A DNA stretch of 64,000 nt from an uncultured bacterium (lineage in GTDB: Bacteria > Krumholzibacteriota > Krumholzibacteriia > Krumholzibacteriales > Krumholzibacteriaceae): positions 28,285 through 92,284 of the forward strand of contig CAZREW010000006.1 of the NCBI GenBank assembly GCA_964599375.1, given 5' to 3'. This document shows positions 1 to 64,000 of the stretch, piece by piece. Each line of letters begins with the position of its first letter. Within the stretch, counting starts at the first letter, position 1. The position numbers were made by a program, and so were the translations under genes. The notes beneath the pieces were generated by a model. The model saw only the letters and a program-made list of their open reading frames with translations, was not told the DNA's origin and did no database searches.

Positions 1-985
1 ATTCAGCCCTGAAGTAGAACACCAGGCCCTTCGACAGTCCGACCGGGGGGAATCCCAGGTCGTAGAGGATCAGGTGTATGATCTCGTGGTCGTTATACGA
101 CTTGACGTCGTGCAGCTCCTTCTTGTCCCAGCGGGCTGCTGTCCTGTATTTCGGCCTCTCGAGGATCCGCATGAACGTCTCCTCGTCCGGATAAAGGTAG
201 TAATTGATCCTGCCCTCGATCTTCTTGATGCCGGCTTCCTTCGCTATGCCCTCGATCAGGCCGGAGACCCTCTTCATATCCTCCGGAGGGAAGGGACGCT
301 CCTTGAACCAGTTGTAAGTGATAAACTTCGCGTCCTTCGATTCCCATTCGACCTTGTCCTTGATGACGAGAGTGACATCGTCGAAATAGACATACCCCGT
401 CATCTGGTTGATGAGCCCGATCTCCATTATCCGGGCACCATCGGGCGCCTCCGCCTTCTTCTCCGAGCGCCTCCATCCGGTCGTCCCCACCCTCTTCCGT
501 GTCCAGGCGTCCGCGAAGTTCCGCTCGCTGATCCTTTCGCCCTTCCCGTCGAGGAAGAGCACATAAACGCCCGCCCTGCCCTCCTGCCCCTGGTTCTGTT
601 TGAGGTCCTCGGACATGATATCCGCCGAAAATTCTATCTCGTACCCGGGCCGTACAGGAAACCTCTGGGTCGCGACCATCCATCTCTGGGTGTCGTAAAG
701 GCCGCGCAGGAAGAACGAGTATCCTCCGTCCGGATTCCTCGTCTTGTCGCTCTTCCCGTAGAAGGACAGCTTGTTGCCCTCGCCGGCGATCGCCCTCATC
801 GACCATCCAGCGGGCTTGTAGCCTTCCCATTCATCGAATCCCGAGTTGACGACGAGGTTCACGCCGGTCTTTATCGCGGGAAGCGCCTCGGCAGTCTCCC
901 GTTCCTTCTTCCCTCCGCACCCCGCGGAAAGGAAGGCCGCGGCGGCCAGGGCGGCGACCGTTGTCATACGTATATGTCTCTGCAT
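1..985 (-). CDS. Lipoprotein with HExxH zinc-metallopeptidase-like motif (partial: C-terminal end runs off the window start)
   Basis: Hand translation of the minus strand from ATG at 985 (GGAGGA 4 nt upstream) gives 328 codons with no stop down to position 2. N-terminus MQRHIRMTTVAALAAAAFLSAGCGG is a signal peptide plus lipobox (LSAGC). An HEIIH (HExxH) motif lies near position 100. Absent from the supplied ORF track, probably because it is not closed by a stop inside the window. Confidence 0.6.
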   Translation of the reverse strand, partial: MQRHIRMTTVAALAAAAFLSAGCGGKKERETAEALPAIKTGVNLVVNSGFDEWEGYKPAGWSMRAIAGEGNKLSFYGKSDKTRNPDGGYSFFLRGLYDTQRWMVATQRFPVRPGYEIEFSADIMSEDLKQNQGQEGRAGVYVLFLDGKGERISERNFADAWTRKRVGTTGWRRSEKKAEAPDGARIMEIGLINQMTGYVYFDDVTLVIKDKVEWESKDAKFITYNWFKERPFPPEDMKRVSGLIEGIAKEAGIKKIEGRINYYLYPDEETFMRILERPKYRTAARWDKKELHDVKSYNDHEIIHLILYDLGFPPVGLSKGLVFYFRAE

Positions 986-1064
986 CAGGTCCTCCTGTTT
1001 CCCGTATTATACGCCCGCAGGAGCGATTCATTCCATTTCACGAGAGCCGGCCAGCGCGGGGCGC

Positions 1065-3530
1065 TCAGGACTTTTCCTTGTCGTCGCCGTTTTTCGAGCC
1101 GAATCGTTTCCAGCTGATGGCCATGTCGCAGAGGGCCTTCCTGACGAGCTCGTTGACTGTCCCCTTCGGGTATGCGCCGCTCTTGAGCGTTCGCCCTGCA
1201 CTGACGCCGGTCAGGATCTCGATCCCCTGGTCGACGTGCCTGACGGGATAGATGTGGAACTCGCCCTTCGCGACCGAGTCCACCACCTCCTGGTCAAGCA
1301 TGAGGTCGGGGACATTCTGCCACGGGATCATGACTCCCTCTTTGCCCGTGAGCCCTCTGGCCTTGCAGACTGAATAGAATCCTTCGATCTTCTCGTTGAC
1401 CCCGCCTATCGGCTGGATCTCGCCCTTCTGGTTTATAGAGCCCGTAACGGCGATGTCCTGCCTTATCGGAAGGCCGGAGAGGCTCGAAAGTATCGCGTAG
1501 AGTTCGGTGGAGCTGGCGCTGTCTCCATCGACGCCGCCGTACGATTGCTCGAAACAGAGGCTCGCGCTCATGACAAGCGGGCATTCCCGGCCGTACCTGC
1601 CCCTGAGGAACCCGGCGAGGATGAGTACTCCCTTGTTGTGCGTGCTGCCGCTCAGGTCCGCTTCCCTCTCGATGTTTATTACGCCCGAATTTCCGAGCGA
1701 TGTGACCGCGGTTATCCTCGACGGCTTGCCGAACATGTAGTCGCCGAGGTCATAGACCGACAGCGCGTTCACCTGGCCGACGACTGAGCCGGAGGTGTCG
1801 ATCATCAACGTGCCGTCCTCGATCCTCTCCTGGATCTTCTCCTCGATCAGGTTGACCCTCTTGACCCTGTGCTCTATGGCAAGCCGCACGTGTTCGCGCG
1901 TCGCGACCCTCCTGCCCGCCTTTTCGGCATGATAGTGGGCCTCGCGGACTACGTCGGAGATGAGGCTGAACCTGGTCGACAGCTTCGTCTGCCTGCCTGC
2001 GAGCCTGACCCCGTACTCGACTACGGCGGCCACACCTTCGGGATCGAACGGCTTGAGGCTCTCCCTGTCGGAGAGTCCCTTGATGAATCCTGCGTACTGC
2101 CTGATCACCGCCGCCCTGTTGTCGATCTCGCGGTCGAAGTCGGCCCTTATCTTGAATATCTTCCTGAAATCCTCGTCATACGACTGCAGCAGGTAGTAGA
2201 GCCGCGAATCACCTATCAGCACGATCTTGGCCTTGATGCACATCGGTTCGGGCTTGAGAGCCGACGAGCTCAGCATGCTCCAGCCGTCGAAGTTCTGGAT
2301 GACCGCCTCGCAGCTCTTCAGCGTTCTCTTCAGTATCTGCCAGACCCCCGGCTCGATGAACACGTCGAGAGCGTTCAGCACGAGGAACCCGCCGTTCGCC
2401 TTGTGAAATGCTCCGGCGCGGATGTTCATATGGTCCGGCTTGGACCATCCCGACGGCGTGAACTCCCTCTCGATCACCCCGAAGATATTCACGAGGTTCG
2501 GGAAGTTCTCGATGACCACCGGCGGCGCGGTCGTCTCGGAGTTATCCACGACGACGTTGACCCTGAACTCGCGGAACGGGTCCTCCATGCGGCCGTCCTC
2601 TGCGGCGAACGCCGCCATGGCCGACTTGGTCTCCTCTTCGTCCTTGGCCCTGAAGAGATCGAGCCGCTCCATGATCTCCTTCTCTATCAGCTTCAGGGTC
2701 CTGCTGAGCGCCTCGTTCCTGTACTTCCTGTCTATCTCGATGATCATCTCATGGATCGTCGGCTGCACGACGTCCATGTCGAGCTTCTCGAGCTTCTTCT
2801 TCAGATTGCGCTCGAGCTCCTTCATCCTGTCGTATATCTGGGTCATCTCTTCGGAGAGAGACTCCGCCGACAAGCGCATCCTCTCGAATTCCTTCTTCGA
2901 GACCTTTCCCTCCTCGACCATCTGAGTCAGCGTAGCGTAATCGACGGGGTTCCCGTCTACGACAGGCACGAGCTGGGGCTTCATGACCGGCCCGATCTGC
3001 AGGCTGACCATCGCGAAGCCTTCCTTGCCTATCTTCTCCTCGAACGCCGAAGCGACCTTCTTCTGCTTGGTCTGCATCGATTCGATCAGCCTCTTGCGGC
3101 GATTCTGGTAGTACTCGCTCTTGAAGAGGTTCGGAATGGACTTCATAAGGTCGTGAATGAGGTTGTCCATGTCGGAGGCGAGCCTGTTGCCCTGCCCGGC
3201 CTCGAGCTCTATGTATACGGGATTGCCCGGGTGGCGGAAGTTATACATGTAGCAAATATCGGGCGGGATCGGGTCCTTGCGCTCGAGCTTCTCGAGGAGG
3301 TGCTTGATAGTAGAAGTCCTGCCCGTACCTACTAGACCCGTTATGAATATGTTGAATCCGCGATGCTCGAGCGCCAGCCCCATCTCTATCGCGTGAAGCG
3401 CGCGGTCCTGCCCTATGATGTCGGTGCACGGCTTCAGATCGTTAGTAGTCCTGAAATCGAGGTACTTCCCGGGACATCTCCACCTGAGCTTGCCTGCGGG
3501 CAACTCCCTGGGCTTAGGTGCTTTCGCCAT
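1065..3530 (-). CDS. Lon-like ATP-dependent protease (COG1067/LonB-LonC type), Walker A lysine replaced by Arg
   Basis: C-terminal Lon S16 proteolytic domain with Ser (DGDSAS) and Lys (GGVNEKIEG). P-loop reads GLVGTGRTST. Start chosen at MAKAPKPRE (ATG 3530) because GGAGGA lies 5 nt upstream; the ORF-track start at 3671 is probably upstream read-through. Confidence 0.8.
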   Translation of the reverse strand: MAKAPKPRELPAGKLRWRCPGKYLDFRTTNDLKPCTDIIGQDRALHAIEMGLALEHRGFNIFITGLVGTGRTSTIKHLLEKLERKDPIPPDICYMYNFRHPGNPVYIELEAGQGNRLASDMDNLIHDLMKSIPNLFKSEYYQNRRKRLIESMQTKQKKVASAFEEKIGKEGFAMVSLQIGPVMKPQLVPVVDGNPVDYATLTQMVEEGKVSKKEFERMRLSAESLSEEMTQIYDRMKELERNLKKKLEKLDMDVVQPTIHEMIIEIDRKYRNEALSRTLKLIEKEIMERLDLFRAKDEEETKSAMAAFAAEDGRMEDPFREFRVNVVVDNSETTAPPVVIENFPNLVNIFGVIEREFTPSGWSKPDHMNIRAGAFHKANGGFLVLNALDVFIEPGVWQILKRTLKSCEAVIQNFDGWSMLSSSALKPEPMCIKAKIVLIGDSRLYYLLQSYDEDFRKIFKIRADFDREIDNRAAVIRQYAGFIKGLSDRESLKPFDPEGVAAVVEYGVRLAGRQTKLSTRFSLISDVVREAHYHAEKAGRRVATREHVRLAIEHRVKRVNLIEEKIQERIEDGTLMIDTSGSVVGQVNALSVYDLGDYMFGKPSRITAVTSLGNSGVINIEREADLSGSTHNKGVLILAGFLRGRYGRECPLVMSASLCFEQSYGGVDGDSASSTELYAILSSLSGLPIRQDIAVTGSINQKGEIQPIGGVNEKIEGFYSVCKARGLTGKEGVMIPWQNVPDLMLDQEVVDSVAKGEFHIYPVRHVDQGIEILTGVSAGRTLKSGAYPKGTVNELVRKALCDMAISWKRFGSKNGDDKEKS

Positions 3531-3704
3531 CAAATTCCTCCGGACGGTCCGTGTCATTACAGGCGGGTTCTCGTATTGAGCGCCCGGCGGCCGCGGACGG
3601 ACACGGGGCGCGACAAGCAGTCTAGATGTTTTCGCGGGGCCAGTCAAGCGGGCGGTTGCGCGGGCGGCCATAGAAAGAACCGCCCGGGGCCCTCCCGGCA
3701 GAGC

Positions 3705-4899
3705 TTATGAGCGTCTGATCACGACGGCGGTGGTATCGTCCTGCAGCCTGGCGCTACCTGCAAAATCCCTGACGGCGGCGAACAGGCCGCGGATCATCTC
3801 GTGAGCGGGAATCGCCATGTTCGCGCGCATAAATCCCTTCAGGCGCTCCTCGCCGAAGATCTCACCCGCGGCGTTCGTAGCCTCGAGGACCCCATCGGTG
3901 AAAAGCACGAGCATGTCGCCGGGATCGATGAACGCGAACCCGCGGTTGAAATCGGTGGTCTCGAGCGGGCCGAGGATCGTCCCGCCGACATCGAGCTTCT
4001 CGATACGGTCAGCCTTGAACAGCAGTGGAGGAGGATGGCCGGCGTTCACGTATACGAGCGTGCCCCCGGGCTCCAGTTCCCCGTAAAAGAGCGAGATGAA
4101 CCTTGTGGAGAGCTGGCTGCGGTTGATCACCGAGTTGAGCTTGCGAAGCACGCCAGAGATCTTCATCTCCTTCTCCATGCCCATGCGCAGTCCGGTGACG
4201 ACATCGCGGGCCAGCAGCGCGGCGGGCAGGCCATGGCCGCTCGCGTCGCCAACAGCTACGCTCAGCACTCCCTCGGCGAGGACCGAGAAATCATAGAGAT
4301 CGCCGCCGACCCTCTCGGCGGCCTCCATCCTCCCGGCGATCTCATACCCCGGGAAATGAGGCTCTATGCGGGGCAGCAGGCTCTTCTGGATCTCGTACGC
4401 TTCCTGAAGATCGGCCGAGAACCGGCTCGTCGACGAGCTGAAATTCAGCGTTGAGCGGATCGTGTTCAGGGAGAACTCGAGGGTCTCCCGGACCCAGCCG
4501 TCCCCGAGCCTGAAGACCATGAGACGTTCATCGTCCTCACCCAGCATCACGGCGACGCTGTTCTTTCCCCACGGAGGATCGACTGTATCGATGAATATGT
4601 AGTTCTTGTGGTGGGACAGAAGCCTTATGGCCTCGTCTCCGACCGGGATCGATGCGGGCCAGCTTCCCGCCTCAGAGCCGCTGACCTGGTCCGTCCTCCG
4701 GTAGACTTTTCCGTAAAGACGGTAGACGCATCCGCTCTTTATTCCCAGGTCCTCGCCCACGGATTGGACCAGCTCGCTCAAGACGAGAGAGAGCATCTCC
4801 TTCATCGACGCGCCTCTGCCGATCCGTGTCAGAAGAGCGTCGAGCTTCCTGTAGAATGCTTTCGGCTGAAAAACGCCAGGTTCCGACATCGATCCTCTC
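3705..4899 (-). CDS. PP2C-family serine phosphatase (SpoIIE/RsbU-like) with N-terminal GAF-like domain
   Basis: Motifs GGDLYDF, VAVGDASGHG, FTDGVLEA typical of the SpoIIE/PP2C phosphatase domain. Start at MSEPGVF (ATG 4899) with GGAGAGGA upstream. Sits upstream of the Lon-like gene on the same strand. Confidence 0.75.
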
Positions 4900-5084
4900 C
4901 ATCGAAAAACGTGAAGCCGTTCATTAAGCGGACGGTCAGGCCGAATATACCCCGTAAATACCCGCTGCTCCAAATAAACTTTACTGCGCGGCCGGTATTT
5001 AATATTATTTTCACATATCATATCGCGGCAGCCAGCCGCCTGACAGGCCGTTCAAAGCCACGGTTCCCCGAAGGGAAGATCACC

Positions 5085-6005
5085 ATGACGAACAGAAGAG
5101 AATTCCTCAGGATCCTGGCAGCCGGCGCGGCGGGAGCGATGCTTCCCGCACGGCGCCTCGGCGCACTTACCCAGCCGCAGTCCGCGGCCGCATCCTTCGG
5201 GGTGGCCAGGGGGTCGGACACCGTCGCCATAGTAAGGAAAGCGGTGGAGCTGGTCGGCGGGATGGCGTCCTTCGTCGACGAAGGCGACGTCGTGTTCGTC
5301 AAGCCGAACATATCGTGGGACAAGAATCCCGAGCAGGCCGCCACGACCAACCCCGTCGTAGTCGGGACAGTGGTGAGGATGGCCGTGGAGGCGGGCGCGA
5401 AGAAGATCATAGTCGCCGACAACGCGTGCAACGACGCGAGGCGCACCTACAAGAGAAGCGGCATCAAGGAAGCGGCTGAAAGGGCCGGGGCGAGCGTCCC
5501 GTTCATGGAGCAGCGCAGATTCGTCTCGACCGACCTGGGCGGAAGAGTGATGAGCGACTGGGAGGTCTACCGCGACGCGATAGAAGCCGACAAGATCATC
5601 AACGTCCCGATCGCCAAGCAACACGGCCTCTCCGAGGTCACCCTCTCGATGAAGAACCTCATGGGGCTTATCGGGGGAAGGCGCGACCTGCTCCACCAGA
5701 ACCTCCCCGAGTGCGTGGTCGACCTGACCGCCTACTTCAGGCCGACGCTCAACATCCTCGACGCTGTCAGACTGCTAAAGGCCAACGGACCGCAAGGCAG
5801 CACGCTGAAGGACGTCGTCGAGCTGAATACGGTCGCCGCAAGTGCCGACCCGGTGCGCATCGACGCCTTCGGCATTTCGCTTTTCGGGGATGCGCTGTTC
5901 AGCAACGACCCGGCGGCATTCCCCTTCATACAGGAGGCGATCGAGCGGGGGCTCGGCAGATCCGATTTCGCCGGTGAAGGATACATGGAAGTAAACCTCG
6001 GATAG
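5085..6005 (+). CDS. DUF362 domain protein with twin-arginine (Tat) signal peptide
   Basis: Start MTNRREFLRILAAGAAGA (RREFL Tat motif) with GAAGGGA RBS. Body resembles DUF362. Immediately followed by the polyferredoxin gene. Confidence 0.65.
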   Translation: MTNRREFLRILAAGAAGAMLPARRLGALTQPQSAAASFGVARGSDTVAIVRKAVELVGGMASFVDEGDVVFVKPNISWDKNPEQAATTNPVVVGTVVRMAVEAGAKKIIVADNACNDARRTYKRSGIKEAAERAGASVPFMEQRRFVSTDLGGRVMSDWEVYRDAIEADKIINVPIAKQHGLSEVTLSMKNLMGLIGGRRDLLHQNLPECVVDLTAYFRPTLNILDAVRLLKANGPQGSTLKDVVELNTVAASADPVRIDAFGISLFGDALFSNDPAAFPFIQEAIERGLGRSDFAGEGYMEVNLG

Positions 6006-6010
6006 GTGAC

Positions 6011-7567
6011 ATGAAAAACCTCAGAAGATTCTCGCAGATCCTGTTTCTCGCGTTCTTCTTCTACCTCTTCATCCAGACAGAGTACAAGGGGAGCGACGAG
6101 CTGGGGCTCCCGGTGAGGTTCTTCCTCGACTTCGACCCGCTCATCGCGCTGAGCTCGGTGCTGGCGACCCACGCCCTCAGGACGGTCTTCCTCCTCTCCC
6201 TCATCACCGTCGTCGTCTCAGTCTTCTTCGGGAGGGTATTCTGCGGCTGGGTCTGCCCCCTCGGCACGCTGAACACGATAGTAGGCTGGTTCAGGATGAG
6301 AAGGGGAAGGCCATCTCCGGACGACGGCCGCTTTCCGCGGCTGCGGCCGGTCAAGTATTTCATACTGGTATTTATACTCGTCGCGGCTGTATTCGGATGG
6401 AACGCCGCGGGGATCGTCGATCCGATATCGCTTACCATCAGGTCGCTCGCTATCGGCTACAACCCGGGCATCAACCATATCGTGCGAGCGGTCCTTGACA
6501 CGGCTTATGCCTCTAACCTGCCCGGCATCTCGCCTGCCGCCGACGCCGTCTACTCGATGATGGTCGGGACCGTCCTCGCCTTCGAGCAGCCTGTCTTCAG
6601 GCAGATGATCCTGATGGCCCTGCTGTTCTCGGCGATACTGGGGCTCAATCTTCTCGCGCCGCGGTTCTGGTGCAGGTACCTCTGCCCGCTCGGAGCGATG
6701 CTCGGCCTCATCGGCACGAAACAGATGATGGCAAGGGTCGACGTGAACGGCGAGAAATGCATCTCTTGCGGCAGGTGCAACAGGACGTGCCAGGGCGACG
6801 CCACTCCCTTCCCGCCCGGCCAGTGGGCGAGCAGGGAATGCCTCGTCTGCTACAACTGCCAGGACGTATGCCCGGTCACGGCCGTATCGATCCACCCGAC
6901 GACGCGCAGGACAGGCGACGGAAACGTCGACCTCGAGCGGCGCTGGCTCCTATCGACCGGAGCGGCGGCGCTGCTTGCGGTCCCGCTGGTGACACTGGGA
7001 GAGCAGCGCAAGCGCGTCCACCCCGATCTTATCCGTCCGCCTGGCGCGCTGCCCGAGAAGGACTTCGTCAAGACTTGCGTGAAGTGCGGCGAGTGCATGA
7101 AAGTATGCCTCACGAACGGGCTGCAGCCTACCTTCCATCAGGCCGGCCTGGAGGGGCTGTGGACCCCGATCCTCGTCCCGAAGCTCGGTTACTGCGAGTA
7201 CCACTGCAACCTCTGTACGCAGGTCTGCCCGACGGGAGCCATCCGGCACCTAGATATCAACGTTAAGCAGAGGACAAAGATCGGGATGGCGACCATAGAC
7301 AGGAGCAGGTGCATCCCTTACACCTACAACCGCAACTGCGGCGTGTGCGAGGAGCACTGCCCCGCTCAGGGGAAGGCGATACGCTTCACCGAGGAGGAGT
7401 CGTTCGACAGGAGGGGCGACCCGTTCATCCTCAAGAAGCCTCACGTGATCCCGCAGTTATGTATCGGCTGCGGGATCTGCGAGAACAAGTGCCCCGTCGT
7501 GGACATTCCGGCGATAAGGGTCTCCCCGCTCGACGAGAGCCGCAGCGACGCGAGGATCTACTTGTAG
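6011..7567 (+). CDS. Membrane-bound polyferredoxin (NapH/MauN-like; multiple 4Fe-4S clusters)
   Basis: N-terminal TM region with FCGWVCPLGT and CRYLCPLGA motifs. Six CxxCxxCxxxCP ferredoxin motifs in the C-terminal half (CISCGRCNRTC, CLVCYNCQDVCP, CVKCGECMKVC, CNLCTQVCP, CGVCEEHCP, CIGCGICENKCP). Confidence 0.8.
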   Translation: MKNLRRFSQILFLAFFFYLFIQTEYKGSDELGLPVRFFLDFDPLIALSSVLATHALRTVFLLSLITVVVSVFFGRVFCGWVCPLGTLNTIVGWFRMRRGRPSPDDGRFPRLRPVKYFILVFILVAAVFGWNAAGIVDPISLTIRSLAIGYNPGINHIVRAVLDTAYASNLPGISPAADAVYSMMVGTVLAFEQPVFRQMILMALLFSAILGLNLLAPRFWCRYLCPLGAMLGLIGTKQMMARVDVNGEKCISCGRCNRTCQGDATPFPPGQWASRECLVCYNCQDVCPVTAVSIHPTTRRTGDGNVDLERRWLLSTGAAALLAVPLVTLGEQRKRVHPDLIRPPGALPEKDFVKTCVKCGECMKVCLTNGLQPTFHQAGLEGLWTPILVPKLGYCEYHCNLCTQVCPTGAIRHLDINVKQRTKIGMATIDRSRCIPYTYNRNCGVCEEHCPAQGKAIRFTEEESFDRRGDPFILKKPHVIPQLCIGCGICENKCPVVDIPAIRVSPLDESRSDARIYL

Positions 7568-7609
7568 CTCTTTCCTGTCAAATGGGGGAGGTGGCGGCGA
7601 AACGGCCGC

Positions 7610-8557
7610 TCAGCGCTCGCCGGCGCGAGCGAGCGCTCCCACGTGCGCCTCTACCGAGTCGGCAAGGGCGTCGAGGTCGTACCCCCCCTCGAGAAGCGAA
7701 AGTATCCTGCCTTCGCAGTGCCTTTCAGCCGCATCCGCGAGCATTCCGGTCATCTCGCCGAACATCCCCGCTGAGAGCCTTGCGCCGGAGAGAGGATCCT
7801 CAGCGTGGGCGTCGAACCCCGCCGATATCAGGATCATCTGCGGCTCGAACGCGTCGAGCGCGGGGATGACCCTGCTCTCGAACTCCTCCCGGTACTTCCC
7901 ATCGTCCGCGCCTGCGCCGAGCGGGATGTTCAGGGTATAGCCGGTGCCCTCCCCCGTGCCGACCATGTTGAAGTGGCCGGTGCCCGGGTAATGCGGGTAC
8001 TGGTGAAGGCTGATGTAGAGGACCCTCGGATCGTCGAGGAAGATCCTCTCAGTGCCGTTGCCGTGGTGAACATCCCAGTCGACTATGGCGACCCTGTCCA
8101 GCCCCGCCCCTGCGGTCAGCCATCTCGCGGCTATCGCTATGTTGTTGAAGATGCAGAATCCCATTGCCCTGCCGCTTTCCGCGTGGTGCCCGGGCGGCCT
8201 GACTGGGCAGAAGGCGTTCGCGAACCTCCCCCCGAGGATGTCCCCGGCGGCCTGTACCGCGGCTCCCGCGGCGTACAGGGCCGCGCGCGGCGTGGCGGAT
8301 GTCGCGACCGTATCGCCCCAGTCGAGGACGACTGCCTCGTCGATCTCGAGCGAGAGGAAGGTGTCGACATATCCGGTGTCATGCACCGCGGCGATGATGT
8401 CCATTTCAGCGGGAAGAGCCTCGACGAACTCGAGCTGGCCGGTAAAGGGGCAGTTTCTCAGCCTCTCCATCACGACCCGGTACCTCGCCGGACTCTCTAC
8501 GTGTCCATACCCCTCGAGATGCCTGCCGAAGAGATCGTGGTAATATATGCCTGTCAT
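7610..8557 (-). CDS. Histone deacetylase-family amidohydrolase (AcuC/acetylpolyamine amidohydrolase-like)
   Basis: Motifs GFCIFNN, DWDVHHGNGT, SAGFDAH diagnostic of the arginase/deacetylase fold. ATG at 8557 has GGGAGGTG 7 nt upstream; the track start at 8563 is GTG. Confidence 0.8.
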   Translation of the reverse strand: MTGIYYHDLFGRHLEGYGHVESPARYRVVMERLRNCPFTGQLEFVEALPAEMDIIAAVHDTGYVDTFLSLEIDEAVVLDWGDTVATSATPRAALYAAGAAVQAAGDILGGRFANAFCPVRPPGHHAESGRAMGFCIFNNIAIAARWLTAGAGLDRVAIVDWDVHHGNGTERIFLDDPRVLYISLHQYPHYPGTGHFNMVGTGEGTGYTLNIPLGAGADDGKYREEFESRVIPALDAFEPQMILISAGFDAHAEDPLSGARLSAGMFGEMTGMLADAAERHCEGRILSLLEGGYDLDALADSVEAHVGALARAGER

Positions 8558-8612
8558 CGACACACCTCCCGCTTCGATTACCTTCCGCCTTACGCTGGCC
8601 GAGATCAGGCCG

Positions 8613-9257
8613 TCATTCCCCGCCGGTCAGTGGGACGAATCTCACAGCCAGAAGCCCCTCGTCCTCGTACTCCCCGCCGCGCCTTACGATCCTGTGAATG
8701 TATTGCGACATCGTGCCGACAGGGATGACGAGCCTCCCCCCTTCGGCGAGCTGCTCCTGAAGCGCCGGCGGCACGTGTCCGGGAGCCGCCGTGACGATGA
8801 TCCCGTCAAACGGCGCCTCTTCGGGCCATCCCGCCCGGCCGTCGCCTGTCCTGAACTCGATGTTGGAGTAACCCATCGCGCCGAGCGTCTCCCGCGCCCT
8901 CTCCGAGAGTTCCCGGATGATCTCGACCGTGAAGACCCTGTCGGCAAGCTCGGCCAGGACGGCTGTCTGGTACCCGCACCCGGTGCCGATCTCGAGCACC
9001 CGGTCCCTTTTGCCTAGCCCGAGCAGCCCGGTCATGTAGGCGACGATATAGGGCTGTGATATCGTCTGGCCGCACCCGATCGGAAGGGGGCCGTCGTGGA
9101 ATGCCGCGCGGCGGTCCTCGGGCCTGACGAAGAGCTCCCGCGGGACTTTTCGCATCGCATCGAGCACACCACTGTCGGTGATGTCCCTCGAGGCGATCTG
9201 TGTCCTGACCATCTCCTCGCGCCCACCCCTGTCCTCTATGCCCCGCTCGTCCTTCAC
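8613..9257 (-). CDS. pcm: Protein-L-isoaspartate O-methyltransferase
   Basis: GQTISQPY, VLEIGTGCGYQTAVLA (SAM-binding) and C-terminal VPLTGG motifs. Confidence 0.85.
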   Translation of the reverse strand: MKDERGIEDRGGREEMVRTQIASRDITDSGVLDAMRKVPRELFVRPEDRRAAFHDGPLPIGCGQTISQPYIVAYMTGLLGLGKRDRVLEIGTGCGYQTAVLAELADRVFTVEIIRELSERARETLGAMGYSNIEFRTGDGRAGWPEEAPFDGIIVTAAPGHVPPALQEQLAEGGRLVIPVGTMSQYIHRIVRRGGEYEDEGLLAVRFVPLTGGE

Positions 9258-10477
9258 TCCAGCGTCTCCCTTATCTTCTTCTCAGCCGCGTCGAGGGCCT
9301 CCTCCATCCTCGAGGGATCTCCCCCTCCGCCCTGAGCGAAGTCCTTCCCGCCCCCTCCCTTCCCGCCGATCACCGCGGCGGCTTCCCTTAGGGCCGAGCT
9401 CATATCCGCGGGTATCGACGGCTCGCAAGCGAATACCAGCCCGGGAGCCGGCGAGACTATGCCGAAAAGGACGATGTTCTTCCCCGATTCCCTTATCTTC
9501 GACGCCATCTCCCTGACCTCGACCGCGCTGCCCTGCTCGAAGACCTTGCGCACCAGCGCGAATCCGCCGATCTCTCCGGCCGGCTTGCTGATCTCCGCCG
9601 CCCTGAACCCGGCCAGCTCGCGCAAGAGGGCATCGCGCTCTCTGCGCAGCGACTTGTTCTCAGAGACGAGCTTCTCGACTATGTTTCCCAGCTCGCGCCA
9701 GTCAGTGCTCATCCCGCCGCCCAGAGCGGCGAGCAAGGCGTGCTTTTCGCCATAATCGCCGAGTGCCCTGCCGCCGCAGAGGAACTCTACCCTGGTGCCC
9801 CCACGGACATTCTCGGTGCCTGTTATCTTTATGATCCCGACCATCCCCGTCGAGAGGCAGTGCGTGCCGCAACAGGTCGAGCTGTCTGTGTCCTCGATCT
9901 CTACTATCCGGATGCTTCCGACACCGTCGGGAAGCCTCGACCTGACGGCGTCCCCGCTCTCTTTCGCCGACTCGTACTCGTCACGGGTTATGATCCTGGC
10001 CTCTACAGGAAGGTCCTGGAAGACGACCGCGTTCGCTTCTCTCTCGGCCTTCGCTATCGTCTCGTCCGTGACCCTGCCGCTGAGGTCTATAGTGCTCGCC
10101 TTCTCCCCGAGGTGGAATCCGACGGTCATCAGGCCTCCGAGCGAGACGAAGACGCGGGAGAGTATATGCTGCCCTGTATGCTGCTGCATGTGGTCGAAGC
10201 GCCTCGCCATGTCGACGTGTCCGTTGATCTCGTCACCGACTTCCAGAGCCCCCCTGACCAGATGGCATACACCGGGCCCTTCCTCGCTGACCGCCTCGAC
10301 CTTGAATCCCCCGAGCGTCCCGCGGTCGTCCGGCTGGCCGCCGGACTCGGGATAGAAGAGTGTCCTGTCGAGCCACACCTTCCGCGCTCCGTCCCCCGCG
10401 TCCTCGACCTTCGTCACCCTGGCCGTGAACTCACCGAGCAGAGGATCGGACAGATATCCCCGCTGCATTTCATCCAT
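9254..10477 (-). CDS. Alanyl-tRNA editing protein AlaX-L type (AlaRS second additional domain + DHHA1-like C-terminus)
   Basis: Zinc-binding editing motifs HTGQH (HxxxH) and CCGTHC (CxxxH) characteristic of the AlaRS/ThrRS editing domain. Size of 407 aa fits AlaX-L. Confidence 0.7.
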   Translation of the reverse strand: MDEMQRGYLSDPLLGEFTARVTKVEDAGDGARKVWLDRTLFYPESGGQPDDRGTLGGFKVEAVSEEGPGVCHLVRGALEVGDEINGHVDMARRFDHMQQHTGQHILSRVFVSLGGLMTVGFHLGEKASTIDLSGRVTDETIAKAEREANAVVFQDLPVEARIITRDEYESAKESGDAVRSRLPDGVGSIRIVEIEDTDSSTCCGTHCLSTGMVGIIKITGTENVRGGTRVEFLCGGRALGDYGEKHALLAALGGGMSTDWRELGNIVEKLVSENKSLRRERDALLRELAGFRAAEISKPAGEIGGFALVRKVFEQGSAVEVREMASKIRESGKNIVLFGIVSPAPGLVFACEPSIPADMSSALREAAAVIGGKGGGGKDFAQGGGGDPSRMEEALDAAEKKIRETLE

Positions 10478-10512
10478 GCCGTTTCACCTTTGAGAAGACA
10501 GTGAGACAGCGG

Positions 10513-11034
10513 TCAACGATAGAGCCAGAAGCCTAGTATCGCCGCCACCGCTATCGTGTATATCGGATGCACCTTGAGGTACAGGACCACAACGAAGGCT
10601 GCCAGGGCTATGATGAAGGTATCCCACGAGTAGACCGCTTTCGGGGCGAGTTGGGCCACGGTGACCAGGAGCAGCGCGATGACTACCGGACGCACTCCGC
10701 GGACGATGCTCTGCACCGCGGTCAGGTGCTTGTACTTGTAGTAGAGGATGGTGAAGATGACGATGAGGATGCTCGAGGGCAGAAGCATCGCGGTCAGCGC
10801 AACGAAAGCTCCCCAGGGCCCTCCGACCTGCAGCCCGACGCTAATGGCCATCTTCGTAGCTATCGGGCCGGGCAGCGTGTTCGCCATCGCGATGACGTCG
10901 ATGAACTGCTCGCTGGTCAGCCACCCGTAGTTGTCCACGACCTCCTTTTGTATCAGAGGCAGCATCGAGGGCCCGCCTCCGTAGGCGAAGAGCCCGACGC
11001 GAAGGAAAGCCATGAAAAGAGAGAGATACATCAA
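10513..11034 (-). CDS. chrA: Chromate transporter ChrA short-form (single half-size homolog)
   Basis: 173 aa, 4-5 TM. Motifs FAYGGGPSMLPL and NTLPGPIATK typical of the CHR family. Only one copy present, although short ChrA genes usually come in pairs. Confidence 0.65.
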   Translation of the reverse strand: MMYLSLFMAFLRVGLFAYGGGPSMLPLIQKEVVDNYGWLTSEQFIDVIAMANTLPGPIATKMAISVGLQVGGPWGAFVALTAMLLPSSILIVIFTILYYKYKHLTAVQSIVRGVRPVVIALLLVTVAQLAPKAVYSWDTFIIALAAFVVVLYLKVHPIYTIAVAAILGFWLYR

Positions 11035-11221
11035 GTCCGCCTCTGAGAAATTCCACAGTCGCGGCCCGGGCCGCGACGCGAGGATTTTAAATTAAATCCG
11101 GGGCTCGCCACAACTGAATTATCCACAGCTCCATATCGTGTTGACCGCGGCGCCCGGCGCGATTACTCTCGGAGGAAAGGATCGATCTGGCACTAAACCG
11201 GCAGCCTGCCCAGTGGATCAT

Positions 11222-12526
11222 ATGAAGCAGAAGTACATCATGACAGCGATCGCTCTCCTCGCGTCGGCCATCCTGGCCTCCGCTCCCGCCTCCGCCTACC
11301 GCGGGGACGGACAGCCGATCCTGGGGATCGCCGTCTATGGCAACTACAATATCGACCGCGATCTTGTCGTCAGGCAGTTCGGGCTCGCGGCTGGAGACAC
11401 CTGCATGTACGAAGCGGTCCGGGAAGGCCTCGATCGAGTCATGAGCCTGTCCGGTGTCCGCTACGCCACGTACAAGCTCAACGTAGACAGCGAGGGGCGC
11501 GGCGTTTTCGTATTGCTGATGATCGCGGAGGAGGAGAGGACGTGGACCGTCTATCCGCTTATCAGCAGGAACTTCGCCGACAGGATCGCCTTCGGCGCGG
11601 CGTTCAGCGAGACCAACCTGCGCGGGAGGAACGAGCGGCTCTTCCTCTCGGCGATGGTCAACGGTGCGCTCATACTGGAGGCGAAATGGGTCATACCCCG
11701 CACATTCGGGACCGAGCGGCTCAGCGCGGGGATCGAGGCGGCATACAGGGGTTATAGATGGCCGTACCCTTCGTTCGAGCAGAAACTCGTCGATGACAGG
11801 ATAAAGTGGTTCGAGGGATACCTTTTCTTAGGCTTCAGGCTCGCCGGCGGACTTTCGATCTTCCTCGAGCCAGGCCTGGAGGTGATCCGCGCGGGCGACC
11901 CGATGCTCGAGCACCAGGGAGAGGGAGACGTTCCGGACGCGCCGAGCGGCACGCTTCTGACAGTCAACACGGGCCTCGTCATTTCGCGCATCGACCAGAA
12001 ATTCTATCCCGAGTCCGGGGTACAGGCCGGCGTATCGGTCAAGAGCTGGGGGATCGTGCAGAACGACCCCGCGTTCTCGAGCACGAGGCTTTCAGCGGAC
12101 GCCGCAGTCTTTCTCGACATCGGCCGGCCGCTTCTCTCGGTCAGCGCGAGGGGCGTGCTCAACGAGGCAGGCATCCCCGCCTACCTCTACGAGCATCTAG
12201 GCGGGACATCCACCATAAGGGGCCACGAGTTCGGCGTCTTCTACGGAGAGAACAGCGTGCTGATCCGCACCGACCTGCGGGTGCCGCTCAACTTCAGGGA
12301 TATCTCCGAGCTCGGCAATCCGATGATCCTCGTCGATATGAGCGTGTTCGTCGACACTGGCGCCGTCTGGGACGGCGGCGAGACGCTGACCACCGAGCTC
12401 TTCTACAGCGGCGCGGGGCTCGCGATGAGCTTTATCGTCAAGGAGGGCTGGCTGCTCAAGTTCGGATACTCCTGGCCGATGGACCCCGACGGCAGGTTCT
12501 TCTTCGATATCGGCACGATGTTCTGA
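11222..12526 (+). CDS. Omp85/ShlB-family outer-membrane beta-barrel protein with POTRA domain
   Basis: Signal peptide MKQKYIMTAIALLASAILASAPASA, POTRA-like segment, long beta-strand-rich C-terminus ending in an aromatic residue (GTMF). Confidence 0.55.
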   Translation: MKQKYIMTAIALLASAILASAPASAYRGDGQPILGIAVYGNYNIDRDLVVRQFGLAAGDTCMYEAVREGLDRVMSLSGVRYATYKLNVDSEGRGVFVLLMIAEEERTWTVYPLISRNFADRIAFGAAFSETNLRGRNERLFLSAMVNGALILEAKWVIPRTFGTERLSAGIEAAYRGYRWPYPSFEQKLVDDRIKWFEGYLFLGFRLAGGLSIFLEPGLEVIRAGDPMLEHQGEGDVPDAPSGTLLTVNTGLVISRIDQKFYPESGVQAGVSVKSWGIVQNDPAFSSTRLSADAAVFLDIGRPLLSVSARGVLNEAGIPAYLYEHLGGTSTIRGHEFGVFYGENSVLIRTDLRVPLNFRDISELGNPMILVDMSVFVDTGAVWDGGETLTTELFYSGAGLAMSFIVKEGWLLKFGYSWPMDPDGRFFFDIGTMF

Positions 12527-12580
12527 GATCCCCGGGATCGATATCCGCCGCGGCGTTCAGCCCGTCGGCCGCATCCCCGT

Positions 12581-13237
12581 TCACATCCCGAAGAAATGCG
12601 CGAAAGCGGCCATCGCCCCCCCCGCGGCCAGCGGCACTATGATGTTGTCGTCGAGGTAAGGTATGTCGAGCATCTCGGCGACGGCTCCCGCCAGCGCGCC
12701 CACTGCCGCGAGATGGAAGGATCTCACGAAGATGAATATCAGGCAGAACGCCAGGGCGGCGTTGGCAAGGCCTCCCTCGACGCTCTTCCCGCCGATCCTG
12801 AGCTTCCCGTATCTGCGCCCTACTATCGCGGCGATCGGATCGCCGGCCGCGAGGCTGATCACACCCCCGATAGCGGCGTACACGGGGAATACCAGGACGC
12901 AGAGCAGAAGCGAGGCGGCGTAATAGAGCGAGGTCGTAGGCCCCTTTTTCTCCTTCTCGGAGGTGAGAAAGCCGAGATGTTTCCAGAAGAGGCGCTTGCC
13001 CCTGCGGCTGAAATAGCGGACGAGATCGACCGTGAGCATCAGCGCGAGCCCGGCCGAGAGGATCAGGATGGCCCAGATCTTTGACGAGTCGAAGATGACC
13101 AGAGCGCCCACGACCAGGATCCCGCCGCTGAAGTGCCAGAGCTTGCGATGATAGTTGGCGTGCTTGCCCGGCTCAGGTCCTCCTTCGGGCTCACCGCATC
13201 CATCGGCCCAGTTGTTTCTATCGTACCCGTCTTTCAT
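12581..13237 (-). CDS. CTP-transferase superfamily membrane protein (CdsA/dolichol kinase/phytol kinase-like)
   Basis: Multi-TM protein with GDPIAAIVGRRYGK...KSVEGGLANAAL, matching the GDxxAxxxGxxxGxxK...KSxEG signature of that superfamily. Confidence 0.5.
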   Translation of the reverse strand: MKDGYDRNNWADGCGEPEGGPEPGKHANYHRKLWHFSGGILVVGALVIFDSSKIWAILILSAGLALMLTVDLVRYFSRRGKRLFWKHLGFLTSEKEKKGPTTSLYYAASLLLCVLVFPVYAAIGGVISLAAGDPIAAIVGRRYGKLRIGGKSVEGGLANAALAFCLIFIFVRSFHLAAVGALAGAVAEMLDIPYLDDNIIVPLAAGGAMAAFAHFFGM

Positions 13238-13361
13238 CAGTCTGTGCCCGCTCCTCTGTCACAGCCGGACCACGCGTCCCTCCATGACTATATATGCCCT
13301 CAGGCGCGCTTTCTCAACAAGTTGTTGCAGACCGAATACTAAAATGAGCTCACGGAGGGTA

Positions 13362-13391
13362 TTGACCTTGACCTTCTGTTTCTGCTACAAT
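13362..13391 (+). promoter_or_regulatory. Candidate sigma-70 promoter (TTGACC-N18-TACAAT) for the 13459 gene
   Basis: Read directly from the sequence. Lies ~70 nt upstream of the start codon. Confidence 0.35.
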
Positions 13392-13458
13392 CTAATGTAG
13401 TTACATGAATTGCTAAATAAGCTGGCTTTTTTTACCCTTTATACAAGGCAGGAAACAT

Positions 13459-14286
13459 ATGAGGCGCAAAGCTCTTGCACTGCTGTTAGTGCTGTCGGCC
13501 CTGACGGCATCTTCCTCAGTCCTCGCGGTAGGCCCCGACCCGCTGGAGGCTACCGCAGATTGTGACAAGTGGGCATTCGGCGGCACGATGCACTTCGGGA
13601 CATGGGACTACGCGGGCTATGACTTCACAGTCGAATTGTTCCGGGGCGATGAAGTCGTATATACCTATTCAGAGACAGGCACCCTCTATCTCGCAGACGG
13701 GATGGAATTCATGTTCAACGGGGAATGGGACATGGATCTCTGCGGCGAATACAGGATGTTCGTAACCTTCCTGTGGGACGGAGAATATGGAGTCGGAGGC
13801 AAGCATGCCGAGTATCTGTTCTCCTGCGACTGCGCTCCCGCCTGCCCCCACCCGCCGGTTTTCTGGATGAACCACCAGGACATGTGGCCTGCAGATGAGT
13901 TGACCGTCGGTTGCGAGGATTACTCGAAGGATGACCTCGTAAGGATAATGCGCTGCAAGCCTCGTGGCGATATTACGGTATCTCTATTCCGTCAACTCGT
14001 AGCGGCCAAGCTCAACGTCCTGAATGGCGCTGACGACTCCATCGAGGAGTGGGTCTCCGCTGGTGACGACTTCCTCTGCAAGCACCCTCTTAGAAGCAAG
14101 CCGAAGTGCAAGGTCAGGAAGAAGGCTGTAATTATCTGGACCCACCTGGTCGTCTACAACTGGCTCCCGTGCGACAGCGCGGTGTCAGGGGCCTTGTTCT
14201 CGATCGAAGGTTCCGCTTCGGCAGAAAACGCTGAGGCCGCCGTGGAAGAGACTTCCTGGGGTTCGATCAAGAAGATGCACAGGTAG
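13459..14286 (+). CDS. Secreted hypothetical protein (Cys-rich) with C-terminal SWGSIKKMHR tail
   Basis: Signal peptide MRRKALALLLVLSALTASSSVLA. No recognisable domain. Shares its C-terminal motif with the 16244 protein. Confidence 0.6.
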   Translation: MRRKALALLLVLSALTASSSVLAVGPDPLEATADCDKWAFGGTMHFGTWDYAGYDFTVELFRGDEVVYTYSETGTLYLADGMEFMFNGEWDMDLCGEYRMFVTFLWDGEYGVGGKHAEYLFSCDCAPACPHPPVFWMNHQDMWPADELTVGCEDYSKDDLVRIMRCKPRGDITVSLFRQLVAAKLNVLNGADDSIEEWVSAGDDFLCKHPLRSKPKCKVRKKAVIIWTHLVVYNWLPCDSAVSGALFSIEGSASAENAEAAVEETSWGSIKKMHR

Positions 14287-14313
14287 CATTCATCGGACCG
14301 AAAGCCTCTAGAG

Positions 14314-14346
14314 AAAAGGAGCGCTCACACGAGCGCTCCTTTTTTG
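14314..14346. terminator. Bidirectional intrinsic terminator between convergent genes
   Basis: AAAAGGAGCGCTC-ACAC-GAGCGCTCCTTTTTT: perfect 9-bp stem flanked by an A-run and a T-run. Confidence 0.8.
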
Positions 14347-14396
14347 TCCGTGCCCGAGCCGGGGACGAATACCGCGGCTCTTCTGGCTGGGGATCA

Positions 14397-15983
14397 TCAG
14401 CGCCGCCGCCGCGACAAGATGACCCACACGGCTGTCAGGCCGAGGTCAAGCGCTGCCATCCCGAGGAATATCTTCTGCCCGTACCTGGTGTAGGGAGTCA
14501 TCGACGACAAAGTATAGACCGGGACTAGAAGTATCCCCTCGGTGTCGAGTCCGATTGACTCGACAACCCGCCCGGCCGGGTCGATAAACATCGATACGCC
14601 CGTATTGGCGGCGCGCAACACCGTCACCCCGTTCTCGATCGCCCTCTCGATGGCCGACTCGCTGTGCTGCAGGGGCCCCCGTGCTCCGCCGAACCAGCCG
14701 TCGTTGGTGATGTTGACAAGAAAATCCGCCCCGAGCCTCACGTATTCGCGCGCGTAGCCGGAGAATGTCGACTCGAAGCATATAAGCGCGCCGAACTTCC
14801 CGACGGGGGATTCGAAGATCGTCTGGTGCTCTCCACGCTTGAAGTTCGCCTGGCCGAAATCCATACGTTCGAGGAACGGGAACCAGCCGCTGAAAGGCAC
14901 TCTCTCCCCGAACTGCAGGAGATTGATCTTGTCGTACTGCTGGACCAACTCGCCGTTCCGGCCGAACATGCCCGACGAATTGAACGAGCGCCAATTCTCG
15001 CCTTCCTTGATGTGCCTGACGTACCCGATGTAGACGTCGACCCCGGCATCTTCGGCGATGCTTTTCATCCATTCCCTGTACTTGCGGCTGTGGCTCATCG
15101 AAACGGGCGCCGCAGTCTCGGGGAATATCACCAGCTCTGCGCCGAGCGCGGCCGCCCTTCTGGTCAGTTCCTCTATCTCGCCGAATATCGTATCCCTGTA
15201 GACGGGCTGCCATTTCAGGGCAAGGTCGAGGTCGGGCTGGACGATCGCGACATCGGCCGGCCGGTCGACCGCCCCGATCTCCATATCGATCCGCTGGATC
15301 CTGAGATATCCTCCGGTGAGTGTGCCCGCGACCAGGAGTACAAGAAGCAGCGCCGCCTGCACTCTCCTGCTACGCTCCCTGATAAAAAGCGCAGAGGCGA
15401 TGAGCAGGTTCGCAGTGACTATCAGCATCCCGAACCCAAACGGCCCGGTTGCAAAGAGGCCCTGCGAAGCTATCGGGTACTTGATAAGCGTCCCCGAGAT
15501 GATCCCCCAGGAGAAAGCAAGCTCCCCGCTCGATCTCAGGTACTCCGCCAGGGCCCAGAATGCCGGTGCGGCCAGCAGCGCTTTCCTGCCTATGCGCCCG
15601 TGCAAGGCCGCCAGGGCAAGTGTAAAGAGCCCCGTGTAAAGGCCGAGATACATGACGAGCAGGATCAGTCCGGGGATCAGCACCCACCTGAGGCTGATGC
15701 TCGATGCGGGGATGAGGTTGGTGACCCAGAAGAGCAGCATGAGGAAGAACGCCATCCCGAACATCCACCCGGTCACAAAACCCCTCCGAAGGCGGCCCTT
15801 ATTCCCCTCGTATGAGGGAAAAACGACGAGGAAATACCGGAAGACGGGGACAAGCGCAACGAGGGAGAGCAGCCTTGTCGGATAAGGGGGAAAGGAAAGA
15901 GCCATCAGGAAGCCGCCGAGGACTCCCGCGAAGATCTCCTCCCGCCACCGCGTCAGGAACGACTGTGCTCCGGGACCTTTCAA
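14397..15983 (-). CDS. lnt: Apolipoprotein N-acyltransferase
   Basis: N-terminal multi-TM region plus C-terminal CN-hydrolase domain (ELVIFPETA, ICFEST). 528 aa. Confidence 0.85.
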   Translation of the reverse strand: MKGPGAQSFLTRWREEIFAGVLGGFLMALSFPPYPTRLLSLVALVPVFRYFLVVFPSYEGNKGRLRRGFVTGWMFGMAFFLMLLFWVTNLIPASSISLRWVLIPGLILLVMYLGLYTGLFTLALAALHGRIGRKALLAAPAFWALAEYLRSSGELAFSWGIISGTLIKYPIASQGLFATGPFGFGMLIVTANLLIASALFIRERSRRVQAALLLVLLVAGTLTGGYLRIQRIDMEIGAVDRPADVAIVQPDLDLALKWQPVYRDTIFGEIEELTRRAAALGAELVIFPETAAPVSMSHSRKYREWMKSIAEDAGVDVYIGYVRHIKEGENWRSFNSSGMFGRNGELVQQYDKINLLQFGERVPFSGWFPFLERMDFGQANFKRGEHQTIFESPVGKFGALICFESTFSGYAREYVRLGADFLVNITNDGWFGGARGPLQHSESAIERAIENGVTVLRAANTGVSMFIDPAGRVVESIGLDTEGILLVPVYTLSSMTPYTRYGQKIFLGMAALDLGLTAVWVILSRRRR

Positions 15984-16146
15984 TCCGCCTCCATCTCAGC
16001 ATACATTCATCTTCAAGCCCTGGTAAGATACGAGCGGGAGTATATACGACACTGCCTTGACGGACAACTGTTACACGTCCCCGGTCGGCGATTTCCCGCT
16101 GATATCCTGCCTCGTCAGGACTGTCAAATACCGATTACAATAATCA

Positions 16147-16175
16147 TTGTAAATTGATACGAATTATGATACAAT
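16147..16175 (+). promoter_or_regulatory. Candidate sigma-70 promoter (TTGTAA-N17-TACAAT)
   Basis: Read from the sequence, ~70 nt upstream of ATG 16244. Confidence 0.4.
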
Positions 16176-16243
16176 GCCTTTGTATCAGACCGGCACAGCG
16201 GCTATGCCGGATATGTTACTTATGCTTATTGGAGGGGAAGAGA

Positions 16244-16921
16244 ATGAAGGACTGCTTAAGGTTTCTCGCCGTAGTTCTTATCCTGTCGTTCGCCGGCGCC
16301 GCAAGCGCTGATCCGTGCCTAGTAGTGTATCCAGCAGGACCGTGCGAATATCACTACGACACCTCCGAATACTACACGGCAGGTCCCGGAGATCCATACT
16401 ACGACTCCGAGTATGACAGGGGCGGAGAAGTCCTGCTGGAGGTCGGCTCGAACGAGATCGATCTCAGCATCTACCAGGCTCCCATGATCGAGGGATTTGT
16501 TCCCTCGACCGGCGGCAACGAAGGCTATTTCTTCACGGGTACCGATTACGAGCTGATCATCGACGGCTACAGCAACCGCCCCATGACTTACGTGAACATC
16601 CTCGTCGTATTCGACGATTTCGTTCCCGAAGACTGCGTCGCCGAGATCACGGTCGGCGGGATGCCAGTCGTGGGTAACGTCTATGGCGCCGGCGACCTCG
16701 TGGTATCTACCCCGACGCCGGTCGGGAACAAGTACTCCGACACGATGACGATAGATATAGGCTGGCACGGATGCTACGGAGTCCATGTTTGGGCCTACTC
16801 AGACGAGGACTACAGTGGGACCCACGATGGCGGCGAATGCTTCACGGCGTTCTCGCACGACGCGACCATCCCCACGGAGGATTCGACCTGGGGAGCCGTC
16901 AAGTCGCAGTACGATAGATAG
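16244..16921 (+). CDS. Secreted hypothetical protein with C-terminal TWGAVKSQYDR tail
   Basis: Start at MKDCLRFLAVVLILSFAGAASA (GGAGGGGA RBS). Signal peptide. The upstream ORF-track extension has no RBS. Confidence 0.6.
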   Translation: MKDCLRFLAVVLILSFAGAASADPCLVVYPAGPCEYHYDTSEYYTAGPGDPYYDSEYDRGGEVLLEVGSNEIDLSIYQAPMIEGFVPSTGGNEGYFFTGTDYELIIDGYSNRPMTYVNILVVFDDFVPEDCVAEITVGGMPVVGNVYGAGDLVVSTPTPVGNKYSDTMTIDIGWHGCYGVHVWAYSDEDYSGTHDGGECFTAFSHDATIPTEDSTWGAVKSQYDR

Positions 16922-17097
16922 ACAGGCGGCATCTGTCCGCCGGATGACCATACCGTACCGCAGAAGACAGGATCAGTGCGCTGACTCTTGCCGCCCCGTT
17001 CCGCGGTACGGCGTGGCCATCTGATCGATTTGATATCTCAAGCCTTTTCCTATCTCGATAAAGGAATCCGGAGGGAACAGATCAAGGAGCCCCGCCC

Positions 17098-19785
17098 ATG
17101 AAAAAGAACGTGTTCTCCGAATCACGCATCGTCCACAGGATCTTCCTCCTGCTCATCGTGTTCGCCGTCGCCGCCGCGGTACTCATCCCCGAGTCGTCGC
17201 CTTTCGCGAAGAACCCTTACAGGAGGGAGTTCTTCAGCCAGCACCCCGAGGCTGTAGGAACGGCGATAGACGACGTGCCGAGCAATCCGGGCCACTGCGG
17301 CGTATGCCACTTCGACTTCAGCGGATCGGCTGCACGGAATCCTTACGGCCTCTCGGTAGAGGTCGGGTTGAACAACGGACTGACGATAGCCCAGGCGATA
17401 GCCGCGGTTGAATATAATGACGCCGACGGCGATAATTACACAAATCACACTGAAGCGACCGATATCGCGGGATTCTCGAACACCTCGACATTCCCGGGCC
17501 TGAATATCAATAACTATACCCTGGCGGTCAACGTCGACCTCGCCGACATAGTCGGATATCTCACGCCGACCGGCGCAACCGACACGATCCCGCCTTCGGT
17601 GGCCGTGAACGACCCGATGGGCGGAGAGGTCCTCCAGGCCGGCACATACTATTCCGTACTGTACGACGCGAACGACAATACGGGCGTGGACCATGTGAAC
17701 ATCTACCTTTCCGACGACAGCGGCGCTGAATGGTTCAAGACTGTCGCGAAAAACGAGACTCCGGGCACGGGATTCTCCTGGTTCGTCCCGAACTTCCCCG
17801 GAGATTTCAACAGGATAAGGGTCGAGGCCGTAGACATCGCCGCCAATAAGGGCAGCGGCGAAAGCATGGGCGATTTCACGATACTATCCACACCCCCGGG
17901 CTACGTCCCCTCGTCGCTGAGGGACATGGAGCTCCCCGGCACACAGCCTCACGAAGGAGCCATCCTCGACGATCCCGACGTTTCGTGCGCGACCTGCCAC
18001 GGTAACTACGACTCGAACGCCGAACCTTGGTACAACTGGCGAGGCTCGATGATGGCACAGGCGCAGAGGGACCCCATCTTTCTCGCGTGCGTCACCGTAG
18101 CCGAGCAGGACGCGCCTTCCGTAGGAGACATCTGCATAAGGTGCCACTCCCCGGGCGGCTGGCAGGAGGGCCGCTCGATCGACACCAGCGGCGAGATGAT
18201 CAACTCCAAGGACAGGCACTCGGTCCAGTGCGATTTCTGCCACAGGGTGGTCGACTTTAACTACGTCGCCGGGGTGAGCCCGGCGGTCGACGCCGAGGTA
18301 CTCGCGGATATCGACCCGCTTCCGCTCGCTTTCGCGAACGGGCAGTTCATAAACGATCCTTCGCCGCTCAAGCGCGGCCCTTATGCCGACGCCGAAGCGA
18401 GCCACCAGTTCGTCGAGTCTCCGATCCACAGGTCGTCGGAGATGTGCGGCATTTGCCACGACGTGAGCAACCCGGTGTTTCTCCACGTATCGACGGCCGA
18501 TTACGTACCCAGCGACTTCGACGCGGAACATCCCGACATGGACCTCAGGAACATGTTCCCCATAGAGCGCACTTACAGCGAGTGGACTCAGAGCGAATAC
18601 GCGTCGACCGGCGTATACGCCCCTCAGTTCGCCGGGAACAAGGCGGACGGGATCGTCTCATCCTGCCAGGACTGCCACATGAGGGACGTCAATGGCAAAG
18701 GCGCCAACGCCATCGGAGTCAACGACAGGGCGGATCTCGGGCTGCATGATTTCACCGGCGGCAACACGTTCATGCCTTCGACTATTGCGGACAAGTTCCC
18801 CGACGAGGTCAGCCTCGCCCAGCTGCAGGATGCGGAGGCCCGTGCAAGATACATGCTCCAGAACGCGGCTTCAATGACGGTGACTCCCGAAGATTTCGGC
18901 ATAACGGTCAGGGTCACGAACGAGACTGCGCACAAGCTCCCTTCAGGATATCCTGAGGGCCGCAGGATCTGGCTCAACGTCGTCGCTCTCGACGCGGCCG
19001 GCACCCCGATCTACGAGTCGTGCGCCTACGACAACGAGACGGCCGATCTATCGCACGACTCGCAGGCGAAGATATACGAGATCAAACCGGGCCTGAGCCC
19101 CGGTCTGGCTGACGCCCTTGGCCTGCCGGCCGGCAAGTCGTTCCACTTCGTCCTGAACGACACCATTTACGCTGACAACAGGATCCCGCCGAGGGGGTTC
19201 ACGAACGCCGGGTTCGAAAGCATCCAGTCGCCGGCGGTCGCGCATATATACGAGGATGGCCAGTACTGGGACGACACCCCATACTTGCTCCCGGTCGAGT
19301 CCGACTCGGTCATAGTCACTCTCTACTACCAGACGACATCGAAGGAATACACGGAGTTCCTGCGTGACGAGAACGAGACCAACTCCTCCGGGCAGGATTT
19401 CTACGATTCTTGGGTGGCGCACGGAAAGTCGGCTCCGGAGATCATGGTCCGCGTAAGGGCCGCGGTCAATGTGACGGTGACCGACGACGAGGTCGCCGGA
19501 ACGCCGCTGATCTACAACCTCGAGCAGAACTTCCCCAACCCGTTCAATCCGGCGACAAGGATCGATTACTCGATCGCGGAAAAGGCTCATGTCTTCATCG
19601 CCGCCTACGACGTTGCAGGAAGGCGGGTCAGCGTGATCGTAGACGCCGAGCAGGAACCTTCGCGCTACTCGGTGACATGGAACGGCACCGGCGACGACGG
19701 ACGCGCTCTATCCTCGGGTATTTATTTCATAAGATACCGTGCGGGTGGGTACACGTTCACAAGGAAGGCGGTGCTTCTGAGATAA
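17098..19785 (+). CDS. Multiheme c-type cytochrome (six CxxCH) with C-terminal T9SS (Por) sorting domain
   Basis: Signal peptide. CxxCH at CGVCH, CATCH, CIRCH, CDFCH, CGICH, CQDCH. C-terminus QNFPNPFNPATRIDYSI...GIYFIRYRAGGYTFTRKAVLLR matches the T9SS type-A CTD. Confidence 0.8.
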   Translation: MKKNVFSESRIVHRIFLLLIVFAVAAAVLIPESSPFAKNPYRREFFSQHPEAVGTAIDDVPSNPGHCGVCHFDFSGSAARNPYGLSVEVGLNNGLTIAQAIAAVEYNDADGDNYTNHTEATDIAGFSNTSTFPGLNINNYTLAVNVDLADIVGYLTPTGATDTIPPSVAVNDPMGGEVLQAGTYYSVLYDANDNTGVDHVNIYLSDDSGAEWFKTVAKNETPGTGFSWFVPNFPGDFNRIRVEAVDIAANKGSGESMGDFTILSTPPGYVPSSLRDMELPGTQPHEGAILDDPDVSCATCHGNYDSNAEPWYNWRGSMMAQAQRDPIFLACVTVAEQDAPSVGDICIRCHSPGGWQEGRSIDTSGEMINSKDRHSVQCDFCHRVVDFNYVAGVSPAVDAEVLADIDPLPLAFANGQFINDPSPLKRGPYADAEASHQFVESPIHRSSEMCGICHDVSNPVFLHVSTADYVPSDFDAEHPDMDLRNMFPIERTYSEWTQSEYASTGVYAPQFAGNKADGIVSSCQDCHMRDVNGKGANAIGVNDRADLGLHDFTGGNTFMPSTIADKFPDEVSLAQLQDAEARARYMLQNAASMTVTPEDFGITVRVTNETAHKLPSGYPEGRRIWLNVVALDAAGTPIYESCAYDNETADLSHDSQAKIYEIKPGLSPGLADALGLPAGKSFHFVLNDTIYADNRIPPRGFTNAGFESIQSPAVAHIYEDGQYWDDTPYLLPVESDSVIVTLYYQTTSKEYTEFLRDENETNSSGQDFYDSWVAHGKSAPEIMVRVRAAVNVTVTDDEVAGTPLIYNLEQNFPNPFNPATRIDYSIAEKAHVFIAAYDVAGRRVSVIVDAEQEPSRYSVTWNGTGDDGRALSSGIYFIRYRAGGYTFTRKAVLLR

Positions 19786-21235
19786 CCGTCTTTACAGGAT
19801 CCCGATGCCGGTCGGGATCGATATTCATCCTCTTGAGCTTCTTGAGAAGGCCCTGGCGGGTTATCCCCAGGGCCTTCGCAGTGCGGGTTCTGTTTCCCCC
19901 GAAACCCTCCAGCGCATCCACGATCATCCTTCTCTCGAGCCGCATCACGGCCTCGGGCATCGTACCCGCTTCCAGACCGGAATCCGTTACGGGAAGGATG
20001 CTCCCGCGCCCTTCCGGGATCCCCAGCATCGAGGCGGTGATCCTCACGGAGCCCGGGTTCATCGTCAAAACCCTCTCGATCTCGTTTCTCAGCTCTCGGA
20101 CGTTGCCCGGCCAGCGATAGCCGATGAGCCTGGACAGGGCTCCAGCGGTCATCGAGACGGGACGGCCGCTGAGCTGGAGCGAAGACTCGCGAAGGAACCG
20201 CGCCGTCAGGACCGGGACATCCTCGCTCCTCTCCCTGAGCGGCGGGATATGCAGCCTGACAGCACTGAGCCTGAAGTAGAGGTCCTCCCTGAATCTCCCC
20301 GCCCGGACAAGCCCCTCGAGGTCGCGGTTAGTGGCGAACACAAACCGCACATCGACCTTTCTGCTCCGCCCTTCGCCGAGCCTGCGTATCTCTCTCTCCT
20401 GAAGCACACGGAGCAGCGCCGCCTGAAGATGGACGGGAAGCTCCCCGATCTCGTCGAGGAAGAACGTCCCGCCGCCGGCCGCCTCGATCAGCCCCTCGCG
20501 GTCGCGGTCGGCCCCTGTGTAGGCTCCCCTGGCGCTTCCGAACAGCTCGCCCTGGAGAAGGCCCGCCGGCATCTCGAGGCAGTTGACCGCTATGAACGGC
20601 CCGGCGCGCCTCGGCCCGAGCGAATGGATGTTCCTTGCGACAAGCTCCTTGCCCGTCCCGCTTTCCCCGCATATGAGGACATGGATCCTGCCGGCGGCGA
20701 CCTTCCGGATGTCCTCCCTGAGAGAGACGATCGAAGGGGATATCCCGGCGATCGGCGGATCGAAGGGGCGGCCCCCTCCGGCCGCCGCCCCACATCCGCC
20801 GTGACCGGGCGCCAGAACATCGGCCAGCGGGAGAAGATGCTCGAGAAGCCCGAGCAGCTCACCAGCGGCAGAGATCCTTCTCGGAAGGAAGGACGGCGTC
20901 ATCTCGTTGAGCTCGAGGTCGAGAGAGACGGACATGCCTGCGAGCCTGCGCTCGAGGCGCCACTCGTTCCCGTATCCGCTCCCGTCCATCCGCCACACGC
21001 CGAACCCCCCCGCGGTCGATGCCGATTCCCTCAGGGCAAGTTCGGCGCTCTGGTCGGCGGGTACTCCACCGCATATCTCCAGGCCCGGCCCTCCCGGACC
21101 GGGTTCTCCCAAATATAATCGCAGGCGGGCCGCCGAGGCGCCGCACGCGCTGCAGAGAAGCCCCAGGCATTCCTTTATCGCCTTCCTCACCAGGTACTCT
21201 CCCGTCTCTGCTTCTGGTCCCCGCCGACACTTCAC
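19757..21235 (-). CDS. Sigma-54-dependent transcriptional activator (EBP) with N-terminal sensory domain and Fis-type HTH
   Basis: GESGTGKE Walker A, GAYTGA variant of the GAFTGA loop, ESELFGxxxG-type region, RFREDLYFRL, C-terminal HTH. The true start is uncertain (GTG at 21235; internal ATGs possible). Confidence 0.8.
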   Translation of the reverse strand: MKCRRGPEAETGEYLVRKAIKECLGLLCSACGASAARLRLYLGEPGPGGPGLEICGGVPADQSAELALRESASTAGGFGVWRMDGSGYGNEWRLERRLAGMSVSLDLELNEMTPSFLPRRISAAGELLGLLEHLLPLADVLAPGHGGCGAAAGGGRPFDPPIAGISPSIVSLREDIRKVAAGRIHVLICGESGTGKELVARNIHSLGPRRAGPFIAVNCLEMPAGLLQGELFGSARGAYTGADRDREGLIEAAGGGTFFLDEIGELPVHLQAALLRVLQEREIRRLGEGRSRKVDVRFVFATNRDLEGLVRAGRFREDLYFRLSAVRLHIPPLRERSEDVPVLTARFLRESSLQLSGRPVSMTAGALSRLIGYRWPGNVRELRNEIERVLTMNPGSVRITASMLGIPEGRGSILPVTDSGLEAGTMPEAVMRLERRMIVDALEGFGGNRTRTAKALGITRQGLLKKLKRMNIDPDRHRDPVKTVISEAPPSL

Positions 21236-21464
21236 AAGGCAATCCCCGTACCGGCACAGAGAGAGATCGAAAACGCGTTGCGGCAGAGAAAGTTATCCTG
21301 AAACTTCGGCCCGGCCACTGCCGGAATGCCGTCGACTTCTCGACAGTATGAATTCCTTGACTTTGCCAGGAGCCTGTGAATACCATGCCTTGACCCGGAT
21401 AACCGGGTGTCAAATATCTGACTAGGTGGTATTGACCCGTTTCCCGACCTGGAAGGAGGACTGT

Positions 21465-23450
21465 ATGGCCGATGAGTTCAAACCATATGTGTCCGCCGAG
21501 ACAAAGATGAAGGAGTTCACGCTGCCGGCTATCATATTCGGCGCGATACTCTCAGTCATCCTAGGAGCGGCGAACGCCTACCTCGGCCTCGTGGCGGGCA
21601 TGACGGTGGCGGCAACGTTCCCGGCAGCGGTCATGGCCATGGCGGTGCTCAAGCCGCTCAAAGGCACGATCCTCGAGGAGAACACATGCCGTACCACGGC
21701 CGCGGTCGGCGAGGCCGTAGTCGCCGGCGCGATCTTCACGATCCCGGCGTTCCTGATCGCCAAGAACCCCGCGACGGGAGAGCCTATCTGGGAAAACATC
21801 CACTACTGGGAAAGCACTTTCCTGATGCTGGTCGGCGGCATCCTCGGCGTGTTCTTCGTGATCTTCCTAAGGCGGGTGCTGATCGACGACAAGTCGCTCC
21901 CCTTCCCCGAGAGCGTCGCCTGCTCGGAGATCGTCAAGGCGGGCCAGGGAGGGGCGACAGGCGCCAAGTATGTCTTCGGGATGATCGGCGTCGCCGCGCT
22001 TCTCGAGCTCCTGAAGAACAGCTTCGGCCTCCTCATGATCAAGGGATACATCAGGCACTTCTGGGTCCTGCCGACCGTGAAGAACTTCAGGCTGATGACA
22101 AGCGATCTGAAGGCGATCACAGCCGGTTCCAACCCGACCGGGGGGATCTTCGTCGAGTCGCCCGAGGCCTCTCCCGCGATGCTCGGCGTCGGCTACATCA
22201 TCGGCCCGAAGCTCGCCGCGATAGTCTTCGCGGGCGGTGTGTTCGGCCACATGATGATGACGCCGCTGTTCATCTTCATTGCCGGGACATTCGGGCCCGG
22301 CACCGACTGGATGGAGACCACCGGCGCTGTCTGGAACTCGCAGGTCCGCCCGCTCGCGGTCGGCGCGATGCTCGTAGGCGCGTTCTACACCCTGTTCAGG
22401 ATGCGCAAGTCACTCGGAACGGGGATGTCGAGGGCGTTCAAGGACCTCAAACAGATCGGCAAGGTCAAGGAAGGCGCCGAGACGAGCCGTATCGAGAGGG
22501 ACGTCCCCTACTCGATCACGATCATCGGCATCATCGCCCTGGTCATACCGATCTTCTTCCTCTACTGGTACTTCAGCGGCAGCATCATCGGGGCGGCCGT
22601 CTCGGCGATCGTCATGACGGTCGCGGGATTCCTCTTCGCCGCCGTAGCCGGCTTCCTTGTAGGGACGATCGGCTCGAGCAACAATCCGATCTCGGGTCTG
22701 ACGCTTTCGACCCTTATCGTGGCGGCGATACTGATGGTCGCCGTGGGGGTCAAAGGAGCCTTCGGCGTCGCCGCTGTGCTCGGAGTGGCGGCCGTGGTCT
22801 GCTGTTCGAGCGGCGTGGCCGGGGACATCATCCAGGACCTCAAGGCCGGGCACATCCTCGGCGGTACTCCACGGGCGATGGAGCTAGGCTGCATCATCGG
22901 GGTAGTGGCGGCGGCGTTCGTAATGGCGCTTGTCCTCCAGCTCCTCCACACCGGGTACGCTTCGACGGGGGGCATCGGCGGGACCGACCTTCCCGCGCCG
23001 CAGGCCGGACTGATGGCGATGCTCGCACAGGGCATCATCACCGGGCAGATGGCCTGGCCGCTCGTGATCATGGGGGCTATTTTCGCGGTCGCCCTCATCC
23101 TGATCGGCGCTCCTTCGCCGATGCTGATCGCGGTCGGCATGTACCTGCCGTTCCACACCACTTCGGCCATCTTCATCGGCGGGATCATCAAGTGGTTCGC
23201 CGACGGATACATCAAGAAGCGCAAACTCAACAAGGAGAAGGCGGACAACACCGGGATCCTCCTCGCCTCCGGCCTTATAGCGGGCCAGGCCCTGATGGGC
23301 ATCCTCATCGCCGCGACGGTCGTCGCCGGCGGCGGCGAGGGCATACTGCCGGCGATCATCAAGGGCGGCAACCCCTGGCTGGCGCTTATCGTCTTCGCCC
23401 TTCTCGCGTGGATCCTGATAAGGATCCCCGCCAAGAGCGCGTCAGAGTAA
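21465..23450 (+). CDS. OPT-family oligopeptide transporter
   Basis: ~16 TM helices. N-terminal region MADEFKPYVSAETKMKEFTLPAIIFGAILSVILGAANAYLGL is typical of the OPT superfamily. GGAAGGAGGA RBS before ATG 21465. Confidence 0.8.
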   Translation: MADEFKPYVSAETKMKEFTLPAIIFGAILSVILGAANAYLGLVAGMTVAATFPAAVMAMAVLKPLKGTILEENTCRTTAAVGEAVVAGAIFTIPAFLIAKNPATGEPIWENIHYWESTFLMLVGGILGVFFVIFLRRVLIDDKSLPFPESVACSEIVKAGQGGATGAKYVFGMIGVAALLELLKNSFGLLMIKGYIRHFWVLPTVKNFRLMTSDLKAITAGSNPTGGIFVESPEASPAMLGVGYIIGPKLAAIVFAGGVFGHMMMTPLFIFIAGTFGPGTDWMETTGAVWNSQVRPLAVGAMLVGAFYTLFRMRKSLGTGMSRAFKDLKQIGKVKEGAETSRIERDVPYSITIIGIIALVIPIFFLYWYFSGSIIGAAVSAIVMTVAGFLFAAVAGFLVGTIGSSNNPISGLTLSTLIVAAILMVAVGVKGAFGVAAVLGVAAVVCCSSGVAGDIIQDLKAGHILGGTPRAMELGCIIGVVAAAFVMALVLQLLHTGYASTGGIGGTDLPAPQAGLMAMLAQGIITGQMAWPLVIMGAIFAVALILIGAPSPMLIAVGMYLPFHTTSAIFIGGIIKWFADGYIKKRKLNKEKADNTGILLASGLIAGQALMGILIAATVVAGGGEGILPAIIKGGNPWLALIVFALLAWILIRIPAKSASE

Positions 23451-23467
23451 GACTAGAGTCGTTCAAT

Positions 23468-23504
23468 GACCCCGGGGCCTCCCGGCTCCGGGGTCTTCTT
23501 TTCT
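23468..23504 (+). terminator. Intrinsic terminator after the OPT transporter gene
   Basis: GACCCCGG...CCGGGGTC 8-bp stem followed by TTCTTTTCT. It overlaps the ORF-track ATG at 23466, so that start is rejected. Confidence 0.6.
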
Positions 23505-23525
23505 ACAGACGGGACAATCAGCACG

Positions 23526-23918
23526 ATGTTAGGAAGAAAGAAAAAGACTCAGTCCCCGGAAGTGAACCTTCTCGAGCTGGTCCCTGAACGTACTGTCCAG
23601 TCCGAGATGTGCGAGGACGGAATCGTCACGGTCCTGGGACCGAGATTCAAGACTACCCTGATGAAAAAGCTGATCGGTTCGAGGCTGAAGAGCCCGTATT
23701 TCAGGATCAAGCTCGACGACGTAGGCTCGGCAGTCTGGGAAAACATCGACGGCAGACGGAATATCGGCGCTATCGCCGGGATCCTGAGGAACAGGTTCGG
23801 AGAGCGGATCGAGCCATGCAACGACCGCCTGGCGATGTTCTTCACGCAGCTGGAGATGTCCCGCTACATACGCTACAAGAACCTCGAAGAGGTCAAGGCA
23901 AGAGCGACCGGGGACTGA
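23526..23918 (+). CDS. PqqD-family (RiPP recognition element-like) small protein, orphan
   Basis: YFRIKLDDVGSAVWENIDGRRNIGAIAGILRNRFGERIEPCNDRLAMFFTQLEMSRYIRY fits the PqqD pattern (EDG...VWE.IDG.R....I...L...F.......D...F...L). Start taken at MLGRKKK, after the terminator. Confidence 0.55.
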   Translation: MLGRKKKTQSPEVNLLELVPERTVQSEMCEDGIVTVLGPRFKTTLMKKLIGSRLKSPYFRIKLDDVGSAVWENIDGRRNIGAIAGILRNRFGERIEPCNDRLAMFFTQLEMSRYIRYKNLEEVKARATGD

Positions 23919-23982
23919 AGGCCCAGGGCTTCCACGGACGATCCATGCACATGATTTCTCTGGCCTTCCCGTGTCATGATTC

Positions 23983-23997
23983 TGGCACCATAAATGC
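23983..23997 (+). promoter_or_regulatory. Candidate sigma-54 promoter (TGGCAC-N5-ATGC; GG-N10-GC)
   Basis: Perfect -24 TGGCAC and a -12 TGC at the correct spacing, ~57 nt upstream of ATG 24054. Confidence 0.5.
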
Positions 23998-24053
23998 CAT
24001 TATACTGGATATCTTGCACCTTTCTCGCGGTAGATTGCGGGAGTTGAAAAGAA

Positions 24054-25874
24054 ATGAAACAGTACACTTGGGTTATCCTGTTGACAATAATCCTCTTGCC
24101 GGCGTGTGGCCGCGACACAGCACCCGTGCTCGCGCCATCCTTCCCACCGCAGGAGATATCTGCGGACAGCATACTCGTTGCACAATGCGGGCTTCTGGAA
24201 CAGGCTGTTGAAGTGTTCGCGGCGGTCGGCGATGGGGAATATCCGGAAAATATAGACATCGACACGCTCGATACCGGCGAATCGGTCCTCGACCTGATGC
24301 CGGACGGCGGCGTCTATGTCAATCCGTACACGGACAAGGAAACTGTTCCCGTAAACGGACAGGCGACTGGTCCCGGTGCGATCGCCTACGCCCCGATAGT
24401 CGTCGAAGAAACGATATACGGATACATGATCACTGGATTCGGAGAAGAATCGATAGAAGTTCAGCTCTCCAACCTCGCCTCTCCGGAGGAAGCGCTGGTC
24501 CTGGCCAACTGCAGGACGGCAGTCGAGATGCTGCGCGAGCAGCTTGAGGAGATCCTCGCTAATCCATATTCTGGCGATTACTCCAATCTTTACCCTCTCG
24601 ACGAGAAGAGCTGGGACAGGATGACTATCCTAAGCTCCTGGACCAAATACTACGGTAACACGTCTGACAACCCGTTCACCGGAGACGAGGAGCTCATCCT
24701 GAGGACCGCCGACAGTCCGGGCGAGACCGGATACGTATGTATCATGTCCGAAGGAAGAATATACGGGTATGTAGTCACAGGTCACGGGAAGGATTCGGTC
24801 ATCTTCGCCGAATCGAGCTTCGACTGCACGATTGAGGAGGCCGTGGTCATATCCAACTGCAGGACTCTCGAGAAGGCACTGGAAAGATTCGCCTGGAGAA
24901 ACGCCGGCCTGTATCCCTCCGACATCTACAACGACAGGAACGCCGACGGGAAGAGAGTCTTCGACTATCTCCACTCTTCTGCAGGCCTTCTCAACCCCTA
25001 TACCGGCCTGAGAACAGAGCCCTCAGCCAATACATCAGGCATGCCCGGCCAGGTCAGCTACGAAGCGATGGAGTATTTCGGCCTGAGGATGGGGTACCGG
25101 ATCAGGGGATTCGGAGAAGAGTCCCAGGTGCTGGAGCTCACCAATATCGGGACGGTCGAGGAGGCCACAATACGGTACAACTGCTACACCCTTATGGAAG
25201 CGGTCGAAGAATTCGCCGCTGATAACGGAGGAGTGTATCCTGAGGACCTGTTCGCAGACGAGGACATGTCGGGCGAGACGGTCGAGGACCTTCTCCCCCG
25301 CGGCAGGGCCCCCCTTAATCCTTATACCGGGGGAGATGACGGCCTGGTGAACCATACGGCCGTAAGGCCCGGCCAGACAGGATATGCCAGGATGACTGGA
25401 AGGTACTCATCATGGAACTCCGCGAGCGGGACAGAGACAGACAACTACGATCCGGTCTACGTCATCTCGGGCTTTTCCACGCATGGTCACGAGTTCATCA
25501 TATCCAGCGGACGGACCACGCCGGTGGAAGCGATCGTGATCTCTCATTGCAGGACGGTGCAGCTCGCCGTCGAGGAATTCGCCAGCCGAAACGGCGGGAT
25601 ATACCCAGGTAATACCGGCTGTGACTCCAGCTGGTACGGTGACACCGTGATCGACTTCCTACCGGGCCGGGCGCTCCTGGAGAATCCGACCACTGGAGCG
25701 GCCACCGAGCCGGTCGACGGCGCGGCGGCGACTTCAGGCCAGGTTGGGTTCATACCCGTCTGCCTGAACGGCATGAATGTCGGATACGTGATAACGGGAA
25801 CGGCCGAGGTATGCGGCCTCACTACTTGTACGATCTTCTCGGCACCTGATTCCGATCCTTATAAAGTTCGTTGA
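24054..25874 (+). CDS. Lipoprotein composed of five tandem ~110-aa pseudopilin (GspG/pilin-like) globular-domain repeats
   Basis: Signal peptide plus lipobox LLPACG. Five repeats each carrying xNCRTxxxAVEEFAxxNGGxYP ... NPYTG ... GY(V/M)ITG. This resembles the T2SS G / type IV pilin core (LExALDxYxxDNGxYP ... DPWGNPY) but lacks the N-terminal hydrophobic pilin helix. Confidence 0.7.
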   Translation: MKQYTWVILLTIILLPACGRDTAPVLAPSFPPQEISADSILVAQCGLLEQAVEVFAAVGDGEYPENIDIDTLDTGESVLDLMPDGGVYVNPYTDKETVPVNGQATGPGAIAYAPIVVEETIYGYMITGFGEESIEVQLSNLASPEEALVLANCRTAVEMLREQLEEILANPYSGDYSNLYPLDEKSWDRMTILSSWTKYYGNTSDNPFTGDEELILRTADSPGETGYVCIMSEGRIYGYVVTGHGKDSVIFAESSFDCTIEEAVVISNCRTLEKALERFAWRNAGLYPSDIYNDRNADGKRVFDYLHSSAGLLNPYTGLRTEPSANTSGMPGQVSYEAMEYFGLRMGYRIRGFGEESQVLELTNIGTVEEATIRYNCYTLMEAVEEFAADNGGVYPEDLFADEDMSGETVEDLLPRGRAPLNPYTGGDDGLVNHTAVRPGQTGYARMTGRYSSWNSASGTETDNYDPVYVISGFSTHGHEFIISSGRTTPVEAIVISHCRTVQLAVEEFASRNGGIYPGNTGCDSSWYGDTVIDFLPGRALLENPTTGAATEPVDGAAATSGQVGFIPVCLNGMNVGYVITGTAEVCGLTTCTIFSAPDSDPYKVR

Positions 25875-25903
25875 CAGCGGACTATCGATAGGGATGACAT
25901 GAA

Positions 25904-25940
25904 GAGAGGACCGGCCGATGCCGGTCCTCTCTTTCATTTC
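25904..25940 (+). terminator. Intrinsic terminator after the repeat lipoprotein gene
   Basis: GAGGACCGGC-CGAT-GCCGGTCCTC stem followed by TCTTTCATTTC. Confidence 0.55.
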
Positions 25941-25952
25941 GAAAGGATAGTC

Positions 25953-26177
25953 TCACATCGGCGGTGACTGCTTCTTCTCTTTCTTTGCCGTCGATATCTT
26001 CATCGGGATATAGAGCGGGCAGGTGCCCGCGAAACTGGTGAGCAGAAAGATTATCGCGATGATACCGAGGATGATCGCCGCAGTGCCGGAGATCTTCTGC
26101 GTGAAATAGAGGATCCCTATCACTATAGCCAGAAGGATCCTGACTATGCGGTCCGCTCCGCCCATGTTCTTCGTCAT
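25953..26177 (-). CDS. DUF2892 (YgaP-like) small membrane protein
   Basis: 74 aa, two TM helices, GTCPLY motif characteristic of DUF2892. Confidence 0.6.
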   Translation of the reverse strand: MTKNMGGADRIVRILLAIVIGILYFTQKISGTAAIILGIIAIIFLLTSFAGTCPLYIPMKISTAKKEKKQSPPM

Positions 26178-26245
26178 TTTCCACCTCCATTAAGGTATGA
26201 CGCCCCGGAAAATCCGGTTTTACGCATTATACCGAGCCCCTTATC

Positions 26246-26770
26246 CTACGGTCCGAGGACCTCGTATCCACTGACCTCTACAGCATCACCATCGCCCATT
26301 ATCCCCCAGATCCAGGCGCGATGGCCGCCGAAAGCCTCCAATGCCGCTGTCAGAGGCCCTGTCAGCATATACCCGATGTCTTCGGAATTCAACAGGATCG
26401 TTTCGCCGGATATCGAGATCCTTCCCATCACCACGACCATCCCTTCCGGGGGGACCAGTAAATAGCTTTCGACCCTGGCATCTCTCTCGCCACCCCTTCC
26501 CGGGACACCGGAGCAGGTAAGCACAACATCATATCCGTCGAGAAGGCTCAACTCTGCCTCCATCCCCCCGGGGTCGAGGTTCCACTTCACGCCCTGCGGA
26601 TCGGAGAGGACGATCACCCTGTCGAAAGGATGGTCGCCCTCGACCCTGATGGAGCCTTTTAGCTGAAACCGTTCTCCCGATGAAGTGGCGGGTGGAGTGG
26701 AGGCGCATGAGACCGTCGCCAGTAGGATCAGAGCTATCAGAATATCACTGGATCCTGATAAGAGCCGCAT
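26246..26770 (-). CDS. Hypothetical lipoprotein
   Basis: Signal peptide with lipobox ATVSCAS. No recognisable domain. Confidence 0.5.
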   Translation of the reverse strand: MRLLSGSSDILIALILLATVSCASTPPATSSGERFQLKGSIRVEGDHPFDRVIVLSDPQGVKWNLDPGGMEAELSLLDGYDVVLTCSGVPGRGGERDARVESYLLVPPEGMVVVMGRISISGETILLNSEDIGYMLTGPLTAALEAFGGHRAWIWGIMGDGDAVEVSGYEVLGP

Positions 26771-28658
26771 TCATACTCCCGAACAACGCGCTTGAGATAT
26801 TGATATCGTAGACATCGGTACCAGTGAATTCCATGATCAGGAAATCCGGACCGTACGACTTCACATCACCCGTATAGGGACTCCCGCAGATGTTGCTCTG
26901 CCTGATCCTGAGCGGGCCGAAATCGGCCGCGAGATCCAGCGATGTATATGAGTATTTCGGATCGACAGGCGTCACGCCCATGTCCTCGAAATACATAGTA
27001 GCCGCCCAGTCGGTAAAGAGCTCCTTGAAAGCGAAGCCGGTCACATACTCGATATTATCCGTGCCTGTCTTATTCGTCTGCACTATGTCGCGGAATATTC
27101 GATCGCCGAAACGGTCCCCGAGGTACCTGAAGAAGAGGAAACTTGCACCCCTCTCCTCGAGGTCGTCGCCTCCGTGGATCAGGGTGACATTGCCGGGATC
27201 GTTGAGGAAAAGGTTCGCCCGGCTGATATTGCTCCCATCGTGGCCGTTGAGGTCCTCGGCTATGTGAGCGAGCCCCTCGTCTACCCATAGCTCCGCCATA
27301 TACGCGCCGCTGTATCCGTTCCCGAAGATCAGCACCCGGTAGTTGAACATGATCATGTGTTCGAATTCGTGAGCGATCACGCCCACGATCACATCGAGAG
27401 CCTCGTCCTTGGGATGCACGTTCCCGTATAAACCGGTAGGATCGGGGACCATCGAATAGTATATCTCCATCCCGTTCGAAGCGCCTGTCGGAACGTATGC
27501 GGGCAACAGATCGCCCGGCATGAAGAAACCGGCTATATAGCCGGGAGTAGACCCGCCGGAAGGCGTCAGCTCGTTGACTACCGGCGTCAGCAGGATGACG
27601 ACTTTCCCGTCATGGTTGATGTCTGACTCTGACCCGAAACTCGAAGTATTGGTCGGATAGATATGATCCTCGAACTCCTGCCCCAGCGCCGCCGCCTCGT
27701 AATCGGTGATGCAGGAAACGTGCGTAGTCTGGTCGACGTAAAGAAGCGTATGCGTCCCCTCGTATTTAAGGTCAGCTGTCACTAGGGTAAAATCGGCAGG
27801 ATTGATAGTGCTGCCGTCGAAATTGCTGAAAACGAAGAACTCCTGCGCCTGCGGCTTAAGCATCGAAGACCGAGAGGGCGCAGGTTTCGTATAACCTTCA
27901 TCGATACCGGACTGCCCGCCGTGAAGAAGGCCGAGAGCTTCCTCCCACTTCTTCCGCTCGAACGATCTTGTGACCTCTCCGGACCCGGCAAGCAGAAGGG
28001 GGTCGAGCTTTATTGCGTCAGGACCGGCGTCAATTGCAGTATCAGGCCCGTCTGCTGGGGGGGCCGACGTGCAGGGTGTATTGTTGTCTACGGAATAGTT
28101 GACTGTCATATTCCTGTCGGGCGGCGTGGCGCTGTCGAACAGTATGAGGATGTATTCCTCGCCGGCCTGCAACGTCGAAAGAGAAAAATCATAATCCGAA
28201 TCGGCATAATAGATCTTCGCCACATCGCCACGGAGCAGCCTGATCGTGAAATCGAGCGAGTTCGAAGGGATCCTCGGCGGCGTGATATCAAAGGGTCCAC
28301 CGTAGACCGGGAATGGAGCCTCCACTCTGACTCCGCCGGTGAACGAGCCTTCAGGGACCTCTACCGTCAGGCTCGTGCGCGTCACCTCCGAGGGAACGGC
28401 GGTCCTGTTCGCGACGGAGCTTGAAAAGCCTGTAGCGGAAAATGTGACCAGATTCTGCGCGGGCTCTGCGCTGAAACCTTTCCCTTCGATCGTCACTACA
28501 TCCCCGGCGCTTGCCTGAGCCGGCGTTACCGAACTGATGGATATCTGCTCTCCGCCGCTCTGTGGATCATCACTGCAGCCTGACAGGCCGAACGCCGCGA
28601 CCACGAGCAGCAGGGAGTATACTGTGATTCCAGGGGATTTTGTTCCCAGATAACGCAT
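26745..28658 (-). CDS. Lipoprotein with N-terminal IPT/TIG-like domain and HExxH zinc-metalloprotease domain
   Basis: Start MRYLGTKSPGITVYSLLLVVAAFGLSGCSDD (lipobox LSGC; GAGGTAG RBS). ISISSVTPAQASAGDVVTIEGKGF is an IPT-like segment. VIAHEFEHMIMFN (HExxH) and GLAHIAE follow. Confidence 0.65.
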   Translation of the reverse strand: MRYLGTKSPGITVYSLLLVVAAFGLSGCSDDPQSGGEQISISSVTPAQASAGDVVTIEGKGFSAEPAQNLVTFSATGFSSSVANRTAVPSEVTRTSLTVEVPEGSFTGGVRVEAPFPVYGGPFDITPPRIPSNSLDFTIRLLRGDVAKIYYADSDYDFSLSTLQAGEEYILILFDSATPPDRNMTVNYSVDNNTPCTSAPPADGPDTAIDAGPDAIKLDPLLLAGSGEVTRSFERKKWEEALGLLHGGQSGIDEGYTKPAPSRSSMLKPQAQEFFVFSNFDGSTINPADFTLVTADLKYEGTHTLLYVDQTTHVSCITDYEAAALGQEFEDHIYPTNTSSFGSESDINHDGKVVILLTPVVNELTPSGGSTPGYIAGFFMPGDLLPAYVPTGASNGMEIYYSMVPDPTGLYGNVHPKDEALDVIVGVIAHEFEHMIMFNYRVLIFGNGYSGAYMAELWVDEGLAHIAEDLNGHDGSNISRANLFLNDPGNVTLIHGGDDLEERGASFLFFRYLGDRFGDRIFRDIVQTNKTGTDNIEYVTGFAFKELFTDWAATMYFEDMGVTPVDPKYSYTSLDLAADFGPLRIRQSNICGSPYTGDVKSYGPDFLIMEFTGTDVYDINISSALFGSMNAALIRIQ

Positions 28659-28813
28659 TTTATCTACCTCGGGCCGAGGACTTGCCGTGCGTGGCCGCGC
28701 GGATTGTGACGCCCCGCAGGGCCAGCAGATACAACTGTTCAGGAAGATAACAGTTTCGACCCGCCCTTTCAATCCCGACGGAAGCGCCCGCATGGCCAGA
28801 TTCTACGTAATAA

Positions 28814-28828
28814 GGCATATATCTTGCA
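28814..28828 (+). promoter_or_regulatory. Possible sigma-54 promoter (AGGCAT-N5-TTGCA)
   Basis: GG-N10-GC spacing is correct. The -12 TTGCA is perfect but the -24 is imperfect. Lies ~55 nt upstream of ATG 28883. Confidence 0.3.
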
Positions 28829-28882
28829 GTTAACCCCCTGAACCAGTACGCCCTGAACACATACTCGAACCAGGCAACCCGA

Positions 28883-30346
28883 ATGATATCACTTGAACTC
28901 GACATAATATGCTCTGACTCCGATGTCCTGGGGACCACAGCAACAGACTGCGCTGAATCAGGATGGGAAGTGTCGAAGTTCTCCAGCGTGAGCGATTTCG
29001 TATCGAAAAGAGAGAAATCGGCCCCGCCCGCACTTATATTTGCCGGATCGGAAGTCGCCGGAAACAAGGACATCACTCCGGACGTCAAGACTCTGATAAG
29101 CTGGCACGGCCGGAATCCCGCCACCCAGCTTATCCTGCTGATACCGGAGGGCCTGAAAAACGAGGACAATGTCGCGCTGAGCCTGGGTGCGCGGCACCAG
29201 CTTCACATGCCATACGAGAGACGGGGCCTTCATCTTATCCTCAGCCAGATCGCCAGTGGCCTGGGTAAGCGCAAGCTTGATGAGGCCATCCGGGAAAGAG
29301 TGGCTAAACCGGAAGGGTTCGATGACATCATTGGCGTCAGCGATGCAATGCAGGAAATAATCGCCCTGGCGATCAAGGTCGGAAAAAGCGACTGCACATC
29401 GGTCATGATCACCGGCGAGAATGGCACCGGCAAGGGAGCCCTCGCTGGAGCCATCCATCAGATAAGTGCCAGGTCCTCCGGGCCGCTCATAGAGGTCAAC
29501 TGCGCGGCGATCCCTGCCAAGCTGCTTGAAAGCGAGTTCTTCGGCTACGAGAAGGGTGCTTTTACCGATGCCAAGGAAAGAAAGATGGGGCTGTTCGAGG
29601 TCGCCAACGGGGGGTCTATATTTCTCGATGAGGTCGGTGAGATCGACTTCAACCTCCAGGCAAAGCTCCTCAAGTTCCTCGATTCGAGGACTATAAGGAG
29701 GGTCAGCGGCACCCAGTTCCTGCCCGTAGACGTCAGAGTGATCTCAGCTACAAACAGAGACCTGAAGGCTGACGTTGAACTCAAGCGGTTCCGGGCCGAC
29801 CTCTATTACAGGCTCAACGTCGTGGAAATAAGGATCCCTCCGCTTCGAAACCGCAGGGAGGATATCCGCCCCATCGCCGAGACGTACACGAAAAAGTTCT
29901 CCAGCCGCCTGAAGAAGGGGGGTGTCACCCTCTCGAAAGACGCTTTCTCGCTTCTCGAGCGATACTCATGGCCTGGTAACATCAGGGAGCTGATAAATCT
30001 CATCGAGCGCGCAGTCCTCCTCAACACGACCGGGACCATTCATGCTTCCGACCTGCCGATCGACACGGAGACCCGCATTGAGGAAACAACCTGCCATGTC
30101 AAGAAAGAGAACGGAACCCTGAAGATCGATATTCCACCCGAAGGAGTCAGCCTCGAGCAGGTTGAAAAGGCAGTGATCGTAGGGACCCTGCTCAGGACTG
30201 AGGGTAATATCACCCGCGCGGCCCACCTTCTTGGGGTAGAACGGGGAACGCTGAGATACAAGATGAAGAAACACGGAATAGACGCTCACGAGCTTAAGGA
30301 AAAAATCAAAACCGGCGAATATGAGCCGGCTTGTATAACAAACTGA
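28883..30346 (+). CDS. Sigma-54-dependent activator (EBP) with atypical receiver-like N-terminus; GAFTDA loop variant
   Basis: GENGTGKGA P-loop, GAFTDA in place of GAFTGA, RFRADLYYRL, C-terminal HTH (ITRAAHLLGVERGTLRYKMKK). Confidence 0.75.
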   Translation: MISLELDIICSDSDVLGTTATDCAESGWEVSKFSSVSDFVSKREKSAPPALIFAGSEVAGNKDITPDVKTLISWHGRNPATQLILLIPEGLKNEDNVALSLGARHQLHMPYERRGLHLILSQIASGLGKRKLDEAIRERVAKPEGFDDIIGVSDAMQEIIALAIKVGKSDCTSVMITGENGTGKGALAGAIHQISARSSGPLIEVNCAAIPAKLLESEFFGYEKGAFTDAKERKMGLFEVANGGSIFLDEVGEIDFNLQAKLLKFLDSRTIRRVSGTQFLPVDVRVISATNRDLKADVELKRFRADLYYRLNVVEIRIPPLRNRREDIRPIAETYTKKFSSRLKKGGVTLSKDAFSLLERYSWPGNIRELINLIERAVLLNTTGTIHASDLPIDTETRIEETTCHVKKENGTLKIDIPPEGVSLEQVEKAVIVGTLLRTEGNITRAAHLLGVERGTLRYKMKKHGIDAHELKEKIKTGEYEPACITN

Positions 30347-30618
30347 AAACACTGATAGTTACAGCTACAATATCTCACGCACTCGAAAAACTCCCCCGAC
30401 AGATTCAGAAATAATCCCAATCCGGTTTTTCGACCGGACCCTCCGTACCACTCTAATTCCGCAGACGATCACTTTTTCACGGCATCATAGACCCGTTTTT
30501 TCGAACTCGCATCTGCTTGCCTTGCAATGAGTTCCAGCCCGGCTATTTCTGACTGACAACATAAATTGACACGCCGGACCCGTCCAGCGACGCCCTCTGC
30601 CCGCCTGTTTTCGGCCCG

Positions 30619-30633
30619 TGGCACCCGCGTTGC
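30619..30633 (+). promoter_or_regulatory. Sigma-54 promoter (TGGCAC-CCGCG-TTGC), consensus match
   Basis: Perfect -24 and -12 elements with N5 spacing, 62 nt upstream of ATG 30695. Confidence 0.65.
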
Positions 30634-30694
30634 CTTATACCGGTGCAGAGATCGAAAGTAGTTTTTAACCAAAGACCCCAAGGAGGTGGGAGAA

Positions 30695-31246
30695 ATGTCA
30701 GGACGAACCATAGCCCACAAATTCCTCACCGTTTCAACCTTCCTCAGTGTACTGGCTGCCATGGGTTGTGGATCCTACTCTCCTGTAACCCCCTCACAGG
30801 ATGACACTACGCCCGGTGTTGAGTTCCCCGTTTTCGTCCAGGTTCTCACCACCTCCGCGGGATCTTCTGGTCGAGATATGATGCAGACCACCTCAACCTC
30901 CGTCTCCATGGTGATTTCAGCTGAACTGGGCGGGACTGTGACAAACGGCTACGTCAGTTTGTACTTCCCGCCCGGTGCCCTCGATGTGGACACCGAGATA
31001 ACCATGGACATGCCCATGTACCCTCAGGCAATGGTTGAGCTGGGCCCCCACGGCATAGAGTTCAACAAAGCCGTGATCATGACCCTGCCCCTGGACAAGC
31101 TCGACTCAGACGCGACATCCTACAGGACGCTCTGGAACAATGAGATCGAAGGGATATGGGTAGACATAGGTGGACACGTCGAAAACGGCAACATAGTCTC
31201 GAAACTCGAGCACTTCAGTGATTATGGATATTTAGATCAGGGTTGA
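30695..31246 (+). CDS. Hypothetical lipoprotein (sigma-54-dependent by promoter)
   Basis: GGAGGTGG RBS before ATG 30695. Lipobox AAMGCGS. Confidence 0.6.
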   Translation: MSGRTIAHKFLTVSTFLSVLAAMGCGSYSPVTPSQDDTTPGVEFPVFVQVLTTSAGSSGRDMMQTTSTSVSMVISAELGGTVTNGYVSLYFPPGALDVDTEITMDMPMYPQAMVELGPHGIEFNKAVIMTLPLDKLDSDATSYRTLWNNEIEGIWVDIGGHVENGNIVSKLEHFSDYGYLDQG

Positions 31247-31272
31247 TTTAAATAAGAAACCTCACTTCTCTT

Positions 31273-31300
31273 AAAACCCTCTCTTTTGAGAGGGTTTTTT
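31273..31300 (+). terminator. Intrinsic terminator
   Basis: AAAACCCTCTC-TTTT-GAGAGGGTTTTTT. Confidence 0.8.
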
Positions 31301-31337
31301 ATTGATTTTCTCAAAGTACTTCTTAAAATCCCATTCC

Positions 31338-34300
31338 ATGGTTGAGAAGTATGGATTTCCTTTAAGGTACAGCAAGTTATCGACACTGGGTTCTGGTGGA
31401 ATCGGAACGGTTTTCAAAGCTTTCGACTCCCAACTTGACAAAGAAATCGCCATAAAGATTCTGAATAATCTAGATCGCGATCTATCAGCTTCTTTAGAGA
31501 ACGAATTCTCCACGCTGATCTCGCTGAACCATCCCAATTTGATAAAGGTATATGATTTCGGTCAGAGTGATTCAGGGCATTCATACTTCACTATGGATTT
31601 AATTCATGGGCAAAATTTAAATGATTATTTCTCATCTTCTTTGAAAGTCAGTTCTACCACTGATATTCTCGTGGGCATTCTTGATGCCCTTAGCTATTTG
31701 TCAAAAAGAAACATAATACACGGAGATATCAAACCTGAGAACATACTCATTCCTGATGGAAACGATTCACACCCAGTGCTTGTAGATTTTGGGCTTGCTC
31801 TTATTGCAGATTCAAATCAAGACAAAGTGTTCGGGACACCAAGATTTCTTGCTCCGGAGATCCTGTTATCAAAACAGTATTCCTCAAAAAGCGATCTTTA
31901 TGCTCTTGGACACACATTTATAGAAAGCTTAACAAAGCACAAGACAGTACTTGCTCATGAGTTGACTGATAGTTATCTAAGCGATGCATATGAATCTCTA
32001 TGTTACCTCTTCGAAGAGAGGGACATTGAATATCCGAGGAATCTAGCTTCATTCATTGTCAGTCTCTCCAATCCATCTCTTTCTTTACGTCCAGACACTA
32101 TTTCACAAGCTATTCTTAAACTATCGACAATTTCTACGCCTTCATGCGAAGCAAACACAATTCTTAACCCTGAATACGTTGCTCGAGAAGAAATCGACAA
32201 TTCTATTGAAATATTTATAGATAAGAACAGTTTTGACAATAGATCTCTTTTACTTGAAGGCCCTATTGGTACCGGAAAGAGAACACTGATGGGAAGAGCT
32301 ATCAGTAAAGCTCAGTTATTGAAATTCAAGGTTTTAATGTATAGCGATATTCCTGAAGAAAGATTCTCTCTAAATGTTTTTATAGATTCGCTCTCAATGA
32401 ATCTGCCTGCTCCGCTGAGTAATAATTTGTTTGAACAACACAACCGACTTTTAAATAGCATCAAGAAGGCTGAAGCAACTCCAGACCTTGATAACCTGGG
32501 AGTAATTTATAGCAATATCATTGAACATATTTCGCTCCTTTCAAAGGAACAGCCGGTATTAATCGTTATTCCAAACATCGAAAGTCATGGAACTGATACC
32601 TTAAGATTTATCAAGCACTTAGTAGACGAAATAGACTATCTCGGCGCGAAGGCAAAGATTCTCTTATCTCATTCAACAGATCACATTCGTGACAACACTT
32701 TTTACGAACAACTAAGTTCGCTTAAACACAATCTATCTCTCCTACATATTCGAGGATTTAGTGCATCAGAAATAAAACAGTACTGTCACAATATTTTTGG
32801 ATGCGATTTGTTTACAAATGGAGAAATCAATTCCTTTTTGTCTATCACAAATGGGAATCCTCAATATCTTTTCGACTACTTAAACTACCTGATAATGAAC
32901 GGAATCATTACTAAGAATGAGCGAACATATTATGCGGACCATAAACAAATAAATAGGACATATTCTCTGACTAGAAATGATGTAATCGTTGATAGTATAA
33001 TTTCTCATTTACTCCCTGATGAATTGCATTTCCTTCAATTACTTTCTATTTATGATTATCCAATTGACATCACTCATATGAAATTTTTTATCTCCTATGA
33101 TCTGCCAACTATAATCGATACTTGTGAAATTGCATCATTAATAGAAACGCACAACGGCATAATATGTTTGAAGTCCCCAGCCTTTAAATATCACCTCAAT
33201 AATAATATTAATGATTCTTTACAAATATCGCTTAATCGAATCCTTGCTGATTATTCAGTTAAAGCTAACCCAAATAACTACGCATTAATAGCAAATCATT
33301 ATATCAAGGCGCATGCAATAGATGAGGCCTATGAATACGCAACCAGAGCATATGAAAAGCACCTTGCGCAACATGAGTATTATTCAGCCTATAATCTATT
33401 TGTTTCTCTTAGTAATTTGATTGAAGACATTAATAGTACAGAGATCAAAATTGATATATTGGAAAAATTGAGTTCTCTGGAGTTCACACTGGGGTATTCA
33501 GACGATTCTCTAAATAACTATTTAAAGCTAATAGATATATCTACTGACCAAATTTCTATTGCTAGGTATTACAACAAAATCGGGCGTATAGAGCGCTACT
33601 TCAGAGGAAATACGAATAAGGCAGTCGAATATTTTAATCGTGCTCTTGACATAGCCAAAAAGAATGCAGCAACTGAAGTTGAAGCCGAGGCATTGCTGTC
33701 TCTTGGACTCGCATTACAAAATGCTTCGTTTGTGGAAGCATCAGCCGATCTTTCTAAAGGAATTCTTTTAAATCAATATGTTCGTGCTTTAGGAATAGCT
33801 ATGCAATTGTACACTTTTTCAGGGAATTCAGAGAAATGCCAAACAATTGAGGTAGAACTTGATAGGTACCTCTCAACCGATGATCCAACTATTCTTTCAT
33901 ATATATACGATGCAAAATACCTATACTCATTCTATACAGGTGTCTATTCGGTAGCTGACACCATGCTTCGAAACCTTATCGATCTTGCAAAACGCTCATT
34001 TAATGAAACGGCGCGCATCCGACACCTGAATGCTCTGGGAAGCATATATTACTCTCAAGGCAAATTTAGGCTCCAAATCGATACATTAAGGAATGCTTAT
34101 CATCTTGTTAATAAATATCAATTCCCCCTGCATAGAATACTGACTCTTTCCAACATGGCATTAGCCCATGTTGCACTTGCAGAATATTCAATAGCCATTC
34201 GGTTGATTATCGAAGTTAGATCATACGCAGAAAAGCATAAGTTGTCTAATATACCAACTTACCATTATTCTATTGGAGCTGGAGCATTCATGCCACTCGG

Positions 34301-34934
34301 CAAACTACAAAACGTTAATTTTCATAGATATCTAGAGTTGCTCAAGGAAACAGCGGAAAAGTCCAAAAATATTATCAGCCTTGGCCACATGGATCTTAAA
34401 TATGGAGACTATTACTACTTTGCAGATCAGTCCAATGATTCGAAGAAACATTATTTAAAGTCAATCGACATTTTTCGAACCACGAACGCCAAAGACGACA
34501 TGCTGGAGGCTTTGCTGAAGCTTTCGCTTGTGCACAGGAACATTAACGATCACAAAATGGCGCATGACTATGCGAGGCAAGCGGCGAAGATATTCAGGGA
34601 GATTAATTGCGGGTATCTGAAGCCGCTGTACAGCTATGTCATGGCGTTGAACGAGTGCCACGATGATCCCGAGTCCCTGGCCCCGATGCTGGAGGCGATA
34701 AACGTCTCCAGGGCATTCGGGACCAGGGAGTGGACATGGCAGATCCAGTTTCACCTGGCGCGGCTGTACAGAGAGGCTGGCGACATCTCCAATTCAGTGA
34801 AATACTGCAGGGAATCGATCAACACCCTCAAGGAGATAACCGAATCGTTCGACGATCCGGACCAGACATCCTCCTACCTGCAGGTGCCGCTCAGGCGTCA
34901 GGTCTTCGATTTCGTGAAGTCCTTGAGATCCTGA
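31338..34934 (+). CDS. Hanks-type Ser/Thr protein kinase fused to STAND/AAA-like NTPase and TPR repeats (PknK-like architecture); AT-rich, mosaic GC
   Basis: Kinase motifs GSGGIGTVF, IAIKIL, HGDIKPEN (non-RD), DFGLA, GTPRFLAPE. P-loop LLEGPIGTGKRT. Long TPR-like C-terminus. The first ~3.15 kb is AT-rich and the last ~450 nt are GC-rich. ATG 31338 preferred over TTG 31302, which overlaps the upstream terminator. Confidence 0.8.
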   Translation: MVEKYGFPLRYSKLSTLGSGGIGTVFKAFDSQLDKEIAIKILNNLDRDLSASLENEFSTLISLNHPNLIKVYDFGQSDSGHSYFTMDLIHGQNLNDYFSSSLKVSSTTDILVGILDALSYLSKRNIIHGDIKPENILIPDGNDSHPVLVDFGLALIADSNQDKVFGTPRFLAPEILLSKQYSSKSDLYALGHTFIESLTKHKTVLAHELTDSYLSDAYESLCYLFEERDIEYPRNLASFIVSLSNPSLSLRPDTISQAILKLSTISTPSCEANTILNPEYVAREEIDNSIEIFIDKNSFDNRSLLLEGPIGTGKRTLMGRAISKAQLLKFKVLMYSDIPEERFSLNVFIDSLSMNLPAPLSNNLFEQHNRLLNSIKKAEATPDLDNLGVIYSNIIEHISLLSKEQPVLIVIPNIESHGTDTLRFIKHLVDEIDYLGAKAKILLSHSTDHIRDNTFYEQLSSLKHNLSLLHIRGFSASEIKQYCHNIFGCDLFTNGEINSFLSITNGNPQYLFDYLNYLIMNGIITKNERTYYADHKQINRTYSLTRNDVIVDSIISHLLPDELHFLQLLSIYDYPIDITHMKFFISYDLPTIIDTCEIASLIETHNGIICLKSPAFKYHLNNNINDSLQISLNRILADYSVKANPNNYALIANHYIKAHAIDEAYEYATRAYEKHLAQHEYYSAYNLFVSLSNLIEDINSTEIKIDILEKLSSLEFTLGYSDDSLNNYLKLIDISTDQISIARYYNKIGRIERYFRGNTNKAVEYFNRALDIAKKNAATEVEAEALLSLGLALQNASFVEASADLSKGILLNQYVRALGIAMQLYTFSGNSEKCQTIEVELDRYLSTDDPTILSYIYDAKYLYSFYTGVYSVADTMLRNLIDLAKRSFNETARIRHLNALGSIYYSQGKFRLQIDTLRNAYHLVNKYQFPLHRILTLSNMALAHVALAEYSIAIRLIIEVRSYAEKHKLSNIPTYHYSIGAGAFMPLGKLQNVNFHRYLELLKETAEKSKNIISLGHMDLKYGDYYYFADQSNDSKKHYLKSIDIFRTTNAKDDMLEALLKLSLVHRNINDHKMAHDYARQAAKIFREINCGYLKPLYSYVMALNECHDDPESLAPMLEAINVSRAFGTREWTWQIQFHLARLYREAGDISNSVKYCRESINTLKEITESFDDPDQTSSYLQVPLRRQVFDFVKSLRS

Positions 34935-35266
34935 TCCTGGTCCGCGTATCTTCTGGTCCTCAGGAAGGGCGCAACGAATGAGCTGACAAGTATCAACGCG
35001 CCCGCGGACAACGTGTCTTCCACGAACATGCTTGCCACTATTGCGATAATAAGGACCGTCATCGACCATCGATATCCCTTTAACCGCCTGATGACACCCC
35101 TCGAGGTGAAATCGCCGAACAGGAAGAGCGACAGAGCCAGCAGCGGCATAAGGAACAGGTACATCCTTTCACCGGACATACTGCTCGAACTCAGCAGGTC
35201 GACTGTCACTATCAGGATGAAACAGAACAGGTAGCAATAGACGAATCTTGTTGAAGTCTTCATCAT
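34898..35266 (-). CDS. Small hypothetical membrane protein
   Basis: 122 aa, ~3 TM. Overlaps the kinase 3' end by 37 nt. Weak RBS. Confidence 0.35.
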   Translation of the reverse strand: MMKTSTRFVYCYLFCFILIVTVDLLSSSSMSGERMYLFLMPLLALSLFLFGDFTSRGVIRRLKGYRWSMTVLIIAIVASMFVEDTLSAGALILVSSFVAPFLRTRRYADQDQDLKDFTKSKT

Positions 35267-35950
35267 TCACCAACCCATATATACGGTAAAGGCGCAAGAG
35301 ATCATCGCCACGACCAGGGATCCGGTACAGCATTTGGCCGTGCAGGGGCCCCAGGCGGGCCCGGTGATCCAGCATACCGTCGCGCATCCCGAGCAGCCGG
35401 CAACAAACCGGCCGGTGACACACCGCCAGTAACGCTTGCTGGCTTCGCTTCGCTCGATGAGCTCGAGCTTGAGACCCTGGCTAGCCTCATCACCGAGCAT
35501 CGAAAGACCGGTCCTTTCATCTATCGGATGGGCGATCTGGTATTCTTCACATTCGTAGTACTCGGCGGCCGTGACCGCGCATCCCTCATCACCGCGGAAA
35601 TATTCGATAATGGCAACCCTGGAATCATCCCCCGGGACCGAGCATGGGATAAGCGTCATGTGCCCGATCTTTCCCGTGGCCGGATCGACTGCCTTGAAGT
35701 GGGCCGCGTCGCCGGACCAGACCTGATAGCCCTTCTCCTCGAGCAGCCTGTCGAATATCGAGTGCCATGGAGTTTCCCTGAACGAAGCGACTTCACTTGC
35801 GGTCCGGGTCTCGTCGTAGCTCACTACCAGCCTGTCCTCCAGTTTTGTATCGGGTTCAGCGGGACCGGCTGGATCTGGCGATTTCTCGCATGAGACGGCC
35901 AGGGCCAGGATCATCGCGAACAGCAGGAAGAGAAAACCTTTCGATGTCAT
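35267..35950 (-). CDS. Hypothetical lipoprotein with Cys-rich C-terminus
   Basis: GGAGGA RBS 4 nt before ATG. Lipobox LAVSCEK. C-terminal CxxC-rich segment. Confidence 0.6.
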   Translation of the reverse strand: MTSKGFLFLLFAMILALAVSCEKSPDPAGPAEPDTKLEDRLVVSYDETRTASEVASFRETPWHSIFDRLLEEKGYQVWSGDAAHFKAVDPATGKIGHMTLIPCSVPGDDSRVAIIEYFRGDEGCAVTAAEYYECEEYQIAHPIDERTGLSMLGDEASQGLKLELIERSEASKRYWRCVTGRFVAGCSGCATVCWITGPAWGPCTAKCCTGSLVVAMISCAFTVYMGW

Positions 35951-36503
35951 GTCATCCTCCAGAAAAAGGTGAATCGTCCCCCGCTTCTCAAGTCAATGAT
36001 CCAAAGGAATCGCCTCCTCAGTTCGCGCACCGATATAAGACATAAAATAAGAACCACCTTATCTACGGCATTGTTGCGCGATGGGGGGACTCAGAGCGGC
36101 ACCGTAGAAAGCGGATGGTTCTTATTTGAAACACCTTACCTATTGGTCCGGCCTTTCAGAAAGCGTCGCTGTGACGCGGTTTGATACATATGCCAATATC
36201 ACTATCCGTGCCATATTTGCCGGCTGTCCGGACGTCATGGCTCCGCGCCGGGAATGTCTCTGCAATGTCCTGTATATTATTAAGTTACGTTTTCGCGTCG
36301 CTCGATCGGTCTGAGCTGCCTGGATATCCGCGGGACATCGCCTCTGTTCACGGTGTTTCCCGGCATCGGACATGATGACTGGCAACCTTTTGTAACTCGG
36401 GATCTTGCCAGACAAGGCAAGGGTGTTCACGGCATGAACAACATGAACATATCGGGCGTGAACACATTCGGATATTGCGGTAATTGCGGGGCAGTGGGAT
36501 ATA

Positions 36504-38996
36504 TCACGTGCGGCGGTAGTACCTGTCGAGGCCCGTCTTCTTCAGCTCCTTGTACAGCTTGCCTCTAGAGATCCCCAGCCAGCGCGCCGCCGCGCTCTTG
36601 TTGCCCCTGCAGATGTTCATCGCGCTCTCGATCCTGCGCCTGCTGCTGTCGCCGTTTCCCTGGAAATCCAGATCATGCGTACCTGCCGGAACTCCAGTCA
36701 TCCTGTCAGGCAGCATCTCGATCGTGATGGGAGAATCGCTCGCATAGCAGCTCAACCTGTCAGCGATCGATATCAGCTCTCTGACGTTGCCGGGCCAATG
36801 ATATTTCTGGAAGACAGAGAGCACGCCCCGGTCGATCCGCACCGTTCTTCCGCCGTTACCGTTGCCGTTTCCACAGAGGCGCCAGACCATAAGGGGGATG
36901 ATATCCTCACGGCGGTCACGCAGCGGAGGGATATGGATCCTTTCCGAGTTGATCCTGAAGAAAAAATCCTCCCTGAGCGACAAATCGCTCAGTTTGCTTC
37001 CTAGATCCTGATTCGTGGCTGAGACCAGTTTTATATCGACCTCTTGCTCGCCGTTCTCCCCGAGCCTTCTGATCCGCCCTTCCTGCAGCACCCTGAGCAA
37101 CTTGGCCTGGTGAAGCGTCGACAGCTCCCCCACTTCATCGAGAAAGAGCGTGCCTCCACTCGCTTCCTCGAAGAAGCCACGCCTGTCAACGACGGCGCCG
37201 GTGAACGAGCCTTTCCTGTGCCCGAAGAATTCGCTCTCGAAGAGATGGTCCGGGATCGCAGCGCAGTTGACGGCTACGAAGGGACCCGAAGCCCTCTCGC
37301 TCGAATTGTGGATCAGCCTGGCGACAAGCTCCTTTCCCGTTCCGGTCTCTCCCGTCACCAGGACCGGCCCCCTATATGACGCCGCGAACTGTATCCTCTC
37401 CCAGACATCGTGCATGACGGGCGATACGGCTACCATTCCGTTGCAGACCTTGTAGTCGCTCGAGAAACCTACCTCTATCAGATCTGAGTCAGTTTCACCG
37501 CTCTGGTACAGCCTGGCGGGCACCGCGCCGCCCCGTCTTTCGTGGCCGAGCAGGCTGTCTACCCGATCGACCATGAGCTGTGCGTTCATACCGGCGAAAA
37601 GATGGCGGGCTTCCCAGAGCAGGCTCCAGGGCTCAACCGCCTTGCTGTTTCCCGTGATCTCCGCCTTTTGGGCCTTATCCGTCCTCGACAAAAGGGTCTC
37701 CGCATATATGAGGCAGGTCCTGGCCAGCTCGAATGTGCTTCCCGATCTCCTGATAAGAGCCTGCGCGCGCTCAAAAAGTGCCTTTACGGTGTCGAGATCC
37801 ACGCGGCAGGCTTCCGCCCTGCCCATGGCCCTGAAGACAAGACCCAGCTCAAGTGGAGCGTCCAGTCCCCCGGCAATGCTCTCTGCATCCTCGAGACGAT
37901 CCCTTGCCGCTTTAATATCGCCCCGCGCGATCTCGAGCTCGCCCGTCTTCCTGGCGATCTCAGCGGCCACGTCACCGACGGGGGCAATCTCCGACACGAT
38001 GTCCCGAGCCCGGGCCAGGCAGTTCTGCGCCATCACCAGATCGCGCCTGCTGATGTGTATCGAAGCTATGCCGGACAGGGACAGGGCCAGTTCTCGCCTG
38101 TAGCCCTGCTCCTTCGCGAGCCGGGAGGCGTCCGAAAAGAGCTCGAGCGCCTCATCGAGGGCATCGCGCCTGCTGGCCGCGTTTCCCAGGGCAATAAGGC
38201 ACCTGCACCTGCCGATATGCCAGTTTACACGCTCGAAGAGCGAAGTGGCCTTGATGAACGACCGCTCGGCCGAGTCGCTCTCGCCCATGTGGAACTGCGT
38301 TATTCCGAGATTGAGCAGGGCTGCCGCGAGGCCGTACTCATCATCGTTCTTCGAGCATGCGGCAGCCGCCCTTCTGAGGTCGTCGGCGGCTTTTCTCATG
38401 AAGCCGAGCCTTCTGAGGACGAGCCCCATCATCGTCAGGACCCTGGCTCTCAACTTCCAGCTCGACACCGAAGTCGTAAGCCCTAGGGCGGTCTCGAGGA
38501 TCTCCCTGGCACGCAGGGTATCATCGAGGAAATAGCAGCAGGCTCCCTCGATAAGGTATTTCTCCCCCGCCAGCGTTCCGTCGAGACAGTTCTCGACCGA
38601 CCCATCCATATCATCAAGCTCCTGCAGCGCGGCGCGGTATTCTCCCTGCCTCCTGAGGATATTCGCCCTGATCACGGCTGCTTCATAACGCTCGCAGCAG
38701 GCGTCGACCTCGACTGACCGGATAAGCTCTGCAAGCATGTCGAGGTATATCGAGCTTTCGTCGAATCCGCTCAGATAGTAGGAGTTCCTGGCAGCGAGAA
38801 GGAGGACGCGCGCTTCCATCTCGAACGGGACAGGCTCCCGCTCGATGGCGGACAATGCCTCTCTCGTCGCTATAAGCGCACTCCTGTAGTCACCTGTGGC
38901 CTGGTGGCCCTGCGCTTCGGTTATGTACCTGTCCACGGTCTCGTGTCGTTTACGCATGGTATCGGTCGGCCCCGTGCTATCTGAATATCGGTCCAA
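36504..38996 (-). CDS. Sigma-54-dependent activator with large N-terminal TPR-repeat domain (TPR-AAA+-HTH)
   Basis: ETGTGKE, GSFTGA, FFFRINSERIHIPPLRDRRED, C-terminal HTH. ~480-aa N-terminal region of TPR-like helical repeats. Confidence 0.8.
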   Translation of the reverse strand: MDRYSDSTGPTDTMRKRHETVDRYITEAQGHQATGDYRSALIATREALSAIEREPVPFEMEARVLLLAARNSYYLSGFDESSIYLDMLAELIRSVEVDACCERYEAAVIRANILRRQGEYRAALQELDDMDGSVENCLDGTLAGEKYLIEGACCYFLDDTLRAREILETALGLTTSVSSWKLRARVLTMMGLVLRRLGFMRKAADDLRRAAAACSKNDDEYGLAAALLNLGITQFHMGESDSAERSFIKATSLFERVNWHIGRCRCLIALGNAASRRDALDEALELFSDASRLAKEQGYRRELALSLSGIASIHISRRDLVMAQNCLARARDIVSEIAPVGDVAAEIARKTGELEIARGDIKAARDRLEDAESIAGGLDAPLELGLVFRAMGRAEACRVDLDTVKALFERAQALIRRSGSTFELARTCLIYAETLLSRTDKAQKAEITGNSKAVEPWSLLWEARHLFAGMNAQLMVDRVDSLLGHERRGGAVPARLYQSGETDSDLIEVGFSSDYKVCNGMVAVSPVMHDVWERIQFAASYRGPVLVTGETGTGKELVARLIHNSSERASGPFVAVNCAAIPDHLFESEFFGHRKGSFTGAVVDRRGFFEEASGGTLFLDEVGELSTLHQAKLLRVLQEGRIRRLGENGEQEVDIKLVSATNQDLGSKLSDLSLREDFFFRINSERIHIPPLRDRREDIIPLMVWRLCGNGNGNGGRTVRIDRGVLSVFQKYHWPGNVRELISIADRLSCYASDSPITIEMLPDRMTGVPAGTHDLDFQGNGDSSRRRIESAMNICRGNKSAAARWLGISRGKLYKELKKTGLDRYYRRT

Positions 38997-39387
38997 ACAG
39001 CATCTGCAGCGTAATCAACAATTTAGTTTTCACGCGGGAACGCCCCGCCCCTGCCTTGCGACCGGTTTCCCGGTGCCCCCCTGTGATTGCGCTGTCCACG
39101 CCACCTGTCGTGGACGAATATGACCCTCCGATAAGATCCCGGGAGAGCCCGGGCTCCACAAATGGGTCCACTGTCAGATGCGGATCCTCTCCTGGATCTG
39201 CCCCGACGGTTTCGCCGAAGATCGTATATTTTCCGGCGATGGGAGACCTGGCATGCACCGCCCCGGAGAGCGGAAACAGAAGTGTGGCGGCGATAAGGGC
39301 CAGGACTGAAAATGAAAAAAGGCGCCTGATACTGCTTCTCATAAGCAACGCTCCTGTCGCTTTCTGTCGCGACCGGATGTCGATCAT
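38977..39387 (-). CDS. Possible small secreted protein
   Basis: An internal start MRSSIRRLFSFSVLALIAATLLFPLSGAVHA gives a signal peptide. Gly/Ser/Thr-rich. Could be a spurious ORF in the promoter region. Confidence 0.3.
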   Translation of the reverse strand: MIDIRSRQKATGALLMRSSIRRLFSFSVLALIAATLLFPLSGAVHARSPIAGKYTIFGETVGADPGEDPHLTVDPFVEPGLSRDLIGGSYSSTTGGVDSAITGGHRETGRKAGAGRSRVKTKLLITLQMLFGPIFR

Positions 39388-39752
39388 CTTAGTGAAAAAC
39401 CCTGTATCAAACCGCCATGGGCAATCGCTTTCTTGTCATGTAATTTTATCATATAATGGGTATCCGGGTCAACCCGCCTCAAATTTTAATGCACGCGTAA
39501 AAGAAATATTCTTGGGTGTAATATTTTTCTATAATTAGTGGAAACTATTATTTACATTTGTTATAATCATTTTACAGTTGTGTATCTCATTATGTTATTG
39601 ATTGTTAACAAACGTTTCCGGTGGTGAGGTAAATTGTTCTTTACCAATAAATGGGATGCCCGTGGTGAATCCGGGCGGCCGCGTGTGGTGTCCTCTGGTT
39701 TATCATATTGCAATAAATGCAGTTGCAAGCATTGTTTCCGGCCCACAAATGA

Positions 39753-39767
39753 TGGCACGCACCTTGC
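39753..39767 (+). promoter_or_regulatory. Sigma-54 promoter (TGGCAC-GCACC-TTGC), consensus match
   Basis: Perfect -24/-12 elements with N5 spacing, inside a ~500-nt AT-rich leader, ~130 nt upstream of ATG 39899. Confidence 0.6.
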
Positions 39768-39898
39768 GGAAGTAATCAATGCCAGTAAACTGTACTTTAC
39801 ACCATGAGTCAGCACCGCCCGGACTGCATCAATTATCGATGTAACCTGTTGAAAAGACAGGGCCGGGGAAAAACCGGATAAAGGGGGTTTCCGGTAAG

Positions 39899-41548
39899 AT
39901 GAGCACGAAAAAGAAGGACCCGACGAAGGATTTTTACGAGGATGTCGAGAGTGACCTCGACCATCTCGAGGGATCAGTAGCGGTCAGACAGAGCAAGGAT
40001 ATTTCGGGCCAGCTCGCTGAAAGCAGGCATCGCGTGCAAAAGCTCGAGATGCTGACAGAGATCACGCAGGCGATGAACTCGACCCTCAATCTCAACGAGC
40101 TCCTGTCGCACATCGTCGATTCGACGATCAAGATCGCCGACATGGACCGCGGGTTCCTGATGCTCAGGAACAAGGCCGGCGAGCTCGAGTTCCGGATAGC
40201 GAGAAGCAGCAGGCAGCAGAATCTCGGCGAAAACGACTTCGAGGTCAGCCATACGATCATAGGGGAAGCCGCAGACAAGGGCAAACCCCTCTTCATCTCC
40301 AATCTGGACAAGAACGGCAGGTACAAGGACCAGGAGAGCGTGCTCGACCTGCAGCTCAAGACTGCCGTCTGCCTCCCCCTTATACGCGACGATGTGGTGA
40401 TCGGCGTCATCTATACCGACGCCAGCAGGCTCAGTATCGAGATCGAGAAGGAGGACATGCCGATCTTCGAGGCATTTGCCGTCCAGGCTGCGATCGCGAT
40501 CGAGAACGCGCGGCTTCACGGCGAGCTGCTTCTTTCCAAGGAGAACCTCACAAGGGAGAACCTCGAGCTCAGGGCGGTCCTTTCCGAGAAGTACGAATTC
40601 TCCGGTATAATCGGCAAGAGCAAGGCGATGCAGGAGATCTTCACCACGATAAGGAAGATCTCCCCGTTCGATACGACCGTCCTGATCACCGGTGCCACAG
40701 GGACAGGCAAGGAGCTCATTGCCAAAGCCATCCATTTCAACGGTCCCCGCAAGACGAATCCTCTGGTCACGATAAACTGCGGAGCGATGGCGCCCGAGCT
40801 CCTCGAGAGTGAGCTCTTCGGACACAAGAAGGGGTCGTTCACAGGCGCAGTCAGCGACAAGCCCGGACTGTTCGAGACCGCAAGCGGCGGCACCCTCTTT
40901 CTAGACGAGATAGGCGACATGCCGCAACCGCTGCAGGTAAAGCTCCTGCGCGCCCTTCAGGAAGGTGAGATAAGGAGGATCGGGGAGAATACAAACCGTC
41001 ACGTGGATGTCCGGGTCATAGCAGCGACAAACCGCGACCTCAAGGAGGACATCGAGGCCGGCAGGTTCCGCCAGGACCTCTACTACAGGCTCAACGTGGT
41101 CCCCATCACCATACCGCCTCTGAATGAGAGGGGGGAGGATATACTGCCCCTGACTCAGCATTTCCTCGAGAAGTACTCCGCGAAGATGAACAAGGGCGAA
41201 GTCGGGATAGCCCCCGATGTCATGAAGATGATACTTGCCAATCCGTGGCCCGGTAACGTAAGGGAGCTCGAGAACACTGTCGAGAGGGCGCTCGCGCTCT
41301 GCGGCGACTCCACCACCCTGTCGATGATCCATTTCCCGCAACTCGGTCACGGCGGCCTAATACTAGGCGGCGTGGATTCTGGACGTTCGCTGAAGGAAAA
41401 GATGCGGGTGGTCGAGAAGCAGTTCATCATCGAGGCCCTGGAGGAAACGGGCGGAAAGATAACTAGGGCGGCGGAACTGCTTGATGTGACACGTCAGCAC
41501 CTTCATAATAAGATCCGGCAGTACGAGCTCAACAGAAAGAAGCGCTGA
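39899..41548 (+). CDS. Sigma-54-dependent activator with N-terminal GAF domain
   Basis: GAF-like region (GFLMLRNKAGELEF...VCLPLIRDDVVIGVIYTD), GATGTGKE, GSFTGA, RFRQDLYYRL, C-terminal HTH. Confidence 0.85.
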   Translation: MSTKKKDPTKDFYEDVESDLDHLEGSVAVRQSKDISGQLAESRHRVQKLEMLTEITQAMNSTLNLNELLSHIVDSTIKIADMDRGFLMLRNKAGELEFRIARSSRQQNLGENDFEVSHTIIGEAADKGKPLFISNLDKNGRYKDQESVLDLQLKTAVCLPLIRDDVVIGVIYTDASRLSIEIEKEDMPIFEAFAVQAAIAIENARLHGELLLSKENLTRENLELRAVLSEKYEFSGIIGKSKAMQEIFTTIRKISPFDTTVLITGATGTGKELIAKAIHFNGPRKTNPLVTINCGAMAPELLESELFGHKKGSFTGAVSDKPGLFETASGGTLFLDEIGDMPQPLQVKLLRALQEGEIRRIGENTNRHVDVRVIAATNRDLKEDIEAGRFRQDLYYRLNVVPITIPPLNERGEDILPLTQHFLEKYSAKMNKGEVGIAPDVMKMILANPWPGNVRELENTVERALALCGDSTTLSMIHFPQLGHGGLILGGVDSGRSLKEKMRVVEKQFIIEALEETGGKITRAAELLDVTRQHLHNKIRQYELNRKKR

Positions 41549-41580
41549 GCGATTCATATCCTTTGCGCTGGAGGATGGCC

Positions 41581-42063
41581 ATGGAACTGAAGACGGTGAA
41601 GATCGAGAAGCCGTCGGAGATCAACTTCATCCTCGGACAATCTCATTTCATCAAAACAGTGGAGGATCTCCACGAGGTCGCGATAGCCTCAGCCCCCGGG
41701 ATCAAGTTCGGCATAGCATTCTGCGAGGCTTCCGGGGACTGCCTGATCCGCATCTCGGGTAACGACGACGAGATGGTAGAGCTGGCCAAAAGCAACGCCG
41801 CGGCGATCGGGGCGGGACACTCGTTCATAATGTTCATGAAGGATGCGTTCCCGATACACATCCTCAACGCGGTCAAGGATGTCCCTGAGGTCTGCGGCAT
41901 ATTCTGCGCGACAGCAAACCCGGTCGAGGTCATAGTCGCAGTGTCGAAGCAGGGCCGCGGGATACTCGGCGTCATCGACGGAGAAAAACCGAAGGGCACC
42001 GAGGACGAAGAGGGAAAGGCCTGGCGGCACGACATCCTGAGGAAATTCGGATACAAGCTCTGA
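41581..42063 (+). CDS. Adenosine-specific kinase family (PF04008-like) protein
   Basis: MELKTVKIEKP...ILGQSHFIKTVEDL...GIKFGIAFCEASG...IGAGHSF...CATANPVEV...GRGILGVIDG pattern. GGAGG 6 nt before ATG 41581. Confidence 0.55.
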   Translation: MELKTVKIEKPSEINFILGQSHFIKTVEDLHEVAIASAPGIKFGIAFCEASGDCLIRISGNDDEMVELAKSNAAAIGAGHSFIMFMKDAFPIHILNAVKDVPEVCGIFCATANPVEVIVAVSKQGRGILGVIDGEKPKGTEDEEGKAWRHDILRKFGYKL

Positions 42064-42082
42064 CGCCGGCGATCATGACCGG

Positions 42083-43093
42083 TCAGCAGTCCTTCTTCTC
42101 CCGTAACACTATGCCGTGCCTGCGCATACGATACAGGAGAGTCGTCCTCTTCAGGCCGAGGATCGACGCCGCCCTGCTGTGGTTCGACCCAGCCCTCCTG
42201 AGGGCGCCCAGTATCTCCTCCCTCTCAAACCTGCGGAGCTTTCCGTCGAGCCCTGTCTGGTCCCCGGGCGTGGGATCGAGGAGACCGGACACTATCCCTG
42301 CCGGGAGATCCGTCATCTCGAGCCTGCCCGAACACTTTCTCAGGGCCGCCGCGACTACCTCGTTCTGAAGCTGCCTGACATTGCCCGGCCAATCGAACGA
42401 CTCGAGGGCAAGCTGTGCCGCGGGCGAGACCGTCAGCGGCCCTATCGAGTATTCAGAGACCAGGCGTGATATGAAATGAGAGGAGAGAGGCATTATGTCG
42501 GCTTTGCGCTCACGCAGCGGGGGAATCCGGAAAACGACCGCGGACAGCCTGTAATACAGGTCGTCCCTGAAGGAACCCAGCTCTATTTCAGCTGGCAGGT
42601 CGCGGTTTGTGGCCGCGACGACCCTCGCGCCAGATCTTCTCGCGACACTCTCGCCTACAGGCATATACTCCCCTGAATCGAGGAATCTCAGGAGTCTTGC
42701 CTGGGCCCCGGGATCCGCTTCACCGATCTCATCGAGAAACAGCGTACCTCTGTCGGCTGCGGCGGCGAGGCCGGACTGATGCCTCACGGCGCCGGTGAAC
42801 GCTCCCTTGACATGACCGAAAAGGAAACTCTCGAACAGGTCTCCACGGAGAGTGGAAGCATTAACGGGGATAAAAGGGGATCTCGCCCTGCCGCTCCATC
42901 TGTGGATAAGCCTGGCAACGACTTCCTTGCCCGTGCCGGACTCTCCCGTTATAAGGACCGGCACCGGAAACGGGGATATCCTGCGGATCTCATCGAGGAG
43001 TCCCTTCATGGCTGGATCAGCTGTGATGAAGGCTGGCGATTTTTCCTTCTGCATATCGGTCGGTCCGCCCAGCCGGATGCCCGCATCCGACAC
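42083..43093 (-). CDS. Sigma-54 activator lacking a sensory domain (AAA+ plus HTH only; PspF/HrpS-like)
   Basis: GESGTGKE, canonical GAFTGA, FRDDLYYRL, C-terminal HTH. Only ~25 residues precede the AAA+ core. GTG at 43093 has GGGGGAG 7 nt upstream; ATG 43054 is an alternative. Confidence 0.8.
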   Translation of the reverse strand: MSDAGIRLGGPTDMQKEKSPAFITADPAMKGLLDEIRRISPFPVPVLITGESGTGKEVVARLIHRWSGRARSPFIPVNASTLRGDLFESFLFGHVKGAFTGAVRHQSGLAAAADRGTLFLDEIGEADPGAQARLLRFLDSGEYMPVGESVARRSGARVVAATNRDLPAEIELGSFRDDLYYRLSAVVFRIPPLRERKADIMPLSSHFISRLVSEYSIGPLTVSPAAQLALESFDWPGNVRQLQNEVVAAALRKCSGRLEMTDLPAGIVSGLLDPTPGDQTGLDGKLRRFEREEILGALRRAGSNHSRAASILGLKRTTLLYRMRRHGIVLREKKDC

Positions 43094-43292
43094 TCCCGGT
43101 CTCCCCCGGACACAGAAACGGGAAGACGAAAGTGTCCCCCCTTTTCGCTGTCTCGGGCGGCCTCACGGATGTGCCGCCGTATGTTCAGGTTTCGGAAGGG
43201 ATTATACCAGCAATGGCAGTATCTGTCAAATGCGCTGACATAGGTATAACTCCTCAACTTATTGTGATATTTACCGTTAGTCTTGTTGGATA

Positions 43293-43321
43293 TTGACAAA
43301 AAGGAACCGTTATGGTATACT
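43293..43321 (+). promoter_or_regulatory. Consensus sigma-70 promoter TTGACA-N17-TATACT
   Basis: Read directly from the sequence. No ORF follows it. Confidence 0.6.
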
Positions 43322-43327
43322 GCACCA

Positions 43328-43452
43328 CGATTAGCAACAGGTTCCGAGGGGTTGCTTGAAGACCTGACATCTTAGGATTACTTGAATTACTGACACCAGT
43401 TCGGCCTAGATTGCTTATCTCGCGCCCGCCTCACGGCGGGCGCTCCTTTTTT
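43328..43452 (+). ncRNA. Candidate small non-coding RNA (~125 nt), family unknown
   Basis: Bounded by a consensus sigma-70 promoter and an intrinsic terminator (GCGCCCGCC-TCAC-GGCGGGCGC + TCCTTTTTT at 43422..43452). No ATG and no RBS inside. Internal hairpin GCAAC-AGGUUCCGAGGG-GUUGC. Confidence 0.45.
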
Positions 43453-45032
43453 CAGTGCTCCTGTAGATCGAGCCCCTTCCCCGTGCGCTTCGTGACGGAC
43501 CGCTCCCAGAGATAGAAAGCCATGAAGACGACGGCGAAGCAGAAGTAGCCGAACGCCCAGGGCCCGCCGGCGTTCCATCCGAGCACGCTTACCGTCTCGT
43601 TCCCCGAAAACTCGTAGGTGTGGATCACGCCGAAGAAAGCCATTATCGCCGCGGCGAGGGACCAGAGCGAGGCCTTGCGGAATTCCCGTTCGATAAGGAA
43701 GACGCTGATCGCGGCGATGATCATCGATGTGAATATGAACCCCCGCTCGAGGGCGAGCATCCCCCTGAACCCGTTAATAGGGACACCCTTTGCCGCCTCC
43801 TTCGTGAGCGTCGTTCCAGCCCCCTGGTATCCCAGCTTGAGCAGATTGATGCCCCACGCGGCGAAGGCGGGGAAGAGGCCGACCACTACCGCGGGAGCAT
43901 GGTTCCTCGGCGTAGCCTGGAACGCCTGGGCCGAGATGATTATACCGATCCACAGGACGATCGCGATACCCGCCTCCATCGGTATGATCGTATTTATCAG
44001 ACGGACCATCCCGAACAATGCGACGATGACGAAGAAGATGCCGTTGAGAACCGAGTATCCCGTCCTCGCGCCCAGCCCCTTCCAGCCCGGATGCCCGATA
44101 TATATCGTTGTCGGGAAGCACGAGCCGAAGAACGCGGCGATCAGGGTCCCGATCCCGTTGACCGCGAGCGATGGCCTGGTCTCATACCTATCGCCGGCAG
44201 CCTCGGCGCTCTCGAGGTTCTGCAGCGACCCGAGGACATTAAACAGCGCCATAGGGATGATGATGGAGAAATACTTCCACATGTAGGGGCTCCTGAGGAT
44301 ATCGAAAAGGTCCGCTCCGGCGAACCTGGGAGTGTAGAACCCGACCTGCGACGCGGCCGCCGATACTGCTCCGCCGTCCATCAATCCGAACACCCATGCC
44401 AGCACGGTCCCCGCCGCAAGGGCGACCGCTCCCCCGGGCAGGCCGAACGGGAACTTCACGCGCGCGAAGTACTGGATCAATATGATCGCCAGAGGCAACA
44501 TCGCGATGAGCGGTTTCTCGAATGTCTGGAACGCGAAATCCATCGATATGAATGTTATCGCTATACCGGCCAGCGTCGAGAGCAGAGCGGCCCTCGGCGT
44601 TATCCGCCTGAGGACGTCGACGAAGAAGGCCCCCGAGAACTCGATTATCCCGCTGCCGAGACAGGCTAAAAGGCCTACTTTCCAGGCCATCTCGTAGCTT
44701 CCCGTCTCCCTGTAGACCGGCCCCATTATGAAGATCAGGTAGGCGAAGAGGCTGACCGTGTTGATACCGTAGGGAAGCGCCGTGACGTCAGTGCGCCTCT
44801 CCCTTTTAGCGAGCTTTCTCGCCTGCCATGAATAGAAGAGATTGCCTATGATGACCGAAAGCGCCGCGCCGGGCATAATCCTCGTGAAAACGAACTCGGA
44901 CGGGATGCCGGCGATGATCGGGCAGAGCGTCGCGATGAGAAGAAACTGGATGAGATTGTCGATGGCCAGCCCGAAGAAGCCGTCGATATCGCGTTTCACG
45001 ATCCATGGATACGCGAATGAGCTGTCTTCCAT
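43452..45032 (-). CDS. NCS2-family nucleobase permease-like transporter (AzgA/COG2252-like)
   Basis: 526 aa, ~13-14 TM. C-terminal half shows the GSxFxxTxYxG...GARTG...IPxEAxxAxLxWxG pattern seen in AzgA-type permeases. Family assignment is tentative. Confidence 0.45.
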   Translation of the reverse strand: MEDSSFAYPWIVKRDIDGFFGLAIDNLIQFLLIATLCPIIAGIPSEFVFTRIMPGAALSVIIGNLFYSWQARKLAKRERRTDVTALPYGINTVSLFAYLIFIMGPVYRETGSYEMAWKVGLLACLGSGIIEFSGAFFVDVLRRITPRAALLSTLAGIAITFISMDFAFQTFEKPLIAMLPLAIILIQYFARVKFPFGLPGGAVALAAGTVLAWVFGLMDGGAVSAAASQVGFYTPRFAGADLFDILRSPYMWKYFSIIIPMALFNVLGSLQNLESAEAAGDRYETRPSLAVNGIGTLIAAFFGSCFPTTIYIGHPGWKGLGARTGYSVLNGIFFVIVALFGMVRLINTIIPMEAGIAIVLWIGIIISAQAFQATPRNHAPAVVVGLFPAFAAWGINLLKLGYQGAGTTLTKEAAKGVPINGFRGMLALERGFIFTSMIIAAISVFLIEREFRKASLWSLAAAIMAFFGVIHTYEFSGNETVSVLGWNAGGPWAFGYFCFAVVFMAFYLWERSVTKRTGKGLDLQEH

Positions 45033-45128
45033 GCTTCCTCCTTGATTGCTGCGTCCGGTTACGCGGCCCTGACTTTACAGATGAACGGGCGAACGTTCAA
45101 ACAGGAATTTTTATCATCGTTGACGTGG

Positions 45129-45157
45129 AGGAAGTATTCTCATAGAGTCTCCATGAA
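45129..45157 (+). promoter_or_regulatory. Possible sigma-70 promoter (TTGACG-N17-TAGAGT)
   Basis: Read from the sequence upstream of ATG 45202. Confidence 0.3.
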
Positions 45158-45201
45158 TAAACGATGTTCCGGGGGATACTGACCAGGGATGGTGTCCTGT
45201 C

Positions 45202-46524
45202 ATGAGCACTTCGAACAAGACCGCTTCGATCCTCTTCATCCTGATTTTTCCATTCTCGCTTCTCGTTTCATGCAGCGGCGACAAGACTGACGACGATCTG
45301 GAAGGCCTGTCGAGGATAATCATCTCTGGGGGCGATCACCAGACCGAAAGGGTCGGCGCGGTACTGCCTGAGCCGATGATCGTGAGAGTGACTGATATCG
45401 CAGGGCAGCCGAAGCCCGGAGCGCCCGTCTTCTTCAGCACCCAGAACCCGGGCGCCGCCGTAGACCCGTCGATGGCGTACACCGACAAGAACGGGTACGC
45501 GTCGGCTATCTTCATGCTTGGCTCGGTCGCTGGAGCACAGGCGGTCGGAGTCAGATCGGGCAGCGATTCCACTACGTTCAATCATACCGCCAAAGCGCTC
45601 GGATGCACCGAGGAAAACCCGGAGGGAGCCTGCCAGTGGCCGGCCGGGCACGTGTTCATAACGACGACCTCGTCCTCGATGCTCACCGTGGTCGGATCGG
45701 TCCTGATCGATTTCGATCCCGAGACAGGCACCACGGAGAAGGTCCTGGAGACCGACCTGATCCTCCGTGACATCGGTTTCTCATCGAGGGGAGAGATGTT
45801 CGTCGCCACGAACGAGAAAGTATACAAGGTGGGGCCCGCGACCAAAGCTCTCACGGAGTATGCCGACATCCCCGTGCTGACCGGCAGCGAGATAGAATTC
45901 AACATGGGTGGAGTGCTGCTGCTCGTCGGCAATACGAACTTGTACACGATAGGATGCCCCGGACAGGACGTCTCGCTGCTCTCCGAATACTACCTCGTGA
46001 ACTACGAGAACCTCGCCGTGGACCCGGTGACACGCGACTTCTACATCGCGACCGGCAGCGGGCCGCTATACAACATCGACTACAACGAATGGGACGGGAT
46101 AGGCGAAGTGACCGGCAGCGTCAGGTTCGAACTCAATACCGGCGCCGGCTCGCCGAAAGGGATGTGCGTCGACATGGAGGAATTCCTCTACATCACGATC
46201 GACAGCAACGACAACGCGAGAAGCGTAGCGAGGATAAAGCCCGGTATGGAAAACGACCCCAAATGGTTCGACTTCTACGATTATTTCGGTGGCAACAACC
46301 AGCTTGCCGGCCGCTGGGGAGACATCACCGTTCACGGAGACTATCTGTACCTGATCGATACGCGGATGAACAGGCTCGTGGTCCTGGACGCTACGGGCAC
46401 CACGGACGAAGAGAAGTTCGTCACCGAATATCCAGACGAGGTGTTCTCCCGCAGCAACTCCGATTCGGAGAGGTACGGGATCGCCGCCGTGCCGGAGTGG
46501 ATCGTGTGCCTTGGGGAGGACTGA
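45202..46524 (+). CDS. Hypothetical lipoprotein (Ig-like N-terminal domain plus beta-rich C-terminal domain)
   Basis: Signal peptide plus lipobox LLVSCSG. No catalytic motif recognised. Confidence 0.55.
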   Translation: MSTSNKTASILFILIFPFSLLVSCSGDKTDDDLEGLSRIIISGGDHQTERVGAVLPEPMIVRVTDIAGQPKPGAPVFFSTQNPGAAVDPSMAYTDKNGYASAIFMLGSVAGAQAVGVRSGSDSTTFNHTAKALGCTEENPEGACQWPAGHVFITTTSSSMLTVVGSVLIDFDPETGTTEKVLETDLILRDIGFSSRGEMFVATNEKVYKVGPATKALTEYADIPVLTGSEIEFNMGGVLLLVGNTNLYTIGCPGQDVSLLSEYYLVNYENLAVDPVTRDFYIATGSGPLYNIDYNEWDGIGEVTGSVRFELNTGAGSPKGMCVDMEEFLYITIDSNDNARSVARIKPGMENDPKWFDFYDYFGGNNQLAGRWGDITVHGDYLYLIDTRMNRLVVLDATGTTDEEKFVTEYPDEVFSRSNSDSERYGIAAVPEWIVCLGED

Positions 46525-46548
46525 TCCTCGAGGCCCGCAGGATATCTG

Positions 46549-48603
46549 TCAGCCTTCGCCTTTCAAGTACTGGTCCATCCACCCGATGAACTGCCCATAA
46601 TAGAAGATGTTGTTTTCCGGCTTGAGGATCCAGTGCCCCTCATCCGGGAAGTACAGGAGCCTCGAAGGCACTCCCTGCCTCTGCAGGGCCGTGAACATCT
46701 GCAGCCCCTCCCCCACCGGCACCCTGAAATCGAGCTCGCCGTGCACGACCAGGGTCGGCGTGCTGAACGCCGAGGCATAGCTATGCGGGCTCCATTTCTC
46801 GTAATCCTCGGGGTCGTCCCACGGAGTTCCGCCGAGGTCCCATTCGGGGAACCACAGCTCCTCTGTGACTCCGTACTTGCTCACAAGGTTGTACGCTCCC
46901 GCCATCGAGACGAGCGCGGCGAAACGGTCCGTGTGCCCCGCTATCCAGTTGACCATGTATCCACCGTACGACGCTCCCGCCGCACCTATCCTTGCGGAGT
47001 CGACGTAATCCCGGGCCGATAGCCAGTCGAGGCCCCGCATTATATCCTCGTAGCACTTCCCGCCCCAGTCGCGGCTGATCGAGTTGACGAACTCCTGGCC
47101 GAACCCGTCGCTGCCGTGGAAGTTAGGGATGAATATCACGTATCCGGCCGCCGCGAAGGTCTGGGCGTTCCAGTTCGTGAACCACGAGTCGGTGAATGCC
47201 GACTGCGGCCCCCCGTGGATCAGCATTATCGCCGGATAGCGCCGCGACGGATCGAATCCGGGCGGCTTAATCAGGAAGGCCTGGATCGTAGCTCCCCCGG
47301 CGCCTTCGTACCTGACGTCCTCGGCGGAGTTCATCTCGAGTTTCGAGAGAAGGGGCTGGTTGAACGTGCTTATCCTCTCAGGGTCTCCTCCGCCTGATGG
47401 GACCTTCCAGATCGAGTGCGGGTAGTCAAAACTGCTCCGCGCGAAGACGAGCGTCCTCCCGTCCGGCGATACCCGTGGGGAGGAGTTGTTCGAGTGCTCG
47501 ACCAGCTTCGTGACCGTGCGCTTCTTGATATCAAGGCTGAAGAGCGGCTTTTGGCCTTCGTCGCCCGCGGTGAAATAGATCTTTTTCGACCGCGGGCCCC
47601 AGACGAACTCCATCACCCATCTGTCCAGCCGCGGGGTGAGCTCGACTGTCTCGCCGTTCTTCCTGTCCATGAGCATGAGCCGCCACCTGTCGGCCTCGAA
47701 ACCGGGGACCGACTGCGCTCTCCAGGCGAGCCAGCGCCCATCGGGGCTGTACGCCGGCGATTCGTCAGCGGCGGGATTATCGCCGAGCCGCTTCATCTCC
47801 CCCGTTTCGAGATCGATGACAAACAGCTCGGTATCAGTCGAGACCGCTTCCATCTCGCCGGTCTTCGATACGCAGCAGATCTCCCCGCCATCCGGCGAGA
47901 ACGCGTAATCGCCGGAGCCTCCCCAGGGGAACGGAGGGAAATCGCGGTCGAGCCCTGTGGTCAGGTCCCTCGTGACGCCGGACCCCACATCGACTATGAA
48001 CAGATGGTTACGCCTGCCTTCCTTCCATGTGTCCCAGTGCCTGTAGAGCAGATGGTCGATGACCCTCGCCTTGACCGGATCGTCCTCCATCTCCTTCTCC
48101 CTCGCCGCGTTGCACGAGTCATCGGGGCATCCGGGATGGACGAAGGAATAGAACGCGACCCTGTCCCCGTCAGGCGACCAGACGGGGTCGTGAGCGCCGG
48201 TGGAGATATCGGTAAGCCTGACCGCCTCTCCACCGGAGGCAGGGATCATCCAGATCTGCGAAGATCCGCCCCTGGTAGACACAAAAGCGATCCTGTCCCC
48301 GTCAGGCGACCATCGCGGATGGGAATCGGCACCCTGACCCGACACAAACCTCACCACCGGGCCGCCACCGAGCGGCGCGACCCAGATGTGAGTCTCGTTC
48401 CTGTTCGCCGCGATGTCCGGCACGGACACCGTGAACGCGACCTTCCTGCCGTCCGGCGATATCTGGGGGTCCGAGCAGCGCGTCATCGACGCGAACTTCT
48501 CGACTGTAAGAACCTCCGAGCCGCGGGCAGACCCCGCGGCTGTCACTGATGCCGCAACTGACAGCAGCAGCAGAGCCAGTGTCACTGTTATCCGGTCCTT
48601 CAA
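46549..48603 (-). CDS. S9-family serine peptidase (prolyl oligopeptidase/acylaminoacyl-peptidase) with N-terminal beta-propeller, periplasmic
   Basis: Signal peptide. Repeated WSPDG propeller motifs. GASYGG nucleophile elbow (GxSxGG). C-terminal Asp/His region (GELDFRVP...EGH). Confidence 0.8.
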   Translation of the reverse strand: MKDRITVTLALLLLSVAASVTAAGSARGSEVLTVEKFASMTRCSDPQISPDGRKVAFTVSVPDIAANRNETHIWVAPLGGGPVVRFVSGQGADSHPRWSPDGDRIAFVSTRGGSSQIWMIPASGGEAVRLTDISTGAHDPVWSPDGDRVAFYSFVHPGCPDDSCNAAREKEMEDDPVKARVIDHLLYRHWDTWKEGRRNHLFIVDVGSGVTRDLTTGLDRDFPPFPWGGSGDYAFSPDGGEICCVSKTGEMEAVSTDTELFVIDLETGEMKRLGDNPAADESPAYSPDGRWLAWRAQSVPGFEADRWRLMLMDRKNGETVELTPRLDRWVMEFVWGPRSKKIYFTAGDEGQKPLFSLDIKKRTVTKLVEHSNNSSPRVSPDGRTLVFARSSFDYPHSIWKVPSGGGDPERISTFNQPLLSKLEMNSAEDVRYEGAGGATIQAFLIKPPGFDPSRRYPAIMLIHGGPQSAFTDSWFTNWNAQTFAAAGYVIFIPNFHGSDGFGQEFVNSISRDWGGKCYEDIMRGLDWLSARDYVDSARIGAAGASYGGYMVNWIAGHTDRFAALVSMAGAYNLVSKYGVTEELWFPEWDLGGTPWDDPEDYEKWSPHSYASAFSTPTLVVHGELDFRVPVGEGLQMFTALQRQGVPSRLLYFPDEGHWILKPENNIFYYGQFIGWMDQYLKGEG

Positions 48604-48727
48604 TATTCCACCTCCGGAAAAAAAGACGCCCGGCAGGTACCGGGCATCGTGTCGTCATATCCTGTTTCGGCCGCCGCGGCGCGGCGGCCCGCTTTCGGGG
48701 ACAGCCGGCCATGCAGGCGCTCACCGG

Positions 48728-49069
48728 TCACTTCTGAAGGCTTTCGATAGCCTCCTTCTCATTGTCGAATACGTCGAATATGAGGTTAAGCCGTGTCACC
48801 TGGAGGATGCCGAGGACCCTGTCGTTCGGATGCGCCAGCTTTATGACGCCGCCCTTTTTCGCGAACTTCGACCTGGCGGACACCATGATCCCCAGACCCG
48901 TACTCGAGATCCATTTCACCTTTGAGAGATTGATCACGAGGTCGAGTGTTCCCTCTTCTGCCAGTTCCATGACCATGTCTACCAGCTTCATGTTCTCCGG
49001 ACCGCCGTACATCTCTCCCGAAAGCTCGAGAACGGTGACTCCGTCGACTTCCTTCTTCTTGATCTTCAT
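48728..49069 (-). CDS. STAS-domain anti-sigma-factor antagonist (SpoIIAA-like)
   Basis: MKIKKKEVDGVTVLELSGEM...KWISSTGLGIMV... Start at 49069 with AGGAAG RBS. Confidence 0.7.
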   Translation of the reverse strand: MKIKKKEVDGVTVLELSGEMYGGPENMKLVDMVMELAEEGTLDLVINLSKVKWISSTGLGIMVSARSKFAKKGGVIKLAHPNDRVLGILQVTRLNLIFDVFDNEKEAIESLQK

Positions 49070-49112
49070 CCTGTCTTCCTTTGCGCTAAAACTCCGGCTG
49101 CATGGGTGCCGG

Positions 49113-49454
49113 TCAGAAACTAGTGACGGCCTCGGCCTCATCCTCGAATGTCTCGAATACCTCGGGGATCAGTCCGCAGGTCTTCAGTACAACGCCCACG
49201 CGATCAGAAACGGACAGGAGCTTGAGAGCCGCCGTTTCTCTCTTCGCCGAAGCGTATGAAGCGATTAGCACACCAGCGCCCAGGGAGTTGAGCCACTTGA
49301 CATCCTTCAGGTTGAGCAGAAACTTCCTCTGCCCTTCCTCGATATTGTGCTTGATGATCTCCTGTATCTTCTCTGAATCAGGACCGCCGTCGATCTGACC
49401 CTCGAGGTCCAGGATCAGGACTCCGCCTTCATCTCTCAAAGAGATGTTGAGCAT
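49113..49454 (-). CDS. STAS-domain anti-sigma-factor antagonist (second tandem copy)
   Basis: MLNISLRDEGGVLILDLEGQIDGG...KWLNSLGAGVLIA... GAGGGAGGAG RBS. Confidence 0.7.
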   Translation of the reverse strand: MLNISLRDEGGVLILDLEGQIDGGPDSEKIQEIIKHNIEEGQRKFLLNLKDVKWLNSLGAGVLIASYASAKRETAALKLLSVSDRVGVVLKTCGLIPEVFETFEDEAEAVTSF

Positions 49455-49638
49455 CTCGAACTCCTCCCTCTAGGTGTTCCCATATTCTTTATTTTCAAGC
49501 GCACTTACACCAATAATAAGAATATCCGCAGTCCCAGACAAACGGAAAATCTCGTGTTTTTTTATCGTATCACCGGTCCAGGAGGCTGTCAAGCGCAGTC
49601 GGCCCCGCTCTGGCATTCCGGGGTCTTTATTCCGGCCT

Positions 49639-50658
49639 TCAGACGATCTTGACGCCTTCAGCTCCCCCAGAAACACGTCCTATCCTGAACGGGGCCCAGC
49701 GGTAATCCCCGCCGGGGACTCTCCCCGAATCGGCCTGCGGCACTATCGCTACCATCCCGATCCCCATATTGAAGACCCTGTACATCTCCAGGCTCTCCAC
49801 ATCTCCCTCTCCGGCCAGCCACTCGAACAGTGGGGGGACCTCCCAGGCGGAGCTCTCGATGATCACTCCGAGCCCCTCGGGAAGAATCCTGGGGATGTTG
49901 TCGATAAGGCCGCCTCCGGTTATATGAGCCAGCCCCCTGACGTCGACGAGCTGCCTAAGTGCACATACCTCGGGAAGATAGCTCCTGTGGACCTCGAGCA
50001 GCAGGTCGGCCAACGTGCCGCCCGCACCCGGGATCCCGTCTTCCACCGAAAGGCCCGCCTCCTCGAAGACGATCTTTCTGGCCAGTGAATATCCGTTGGT
50101 ATGCAGCCCGCTCGACGGGAACGCCCAGACCTCGTCCCCATCCTCTATACGCTCGCCGGTTATCAGCTCACCGCGCTCGACCACCCCGATAATGCAGCCG
50201 GCGAGGTCATACTCGCCCTCGGCGTAGAATCCCGGCATCTCGGCAGTCTCGCCGCCTATCAGCGCGCAGCCGTTATTGCTGCATCCCCTTGCCAGTCCCG
50301 CGACTACAGCCTCGATCACATCTCCCTCGAGCTTTCCGCACCCGAAATAGTCTAGGAAGAAGAGTGGATCCGCCCCCTGGACGAGGATATCGTTCACGCA
50401 GTGATTGACGAGGTCCTCGCCGATCGTGTCATGCCTGCCTGTCATGAACGCAAGCCTCAGTTTGGTCCCGACCCCGTCGATGCTCGAGACGAGCACGGGC
50501 TCCTTCAACCCTTCCGGCATGGCGAACAGTCCCCCGAAATTGCCTATCCGTGAAAGGACCTCGCTTCTGAACGTCCCCCGGACGAGTTCGCCTATACCCT
50601 TGAGCGCCTTTCCGGCGGCGTCTATATCGACTCCCGAATCCTTATACCTGGAACTCAA
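49639..50658 (-). CDS. purM: Phosphoribosylformylglycinamidine cyclo-ligase
   Basis: SSRYKDSGVDIDAAGKALKGI N-terminus and the AIR-synthase fold pattern. TTG start (first start codon after the upstream stop). Confidence 0.85.
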   Translation of the reverse strand: MSSRYKDSGVDIDAAGKALKGIGELVRGTFRSEVLSRIGNFGGLFAMPEGLKEPVLVSSIDGVGTKLRLAFMTGRHDTIGEDLVNHCVNDILVQGADPLFFLDYFGCGKLEGDVIEAVVAGLARGCSNNGCALIGGETAEMPGFYAEGEYDLAGCIIGVVERGELITGERIEDGDEVWAFPSSGLHTNGYSLARKIVFEEAGLSVEDGIPGAGGTLADLLLEVHRSYLPEVCALRQLVDVRGLAHITGGGLIDNIPRILPEGLGVIIESSAWEVPPLFEWLAGEGDVESLEMYRVFNMGIGMVAIVPQADSGRVPGGDYRWAPFRIGRVSGGAEGVKIV

Positions 50659-50766
50659 TCTTAAGACCTTTCTCGAAAGATACAGCGTAAGGACAACGAA
50701 TACGGGCGTATTATAATCGAACCGGGGCGGGGTTCAAAGCGATGTTTGAGGATCCGCGGGAGCGGC

Positions 50767-52080
50767 TCAGATCTGGACGTGCTCGACCAGCGAATCGTAT
50801 ATCTCGGTGGTCGCGTCTGTCTCGACGATCAGCGTGAAATCGCCGCGGAAGTACATATCGAGAAGGATGTCGGTCACCTTCGAGTGGAACTGCGTTCCCC
50901 TGTACCTGCGAAGCTCGTCGAGCACCCTCTCGATCGGTAACGACTTCCTGTACGGCCTGTCCGAGGTCATCGCGTCGAACGCGTCGACGACGTTCAGGAT
51001 GTGGGCGAGCAGCGGGATCTCGTCCTCCTTCAGCCCTCTCGGATAGCCGGTCCCGTCCGGACGCTCATGGTGGCACCTGATCACCTCGACCGCGACCTTG
51101 AGGAACTTCAGCTGCTCGACTATGTCCGCCCCTATGTCAGGGTGGGACCGCAGCGAAGCCCATTCCTCCTCCGTCAGGGGCCCGACCTTGAGAAGGACGT
51201 CGTTCTGGATGGCGATCTTTCCGATGTCGTGCAGCAGGGAGGCATACTCGAGCGTCTCAAGGTCCTTCGACGACATCCCCATCTCTCTGGCGATCCTCAT
51301 CGCGTACCTCGACACCCTGAACGAATGTCCATGCGTGAACGGGTCTGAGGCGTCTATCGCAGATGTCAGGGCGGCAACCGTGTTGATGTGCGTCTCGCGC
51401 ATGTCGAGATATAGCTGGAAAGAGTATCTCGCCAGAAAGAGAGGGATTATAAAGAGCGCTATCGTCCACACGCCCGAATTCTTGTAAAGCAGGGCCACAA
51501 CGGCGCCGATCGGCAGGAAGGCGAGGATGTGAAAGAAATTCCACATGTAGTTCTGTTTCCAGACATGCATCGGGTTCTTCGAGTTTCTCAGGGCGATGAT
51601 GATGCTTACTGACCAGGTATTGAACAGGTAATAGACCATCCCGGCAGCGAAGAGAGGCACGAGGAAAAGAGGCGAATCGGTGGAGGTCAGGCTGCCGAAG
51701 GACTCGTAGACAAGCCCCGACAGGCCGACGGTCATCACGAGAAGCGGTATATTAAAGAGCAGCTTGATGATCGGCCGTCTCTGAAAGATCCCCTCCGTGA
51801 TAAGGGTGGAAACCGCCTCGCAGACTGCCATCACCGCCGGACCGAAGAGGATGATGCCGGCAAGGTCGATCGGTGATGAGGCGTAGATCGACGCTCCGCC
51901 CCTCGGGAGGGAGATCTGGACCGAATCGGCTATGATTATCAGGATTATGAACAGGGTTATGTCGCGCCACTGGCCGCCCGGCAGGTTTCCCGCGAACCAG
52001 GCCAGGCACAGGAATCCCGCGATCACATACAGGGCGTAGTATGCCTTGAATCCGAAACCGGTCTTGTTCTGCTCTTCCAT
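50767..52080 (-). CDS. HD-GYP-type phosphodiesterase with N-terminal 7TM sensor domain
   Basis: ~7 TM helices, then HD domain (LLHDIGKIAI...HHERPDGTGYPRGL...AMTSDRPYRK). Confidence 0.8.
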   Translation of the reverse strand: MEEQNKTGFGFKAYYALYVIAGFLCLAWFAGNLPGGQWRDITLFIILIIIADSVQISLPRGGASIYASSPIDLAGIILFGPAVMAVCEAVSTLITEGIFQRRPIIKLLFNIPLLVMTVGLSGLVYESFGSLTSTDSPLFLVPLFAAGMVYYLFNTWSVSIIIALRNSKNPMHVWKQNYMWNFFHILAFLPIGAVVALLYKNSGVWTIALFIIPLFLARYSFQLYLDMRETHINTVAALTSAIDASDPFTHGHSFRVSRYAMRIAREMGMSSKDLETLEYASLLHDIGKIAIQNDVLLKVGPLTEEEWASLRSHPDIGADIVEQLKFLKVAVEVIRCHHERPDGTGYPRGLKEDEIPLLAHILNVVDAFDAMTSDRPYRKSLPIERVLDELRRYRGTQFHSKVTDILLDMYFRGDFTLIVETDATTEIYDSLVEHVQI

Positions 52081-52156
52081 CCGGGCAATCCTGCTGACCG
52101 AGCGTCAGGTAGAAGCCTTGTCCCCCCCGTATGTGACAGCATGTATCTGCGCTGTC

Positions 52157-52174
52157 TTGCAGTAATTATGCCAA
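52157..52174 (-). promoter_or_regulatory. Candidate sigma-54 promoter on minus strand (TTGGCAT-N5-TGCAA) upstream of the HD-GYP gene
   Basis: The reverse complement of 52157..52174 reads TTGGCATAATTACTGCAA. GG-N10-GC spacing is correct. Lies ~70 nt upstream of start 52080. Confidence 0.45.
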
Positions 52175-52281
52175 TAACTTACAATGCGGCATGGATATAT
52201 CCACCCATTTATCGCAATTGCGGGTCCCGGTGGAAAAAAAGGATGAAAAAGAGGACGAAGCCCCTCTGAGAAAAGTCTGCG

Positions 52282-53238
52282 CTATCTTATGCGGTAATGG
52301 ATTTCCCGTCTTGACTTCCATCTGCCAAACGGCCTGTTAACTGCGTCGAGGACCGCCATGACGGCCGCTTCGCCGGAATCCCGCCCGATGAACGCGCATC
52401 CGGAGAAACTGTTCGAATCGCGCCCTCTGATCATGTCCACCACGGCTACAACAGCCTTGCGGCCCTTCAGTTCCATCTCTCTGACCTCAGATAAACATAG
52501 ATGGAATTTTTCGTCAAGCAGTTCTGCCAGCGCTTTCACCGCCGCCCCGGCTACCGTCTCGACCACGGGCCTTGCGCCGCAGCAGTCGTCCAGGCACCCG
52601 ATGACCTCTAGGCCGTTGCTCGCAAGCCTTACCTCGGCCTTTATCGATTCCTCTTCCATCGACAGGTTCAGTCCGCGGAATCCTATCCTCGTGCTGTCCT
52701 CGAGGAACTCCACGTCGGGAAGGATGCCACCGGCTCTCTCTTCGCCCTCTGCCATCTCGGGCAGCGGGAGATGGACGGTCGTCTTGACTGGTTCCGGAGG
52801 GGTTCCCTTCGTCTTCATTTCGAAGAATGCCCCGGACTCGGGCTTTCTGGCGCCGGATGGAACGGCTGTGCCCGCGGCGGCCTCGCTGAAGCGGTCATCT
52901 ACCAGCTCGTCCAACGACACGGTCTCGCTGCCTGTGCCGCCCAGAGGCCGGCCGGCCGGCCGTGAGTCCTTCTTCTCATCGTCTCCGCTGCCAATCGGGT
53001 CCATCAGAACGACACCGATCTTCCTGTAATCGATCTGCAGACCGAGCTCTGCCTTGAGCGCAGTCTCGACATCCCTCGCGATCAACTTGGGGGACCTGTC
53101 GGAGGAAGCGACCACATGGATCTCGCTGATCGCGCCTGTCTCGTCAGTTATTATCCGGCATGACCTGATGTCCCTCAGTCTGAGTATCAGGTCCTCGGCT
53201 CTGTATACGATCTCTCGTTCGGAGAATCCGTCACGCAT
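52282..53238 (-). CDS. Hypothetical protein with two related ~75-100-aa domains separated by a low-complexity linker
   Basis: Good coding composition. No motif recognised. Confidence 0.4.
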   Translation of the reverse strand: MRDGFSEREIVYRAEDLILRLRDIRSCRIITDETGAISEIHVVASSDRSPKLIARDVETALKAELGLQIDYRKIGVVLMDPIGSGDDEKKDSRPAGRPLGGTGSETVSLDELVDDRFSEAAAGTAVPSGARKPESGAFFEMKTKGTPPEPVKTTVHLPLPEMAEGEERAGGILPDVEFLEDSTRIGFRGLNLSMEEESIKAEVRLASNGLEVIGCLDDCCGARPVVETVAGAAVKALAELLDEKFHLCLSEVREMELKGRKAVVAVVDMIRGRDSNSFSGCAFIGRDSGEAAVMAVLDAVNRPFGRWKSRREIHYRIR

Positions 53239-53370
53239 GCGATCCCTCCGGCATGCAGGAATAGACTATTACTAATCCATTTTATCACAAACGGTTGGAA
53301 AACTCAAGCCCCGGACTGCAATGGGCCGGAAATCGTGCGGGCCGCGCCGCGGACTGGGGGGGGTTCCCCG

Positions 53371-54282
53371 TTATTCCCTGTCGAATCTCGTCATGTCCGA
53401 GAGTCTGTTATAACGCCTTTTGATTTCTTCGATATCGAGGGCTCTGAGCCTCTCCACGGAGAATTTCTCACAGGTGAAACTTGCGGAGACGGTCCCGTAG
53501 ACCATCGCTTTTTTCAAGGTGCCGCTGTTTATGTCTCCGGCCGAAGCGAGGTATCCCATGAATCCGCCGGCAAAGGTGTCCCCCGCGCCTGTCGGGTCGA
53601 GCACGTCATCGAGGGCGAATGCCGACGAGATGAACTGGAAGTCCCGCGTGAAGAGGTGAGCCCCGTTCTCTCCCTTCTTTATCACGACGACCTCCGGTCC
53701 CATTGAAAGGACCTTGTCCGCGGCCCTGAGCAGGTTCTTTTCTCCGCTGAGCTGTCTTGCCTCGCCGTCGTTTATGAACACGATGTCGACCTTCTCGAGA
53801 ACGCGCCTGAGCTCTTCGGGTTTTCCCTCGATCCAGAAGTTCATCGTGTCGATTCCGGTCACAGGCTTTTCGGGGAACTGCTCGAGGACGGACAGCTGGA
53901 GTTCGGGGTCTATGTTGCCGAGAAAAAGATATTCCGCCGACAGGTAACTCCCGGGCAGCTTCGGGCTGAAGTCCTCGAATACGTTGAGTTCGGTCACGAT
54001 AGTGTCGCGCTCATTGGGATCCGCTCCGTACCGGCCCTCCCAGAAGAATGTCTTTCCGCCCGGCACGGTCGCGAGCCCCTCTAGGTCGACGCCCCTCTCC
54101 TCCAGGATGCCCCTGTGCTCAGCGGTGAAATCCTCGCCGACGACTCCGACAAGCATCGGCCTGCAGAACCTGCTGGCGATCATCGATGAATATACGGCAG
54201 ATCCGCCTATCGCCCTTTCCACCCTGCCCCTTGGCGTCACGATAGTATCGAATGCTACCGAACCGACTATGACCAGGCTCAT
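53371..54282 (-). CDS. PfkB-family carbohydrate/nucleoside kinase
   Basis: N-terminal GG-containing motif plus C-terminal DPTGAGDTFAGGF. Confidence 0.8.
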   Translation of the reverse strand: MSLVIVGSVAFDTIVTPRGRVERAIGGSAVYSSMIASRFCRPMLVGVVGEDFTAEHRGILEERGVDLEGLATVPGGKTFFWEGRYGADPNERDTIVTELNVFEDFSPKLPGSYLSAEYLFLGNIDPELQLSVLEQFPEKPVTGIDTMNFWIEGKPEELRRVLEKVDIVFINDGEARQLSGEKNLLRAADKVLSMGPEVVVIKKGENGAHLFTRDFQFISSAFALDDVLDPTGAGDTFAGGFMGYLASAGDINSGTLKKAMVYGTVSASFTCEKFSVERLRALDIEEIKRRYNRLSDMTRFDRE

Positions 54283-54320
54283 CGAGCGACTCCCTTCATC
54301 TGATTATCCGAGCAGGCTAC

Positions 54321-56003
54321 CTACATCCGTTCCGGAGCCGAGACCCCGAGCAGGCGGAGGGTCTCCGAGAGAACGATCCGCGTAGCGCTGGCCAGGAGCA
54401 GCCTCGCCTCGCTGAGTCTCCTGTCGCTGGAGACGATCCTGCATATGTGGTAGAACCTGTGGAACGAGCCCGCCAGCTGCTGGCCGTAAGCCGTAAGCCG
54501 GTGCGGTTCGTACGACTCCGCCGCTCCCTCTATCAGCTGCGGGAAGATGACGAGGTTCCTTATCAGCTCTTTCTCCTCGGGCTCGGCGAGAAGCCTGACG
54601 CATGAGACGTCCTCGGGGAAATCCACTCCCTCGCCTCGGGCGTACGAGATTACGCTGCATATCCTCGCGTGCGCGTACTGCACGTAATAAACGGGGTTCT
54701 CGTCCGACTCCTTGCGCGCGAGCGTCAGGTTGAAATCGAGATGGGCGCTCACCTTCCTCATCAGGAAAAAGAACTTCGCCGCGTCCTCCCCGACATCGGT
54801 GACCAGGTCGGCGAGCGTCTCGAACTCGCCGCCGCGCTTTGACATCTTTACCTGCCTGCCGTCCTCCATCAGCCTGACCCATTGCACGGTCAGCACCGTG
54901 AGCCAGTCGTCCGGCGCCCCGAAGACCGCCGCGGCGGCCTTTAGCCTCGCTATATGACCGTGATGGTCCGGGCCGAATATATCTATCACGCGGTCGAATC
55001 CGCGCCTGAACTTGTTGAGGTGATATGCCGCGTCGGCGAGGAAATACGTGGGCGTCCCGTCGCTCCGCACGAGGACGCGGTCCTTCTCGTCGCCGAAGTC
55101 GGTCGAGCGGAACCAGACAGCTCCATCCTTCTCGTACACCGAATCCTTTTCCCTGTAGAGAGCGTGGACCTCCTCTATCTCGGCACCCTTCGCGTGCAGG
55201 GCCGATTCCCTGAAAAACGCGTCGAAAGAGACCCCGAACCCGTCGAGGTCGCTCTTGATCCACGCGATCATCCTGTCGAGCGTGTAGTCTCCGAATGCCT
55301 CCGCCGCCCCGTCTTCGCCTTTTTCGAGCCAGGCGCGCCCCTCGTCTTCGGGGATCTCCCCGGCGAGATCGACAAGGTACTGCCCCGGGTAACCGTCCTC
55401 GGGCAGCGTCACATCCTCCCCGATCCTCTGCCTGAACCTCGTCATCGTAGAGACCCCGAGCTTTCGGACCTGGCTGCCTGCGTCATTCAGATAGTACTCG
55501 GCTTCGACATCGTAGCCTGCTTTCTTCAGGATATTGACCAGCGACGCGCCGACCGCCGCCGCCCGAGCGGAAACGATGACGAGAGGGCCCGTGGGGTTGG
55601 CTGATACGAACTCGACCTGCACCTTCCTGCCGGCGCCGAGGTCCGAGTCACCGTAAGAATCGCCGAGCCTGTTTATCTCAGCTACCTGCCCGGTCAGATA
55701 TGCGTCAGAGAAGGAAAGGTTGATGAATCCCGGCCCCGCGACCTCCACCCGGTCGATGAACGACTCGTCGAGCTCGACAGCCCCGGCGAGCCTGGAGGCA
55801 AGCTCCCTCGGGCTGATGCCGACCTTCTTCGCCGTCACCAGAGCGATATTGCAGCTCAGGTCGCCGTGGGAAGGATCGTTCGGCCGCTCGAGAACGACCG
55901 AGGAGCGGTCTTCGGCATCTATATCCAGCTTCTTCAGAGCTGCGGTGATGGCGGTGGTGACTGCCTCCCTCGCCGAAAAGGCGTTCTTTCCGCTAGACAC
56001 CAT
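54321..56003 (-). CDS. argS: Arginine--tRNA ligase
   Basis: ArgS N-terminal domain and HIGH-like region (PTGPLVIV...). Start MVSSGK at 56003 has AGGAGGA 8 nt upstream. 11-nt overlap with the rsfS stop. Confidence 0.8.
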   Translation of the reverse strand: MVSSGKNAFSAREAVTTAITAALKKLDIDAEDRSSVVLERPNDPSHGDLSCNIALVTAKKVGISPRELASRLAGAVELDESFIDRVEVAGPGFINLSFSDAYLTGQVAEINRLGDSYGDSDLGAGRKVQVEFVSANPTGPLVIVSARAAAVGASLVNILKKAGYDVEAEYYLNDAGSQVRKLGVSTMTRFRQRIGEDVTLPEDGYPGQYLVDLAGEIPEDEGRAWLEKGEDGAAEAFGDYTLDRMIAWIKSDLDGFGVSFDAFFRESALHAKGAEIEEVHALYREKDSVYEKDGAVWFRSTDFGDEKDRVLVRSDGTPTYFLADAAYHLNKFRRGFDRVIDIFGPDHHGHIARLKAAAAVFGAPDDWLTVLTVQWVRLMEDGRQVKMSKRGGEFETLADLVTDVGEDAAKFFFLMRKVSAHLDFNLTLARKESDENPVYYVQYAHARICSVISYARGEGVDFPEDVSCVRLLAEPEEKELIRNLVIFPQLIEGAAESYEPHRLTAYGQQLAGSFHRFYHICRIVSSDRRLSEARLLLASATRIVLSETLRLLGVSAPERM

Positions 56004-56367
56004 CGGGGAATTCCTCCTTAGGGGCATCGCCCCAGAACTTTTCGAGGCTGTAATATTCCCTGGTCTCCGCCGTGAATATGTGCAGGACGACATCGAAGCA
56101 GTCGATAAGCACCCAGTGGCCGGTCTCCAGCCCCTCGACGTGGAGTATGAGGCCCGTCCCCTTCAGCTTGTCCGAAACGGCGTCGGCAAGCACCTTCGCG
56201 TGGATACCGCTCCCAGCGGTGCAGATGACGAAATAATCGGTGACTCCCGAGACCTTCTTGAGGTTTAGCAGGACGATATTCTCGGCCTTCTTGTCCCAGA
56301 CCGCCTTGATGATCCTCCTGGCCAGCGCCTTGGGCTGGACCTTCCTTGCTGTCGCGCCTTTACTCAA
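55993..56367 (-). CDS. rsfS: Ribosome silencing factor RsfS (Iojap)
   Basis: 124 aa. DYFVICTAGS...HAKVLADAV pattern typical of RsfS. Confidence 0.75.
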   Translation of the reverse strand: MSKGATARKVQPKALARRIIKAVWDKKAENIVLLNLKKVSGVTDYFVICTAGSGIHAKVLADAVSDKLKGTGLILHVEGLETGHWVLIDCFDVVLHIFTAETREYYSLEKFWGDAPKEEFPDGV

Positions 56368-57369
56368 TTAACTCCAGACCCCCTTGACTTGATGGCCGCA
56401 TGACCGGCATATCCCCCCAGCGGCAACGAGCTCGGCCGAATAACCTGACCGGAGGACCACGTCGGCGCCGCATGACGGGCACACGGTGTTCTCCGTGCCT
56501 TCGATGAATATATTACCGACGTAGACATAATCAAGATATTCCCGCGCCTCACTGTATGCCATCTCCAGGGTCTCCTGCGGAGTAGGCGTACGGTCATCCA
56601 TCCTGAACTGCGGGAAGAACCTCGAAAGATGGAGCGGGATCTCCCTCGAGACGCCTGAGAGCCATCGGGCCATCTTCCCTATCTCTTCTTTCGTGTCGTT
56701 CAGCCCGGGGATCACCAGACAGGTCACCTCGACGTGAGCCCGGCCGGCGGCCAGCTCGATGAACGACTTGACCGGCTCGATGCTTCCCCCGCAGTACCGG
56801 CGGTAGAATCCATCGTCGAACGACTTGAGATCGACGTTGAAGGCGTCTACTAGAGGGACGATCCGTCGCGCCGGTTCCTCGTTGAGATATCCGTTGGTCA
56901 CCAGAACCGACTTGAGGCCGGCCTGCGAGAGCAGGGGCAGGACATCGAGGAGGTACTCGAACCAGATAAGAGGCTCGGTGTACGTGAACGCTACCCCGAT
57001 CGATCCGTCCATACCTCCCAGCCTGGTGAGCTCCTCAGGGGAGATGTATCTCACCGGGGCCTCCTCCTGGGAGATCCTCCAGTTCTGGCAGTGGTCGCAT
57101 GTCAGCGTACATCCGTTCGGCCCGATAGAAAGGATCGTGCTCCCGGGAAGGAAATGGTAGAGCGGCTTTTTCTCTATCGGATCGAGCGCCACAGTCACGG
57201 TGTTGCCATACGAGAGCGTAAGCAGCCTGCCCGACTCGTTCCGGCGCACCATGCAGCGCCCGGACGCGCCGTCCCTGATCAGGCAGAAGTTCGGACAGAG
57301 CCGGCAACTCACGCTGCCATCGTCGAGTTTTTCGTAAAAGAGAGCTTCCCTTGCATTTCCGGTGACCAT
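56368..57369 (-). CDS. AmmeMemoRadiSam-system radical SAM enzyme
   Basis: CRLCPNFC...GRC N-terminal Cys motif and radical-SAM CxxxCxxC-like GCTLTCDHCQNW. Confidence 0.75.
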   Translation of the reverse strand: MVTGNAREALFYEKLDDGSVSCRLCPNFCLIRDGASGRCMVRRNESGRLLTLSYGNTVTVALDPIEKKPLYHFLPGSTILSIGPNGCTLTCDHCQNWRISQEEAPVRYISPEELTRLGGMDGSIGVAFTYTEPLIWFEYLLDVLPLLSQAGLKSVLVTNGYLNEEPARRIVPLVDAFNVDLKSFDDGFYRRYCGGSIEPVKSFIELAAGRAHVEVTCLVIPGLNDTKEEIGKMARWLSGVSREIPLHLSRFFPQFRMDDRTPTPQETLEMAYSEAREYLDYVYVGNIFIEGTENTVCPSCGADVVLRSGYSAELVAAGGICRSCGHQVKGVWS

Positions 57370-57451
57370 CGACGGGATTATACATCCTTTCCGGCCGGTT
57401 TTACAGGTATAAAGACAGGTCCCGGTGGATGAGCGGCACAGTCGTCCTGGA

Positions 57452-58456
57452 TCAGGAAGTGAACGGGCTTACCCTCTGGACGATATAGTCCGCGGCAAAG
57501 CAGAGCGCGTCTCTCTCCGGAGACCGAGAGACCGGACCGAGGGCATCCTTGGCCTTGGAACCCAGCTCACGGGCCTTACCAAGGCTGTACTCTATCCCGC
57601 CGTATTCCCGTATGAACGAGACCACCTCGTTCCAGCGGGCTTCATCGTCGAAGCTGCTGCGAAATAGGTCGCTCACGCGTTTTCTGCTCTTTCCCGGAGC
57701 GCTGCGGAAAGCGGCGATCAGCGGGAGCGTGACCCTGCCCTCCGTGAAATCGCTCGCTATCGGCTTGCCGATCTTCACGTCGGCGGCGAGATAATCCAGG
57801 AGATCGTCGGTGATCTGGAAGGCCATCCCGATATTTCCGCCGAAGTCCGCCAACTCAGATCGGAACCTCTCCGATCCGTTCCCGGTCAACGCGCCGCACT
57901 CGCTGGAGGCGGCGAACAGCGAGGCGGTCTTGCGGTAGATCAACTCCATATAATCGTCCTCGCTCACATCGATATCCTTCCTGCGCTGCAGCTGGATCAG
58001 CTCGCCGATGCTCATCAGGTTGGTCACCCTGGCAAGGACCTCTATCGCTTCAAACAGGCCGGCCTCGCCGAGGCGGGAAAAGGCCTTGGAAAAGAGGAAA
58101 TCGCCCATAATGATCGCCGTGTCCGATCCCCATCTTGCGAACACCGTCGATTTACCTCGCCGTGTCATATGGCTGTCGAGGATATCGTCATGAAGAAGAG
58201 TGGCGGTATGGATAAGTTCAACCGCCAGCGCAGCCACTGCGGCCTTCCCGGGCGACCCTCCCGTGCTCCGGGAGGCAAGCAGCAGGATATTCGGACGGAT
58301 ACGCTTGCCGGGAGCCCCGGCAAGGGCAGTGGAAAGCTCCCTGAGCAGCGGCAGGTCCGACTTCAACGCTTCCCTGAAATCCTCCTCGAGGACGGCGAGT
58401 TCCCTCATGACGGGAGCCTGGAAACGGTTCAGATCTCTTGCTTCAGGGGTTTTCAT
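57452..58456 (-). CDS. Polyprenyl diphosphate synthase (trans-IPPS; IspB/GGPPS-like)
   Basis: First and second Asp-rich motifs LLHDDILD and FQITDDLLD. Confidence 0.85.
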   Translation of the reverse strand: MKTPEARDLNRFQAPVMRELAVLEEDFREALKSDLPLLRELSTALAGAPGKRIRPNILLLASRSTGGSPGKAAVAALAVELIHTATLLHDDILDSHMTRRGKSTVFARWGSDTAIIMGDFLFSKAFSRLGEAGLFEAIEVLARVTNLMSIGELIQLQRRKDIDVSEDDYMELIYRKTASLFAASSECGALTGNGSERFRSELADFGGNIGMAFQITDDLLDYLAADVKIGKPIASDFTEGRVTLPLIAAFRSAPGKSRKRVSDLFRSSFDDEARWNEVVSFIREYGGIEYSLGKARELGSKAKDALGPVSRSPERDALCFAADYIVQRVSPFTS

Positions 58457-58653
58457 CGAAATGGGTGACCCGATTCCTATATGCCGGCAGCGGCGGAAAA
58501 AGCATTATCCGAGACGCCTGCCGCATCTCTATCCCGCGGCAACCGACCCGGATGGCCATAATCTATCACGAAGTCGGATTTTCTGTCAAGATTCAGGGAT
58601 GTGAACGGGATCCTGGATGATTTCCGACATTGACCGGCGCGGCCATCGGCGAA

Positions 58654-58681
58654 TTGACATCAGGCGGGAATCTGCTATAAT
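58654..58681 (+). promoter_or_regulatory. Near-consensus sigma-70 promoter TTGACA-N16-TATAAT upstream of the NadE-like/carrier/ligase cassette
   Basis: Read directly, ~55 nt upstream of start 58734. Confidence 0.55.
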
Positions 58682-58733
58682 ATTCCGGTATGTAAAAGCA
58701 GCCAGGGGGAGATAGAAACAGGGGACAGGTCTA

Positions 58734-59699
58734 TTGAATTTCAATAAGGACAGCCTAAAGATCGATGCCGGCCGTGTTGCCGAAGAACTGGCCCGGTCCG
58801 TGCGGACGCAGATCCGGAGCAAACTCAGGAAAACCGGGGCGGTAGTAGGTATTTCAGGTGGGCTGGATTCATCGGTGGTAGCGGCCCTTTGTGTCAAGGC
58901 GCTGGGGCCCAAACGGGTTGTCGGGATCATGATGCCGGAAGAGGATTCCTCTCCGGACAGCCAGAAACTGGCGCAGGACCTGGCTGACAGGCTCGGCATA
59001 GAAACGGTCGTCGAGAACATCACGCCGGGTCTCGAGGGCCTGAAGTGCTACAGCCGTAGAGATGAAGCGATCAGGCAGATCTTCCCGGAATACGACAGCA
59101 CATACAAGAACAAGATAACGATCTCCACCAACATCCTCGAGGATGAGACTTTCAATTTCTTCAACCTCACGATCGAGAGCCCGGGCGGCGAGGAAAAAAC
59201 GATGCGCATGCCAGTCTCGGCGTATCTCCAGATCGTGGCAGCCTCCAACCTCAAGCAGAGGCTCCGCATGACTATGCTCTATTATCACGCGGAGAAACGC
59301 AACTATGCCGTGGCAGGCACCGGCAACAAGGACGAACACGAACAGGGATTCTTCGTCAAATACGGCGACGGCGGCGCAGATCTGAAACCGATCGCGCATC
59401 TGTTCAAGATGCAGGTCTTCCAGCTTGCCGAAGAGCTGTCCGTAGGCCACGATATAATCGGGCGCATCCCGACTACGGATACTTACAGCGCCGGTTCCAC
59501 CCAGGAAGAGTTTTTCTTCGGTCTCGACTTCTTCCGGATGGACATGCTGTGGTATGCGATGGAAAACAAGGTTTCTTCTGCCGAAGCCGCCGCTGTGCTT
59601 GGTCTTACGCCGCATCAGGTCGAGAGAGGGTACGCCAATATCCAGCGAAAGATCGACGCCACGGAATATCTCCGGATGTATCCGCTTGAAATAGAGTAG
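58734..59699 (+). CDS. NAD synthetase-family PP-loop ATP pyrophosphatase (NadE-like, no glutaminase domain), copy 1
   Basis: PP-loop VGISGGLDSS and NadE-specific FFVKYGDGGADLKPI. TTG start. Confidence 0.7.
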   Translation: MNFNKDSLKIDAGRVAEELARSVRTQIRSKLRKTGAVVGISGGLDSSVVAALCVKALGPKRVVGIMMPEEDSSPDSQKLAQDLADRLGIETVVENITPGLEGLKCYSRRDEAIRQIFPEYDSTYKNKITISTNILEDETFNFFNLTIESPGGEEKTMRMPVSAYLQIVAASNLKQRLRMTMLYYHAEKRNYAVAGTGNKDEHEQGFFVKYGDGGADLKPIAHLFKMQVFQLAEELSVGHDIIGRIPTTDTYSAGSTQEEFFFGLDFFRMDMLWYAMENKVSSAEAAAVLGLTPHQVERGYANIQRKIDATEYLRMYPLEIE

Positions 59700-59791
59700 C
59701 GTACCGACTGACAAAGCAGATTGTGTCCTAAAATGAATGTACACTGTAAAAGATGATTAAGAGGCCCGGGGAACAGAGGTAAGTATCGGCT

Positions 59792-60049
59792 ATGGCACAA
59801 AAAGAAAAGATCCGCAAGGATATCAGGGATTTCATCACTAAGTCGTTTTTAACGGGTGATGAAAACGAAAATCTCAGCGACTCTGATTCGTTCATGAAGG
59901 AAGGCATAATAGATTCGACCGGCGTGCTGGAACTGGTATCCTTTCTCGAGAAACAATACGGCTTTGCTGTCAAAGATGACGAGATGACTCCGGGCAATCT
60001 TGATTCGATAGACAATCTGGTGATATTCATATCGGGGAAACTCGGCTGA
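59792..60049 (+). CDS. DltC-like carrier protein (phosphopantetheine attachment site EGIIDS)
   Basis: 85 aa. EGIIDSTGVLELVSFLE closely resembles the D-alanyl carrier protein motif EGIIDSF..V.LL. Confidence 0.65.
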   Translation: MAQKEKIRKDIRDFITKSFLTGDENENLSDSDSFMKEGIIDSTGVLELVSFLEKQYGFAVKDDEMTPGNLDSIDNLVIFISGKLG

Positions 60050-60095
60050 CCGCATCTCAGGGCGATCATCCTTAAATAAGAGCGTTCGTGGGATA

Positions 60096-61640
60096 ATGAC
60101 TGTATTCCAATTATTATCAAAAAGCGTGGAGATGTTTCCTGACAGGACGGCGGTCACTCATGACGGCCGTCACACGGATTTCAGCCAGCTTTACAGTGCC
60201 GCATGCCACCTTTCAGACCGCCTCGGAAGGCTTTCGCTTCCCGAGGGATCTCCAGTCGGACTGCTTTACGAGAATTCGCTGGAATACGTCATCTCATTCT
60301 TCGCCATCCTGAGGGCAGGCCTCGTGGCCGTGCCCCTGGACACTTCGCTGGACCTCGACAGCCTGAGGTTCGTCTTGTCAGACTGTGACGCGAGGGTCCT
60401 TCTGGTCGATTCAAGGTTCCGCCGTATCCTTCCCGGGATAGTTGCCGGGAATTCCCCCGTTGAGCGTATCTTCTCAGACAAAAAGATCGGCAGCGGGCGC
60501 GATGACCTGGAAGTCGAAGCCGTGATAAATACTGAGGAAGAATCTCTGCCAGACATGGATTCCCTGCCACTCGGCGACACGGAAGACGATGAAGAAAAGC
60601 TCGCCGCCATCTTTTACACTTCCGGCAGCACGGGCACACCAAAGGGCGTGATGCTATCGCACCGTAACCTCGTCAGCAATACACTGGCGACGATAGAGTA
60701 TCTGAAACTGACCAGAGATGACAGCGTGATAGTCATCCTTCCATTTTATTACATCTACGGCAATTCCCTGCTTCTCACCCATGTCGGATGCGGCGGCAGG
60801 CTGGTGATCGATAATCGATTCCTGTACCCTGAAGCGATCCTCGATACGATGGAAAGCGAGAACGTGACCGGCTTTTCGGGAGTACCTTCGAATTTCATGA
60901 TCCTTCTCGGCAAATCCACCTTCGCCAAACGTGAATTGCCGGCGTTGAGATATTTCACGCAGGCCGGTGGCGCCATGGCGCCGGAGATCGTCAGGCAGCT
61001 CATGGATGCCTTCCCGGAAAAAGAGATCTATATCATGTACGGCCAGACCGAGGCCGCTCCGCGAGTGACCTGGCTTCCCCCGGAGATGCTGAAAGAGAAG
61101 CTTGGATCGATAGGCATAGCCGTGCCCGGCGTCACTGTTTTAGTCGCGGACGATAAAGGAAATGAGCTTCCCACCGGAAAGGTGGGTGAGATCGTGGTGG
61201 ATGGCCCGAATGTGATGATGGGCTATTGGAATCACGCGGATGAAGAGCGTGAAGTCCTCAGGAACGGACGGCTGTTCACTGGTGACCTGGCAAAAAAAGA
61301 CGAGGATGGCTACATCTATGTCGTGGGCCGCAGGAAAGAGATCATAAAGACAGGGGGCAATCGAGTCAGTGTAAAAGAGGTCGAAGAGTGCATCCTGGAA
61401 AGCAACGGGATCCTGGAGGTCGCCGTGTTCGGTGTGGATGATCCCGTTCTGGGCGAGGCAATAAAGGCTGTGATTGTCAACAAGAAGGGCTGCAGTGCCG
61501 ACACTGTTGAAATCACCGACTTTTGCCGCTCTCGGCTCGCGGCACATAAAGTGCCCAAGATCATAGAGTTTGCCCAGTCGTTACCCAAGACGAAATCCGG
61601 CAAGCTGGACAAGAAAAAACTGAAAGACCAATGTCGATAG
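60096..61640 (+). CDS. Adenylate-forming (AMP-binding) ligase, DltA/acyl-ACP-synthetase-like
   Basis: YTSGSTGTPKGV, YGQTE, GDL, and C-terminal catalytic Lys region KSGKLDKKKL. Confidence 0.8.
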   Translation: MTVFQLLSKSVEMFPDRTAVTHDGRHTDFSQLYSAACHLSDRLGRLSLPEGSPVGLLYENSLEYVISFFAILRAGLVAVPLDTSLDLDSLRFVLSDCDARVLLVDSRFRRILPGIVAGNSPVERIFSDKKIGSGRDDLEVEAVINTEEESLPDMDSLPLGDTEDDEEKLAAIFYTSGSTGTPKGVMLSHRNLVSNTLATIEYLKLTRDDSVIVILPFYYIYGNSLLLTHVGCGGRLVIDNRFLYPEAILDTMESENVTGFSGVPSNFMILLGKSTFAKRELPALRYFTQAGGAMAPEIVRQLMDAFPEKEIYIMYGQTEAAPRVTWLPPEMLKEKLGSIGIAVPGVTVLVADDKGNELPTGKVGEIVVDGPNVMMGYWNHADEEREVLRNGRLFTGDLAKKDEDGYIYVVGRRKEIIKTGGNRVSVKEVEECILESNGILEVAVFGVDDPVLGEAIKAVIVNKKGCSADTVEITDFCRSRLAAHKVPKIIEFAQSLPKTKSGKLDKKKLKDQCR

Positions 61641-61659
61641 AAGGAAGAGAGGGCCGCGG

Positions 61660-62649
61660 ATGAGACCGATCAGAGATATTCTGAAGACAGACCCAAAACG
61701 TGAGAGCGTCATCGTTCAGGAATTCTTGTCAGCGCATACTAAAGGGACACCCAAGAGAGACGGCATAATCGTCGGCGTAAGCGGCGGGATCGATTCCGCG
61801 GTGGTCGCGGCGCTGGCCGTTGCGGCGGTAGGAAAAGACAAGGTCTTCGGCATGATCCTTCCCGAAAAGGATTCGAACCCTGATTCGGCTAAATTCGCCC
61901 GGCTGGTCATTAACAACCTCGGCATCAGGCACGAGACGATGGACCTGACAGACGCCGTCGGCAGCTTCGGCGCTTACCGGACGAGAGATGAGGTCATCAG
62001 ATCGATATTCCCTGAATATGACGAAAGTTACAAATTCAACATACGCCTGCCCCAGAACCTGCTCGAGGTAGACCGATACAATTTCTATACGCTGCGTATC
62101 GATAACGGCAAAGGTGACACCAGGGAGACACGCCTTGCGAAGAGTCAGTTCCTGGCCATCACCGCCGCCGCCAACGTGAAGATCCGTTCCAGGATGATCG
62201 CCCTTTATTTCCTTGGCGAACAGATGAACTACATGGTGGCTGGCACGACCAACAAGACGGAATTCCTGCTTGGCGATTTCTGCAAGTACGGCGACGGCGG
62301 AACAGACGTCGAGTGCGTCTCGCATCTGTACAAGACGCAGATCTACCAGCTCGGCGAGTTTTTCGGGACGCCAAAGGAGATCATGGACCGTACCCCGAGC
62401 CCGGACACATTCAGCCTGGCAGTATCCGACAAGGATTTCTATTTCTGCCTTCCGTTCGACATACTCGATCCCCTGCTGTACGCGTGGGAATACAAGCTGG
62501 ATACAGATGCCGTGGCGGGAGAGCTGGGCCTTGAGCCCGAGCAGATCGAACGAGCCTACCGCGATTTCGACTCCAAGCACTCAACGACGGAGCATATCCG
62601 GAGGCTCCCCCCGGCGATCGAACGCGACTGGCGGGAATACGCGGGGTGA
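61660..62649 (+). CDS. NAD synthetase-family PP-loop ATP pyrophosphatase (NadE-like), copy 2
   Basis: VGVSGGIDSA PP-loop and FCKYGDGGTDVECV. Paralogous to the copy at 58734. Confidence 0.7.
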   Translation: MRPIRDILKTDPKRESVIVQEFLSAHTKGTPKRDGIIVGVSGGIDSAVVAALAVAAVGKDKVFGMILPEKDSNPDSAKFARLVINNLGIRHETMDLTDAVGSFGAYRTRDEVIRSIFPEYDESYKFNIRLPQNLLEVDRYNFYTLRIDNGKGDTRETRLAKSQFLAITAAANVKIRSRMIALYFLGEQMNYMVAGTTNKTEFLLGDFCKYGDGGTDVECVSHLYKTQIYQLGEFFGTPKEIMDRTPSPDTFSLAVSDKDFYFCLPFDILDPLLYAWEYKLDTDAVAGELGLEPEQIERAYRDFDSKHSTTEHIRRLPPAIERDWREYAG

Positions 62650-62652
62650 TCA

Positions 62653-63411
62653 TCATTCTTCCCCATCCCCACCATCTTCCTCTTCCCTCGCCTTTCTCTT
62701 TCTATCGAAGATAAGCGACAGGAGGACGCTGCCCAGAAAGAGTACTACCAGCGGTATCGCCATCATGAGCTGGCTGGCCGGATCGGGTGGAGTGAGGATG
62801 GCGGCGGCTATGAATATTATCACGATAGCCCCGCGCCACTGGCGAAGCAGGGTCTTCGGGGAGACGATTCCGATCCATGTGAGGAAGATGATAGCCAGCG
62901 GAAGCTGGAAGACCACGCCGAAAGCGAAGCAGAGGCGGGCGACAAACTCGAAGTACTTTGAGACTGACAGGAGCGGCTCGAGCATCGCGGTCCCGAACCT
63001 CAGCAGGAACCCGAGAACAACCGGCACCATCACCCAGTAGGCGAATAGCGCGCCGGTGTAGAACAGTATCGCCGAGGGAGCGATCATCGGGATGATCACC
63101 CGCTTTTCGCGGGAGAAGAGGCCGGGCGATACGAACGCCCACAGCTTGAACAGGGCGAATGGAAAAGCGAGAAGCGCTCCTATGATGAAGCTCAGTTTGA
63201 GCCTCACCATGAAGGCTTCGATCGGCGCGTTGAAATAGAGTCTGTCGACCGGTATGGTCGAAAGAAGCATATCGAGGAGCTGCCCGGAAAAGAACCAGAG
63301 CACGATCGAGGAACCGAGCCAGACGACGAGGATCCATATTATCGTCGCACGCAACTCAAGGAGATGATCGAGGAACCCCATCTCCTTGAGATTCTCTTCC
63401 TTTTCGGACAA
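62653..63411 (-). CDS. tatC: Sec-independent protein translocase TatC
   Basis: Six TM helices. N-terminal FLDHLLELR and conserved TatC architecture. Confidence 0.8.
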   Translation of the reverse strand: MSEKEENLKEMGFLDHLLELRATIIWILVVWLGSSIVLWFFSGQLLDMLLSTIPVDRLYFNAPIEAFMVRLKLSFIIGALLAFPFALFKLWAFVSPGLFSREKRVIIPMIAPSAILFYTGALFAYWVMVPVVLGFLLRFGTAMLEPLLSVSKYFEFVARLCFAFGVVFQLPLAIIFLTWIGIVSPKTLLRQWRGAIVIIFIAAAILTPPDPASQLMMAIPLVVLFLGSVLLSLIFDRKRKAREEEDGGDGEE

Positions 63412-63436
63412 TACTCCTCCCCGTCCGCCCGGGAAC

Positions 63437-63991
63437 CTACTTCTCCAGCTTTATCTCGTGTGACTCGGTCCTGGTGACTTCGTTCTCGGTCTCCTTGCCG
63501 TTCTCGTCCTGGCTGACCATCTTGCCCTTTATCTCGGCGCTGCTGCTGCCTTCGACGATATATCCACCATCGATGGCGATATAGATCTTCTGTTTCGACC
63601 TGGACCTGCCGTCGAATACCCCCTGTCGGCTGTCCGAATGGATCTCCACATCGGCCTCGCCCTCTATCTCGGCGACCATCACGCCGTTTTTCTTTTCGAT
63701 CTTATTCACCTTGAACTTGCCCGCCCCCTTGACGGTATAGACCTCCTCATCGCCTTCCCCGCCCTTCTCGTCGATCGTAACCTCCCAGGCCGAGCCGGGG
63801 CCGACCGCCTCCTCAGGCAGTTCGAAAAACCACATCTCCATGTAGCTGTCAAGGGCTCTGCCCTTCTTGACACCCATTATGAACCCGAGTGCCTCGACGA
63901 CTTTGCCCTTCGGATCTACTTCCACTTTTATTGTCCTGCCCTCGGGCTTTACCCGCGGTTCCTGCTCTATCAGGTTCCCCATCCTCATCAT
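63437..63991 (-). CDS. Hypothetical Lys/Glu-rich protein (5' end may extend beyond the window)
   Basis: Good coding composition. No upstream stop before the window edge. Confidence 0.4.
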   Translation of the reverse strand: MMRMGNLIEQEPRVKPEGRTIKVEVDPKGKVVEALGFIMGVKKGRALDSYMEMWFFELPEEAVGPGSAWEVTIDEKGGEGDEEVYTVKGAGKFKVNKIEKKNGVMVAEIEGEADVEIHSDSRQGVFDGRSRSKQKIYIAIDGGYIVEGSSSAEIKGKMVSQDENGKETENEVTRTESHEIKLEK

Positions 63992-64000
63992 CTTGGTCGA

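Follow-up and report, generated by a model that had tools for sequence, protein, structure and literature searches.

Results

A predicted small RNA gene between a permease gene and a sigma-54 activator gene

The stretch of DNA that we analysed (hereafter the window, 64 kb at its full length) carries, in the space between two minus-strand genes, a plus-strand unit that is predicted to give rise to a small non-coding RNA (Table 1). The unit is divergent from the gene of a sigma-54 activator and convergent with a permease gene, which is the layout that an earlier note on this DNA had read from the sequence. No Pfam or NCBIfam match was obtained for the permease reading frame, and its product is classified by its close homologues, which are from Candidatus Krumholzibacteriota and are named xanthine/uracil or adenine/guanine/hypoxanthine permeases. 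The activator had been called 'AAA+-only' in the same note; this stands insofar as neither Pfam nor NCBIfam finds an N-terminal sensor domain, and is slightly inexact in that an HTH_8 domain is also present. Against the PspF models the protein scores 223 bits (TIGR02974) and 186 bits (NF008622), both below the respective cut-offs. Its start is probably the ATG at 43054 and not the GTG at 43093 (open reading frame 42083..43093), because this ATG and the N-terminus that it opens (MQK..SP.FIT.DP) are conserved.

Table 1. Features of the permease-activator region (window coordinates) and the homologues of the RNA (coordinates of the respective sequences)
Feature	Position	Strand	Basis or remark
Sensor-less sigma-54 activator gene	42083..43054	-	AAA+, lid and HTH_8 domains (Pfam, NCBIfam)
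Structured 5' leader of the activator, ~140 nt	43055..43194	-	Alignment, folding, terminator scan
Divergent activator promoter	43201..43229	-	Perfect TTGACA-17-TATAAT with TG, 12/12
RNA promoter	43293..43321	+	Consensus scan: TTGACA 43293-43298, 17-nt spacer, TATACT 43316-43321
Predicted non-coding transcript, ~124 nt	43328..43452	+	Conservation bounds, covariance model R1, nhmmer
Nearly invariant 5' block, GAUUAGCAAYAGGUUCCGAGGG	43329..43350	+	Alignment A5: only columns 11, 15 and 16 vary
Second nearly invariant block, ACAUCUUAGGAUUAC	43367..43381	+	Alignment A5, columns 40-54: only 45 and 47 vary
RNA intrinsic terminator	43422..43452	+	Terminator scan: 9-bp G-C stem, 4-nt loop, T6
NCS2/AGZA-family purine-type permease gene	43452..45032	-	Source names of its homologues; convergent with the RNA
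RNA homologue L006	5616-5739
RNA homologue L086	4593-4717
RNA homologue L091 (= L092)	170-294
RNA homologue L093	2068-2193
RNA homologue L096 (= L097)	2212-2336
RNA homologue L098	1-110		Cut by the contig end

The unit is bounded by a near-consensus promoter and an intrinsic terminator

The promoter of the RNA, TTGACA-N17-TATACT, is present as previously described, agrees with the consensus at 11 of 12 positions, and additionally carries an extended -10 TG (43313-43314), the spacer ending in TGG. Among the seven distinct homologues of the RNA (see below) the -35 hexamer is invariant and the spacer measures 17 nt in every one, and the -10 hexamer reads TATAAT, TATACT or TATAGT. The claim that consensus promoters are rare in this DNA is borne out by shuffle counts: with up to two mismatches allowed, TTGACA-N14-TGnTATAAT occurs at four sites in the 64 kb versus 0.07 expected, two of these four standing back to back in the permease-activator spacer, and perfect TTGACA-N16-18-TATAAT occurs at two sites versus 0.00 in shuffles. 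Besides the activator promoter (Table 1), the other perfect promoter, TTGACA-16-TATAAT, lies at 58654-58681 (+), ~50 nt upstream of an open reading frame (58734..59699) with a PP-loop-like motif, SGGxDS; ordinary genes of this organism are thus served by canonical sigma-70 promoters.

At the other end of the unit, the terminator stem GCGCCCGCC/GGCGGGCGC (43422-43443) consists of nine G-C pairs around the loop TCAC and is followed by TCC and then by the six T's at 43447-43452. At the last of these T's, 43452, the complement of the permease stop codon begins, so that the overlap between T-run and stop codon is as it had been reported. The stem is 100% paired in all homologues and shows one compensatory double change from C-G to U-A (columns 101/112). 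As a U-run is missing behind the hairpin when it is read on the minus strand, where the terminator scan lists no terminator either, the terminator works in one direction only.

The predicted transcript is conserved as a block and does not encode a protein

Covariance model R1 and nhmmer both recover exactly the listed span of the transcript in the seven homologues. The +1 would lie at about 43327-43329, judging from the sequence, and conservation sets in at G43329, the predicted +1, and does not continue past the T-run. The discriminator (43322-43328, giving 6-7 nt between the -10 hexamer and the +1) differs in every homologue, and most of the inter-promoter spacer and the DNA downstream of the RNA are not conserved. 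The earlier note had described the unit as ~125 nt lacking a coding start, and a six-frame check agrees: no ATG- or GTG-initiated frame in the transcript survives, and stop codons interrupt each of the six frames in several homologues. Variable columns are spread over the three codon phases as 10/7/14, which is no clear coding signature. A small-protein gene was consequently rejected.

Homologues were sought with the permease and activator proteins as anchors and with one DNA pattern scan of metagenome contigs, after which RNA copies were recovered by BLAST, nhmmer and the covariance model. The permease-anchored genome scan returned only four Krumholzibacteria loci and the metagenome pattern scan one new locus; a relaxed pattern gave 12 matches in viral contigs, which matched the pattern alone and were discarded as chance. 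The RNA homologues obtained are the seven distinct sequences of the window, L006, L086, L091 (identical to L092), L093, L096 (identical to L097) and L098, and an identical locus is present in five JGI metagenome samples. In all seven the RNA is located immediately upstream of, and on the strand opposite to, an activator orthologue that shares 69-80% identity with the protein of the window. The RNA is missing from L087/L088, where the permease is 81% identical and separated from the activator gene by 46 nt, from L094 and L095, whose activators are 64% and 59% identical, and from L007 and L009, which are arranged differently, the permease gene not being followed directly by an activator gene; in L008 neither BLAST, nhmmer nor the covariance model gave an RNA match. 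No extra copies were found by nhmmer or the covariance model in the window or in the related RNA-less loci. Since it is absent where the activator is 64% identical or less, and from other related loci, the RNA family does not reach beyond a narrow clade of uncultured Krumholzibacteriota. We also observed, at the equivalent place in L089 (CP070727.1, ~4700-4860, minus strand), an unrelated short promoter-terminator unit, composed of TTGAAA-17-TATAAT, ~75 nt and a GGGGAUG/CAUCCCC hairpin with a T-run, that sits on the opposite strand between a permease gene and that of a 613-aa sigma-54 activator and that could be an analogous, non-homologous sRNA.

The strength of selection was gauged from the 21 pairs of homologues. 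Over the RNA body (alignment columns 1-94) the mean nucleotide identity is 0.85, compared with 0.49 at the four-fold degenerate sites of the adjacent activator gene, which are essentially saturated, and with a mean amino-acid identity of 0.76 for the activator protein. The RNA segment is therefore under purifying selection far stronger than that on neutral sites. The earlier note had also called for a look at the conservation of promoter, hairpin and terminator in relatives, and all of these are kept as a block in the seven distinct sequences.

The body of the RNA probably folds into an imperfect rod

The RNA of the window has a predicted minimum free energy of -44 kcal/mol (z = -3.4 versus shuffles), and the folding energies of all homologues folded fall at z = -2.4 to -3.8. 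In the single-sequence folds of most homologues the body is closed by GAU-UAGCAAU on the 5' side pairing with AUUGCU-(U)AUC on the 3' side, and the RNAalifold consensus agrees with this picture of an imperfect rod whose apical segment is conserved. Covariation support for the body fold was not obtained, the shuffle control not being exceeded (48/500); 25 of the 32 pairs of the body stems never vary. A rival local hairpin (GCAAY-loop-RUUGC) is nearly as compatible, and one of its pairs occurs as C-G, U-A and U.G. As the 5' structure, this hairpin is weakened by the L098 sequence, which breaks two of its five pairs and leaves the long-range stem intact. We therefore favour, as a probable although unproven model, the rod over the local hairpin for the ~94-nt body. 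The loop dinucleotide UU is replaced by AA in L093, with no obvious change in a partner. Of the two nearly invariant blocks, the 5' one is a candidate seed or else the candidate 5' strand of the closing stem, and the second is a candidate seed that in the rod model is apical and mostly unpaired.

The activator gene, not the permease gene, is the constant neighbour

The convergent permease gene stands beside the RNA in the window, L006, L086 and L093. It is absent from L091/L092, where the next gene is a co-directional Big_1-domain gene with its own promoter, and in L096/L097 it is reduced to a 3' remnant that is called as a 47-aa gene; RNA, activator and Big_1 gene are kept in both of these cases. 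This indicates that the permease was recently lost or gained within the clade. Conversely, L087/L088 and L094 possess the same permease-activator pair and no RNA. The overlap between RNA and permease gene amounts to 1 nt in the window and is absent from L006, L086 and L093, with ~35 extra bases between terminator and permease stop codon in L006. The constant neighbour of the RNA is thus the activator gene.

The spacer also contains an activator promoter and a structured activator leader, both of which the earlier note had missed. The hexamers of this promoter are invariant in the seven homologues, and the promoter is found in the RNA-less relatives L087, L094 and L095 as well. Within the leader, a block (AAAGGGGGGACACUUUCGUCUUCCCGUUUCUGU, 43144-43112 on the minus strand) forms a terminator-like hairpin that is almost identical in all seven sequences even though their neutral sites are saturated, and the two hairpins flanking it covary. 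As the RNA-less relatives have the same activator promoter and an analogous G-rich leader hairpin, the leader belongs with the activator rather than the RNA. Its role may be that of an attenuator or of a site for protein binding. In three homologous loci, BrnT/CopG-type toxin-antitoxin pairs lie just downstream of the activator gene (L092 3557-4038, L096 3644-4219, L098 1415-2014); the window has none there.

Midway between the divergent -35 boxes lies an inverted repeat, CAAC-NN-GTTG (43255-43264, plus strand), which has one mismatch in the window and is perfect in L006, L086, L091 and L098. It is a possible operator; as a specific operator it was set aside, the motif being too short for this: its 23 occurrences in the window compare with 13 expected and show no obvious association with regulatory regions. 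With up to two mismatches allowed, the spacer gave no match to a -24/-12 (GG-N10-GC) sigma-54 promoter, and the alignment of the DNA upstream of the RNA homologues contains sigma-70 elements only. A sigma-54-dependent sRNA of the Qrr/GlmY type was rejected on the lack of a -24/-12 element upstream of the RNA. The best sigma-54 promoter-like site nearby, TGGCACGCACCTTGCG (39753-39768, plus strand, one mismatch), is located ~130 nt upstream of the gene of a GAF-domain sigma-54 activator (39899..41548); over the whole window the number of such sites is not above chance.

Complementarity to candidate targets

Exact complements of the RNA within the 64-kb window reach 11 nt at most, a length at the level of chance, and the energies of duplexes between the RNA and the activator leader are no better than those of shuffled RNA. 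A duplex scan of the translation starts of 46 proxy genes gave as its best hit, at -26.5 kcal/mol, a PfkB-family kinase gene (53371..54282). The duplex is rich in G.U pairs and interrupted by a 28-nt internal loop, and we discarded this gene as a borderline and unconvincing target. Conserved target sites were thus not found, no complement in the 64-kb window or in the neighbouring leaders being above chance.

Discussion

Promoter, terminator, conservation as a block, purifying selection and the absence of coding potential together make a functional, non-coding and independently transcribed unit by far the best reading of this locus. That the segment is a real RNA gene appears highly likely from its sequence, and the more detailed proposition, a genuine and independently transcribed small non-coding RNA gene of ~124 nt that belongs to a narrow clade and is likely trans-acting, is in our judgement probable. 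The suggestion of the earlier note that this is likely a genuine sRNA is upheld by the block conservation, the purifying selection, the non-coding nature and the lack of a known family.

If the unit were instead a divergent member of a known family (6S, SRP, Y RNA, a CsrB/Rsm-type sponge or the like) or a small-protein gene, its rod-like fold with paired ends could be taken as vaguely 6S-like, but the body of ~94 nt compares with ~180 nt for 6S. There is one conserved GGA in the apical loop, and CsrA homologues exist in the phylum according to a paper on CsrA diversity, which describes no sRNA of the phylum (PMC13443453). The GGA (within GGAUUAC, columns 48-54) is a single one and not one of multiple loop GGAs, however, and a CsrA/RsmA-sequestering sRNA was rejected. 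The earlier note had named an Rfam cmscan as a check, and Rfam 15, run over the whole window at gathering thresholds, returned 0 matches, so that no known or housekeeping family was hit. A permissive search of 42900-43600 (E up to 10) returned mere noise in the form of three matches of 13-15 bits and E ~8, one in the activator leader and two covering only the terminator hairpin of the RNA. ARAGORN found neither tRNA nor tmRNA, and with all reading frames interrupted we consider membership in a known family, or a small-protein gene, highly improbable. We also found no reports of small RNAs in Krumholzibacteriota in a full-text literature search combining the phylum name with 'small RNA'. Just as improbable, to our mind, is that there is no RNA gene at all and that the conserved DNA comprises binding sites or an enhancer for the divergent activator promoter, with promoter and terminator motifs arising by chance. 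The block does lie 100-260 bp upstream of the activator start site, a typical enhancer distance, and the partly conserved inverted repeat CAAC-NN-GTTG stands between the promoters, but that motif is not meaningfully specific, and conservation runs continuously for ~125 bp and is bounded exactly by the consensus promoter and the terminator. Furthermore, the compensatory double change preserves the terminator stem, and the -35/-10 geometry is kept in 7/7 homologues.

For an RNA gene, the two neighbours suggest further roles. The earlier note had raised a convergent-transcription regulator of the permease, in which the RNA or its transcription would collide or pair with permease transcripts reading towards the activator gene, and would thereby regulate how the permease 3' end is processed or make activator expression independent of that of the permease. 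Permease and activator genes do share a strand with the RNA gene between them on the other one, read-through from the permease across the RNA gene is plausible given a terminator hairpin without a minus-strand U-run, and the short gap in L087/L088 has an operon-like look. The comparison of loci does not support this proposal, however, as the RNA is retained with equal conservation where the permease is absent (L091/L092) or a remnant (L096/L097), and a cis-antisense RNA of the permease was rejected on this failed co-occurrence and on the overlap of a single nucleotide in the window and of none in other homologues. Moreover, collision or antisense pairing does not need a body that is 85% conserved, because any antisense RNA is perfectly complementary by construction. 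We hold a cis-acting or convergent regulator to be unlikely, and assign a similarly small chance to the RNA being a functional partner of the adjacent activator that is controlled by it or controls it, for example via the leader or protein binding, and that would supply the regulatory input otherwise given by the missing sensor domain. Here the evidence is that 7/7 RNA homologues are immediately divergent from activator orthologues whatever the other neighbour, that the activator has an unusually conserved structured leader, and that sRNA genes beside a regulator gene have precedents in Qrr1/LuxO, GlmY/GlrR, OxyS/OxyR and GcvB/GcvA. But the promoter of the RNA is plain sigma-70 consensus in a spacer free of -24/-12 elements, the complementarity to the activator leader does not surpass that of shuffles, and activators of 59-64% identity, as well as that of L087 (not scored), share the promoter and the G-rich leader hairpin and lack the RNA. 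The linkage itself is weak evidence because the seven genomes are closely related and in general keep the same order of genes, and it may be mere synteny. In its boldest form, RNA and sensor-less activator would make up a two-gene module in which the RNA replaces the sensory domain via the leader or protein binding; neither leader pairing compared with shuffles nor the sigma-54 site scan gave a positive sign of an RNA-activator interaction, and we think such a module quite unlikely. If true, it would constitute an RNA-gated enhancer-binding-protein system.

The preferred reading remains a stand-alone small RNA acting in trans. RNA polymerase with the housekeeping sigma factor would start at the near-consensus extended -10 promoter, and transcription would end at the strong Rho-independent terminator, in that one direction only. 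The rod closed by GAU-UAGCAAU/AUUGCU-(U)AUC would leave ACAUCUUAGGAUUAC exposed and largely unpaired, with an A/U-rich stretch preceding the terminator, and the RNA would then serve as a riboregulator, one of its invariant segments pairing with mRNAs from elsewhere in the genome or binding a protein. Trans-acting base-pairing sRNAs typically have short invariant blocks, a U-tail and a strong terminator preceded by A/U-rich sequence, and on account of this architecture we take trans base-pairing as the most likely mode of action. By this analogy, and given that the RNA gene is real, we put the chance of trans base-pairing at about even and divide the rest among cis effects, protein binding and a connection with the activator.

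With its clear limits and strong constraint, the locus is a candidate from which a new RNA family could be built, and it shows near-canonical TTGACA/TATAAT promoters and classical intrinsic terminators in use in a lineage of the FCB group. Its practical value lies in annotation and in metatranscriptome mining; a new mechanistic question would arise only if the link to the activator were shown.

Comparison with known systems

Among the closest known systems is pspF-pspA, in which an enhancer-binding protein that lacks a sensor domain has a sigma-70 promoter of its own and is divergent from its target. Likewise, the locus described here has a sensor-less AAA+/HTH activator whose sigma-70 promoter stands back to back with a second transcription unit, but this divergent unit is no sigma-54-dependent protein operon: it is predicted to yield a short non-coding RNA, from a sigma-70 promoter. 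Small RNA genes also adjoin genes of sigma-54 enhancer-binding proteins in Qrr1/LuxO of Vibrio, GlmY/GlrR of enterobacteria and CrcZ/CbrB of Pseudomonas, where the sRNAs have -24/-12 sigma-54 promoters. The RNA reported here shares the neighbourhood, but has no sequence similarity to these RNAs and is preceded by a near-perfect sigma-70 extended -10 promoter, with no TGGCAC-N5-TTGC in the spacer. In enterobacteria, finally, OxyS (beside oxyR) and GcvB (beside gcvA) are trans-acting sRNAs with stand-alone genes that diverge from the gene of a regulator. The RNA differs from them in lacking any sequence or Rfam similarity, in its host, which belongs to an uncultured FCB-group phylum, and in that the regulator beside the Krumholzibacteriota RNA is a sigma-54 enhancer-binding protein. 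Like them, it is ~100-200 nt long, has its own sigma-70 promoter and no ORF, is divergent from a transcription-factor gene, carries an A/U-rich stretch before a Rho-independent terminator, and contains short conserved segments that are potential seeds. The RNA thus matches no catalogued family and is nonetheless an ordinary kind of bacterial small RNA with a classical stand-alone layout.

Follow-up and report, generated by a model that had tools for sequence, protein, structure and literature searches.

Two genes of the NAD synthase (NadE) family bracket a carrier protein gene and an adenylating ligase gene in the analyzed window, a 64,000-nucleotide stretch of DNA, which raises the question of whether this cassette serves NAD synthesis or a different pathway dependent on the carrier.

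Organization of the four-gene cassette

Four co-oriented ORFs in the order N1–carrier–ligase–N2 were found on the + strand downstream of a sigma-70-type promoter (58654..58681, + strand; TTGACA-16-TATAAT with a TG extension upstream of the −10 element, 12 of 12 consensus matches). N1 (58734..59699, +, 321 aa, TTG start) and N2 (61660..62649, +, 329 aa) are NadE-like PP-loop amidoligases of clades A and B, respectively (PF02540, NF002048), and between them lie the genes of a dedicated acyl carrier protein (ACP) of 85 aa (59792..60049, +) and of an ANL-superfamily adenylating ligase of 514 aa (60096..61640, +). The intergenic gaps were 92, 46, and 19 nt, and the + strand showed no terminator-like site in any of them. 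The first-pass annotation, which described two NadE-like paralogs bracketing a carrier and a 514-aa AMP-binding ligase behind one near-consensus promoter, was therefore accurate on these points. The TTG start of N1 was kept in six of six aligned sequences, and promoter-like sites were present at the same position in the relatives L008, L009, and L010. The cassette is bordered by minus-strand genes encoding a polyprenyl synthase upstream and TatC downstream. It is best explained as a self-contained operon comprising a widespread NadE-like/ACP/acyl-ACP ligase module and a second amidoligase.

The IIDSTG motif of the carrier was located by motif search at nt 59906-59923 (aa 39-44, +), with Ser42 as the predicted phosphopantetheine attachment site. 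The best NCBIfam matches of the carrier were NF052616 (58 bits; cut-off 130) and the AmcB ACP. Its identity with the SMb20651-type ACP of S. meliloti was 40.5%, with an identical IIDSTGVLELV core, and, judged by its sequence, it is an ortholog of acyl carrier protein SMb20651. The EGIIDS motif had initially been read as a DltC signature; this reading was not supported, since no NCBIfam DltC model matched the carrier at E ≤ 0.01 and the protein is an SMb20651 ortholog instead. The DltA/DltC and AlmE/AlmF systems resemble the cassette in having a small carrier with an (E/D)GxxDS motif and a stand-alone ANL ligase, which loads the carrier for envelope-polymer modification. However, in addition to the carrier lacking a DltC model match, the cassette ligase most resembles acyl-CoA ligase models and its A4 motif is of the acyl type, whereas the two systems themselves have no PP-loop enzymes. 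Nor was any transferase of the DltB/DltD or AlmG type seen for the cassette.

The ligase matched PF00501 and PF13193 (E = 4e-86) and contained the ANL motifs A3 (YTSGSTGTPKG, nt 60615-60647, +), A5, A7, A8, and A10 (lysine motif PKTKSGK, nt 61584-61604, +). The nearest NCBIfam models were NF004837 and TIGR03098, both below cut-off, the latter being the nearest specific one, and the identity with the SMb20650-type ligase was 35%. The A4 motif, LPFYYIYG, is presumably of the acyl-CoA-synthetase type as opposed to the amino-acid-activating type. The ligase is probably an acyl-ACP synthetase for the adjacent carrier. The initially suggested HMM searches with PF02540, PF00550, and PF00501 thus matched the NadE-like proteins and the ligase, and the carrier weakly (19.1 bits, below the PF00550 cut-off of 20.8).

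Counterparts and distribution of the module

Azospirillum and the S. meliloti replicon pSymB each carry a single block with these same four functions. The pSymB operon asnB-smb20651-smb20650-nadE1 was described by Ramos-Vega et al. (2009, Microbiology 155:257), whose work is summarized in PMC7232532: SMb20651 was experimentally shown to be an ACP cotranscribed with smb20650, and SMb20650 acylates holo-SMb20651 in vivo and is unable to replace FadD. The module is not a newly seen one, the S. meliloti operon having been described, and partly tested, as early as 2009. The operon contains a clade-A NadE-like protein with 48% identity to N1, which falls within NF002048 and has the highest score for this model (532 bits), a carrier (40% identity) and a ligase (35%) similar to those of the cassette, and, like the cassette, is set apart from sugar genes. 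It differs in gene order (asnB-ACP-ligase-nadE versus N1-ACP-ligase-N2) and in having a glutamine-dependent AsnB-type amidotransferase where the cassette has the clade-B protein N2. Rather than a novel type of locus, the cassette is the form that a widespread module takes in Krumholzibacteria; what is new here is the second NadE-like paralog in place of AsnB.

The block proved to be conserved, as had been proposed for checking: N1 orthologs lay no more than 7 kb from a carrier and/or ligase gene in 32 of the 35 evaluable genomes, only two N1 loci among these 35 were without any partner, and the linkage spanned at least 8 phylum-level groups. Among 66 loci, N1 was linked to ACP in 48, to the ligase in 42, and to a dehydrogenase in 8. 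The fourth position of the module is occupied by N2, in many genomes by an AsnB-type (WbpS-like) amidotransferase, or is empty. N2 and AsnB alternate at this position and co-occurred in 0 of the 66 loci; they are interchangeable by position. The number of NadE-like copies was two or three per locus, alternating with AsnB. In a few genomes, N1 was alone (L017 and L018; Ignavibacteriales genomes with a lone N1 were also found), and in loci of the N1-AsnB-ACP type and in L057-L060, N1 and ACP were present without an ANL ligase.

Family, residues, and structure of N1 and N2

N1 and N2, which are 41% identical, matched PF02540 NAD_synthase (E = 2e-51 and 3e-49, respectively), and chance is ruled out because of the HMM E-values obtained for the cassette. 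The PP-loop motif SGG(L/I)DS (SGGLDS in N1, nt 58854-58871, +; SGGIDS in N2, nt 61780-61797, +; aa 41-46 in both) and the KYGDGG motif (nt 59358-59375 and 62284-62301, respectively, +; aa 209-214 in both) were located, and a CN-hydrolase/glutaminase domain was found in neither protein, which agrees with the NadE hallmarks initially reported. Both proteins passed TIGR00552 and NF002048 (PRK00876; 449 bits for N1 and 355 bits for N2, cut-off 313), and their identity with canonical NadE was 27-30%. The AlphaFold model of N1 (pLDDT 86.9) had the NadE fold (TMt 0.83 against P. horikoshii 2E18, the nearest NadE of solved structure, and about 0.7 against NadE of B. subtilis and of E. coli). Canonical NH3-dependent NadE (B. 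subtilis 1KQP/2NSY, E. coli 1WXI) shares with N1 and N2 this fold, the PP-loop, the Mg and ATP ligands, K170, D173, the KYGDGG motif, and the absence of a glutaminase domain. Unlike canonical NadE, N1 and N2 were below the cut-offs of the NCBIfam NadE equivalog models, are operonic with ACP and ligase genes, and carry a common family-specific insertion of ~45-65 aa with invariant Tyr and Arg residues (about aa 97-160 in N1), modeled as two helices and a three-stranded sheet.

According to the residue table, the PP-loop, Mg, ATP, and catalytic positions were all invariant in N1 and N2. Y32, L153, E223, and K258 were replaced in both proteins, H257 was replaced in N1, and the pocket of N2 was changed (F167D, T169C, F129T), whereas N1 retained the nicotinate-side residues N133, R137, F167, F168, K170, and D173. 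The residue identities were verified, while their functional roles are assumed from the B. subtilis structures; the replaced positions are presumably those that hold the adenylyl half of NaAD. Thus, of the NaAD-binding residues proposed for comparison with NadE, those presumed to contact the adenylyl half were lost and those on the nicotinate side were kept in N1. From these residues, N1 and N2 look catalytically competent yet not NaAD-specific; a pyridine-carboxylate or NaAD/NaMN-type substrate is possible for N1, because it keeps the nicotinate-side residues.

The module copies in S. meliloti and Azospirillum are orthologous to N1, with which they share 47-48% identity. The pSymB replicon is dispensable except for engA and tRNA-Arg (PMC4207669), and Azospirillum brasilense makes NAD via NadE1Gln and NadE2Gln (PMC7196632). 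Hence, the NadE-like protein of the module is not needed for NAD in these alphaproteobacterial carriers. It is improbable that N1, perhaps backed up by N2, truly acts as an NH3-dependent NAD+ or NMN synthetase with the carrier and ligase as mere neighbors, although the passing of PF02540 and TIGR00552, the NadE fold, the catalytic and nicotinate-side residues of N1, the lone N1 in some Ignavibacteriales genomes, and the name NAD(+) synthase given in all sources fit such a role, and no further nadE was found in the 64-kb window. The linkage to ACP and ligase across phyla and the two or three copies alternating with AsnB argue against it, and NAD-pathway genes were seen in none of the module neighborhoods. 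Because N1 and N2 failed the equivalog models, the positions taken to hold the adenylyl half were changed, and the alphaproteobacterial orthologs are dispensable or supernumerary, it is very probable that the NadE-like genes do not encode housekeeping NAD synthases; the proposal that at least one copy is repurposed was thereby supported.

Very little credence is given to N1 being a thioester-forming enzyme with LarE-like chemistry, in which the adenylated carboxylate would pass to a thiol (the carrier phosphopantetheine or its own Cys105). If true, this would make N1 a non-ANL carrier loader in the ligase-less loci, whose existence speaks for it; nevertheless, a dedicated ligase is present in most loci, and D173, the proposed ammonia handler in NadE, is invariant. 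Weak LarE matches in the PP-loop region also speak for it but are limited to generic PP-loop likeness. Likewise in its favor, Cys105 of the insertion is kept by the S. meliloti and Azospirillum copies and by 50 of 56 clade-A sequences; however, several clade-A members and every clade-B protein have Thr or Ala there.

Surface-glycan pathways and proposed role

Frequent neighbors of the module were Wzz/Wzy, UDP-glucose dehydrogenase, CE4 deacetylase, hexapeptide and GNAT/FemAB-like transferases, and T9SS cargo; epimerase, Acetyltransf_6, and PorV genes were also seen. The suggested analogy with exosortase-associated amidotransferase/ACP/ligase trios was upheld by the nearest specific NCBIfam models, TIGR03098 for the ligase and TIGR03108 for the AsnB-type partners of module loci, and by one locus, L081, which adjoins an exosortase gene. 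The XrtA/exosortase-A (PEP-CTERM) EPS set, which consists of the TIGR03098 ligase, ACP, and TIGR03108 amidotransferase with FemAB-like TIGR03019 and a CE4 deacetylase, follows the same logic of ligase, carrier, and PP-loop amidotransferase. It differs in that the defined set has no NadE-like enzymes, and the TIGR03098 and TIGR03108 scores were below the curated cut-offs (379.5 versus 592 and 450 versus 817, respectively). The window ORFs that were examined included neither an exosortase nor a PEP-CTERM gene. The TIGR03108 family includes WbpS/WbqG.

In Bacteroidota, the Wbp/Vim linking-sugar pathway (WbpA/B/E/D, VimE, VimA, WbpS; PMC7468200) brings together uronic-acid formation, CE4 de-N-acetylation, and GNAT/FemAB-like re-acylation of the freed amine, and an AsnB-type enzyme amidates the uronic acid in an ATP-dependent manner; genetic evidence showed that WbpS forms a uronamide. 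The same partner types, plus T9SS cargo and PorV, surround the module in FCB-group genomes. However, the Wbp/Vim pathway has no ACP, ANL ligase, or NadE-like enzyme, the module-adjacent dehydrogenase is of the UDP-glucose type and not WbpA, and the neighboring Acetyltransf_6 protein scored below TIGR03019.

It is conceivable, though rather unlikely, that N1 and N2 never touch the carrier and, like WbpS/WbqG, make uronamides from uronic acids that are nucleotide-linked or part of a polymer, while the ACP and ligase separately contribute an N-acyl group to the same repeat unit. At least 8 loci have UDP-glucose 6-dehydrogenase and GalE/TviC-like epimerase genes directly beside N2 or AsnB, which is consistent with this, as are the replacement by N2 of an AsnB nearest to the family of uronamide-forming WbpS, and the CE4 and Acetyltransf_6 pairs adjoining the module in four loci. 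NaAD, too, is a carboxylate linked to a nucleotide, and N1 has kept the carboxylate-side pocket with changed nucleotide-side residues. On the other hand, the linkage of N1 to ACP and ligase far exceeds that to the dehydrogenase, loci with N1 and ACP only exist (L057-L060), and the four genes lie apart from sugar genes in this window, in L008 (a syntenic relative), and in S. meliloti, as does the module in many Ignavibacteriales loci. This isolation argues that the four proteins act on one shared intermediate.

A role outside NAD synthesis, in which an acyl-ACP arm and two ATP-dependent carboxylate amidations would modify a surface glycan or lipid, is the reading we favor with roughly even confidence. 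The ligase would adenylate a carboxylic acid and thioesterify it onto the phosphopantetheine of Ser42, as shown for the S. meliloti homologs. N1, which of all partners shows the tightest coupling to the carrier, would adenylate a free carboxylate of a pathway intermediate, most probably a carrier-tethered acyl group and not NaAD, and ammonia would replace AMP to give a carboxamide. We infer amidation of a carrier-tethered substrate, to which amidation of a uronic-acid sugar is an equally concrete alternative. In the 2009 S. meliloti study, SMb20651 in E. coli was reportedly acylated with C12:0/C18:0 fatty acids, which count against carrier-tethered amidation, because such acyl groups have no free carboxylate. 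Positional replacement suggests that N2 uses free ammonia for a further ATP-dependent amidation, a step that elsewhere would be carried out by the glutamine-dependent AsnB/WbpS-like amidotransferase; its target may be the same intermediate or a uronic-acid sugar. Judging from the neighborhoods, the amide-bearing group might then be transferred to a cell-envelope glycan or lipid by hexapeptide, GNAT, or FemAB-like acyltransferases, usually after CE4 de-N-acetylation. Such acyltransferases adjoin the module in many genomes and are proposed to be encoded elsewhere in this one.

Organization and setting of the four-gene cassette

The cassette extended from 58734 to 62649 and consisted of four co-oriented ORFs on the forward strand. 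The first encoded the NadE-like protein N1 (58734–59699, 321 aa, TTG start; PF02540, E-value = 2 × 10−51), followed by a predicted carrier protein (59792–60049, 85 aa; PF00550 score just below the gathering score), an adenylating ligase of the ANL type (60096–61640, 514 aa; PF00501 and PF13193), and a second NadE-like protein, N2 (61660–62649, 329 aa; PF02540, E-value = 3 × 10−49). A glutaminase domain was absent from both N1 and N2 in the Pfam domain search. The PP-loop motif (aa 41–46) was SGGLDS in N1 and SGGIDS in N2, with KYGDGG at aa 209–214 in both; the carrier had the motif IIDSTG, which includes Ser42, and the ligase had the ANL motifs A3, A5, A7, and A8 together with the lysine of A10. 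A promoter, TTGACA-16-TATAAT, was located at 58654–58681 (12/12 match, TG extension). The ORF calls, domain matches, motif search, and promoter match thus confirmed the first-pass annotation, in which four genes with such motifs had been described behind a near-consensus promoter. The intergenic gaps were 92, 46, and 19 nt, and no terminator-like sites were found between the cassette genes on the forward strand, which fits a single operon. Weaker versions of the promoter were present at the matching position in the nearest relatives. The TTG start codon (ATTGAAnTTCAA) of N1 was kept in six of the six aligned sequences (position 58734 in the window and loci L003, L008, L009, L010, and L011 of other genomes) and was preceded by a G-rich Shine–Dalgarno sequence in all six genomes, which span two phyla.

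The cassette was flanked by minus-strand genes encoding polyprenyl synthase (upstream) and TatC (downstream), within the order ArgRS–RsfS–radical SAM–polyprenyl synthase on one side and TatC–NrdR–SHMT on the other; these flanks were syntenic with those of a Krumholzibacteriota MAG, and the nearest homologs likewise carried Krumholzibacteria names, in keeping with a Krumholzibacteria-like MAG as source. In the closest relative, L008, an extra 331-aa gene (L008:13918–14990), absent from the window, lay between N2 and tatC; this gene belongs to a cluster of neighboring ORFs (x25) also found in L011, L024, and L036 and had no Pfam or NCBIfam match. No polysaccharide genes and no exosortase or PEP-CTERM genes were found among the window ORFs scanned (upstream, 10 ORFs scanned by Pfam), and no Rfam or tRNA matches came from a search for riboswitches and other RNAs that covered the leader of the cassette and the rest of the window. 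Neither a third nor a canonical nadE was found in the window or in ~1 Mb of retrieved flanking sequence. A homolog of AsnB, the glutamine-dependent amidotransferase of related loci, was absent from the window, where N2 fills that slot.

Family assignment, active-site residues, and clades

Both N1 and N2 passed TIGR00552, PF02540, and the subfamily model NF002048 (PRK00876.1; cut-off 313 bits), with 449.4 and 354.9 bits on the latter. The NadE-like protein of the Sinorhizobium meliloti pSymB module (asnB, the ACP gene smb20651, the ligase gene smb20650, and nadE1) scored 532.4 bits, so NF002048 in effect models the module-associated family. The NadE equivalog models were not reached, namely, NF010587 (186 against a cut-off of 255), NF001979 (86 and 81 against 250 for N1 and N2), and NF010588 (97 and 90 against 479).

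The carrier had initially been described as DltC-like, which was not borne out: its best matches were acyl carrier protein models (NF052616, 58 bits against a cut-off of 130, and AmcB of NCBIfam), and none was to the DltC model at E ≤ 0.01. DltA was absent from the best 25 of 107 ligase matches, all 25 being acyl-CoA ligase or related models, and neither DltB nor DltD was seen among the window ORFs examined. A D-alanylation function of the DltC/DltA type was consequently rejected, given the missing DltC match and the orthology of the carrier to an acyl carrier protein. Two other leads were also abandoned. The paper on OlsH/OlsI, to which the label "ACP_for_OlsHI" pointed, is silent on an ACP, and the score (58 against 130) indicates only distant resemblance; the terminal amidation domain of PKS/NRPS systems (bioRxiv 10.1101/2024.10.28.620694) has an AAR-like fold and is unrelated. 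The ligase was nearest to NF004837 and TIGR03098 (exosortase-A-associated ligase) and fell below both cut-offs (379.5 against 592.35 for TIGR03098). The AsnB partners in orthologous loci were nearest to TIGR03108 (XrtA/PEP-CTERM amidotransferase) and, scoring 450 against 816.9, are not members of it; by score, neither enzyme belongs to the XrtA/PEP-CTERM set.

Active-site residues were compared in an alignment of 56 N1-type and 11 N2-type sequences (window copies included), alphaproteobacterial copies, and the NadE proteins of E. coli and B. subtilis, the numbering of the latter being used for NadE positions. The B. subtilis reference sequence was identical to PDB 1EE1/1KQP, with 29/29 reference positions carrying the expected residue type. 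The PP-loop, Mg, ATP, and catalytic positions S46, G47, G48, D50, S51, R139, T157, E162, K170, D173, K186, P207, and D210 were invariant, as were N133, R137, Y144, and F168, while position 208 kept Thr in N1 and had the conservative replacement Ser in N2. Since the Mg/ATP/catalytic set of NadE (D50, E162, K170, D173, and K186, with Thr/Ser at 208) was kept in N1, N2, and both clades of the family, proteins of both types should, judging from their sequences, be catalytically competent adenylating amidoligases. Other positions were replaced: Y32 by Q (variable in N2), L153 by A in N1 and by M in the N2 of the window (L/M in clade B), E223 by F/Y, K258 by L/I, and H257 by Y in N1. Changes confined to N2 were F167D, T169C, and F129T. 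In the structural work on NadE (Rizzi 1996/1998; Symersky 2002), Y32, L153, E223, H257, and K258 reportedly hold the adenylyl half of NaAD, and F167, T169, and F129 belong to the nicotinate pocket. The alignment thus answered for both copies the question raised in the first-pass annotation: neither keeps the full set of NaAD-binding residues, N133, R137, Y144, and F168 being retained and the positions reported for the adenylyl side being replaced. The De Ingeniis 2012 survey of NadE and a paper on the Mtb and human NadE contained nothing on the NF002048 subfamily or on NaAD contacts of the NH3-type enzymes.

A family-wide insertion with no counterpart in canonical NadE separated the PP-loop region from the second conserved block (invariant residues of the insertion: Y106, R109, P118, N141, G152, and R158); it is a feature defined in the present analysis and not a curated criterion. 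In the AlphaFold model of N1 (pLDDT 86.9, pTM 0.86), it was modeled as two short helices and a three-stranded sheet, and the remainder fitted NadE structures (TMt 0.83 for 2E18 and 0.84 for 3FIU, an NMN synthetase of Francisella), leaving ~65 residues unmatched in the superposition. No solved structure of the NF002048-type subfamily was found. A catalytic role of Cys105 in the insertion was considered and is not claimed, since most but not every clade-A member has this residue and clade B lacks it.

The neighbor-joining tree divided the NadE-like family into two old clades. Clade A included N1, the S. meliloti, Azospirillum, and Gammaproteobacteria MAG sequences, and one copy of the metagenomic locus L081 (L081b), while clade B included N2, a PVC-group MAG sequence, the other copy of that locus (L081a), and the additional copies of the Aminicenantia and Clostridia MAGs. 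Since unrelated lineages have loci that contain members of both clades, the arrangement with two NadE-like genes is not a recent duplication, and the origin of N2 by recent local duplication was rejected. N2 proper (≥66% identity) was limited to Zixibacteria and Krumholzibacteria.

Conservation and genomic context of the module

Orthologs of N1 with 54–87% identity were found in 66 species-level genomes of Zixibacteria, Ignavibacteriales, Calditrichota, Krumholzibacteria, GN15, Aminicenantia, one Clostridia MAG, and one Gammaproteobacteria MAG. Five protein types were mapped onto these 66 loci, 35 of which had enough flanking sequence. In 32 of the 35, the carrier and/or the ligase lay within 7 kb of N1, and N1 was without partners in only two. 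The block expected to be conserved in related genomes was indeed conserved across several phyla, and clade-A NadE-like genes are tightly linked with the ACP and the ligase. The architectures included N1–ACP–ligase–N2, N1–ACP–ligase–AsnB, N1–ACP–ligase, N1–AsnB–ACP, AsnB–N1–ACP, and others. N2 and the AsnB-type enzyme share one slot and co-occurred in none of the 66 loci; by position, they interchange. Among PP-loop amidoligases, this is a clear example of non-orthologous displacement, with a putatively ammonia-dependent paralog of NadE in place of the glutamine-dependent AsnB. In loci L057–L060, which lack the ANL ligase, the ACP gene was transcribed divergently from N1, ~1.2–2.5 kb upstream of it, and clustered with genes for a hexapeptide transferase and a CE4 deacetylase; on the downstream side of N1 were genes for a LigT-like 2H phosphoesterase (L057, L059, and L060) and an M16 peptidase (L058–L060).

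A tblastn search of annotated plasmids matched 117 records, mostly pSymB-type plasmids of Sinorhizobium and also plasmids of Azospirillum, Mesorhizobium, and Rhizobium. The gene order was asnB–ACP–acyl-CoA ligase–nadE in S. meliloti and ACP–ligase–asnB–nadE–GNAT, within a polysaccharide locus, in Azospirillum thermophilum. The window and S. meliloti proteins had identities of 48% (N1), 40% (carrier), and 35% (ligase), and the core IIDSTGVLELV was common to the window carrier and the S. meliloti ACP.

Clustering of ~970 neighboring ORFs from 71 loci, with annotation by Pfam and NCBIfam, placed the ligase near the module in 46 loci and AsnB in 25, the ACP being recurrent too. Genes of surface glycan synthesis were frequent: Wzz chain-length determinants in 14 loci, hexapeptide acyltransferases in 10, and CE4 polysaccharide deacetylases in 8. 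SGNH/GDSL proteins, ~350-aa GNAT proteins (Acetyltransf_9), T9SS cargo proteins, PorV, GT2 and GT4 glycosyltransferases, and Wzy also recurred. A FemAB-like protein (Acetyltransf_6) was paired with the deacetylase in four loci and in L053 directly adjoined N1–ACP–ligase; its possible membership in TIGR03019 (cluster x29) was rejected, as only Pfam Acetyltransf_6 and no NCBIfam model matched. In a PVC-group locus, the order ACP–ligase–WbuX-like amidotransferase–NadE-like–GNAT–DUF362–deacetylase lay inside a Wzx/Wzy cluster, and in L081, ACP–AsnB–NadE-like–ligase–ligase–NadE-like stood beside an exosortase (EpsH) gene. The glycan context is frequent and not obligatory: the module lay outside sugar loci in the window, its syntenic relative L008, S. 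meliloti, and many Ignavibacteriales loci.

Several neighbors were recorded in addition. In the polysaccharide locus of the PVC group, the gene directly upstream of the clade-B NadE-like gene (L080:7970–8965) encoded another PP-loop enzyme, an N-acetyl sugar amidotransferase resembling WbuX/WbpG that scored 166 bits on TIGR03573 (cut-off 203). L081:15646–17511, beside the module of that locus, encoded a 621-aa protein with left-handed beta-helix (GlmU/hexapeptide-like) matches and an Exosortase_EpsH domain. In 22 loci (e.g., L039:8934–9800) of Ignavibacteriales, Calditrichota, and some Zixibacteria, the gene immediately upstream of N1 encoded a conserved ~288-aa protein with only a weak fn3 match and was often preceded by an M24 peptidase gene; it was absent from the window.

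Relation to known systems and putative function

The module of S. meliloti (smb20649–20652) is the nearest studied counterpart; it shares with the window a clade-A NadE-like protein, a dedicated ACP, and an ANL ligase encoded together, whereas it has a glutamine-dependent AsnB where the window has N2. As summarized in PMC7232532 from Ramos-Vega et al. 2009, the gene of the acyl carrier protein SMb20651 is cotranscribed with smb20650, co-expression of SMb20650 with holo-SMb20651 in E. coli yielded acylated SMb20651, and SMb20650 was unable to replace FadD in either S. meliloti or E. coli. Acylation of the holo-carrier by the ligase has thus been shown for the S. meliloti proteins, and Ser42 and the ANL motifs are present in the window cassette. 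The experiments on the homologs establish a genuine ACP and, in the ligase, its loading enzyme rather than a FadD; by analogy, the same would apply to the window pair. The function of SMb20651 is still given as unresolved in later papers (PMC5686131). The first-pass annotation had proposed an uncharacterized pathway; the kind of locus was already known, the S. meliloti operon having been studied (PMC7232532), and is functionally orphan. The variant in which a clade-B NadE-like protein replaces AsnB, with one NadE paralog on either side of the ACP and ligase genes, appears undescribed in the literature searched.

A genuine NAD synthase in the genome of the window would account for the features shared with canonical NadE (PF02540, the SGGxDS PP-loop, and the catalytic residues). 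The only essential single-copy genes of pSymB are engA and a tRNA-Arg gene, and S. meliloti without pSymB grows on minimal medium (PMC4207669), so the pSymB NadE-like gene is not the NAD synthetase of the cell; in Azospirillum brasilense, NAD is made by two glutamine-dependent NadE enzymes (PMC7196632). The NAD synthase reading is disfavored because of the equivalog scores below the cut-offs, the residue changes in the NaAD site, the operon conservation with the ACP and ligase, and the dispensability of the module NadE-like gene in alphaproteobacteria.

N1 and N2 would each convert a carboxylate into a carboxamide on a pathway intermediate. For N1 at any rate, we favor a carrier-tethered acyl group as substrate, because N1 is linked to the ACP far more often than to any sugar enzyme and because several lineages have the four genes as a self-contained operon, for which a shared intermediate is the easiest explanation. 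The main rival is amidation of uronic-acid sugars by the NadE-like enzymes, especially N2, with the ACP arm supplying an N-acyl group. WbpS, a TIGR03108 family member together with WbqG, was shown genetically to convert the uronic acid of the T9SS linking sugar of P. gingivalis into a uronamide; in this Wbp/Vim logic, CE4 deacetylation by VimE is followed by amino-acid transfer by the FemAB-like VimA, and an analogous sugar has been suggested for exosortase systems (PMC7468200). Genes for UDP-glucose 6-dehydrogenase and a GalE/TviC-like epimerase directly adjoined N2 or AsnB in at least eight loci, in support of sugar amidation; the much more frequent linkage of N1 to the ACP than to any sugar enzyme speaks against it. 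The unexplained ligase, ACP, and amidotransferase genes of exosortase loci are hereby tied to the logic of amidated, re-acylated uronic sugars.

It may tentatively be proposed, as a rather doubtful possibility, that PRK00876-type enzymes are the first NadE-family amidoligases acting on a carrier-tethered or ACP-delivered substrate and that, with the ACP and ligase, they build an undescribed amide-bearing acyl group for surface glycans in many phyla, possibly one linking exosortase- or T9SS-sorted proteins. In that case, the annotation "NAD(+) synthase" would be wrong for thousands of genes. Database proteins that receive this name through NF002048/PRK00876 number in the thousands and come from at least eight phylum-level groups; the data indicate that the subfamily is the PP-loop part of an ACP-dependent envelope-modification module and not an NAD enzyme. 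Metabolic reconstructions of uncultured FCB-group bacteria are affected: since these proteins are probably not NAD enzymes, completeness of the NAD pathway may be over-called. The module is not a categorically new system; it represents a widespread, mis-annotated, and tractable orphan pathway linked to exosortase/T9SS-type surface chemistry, and provides a testable hypothesis for the orphan operon smb20649–20652 in the genetically tractable S. meliloti.

Elsewhere in the window, the forward-strand gene at 31302–34934 encoded a Ser/Thr protein kinase of 1210 aa that also contained TPR repeats and an NPHP3_N/NTPase-like region; the surrounding region had a very low GC content (35% over 32–34 kb; GC3 0.39 against ~0.75 in neighbors), and the gene was probably acquired horizontally. 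Four sigma-54 enhancer-binding proteins were encoded within 15 kb (28883–30346 (+), 36504–38996 (−), 39899–41548 (+), and 42083–43093 (−)), and their N-termini differed (an unassigned region, TPR, GAF, and none).
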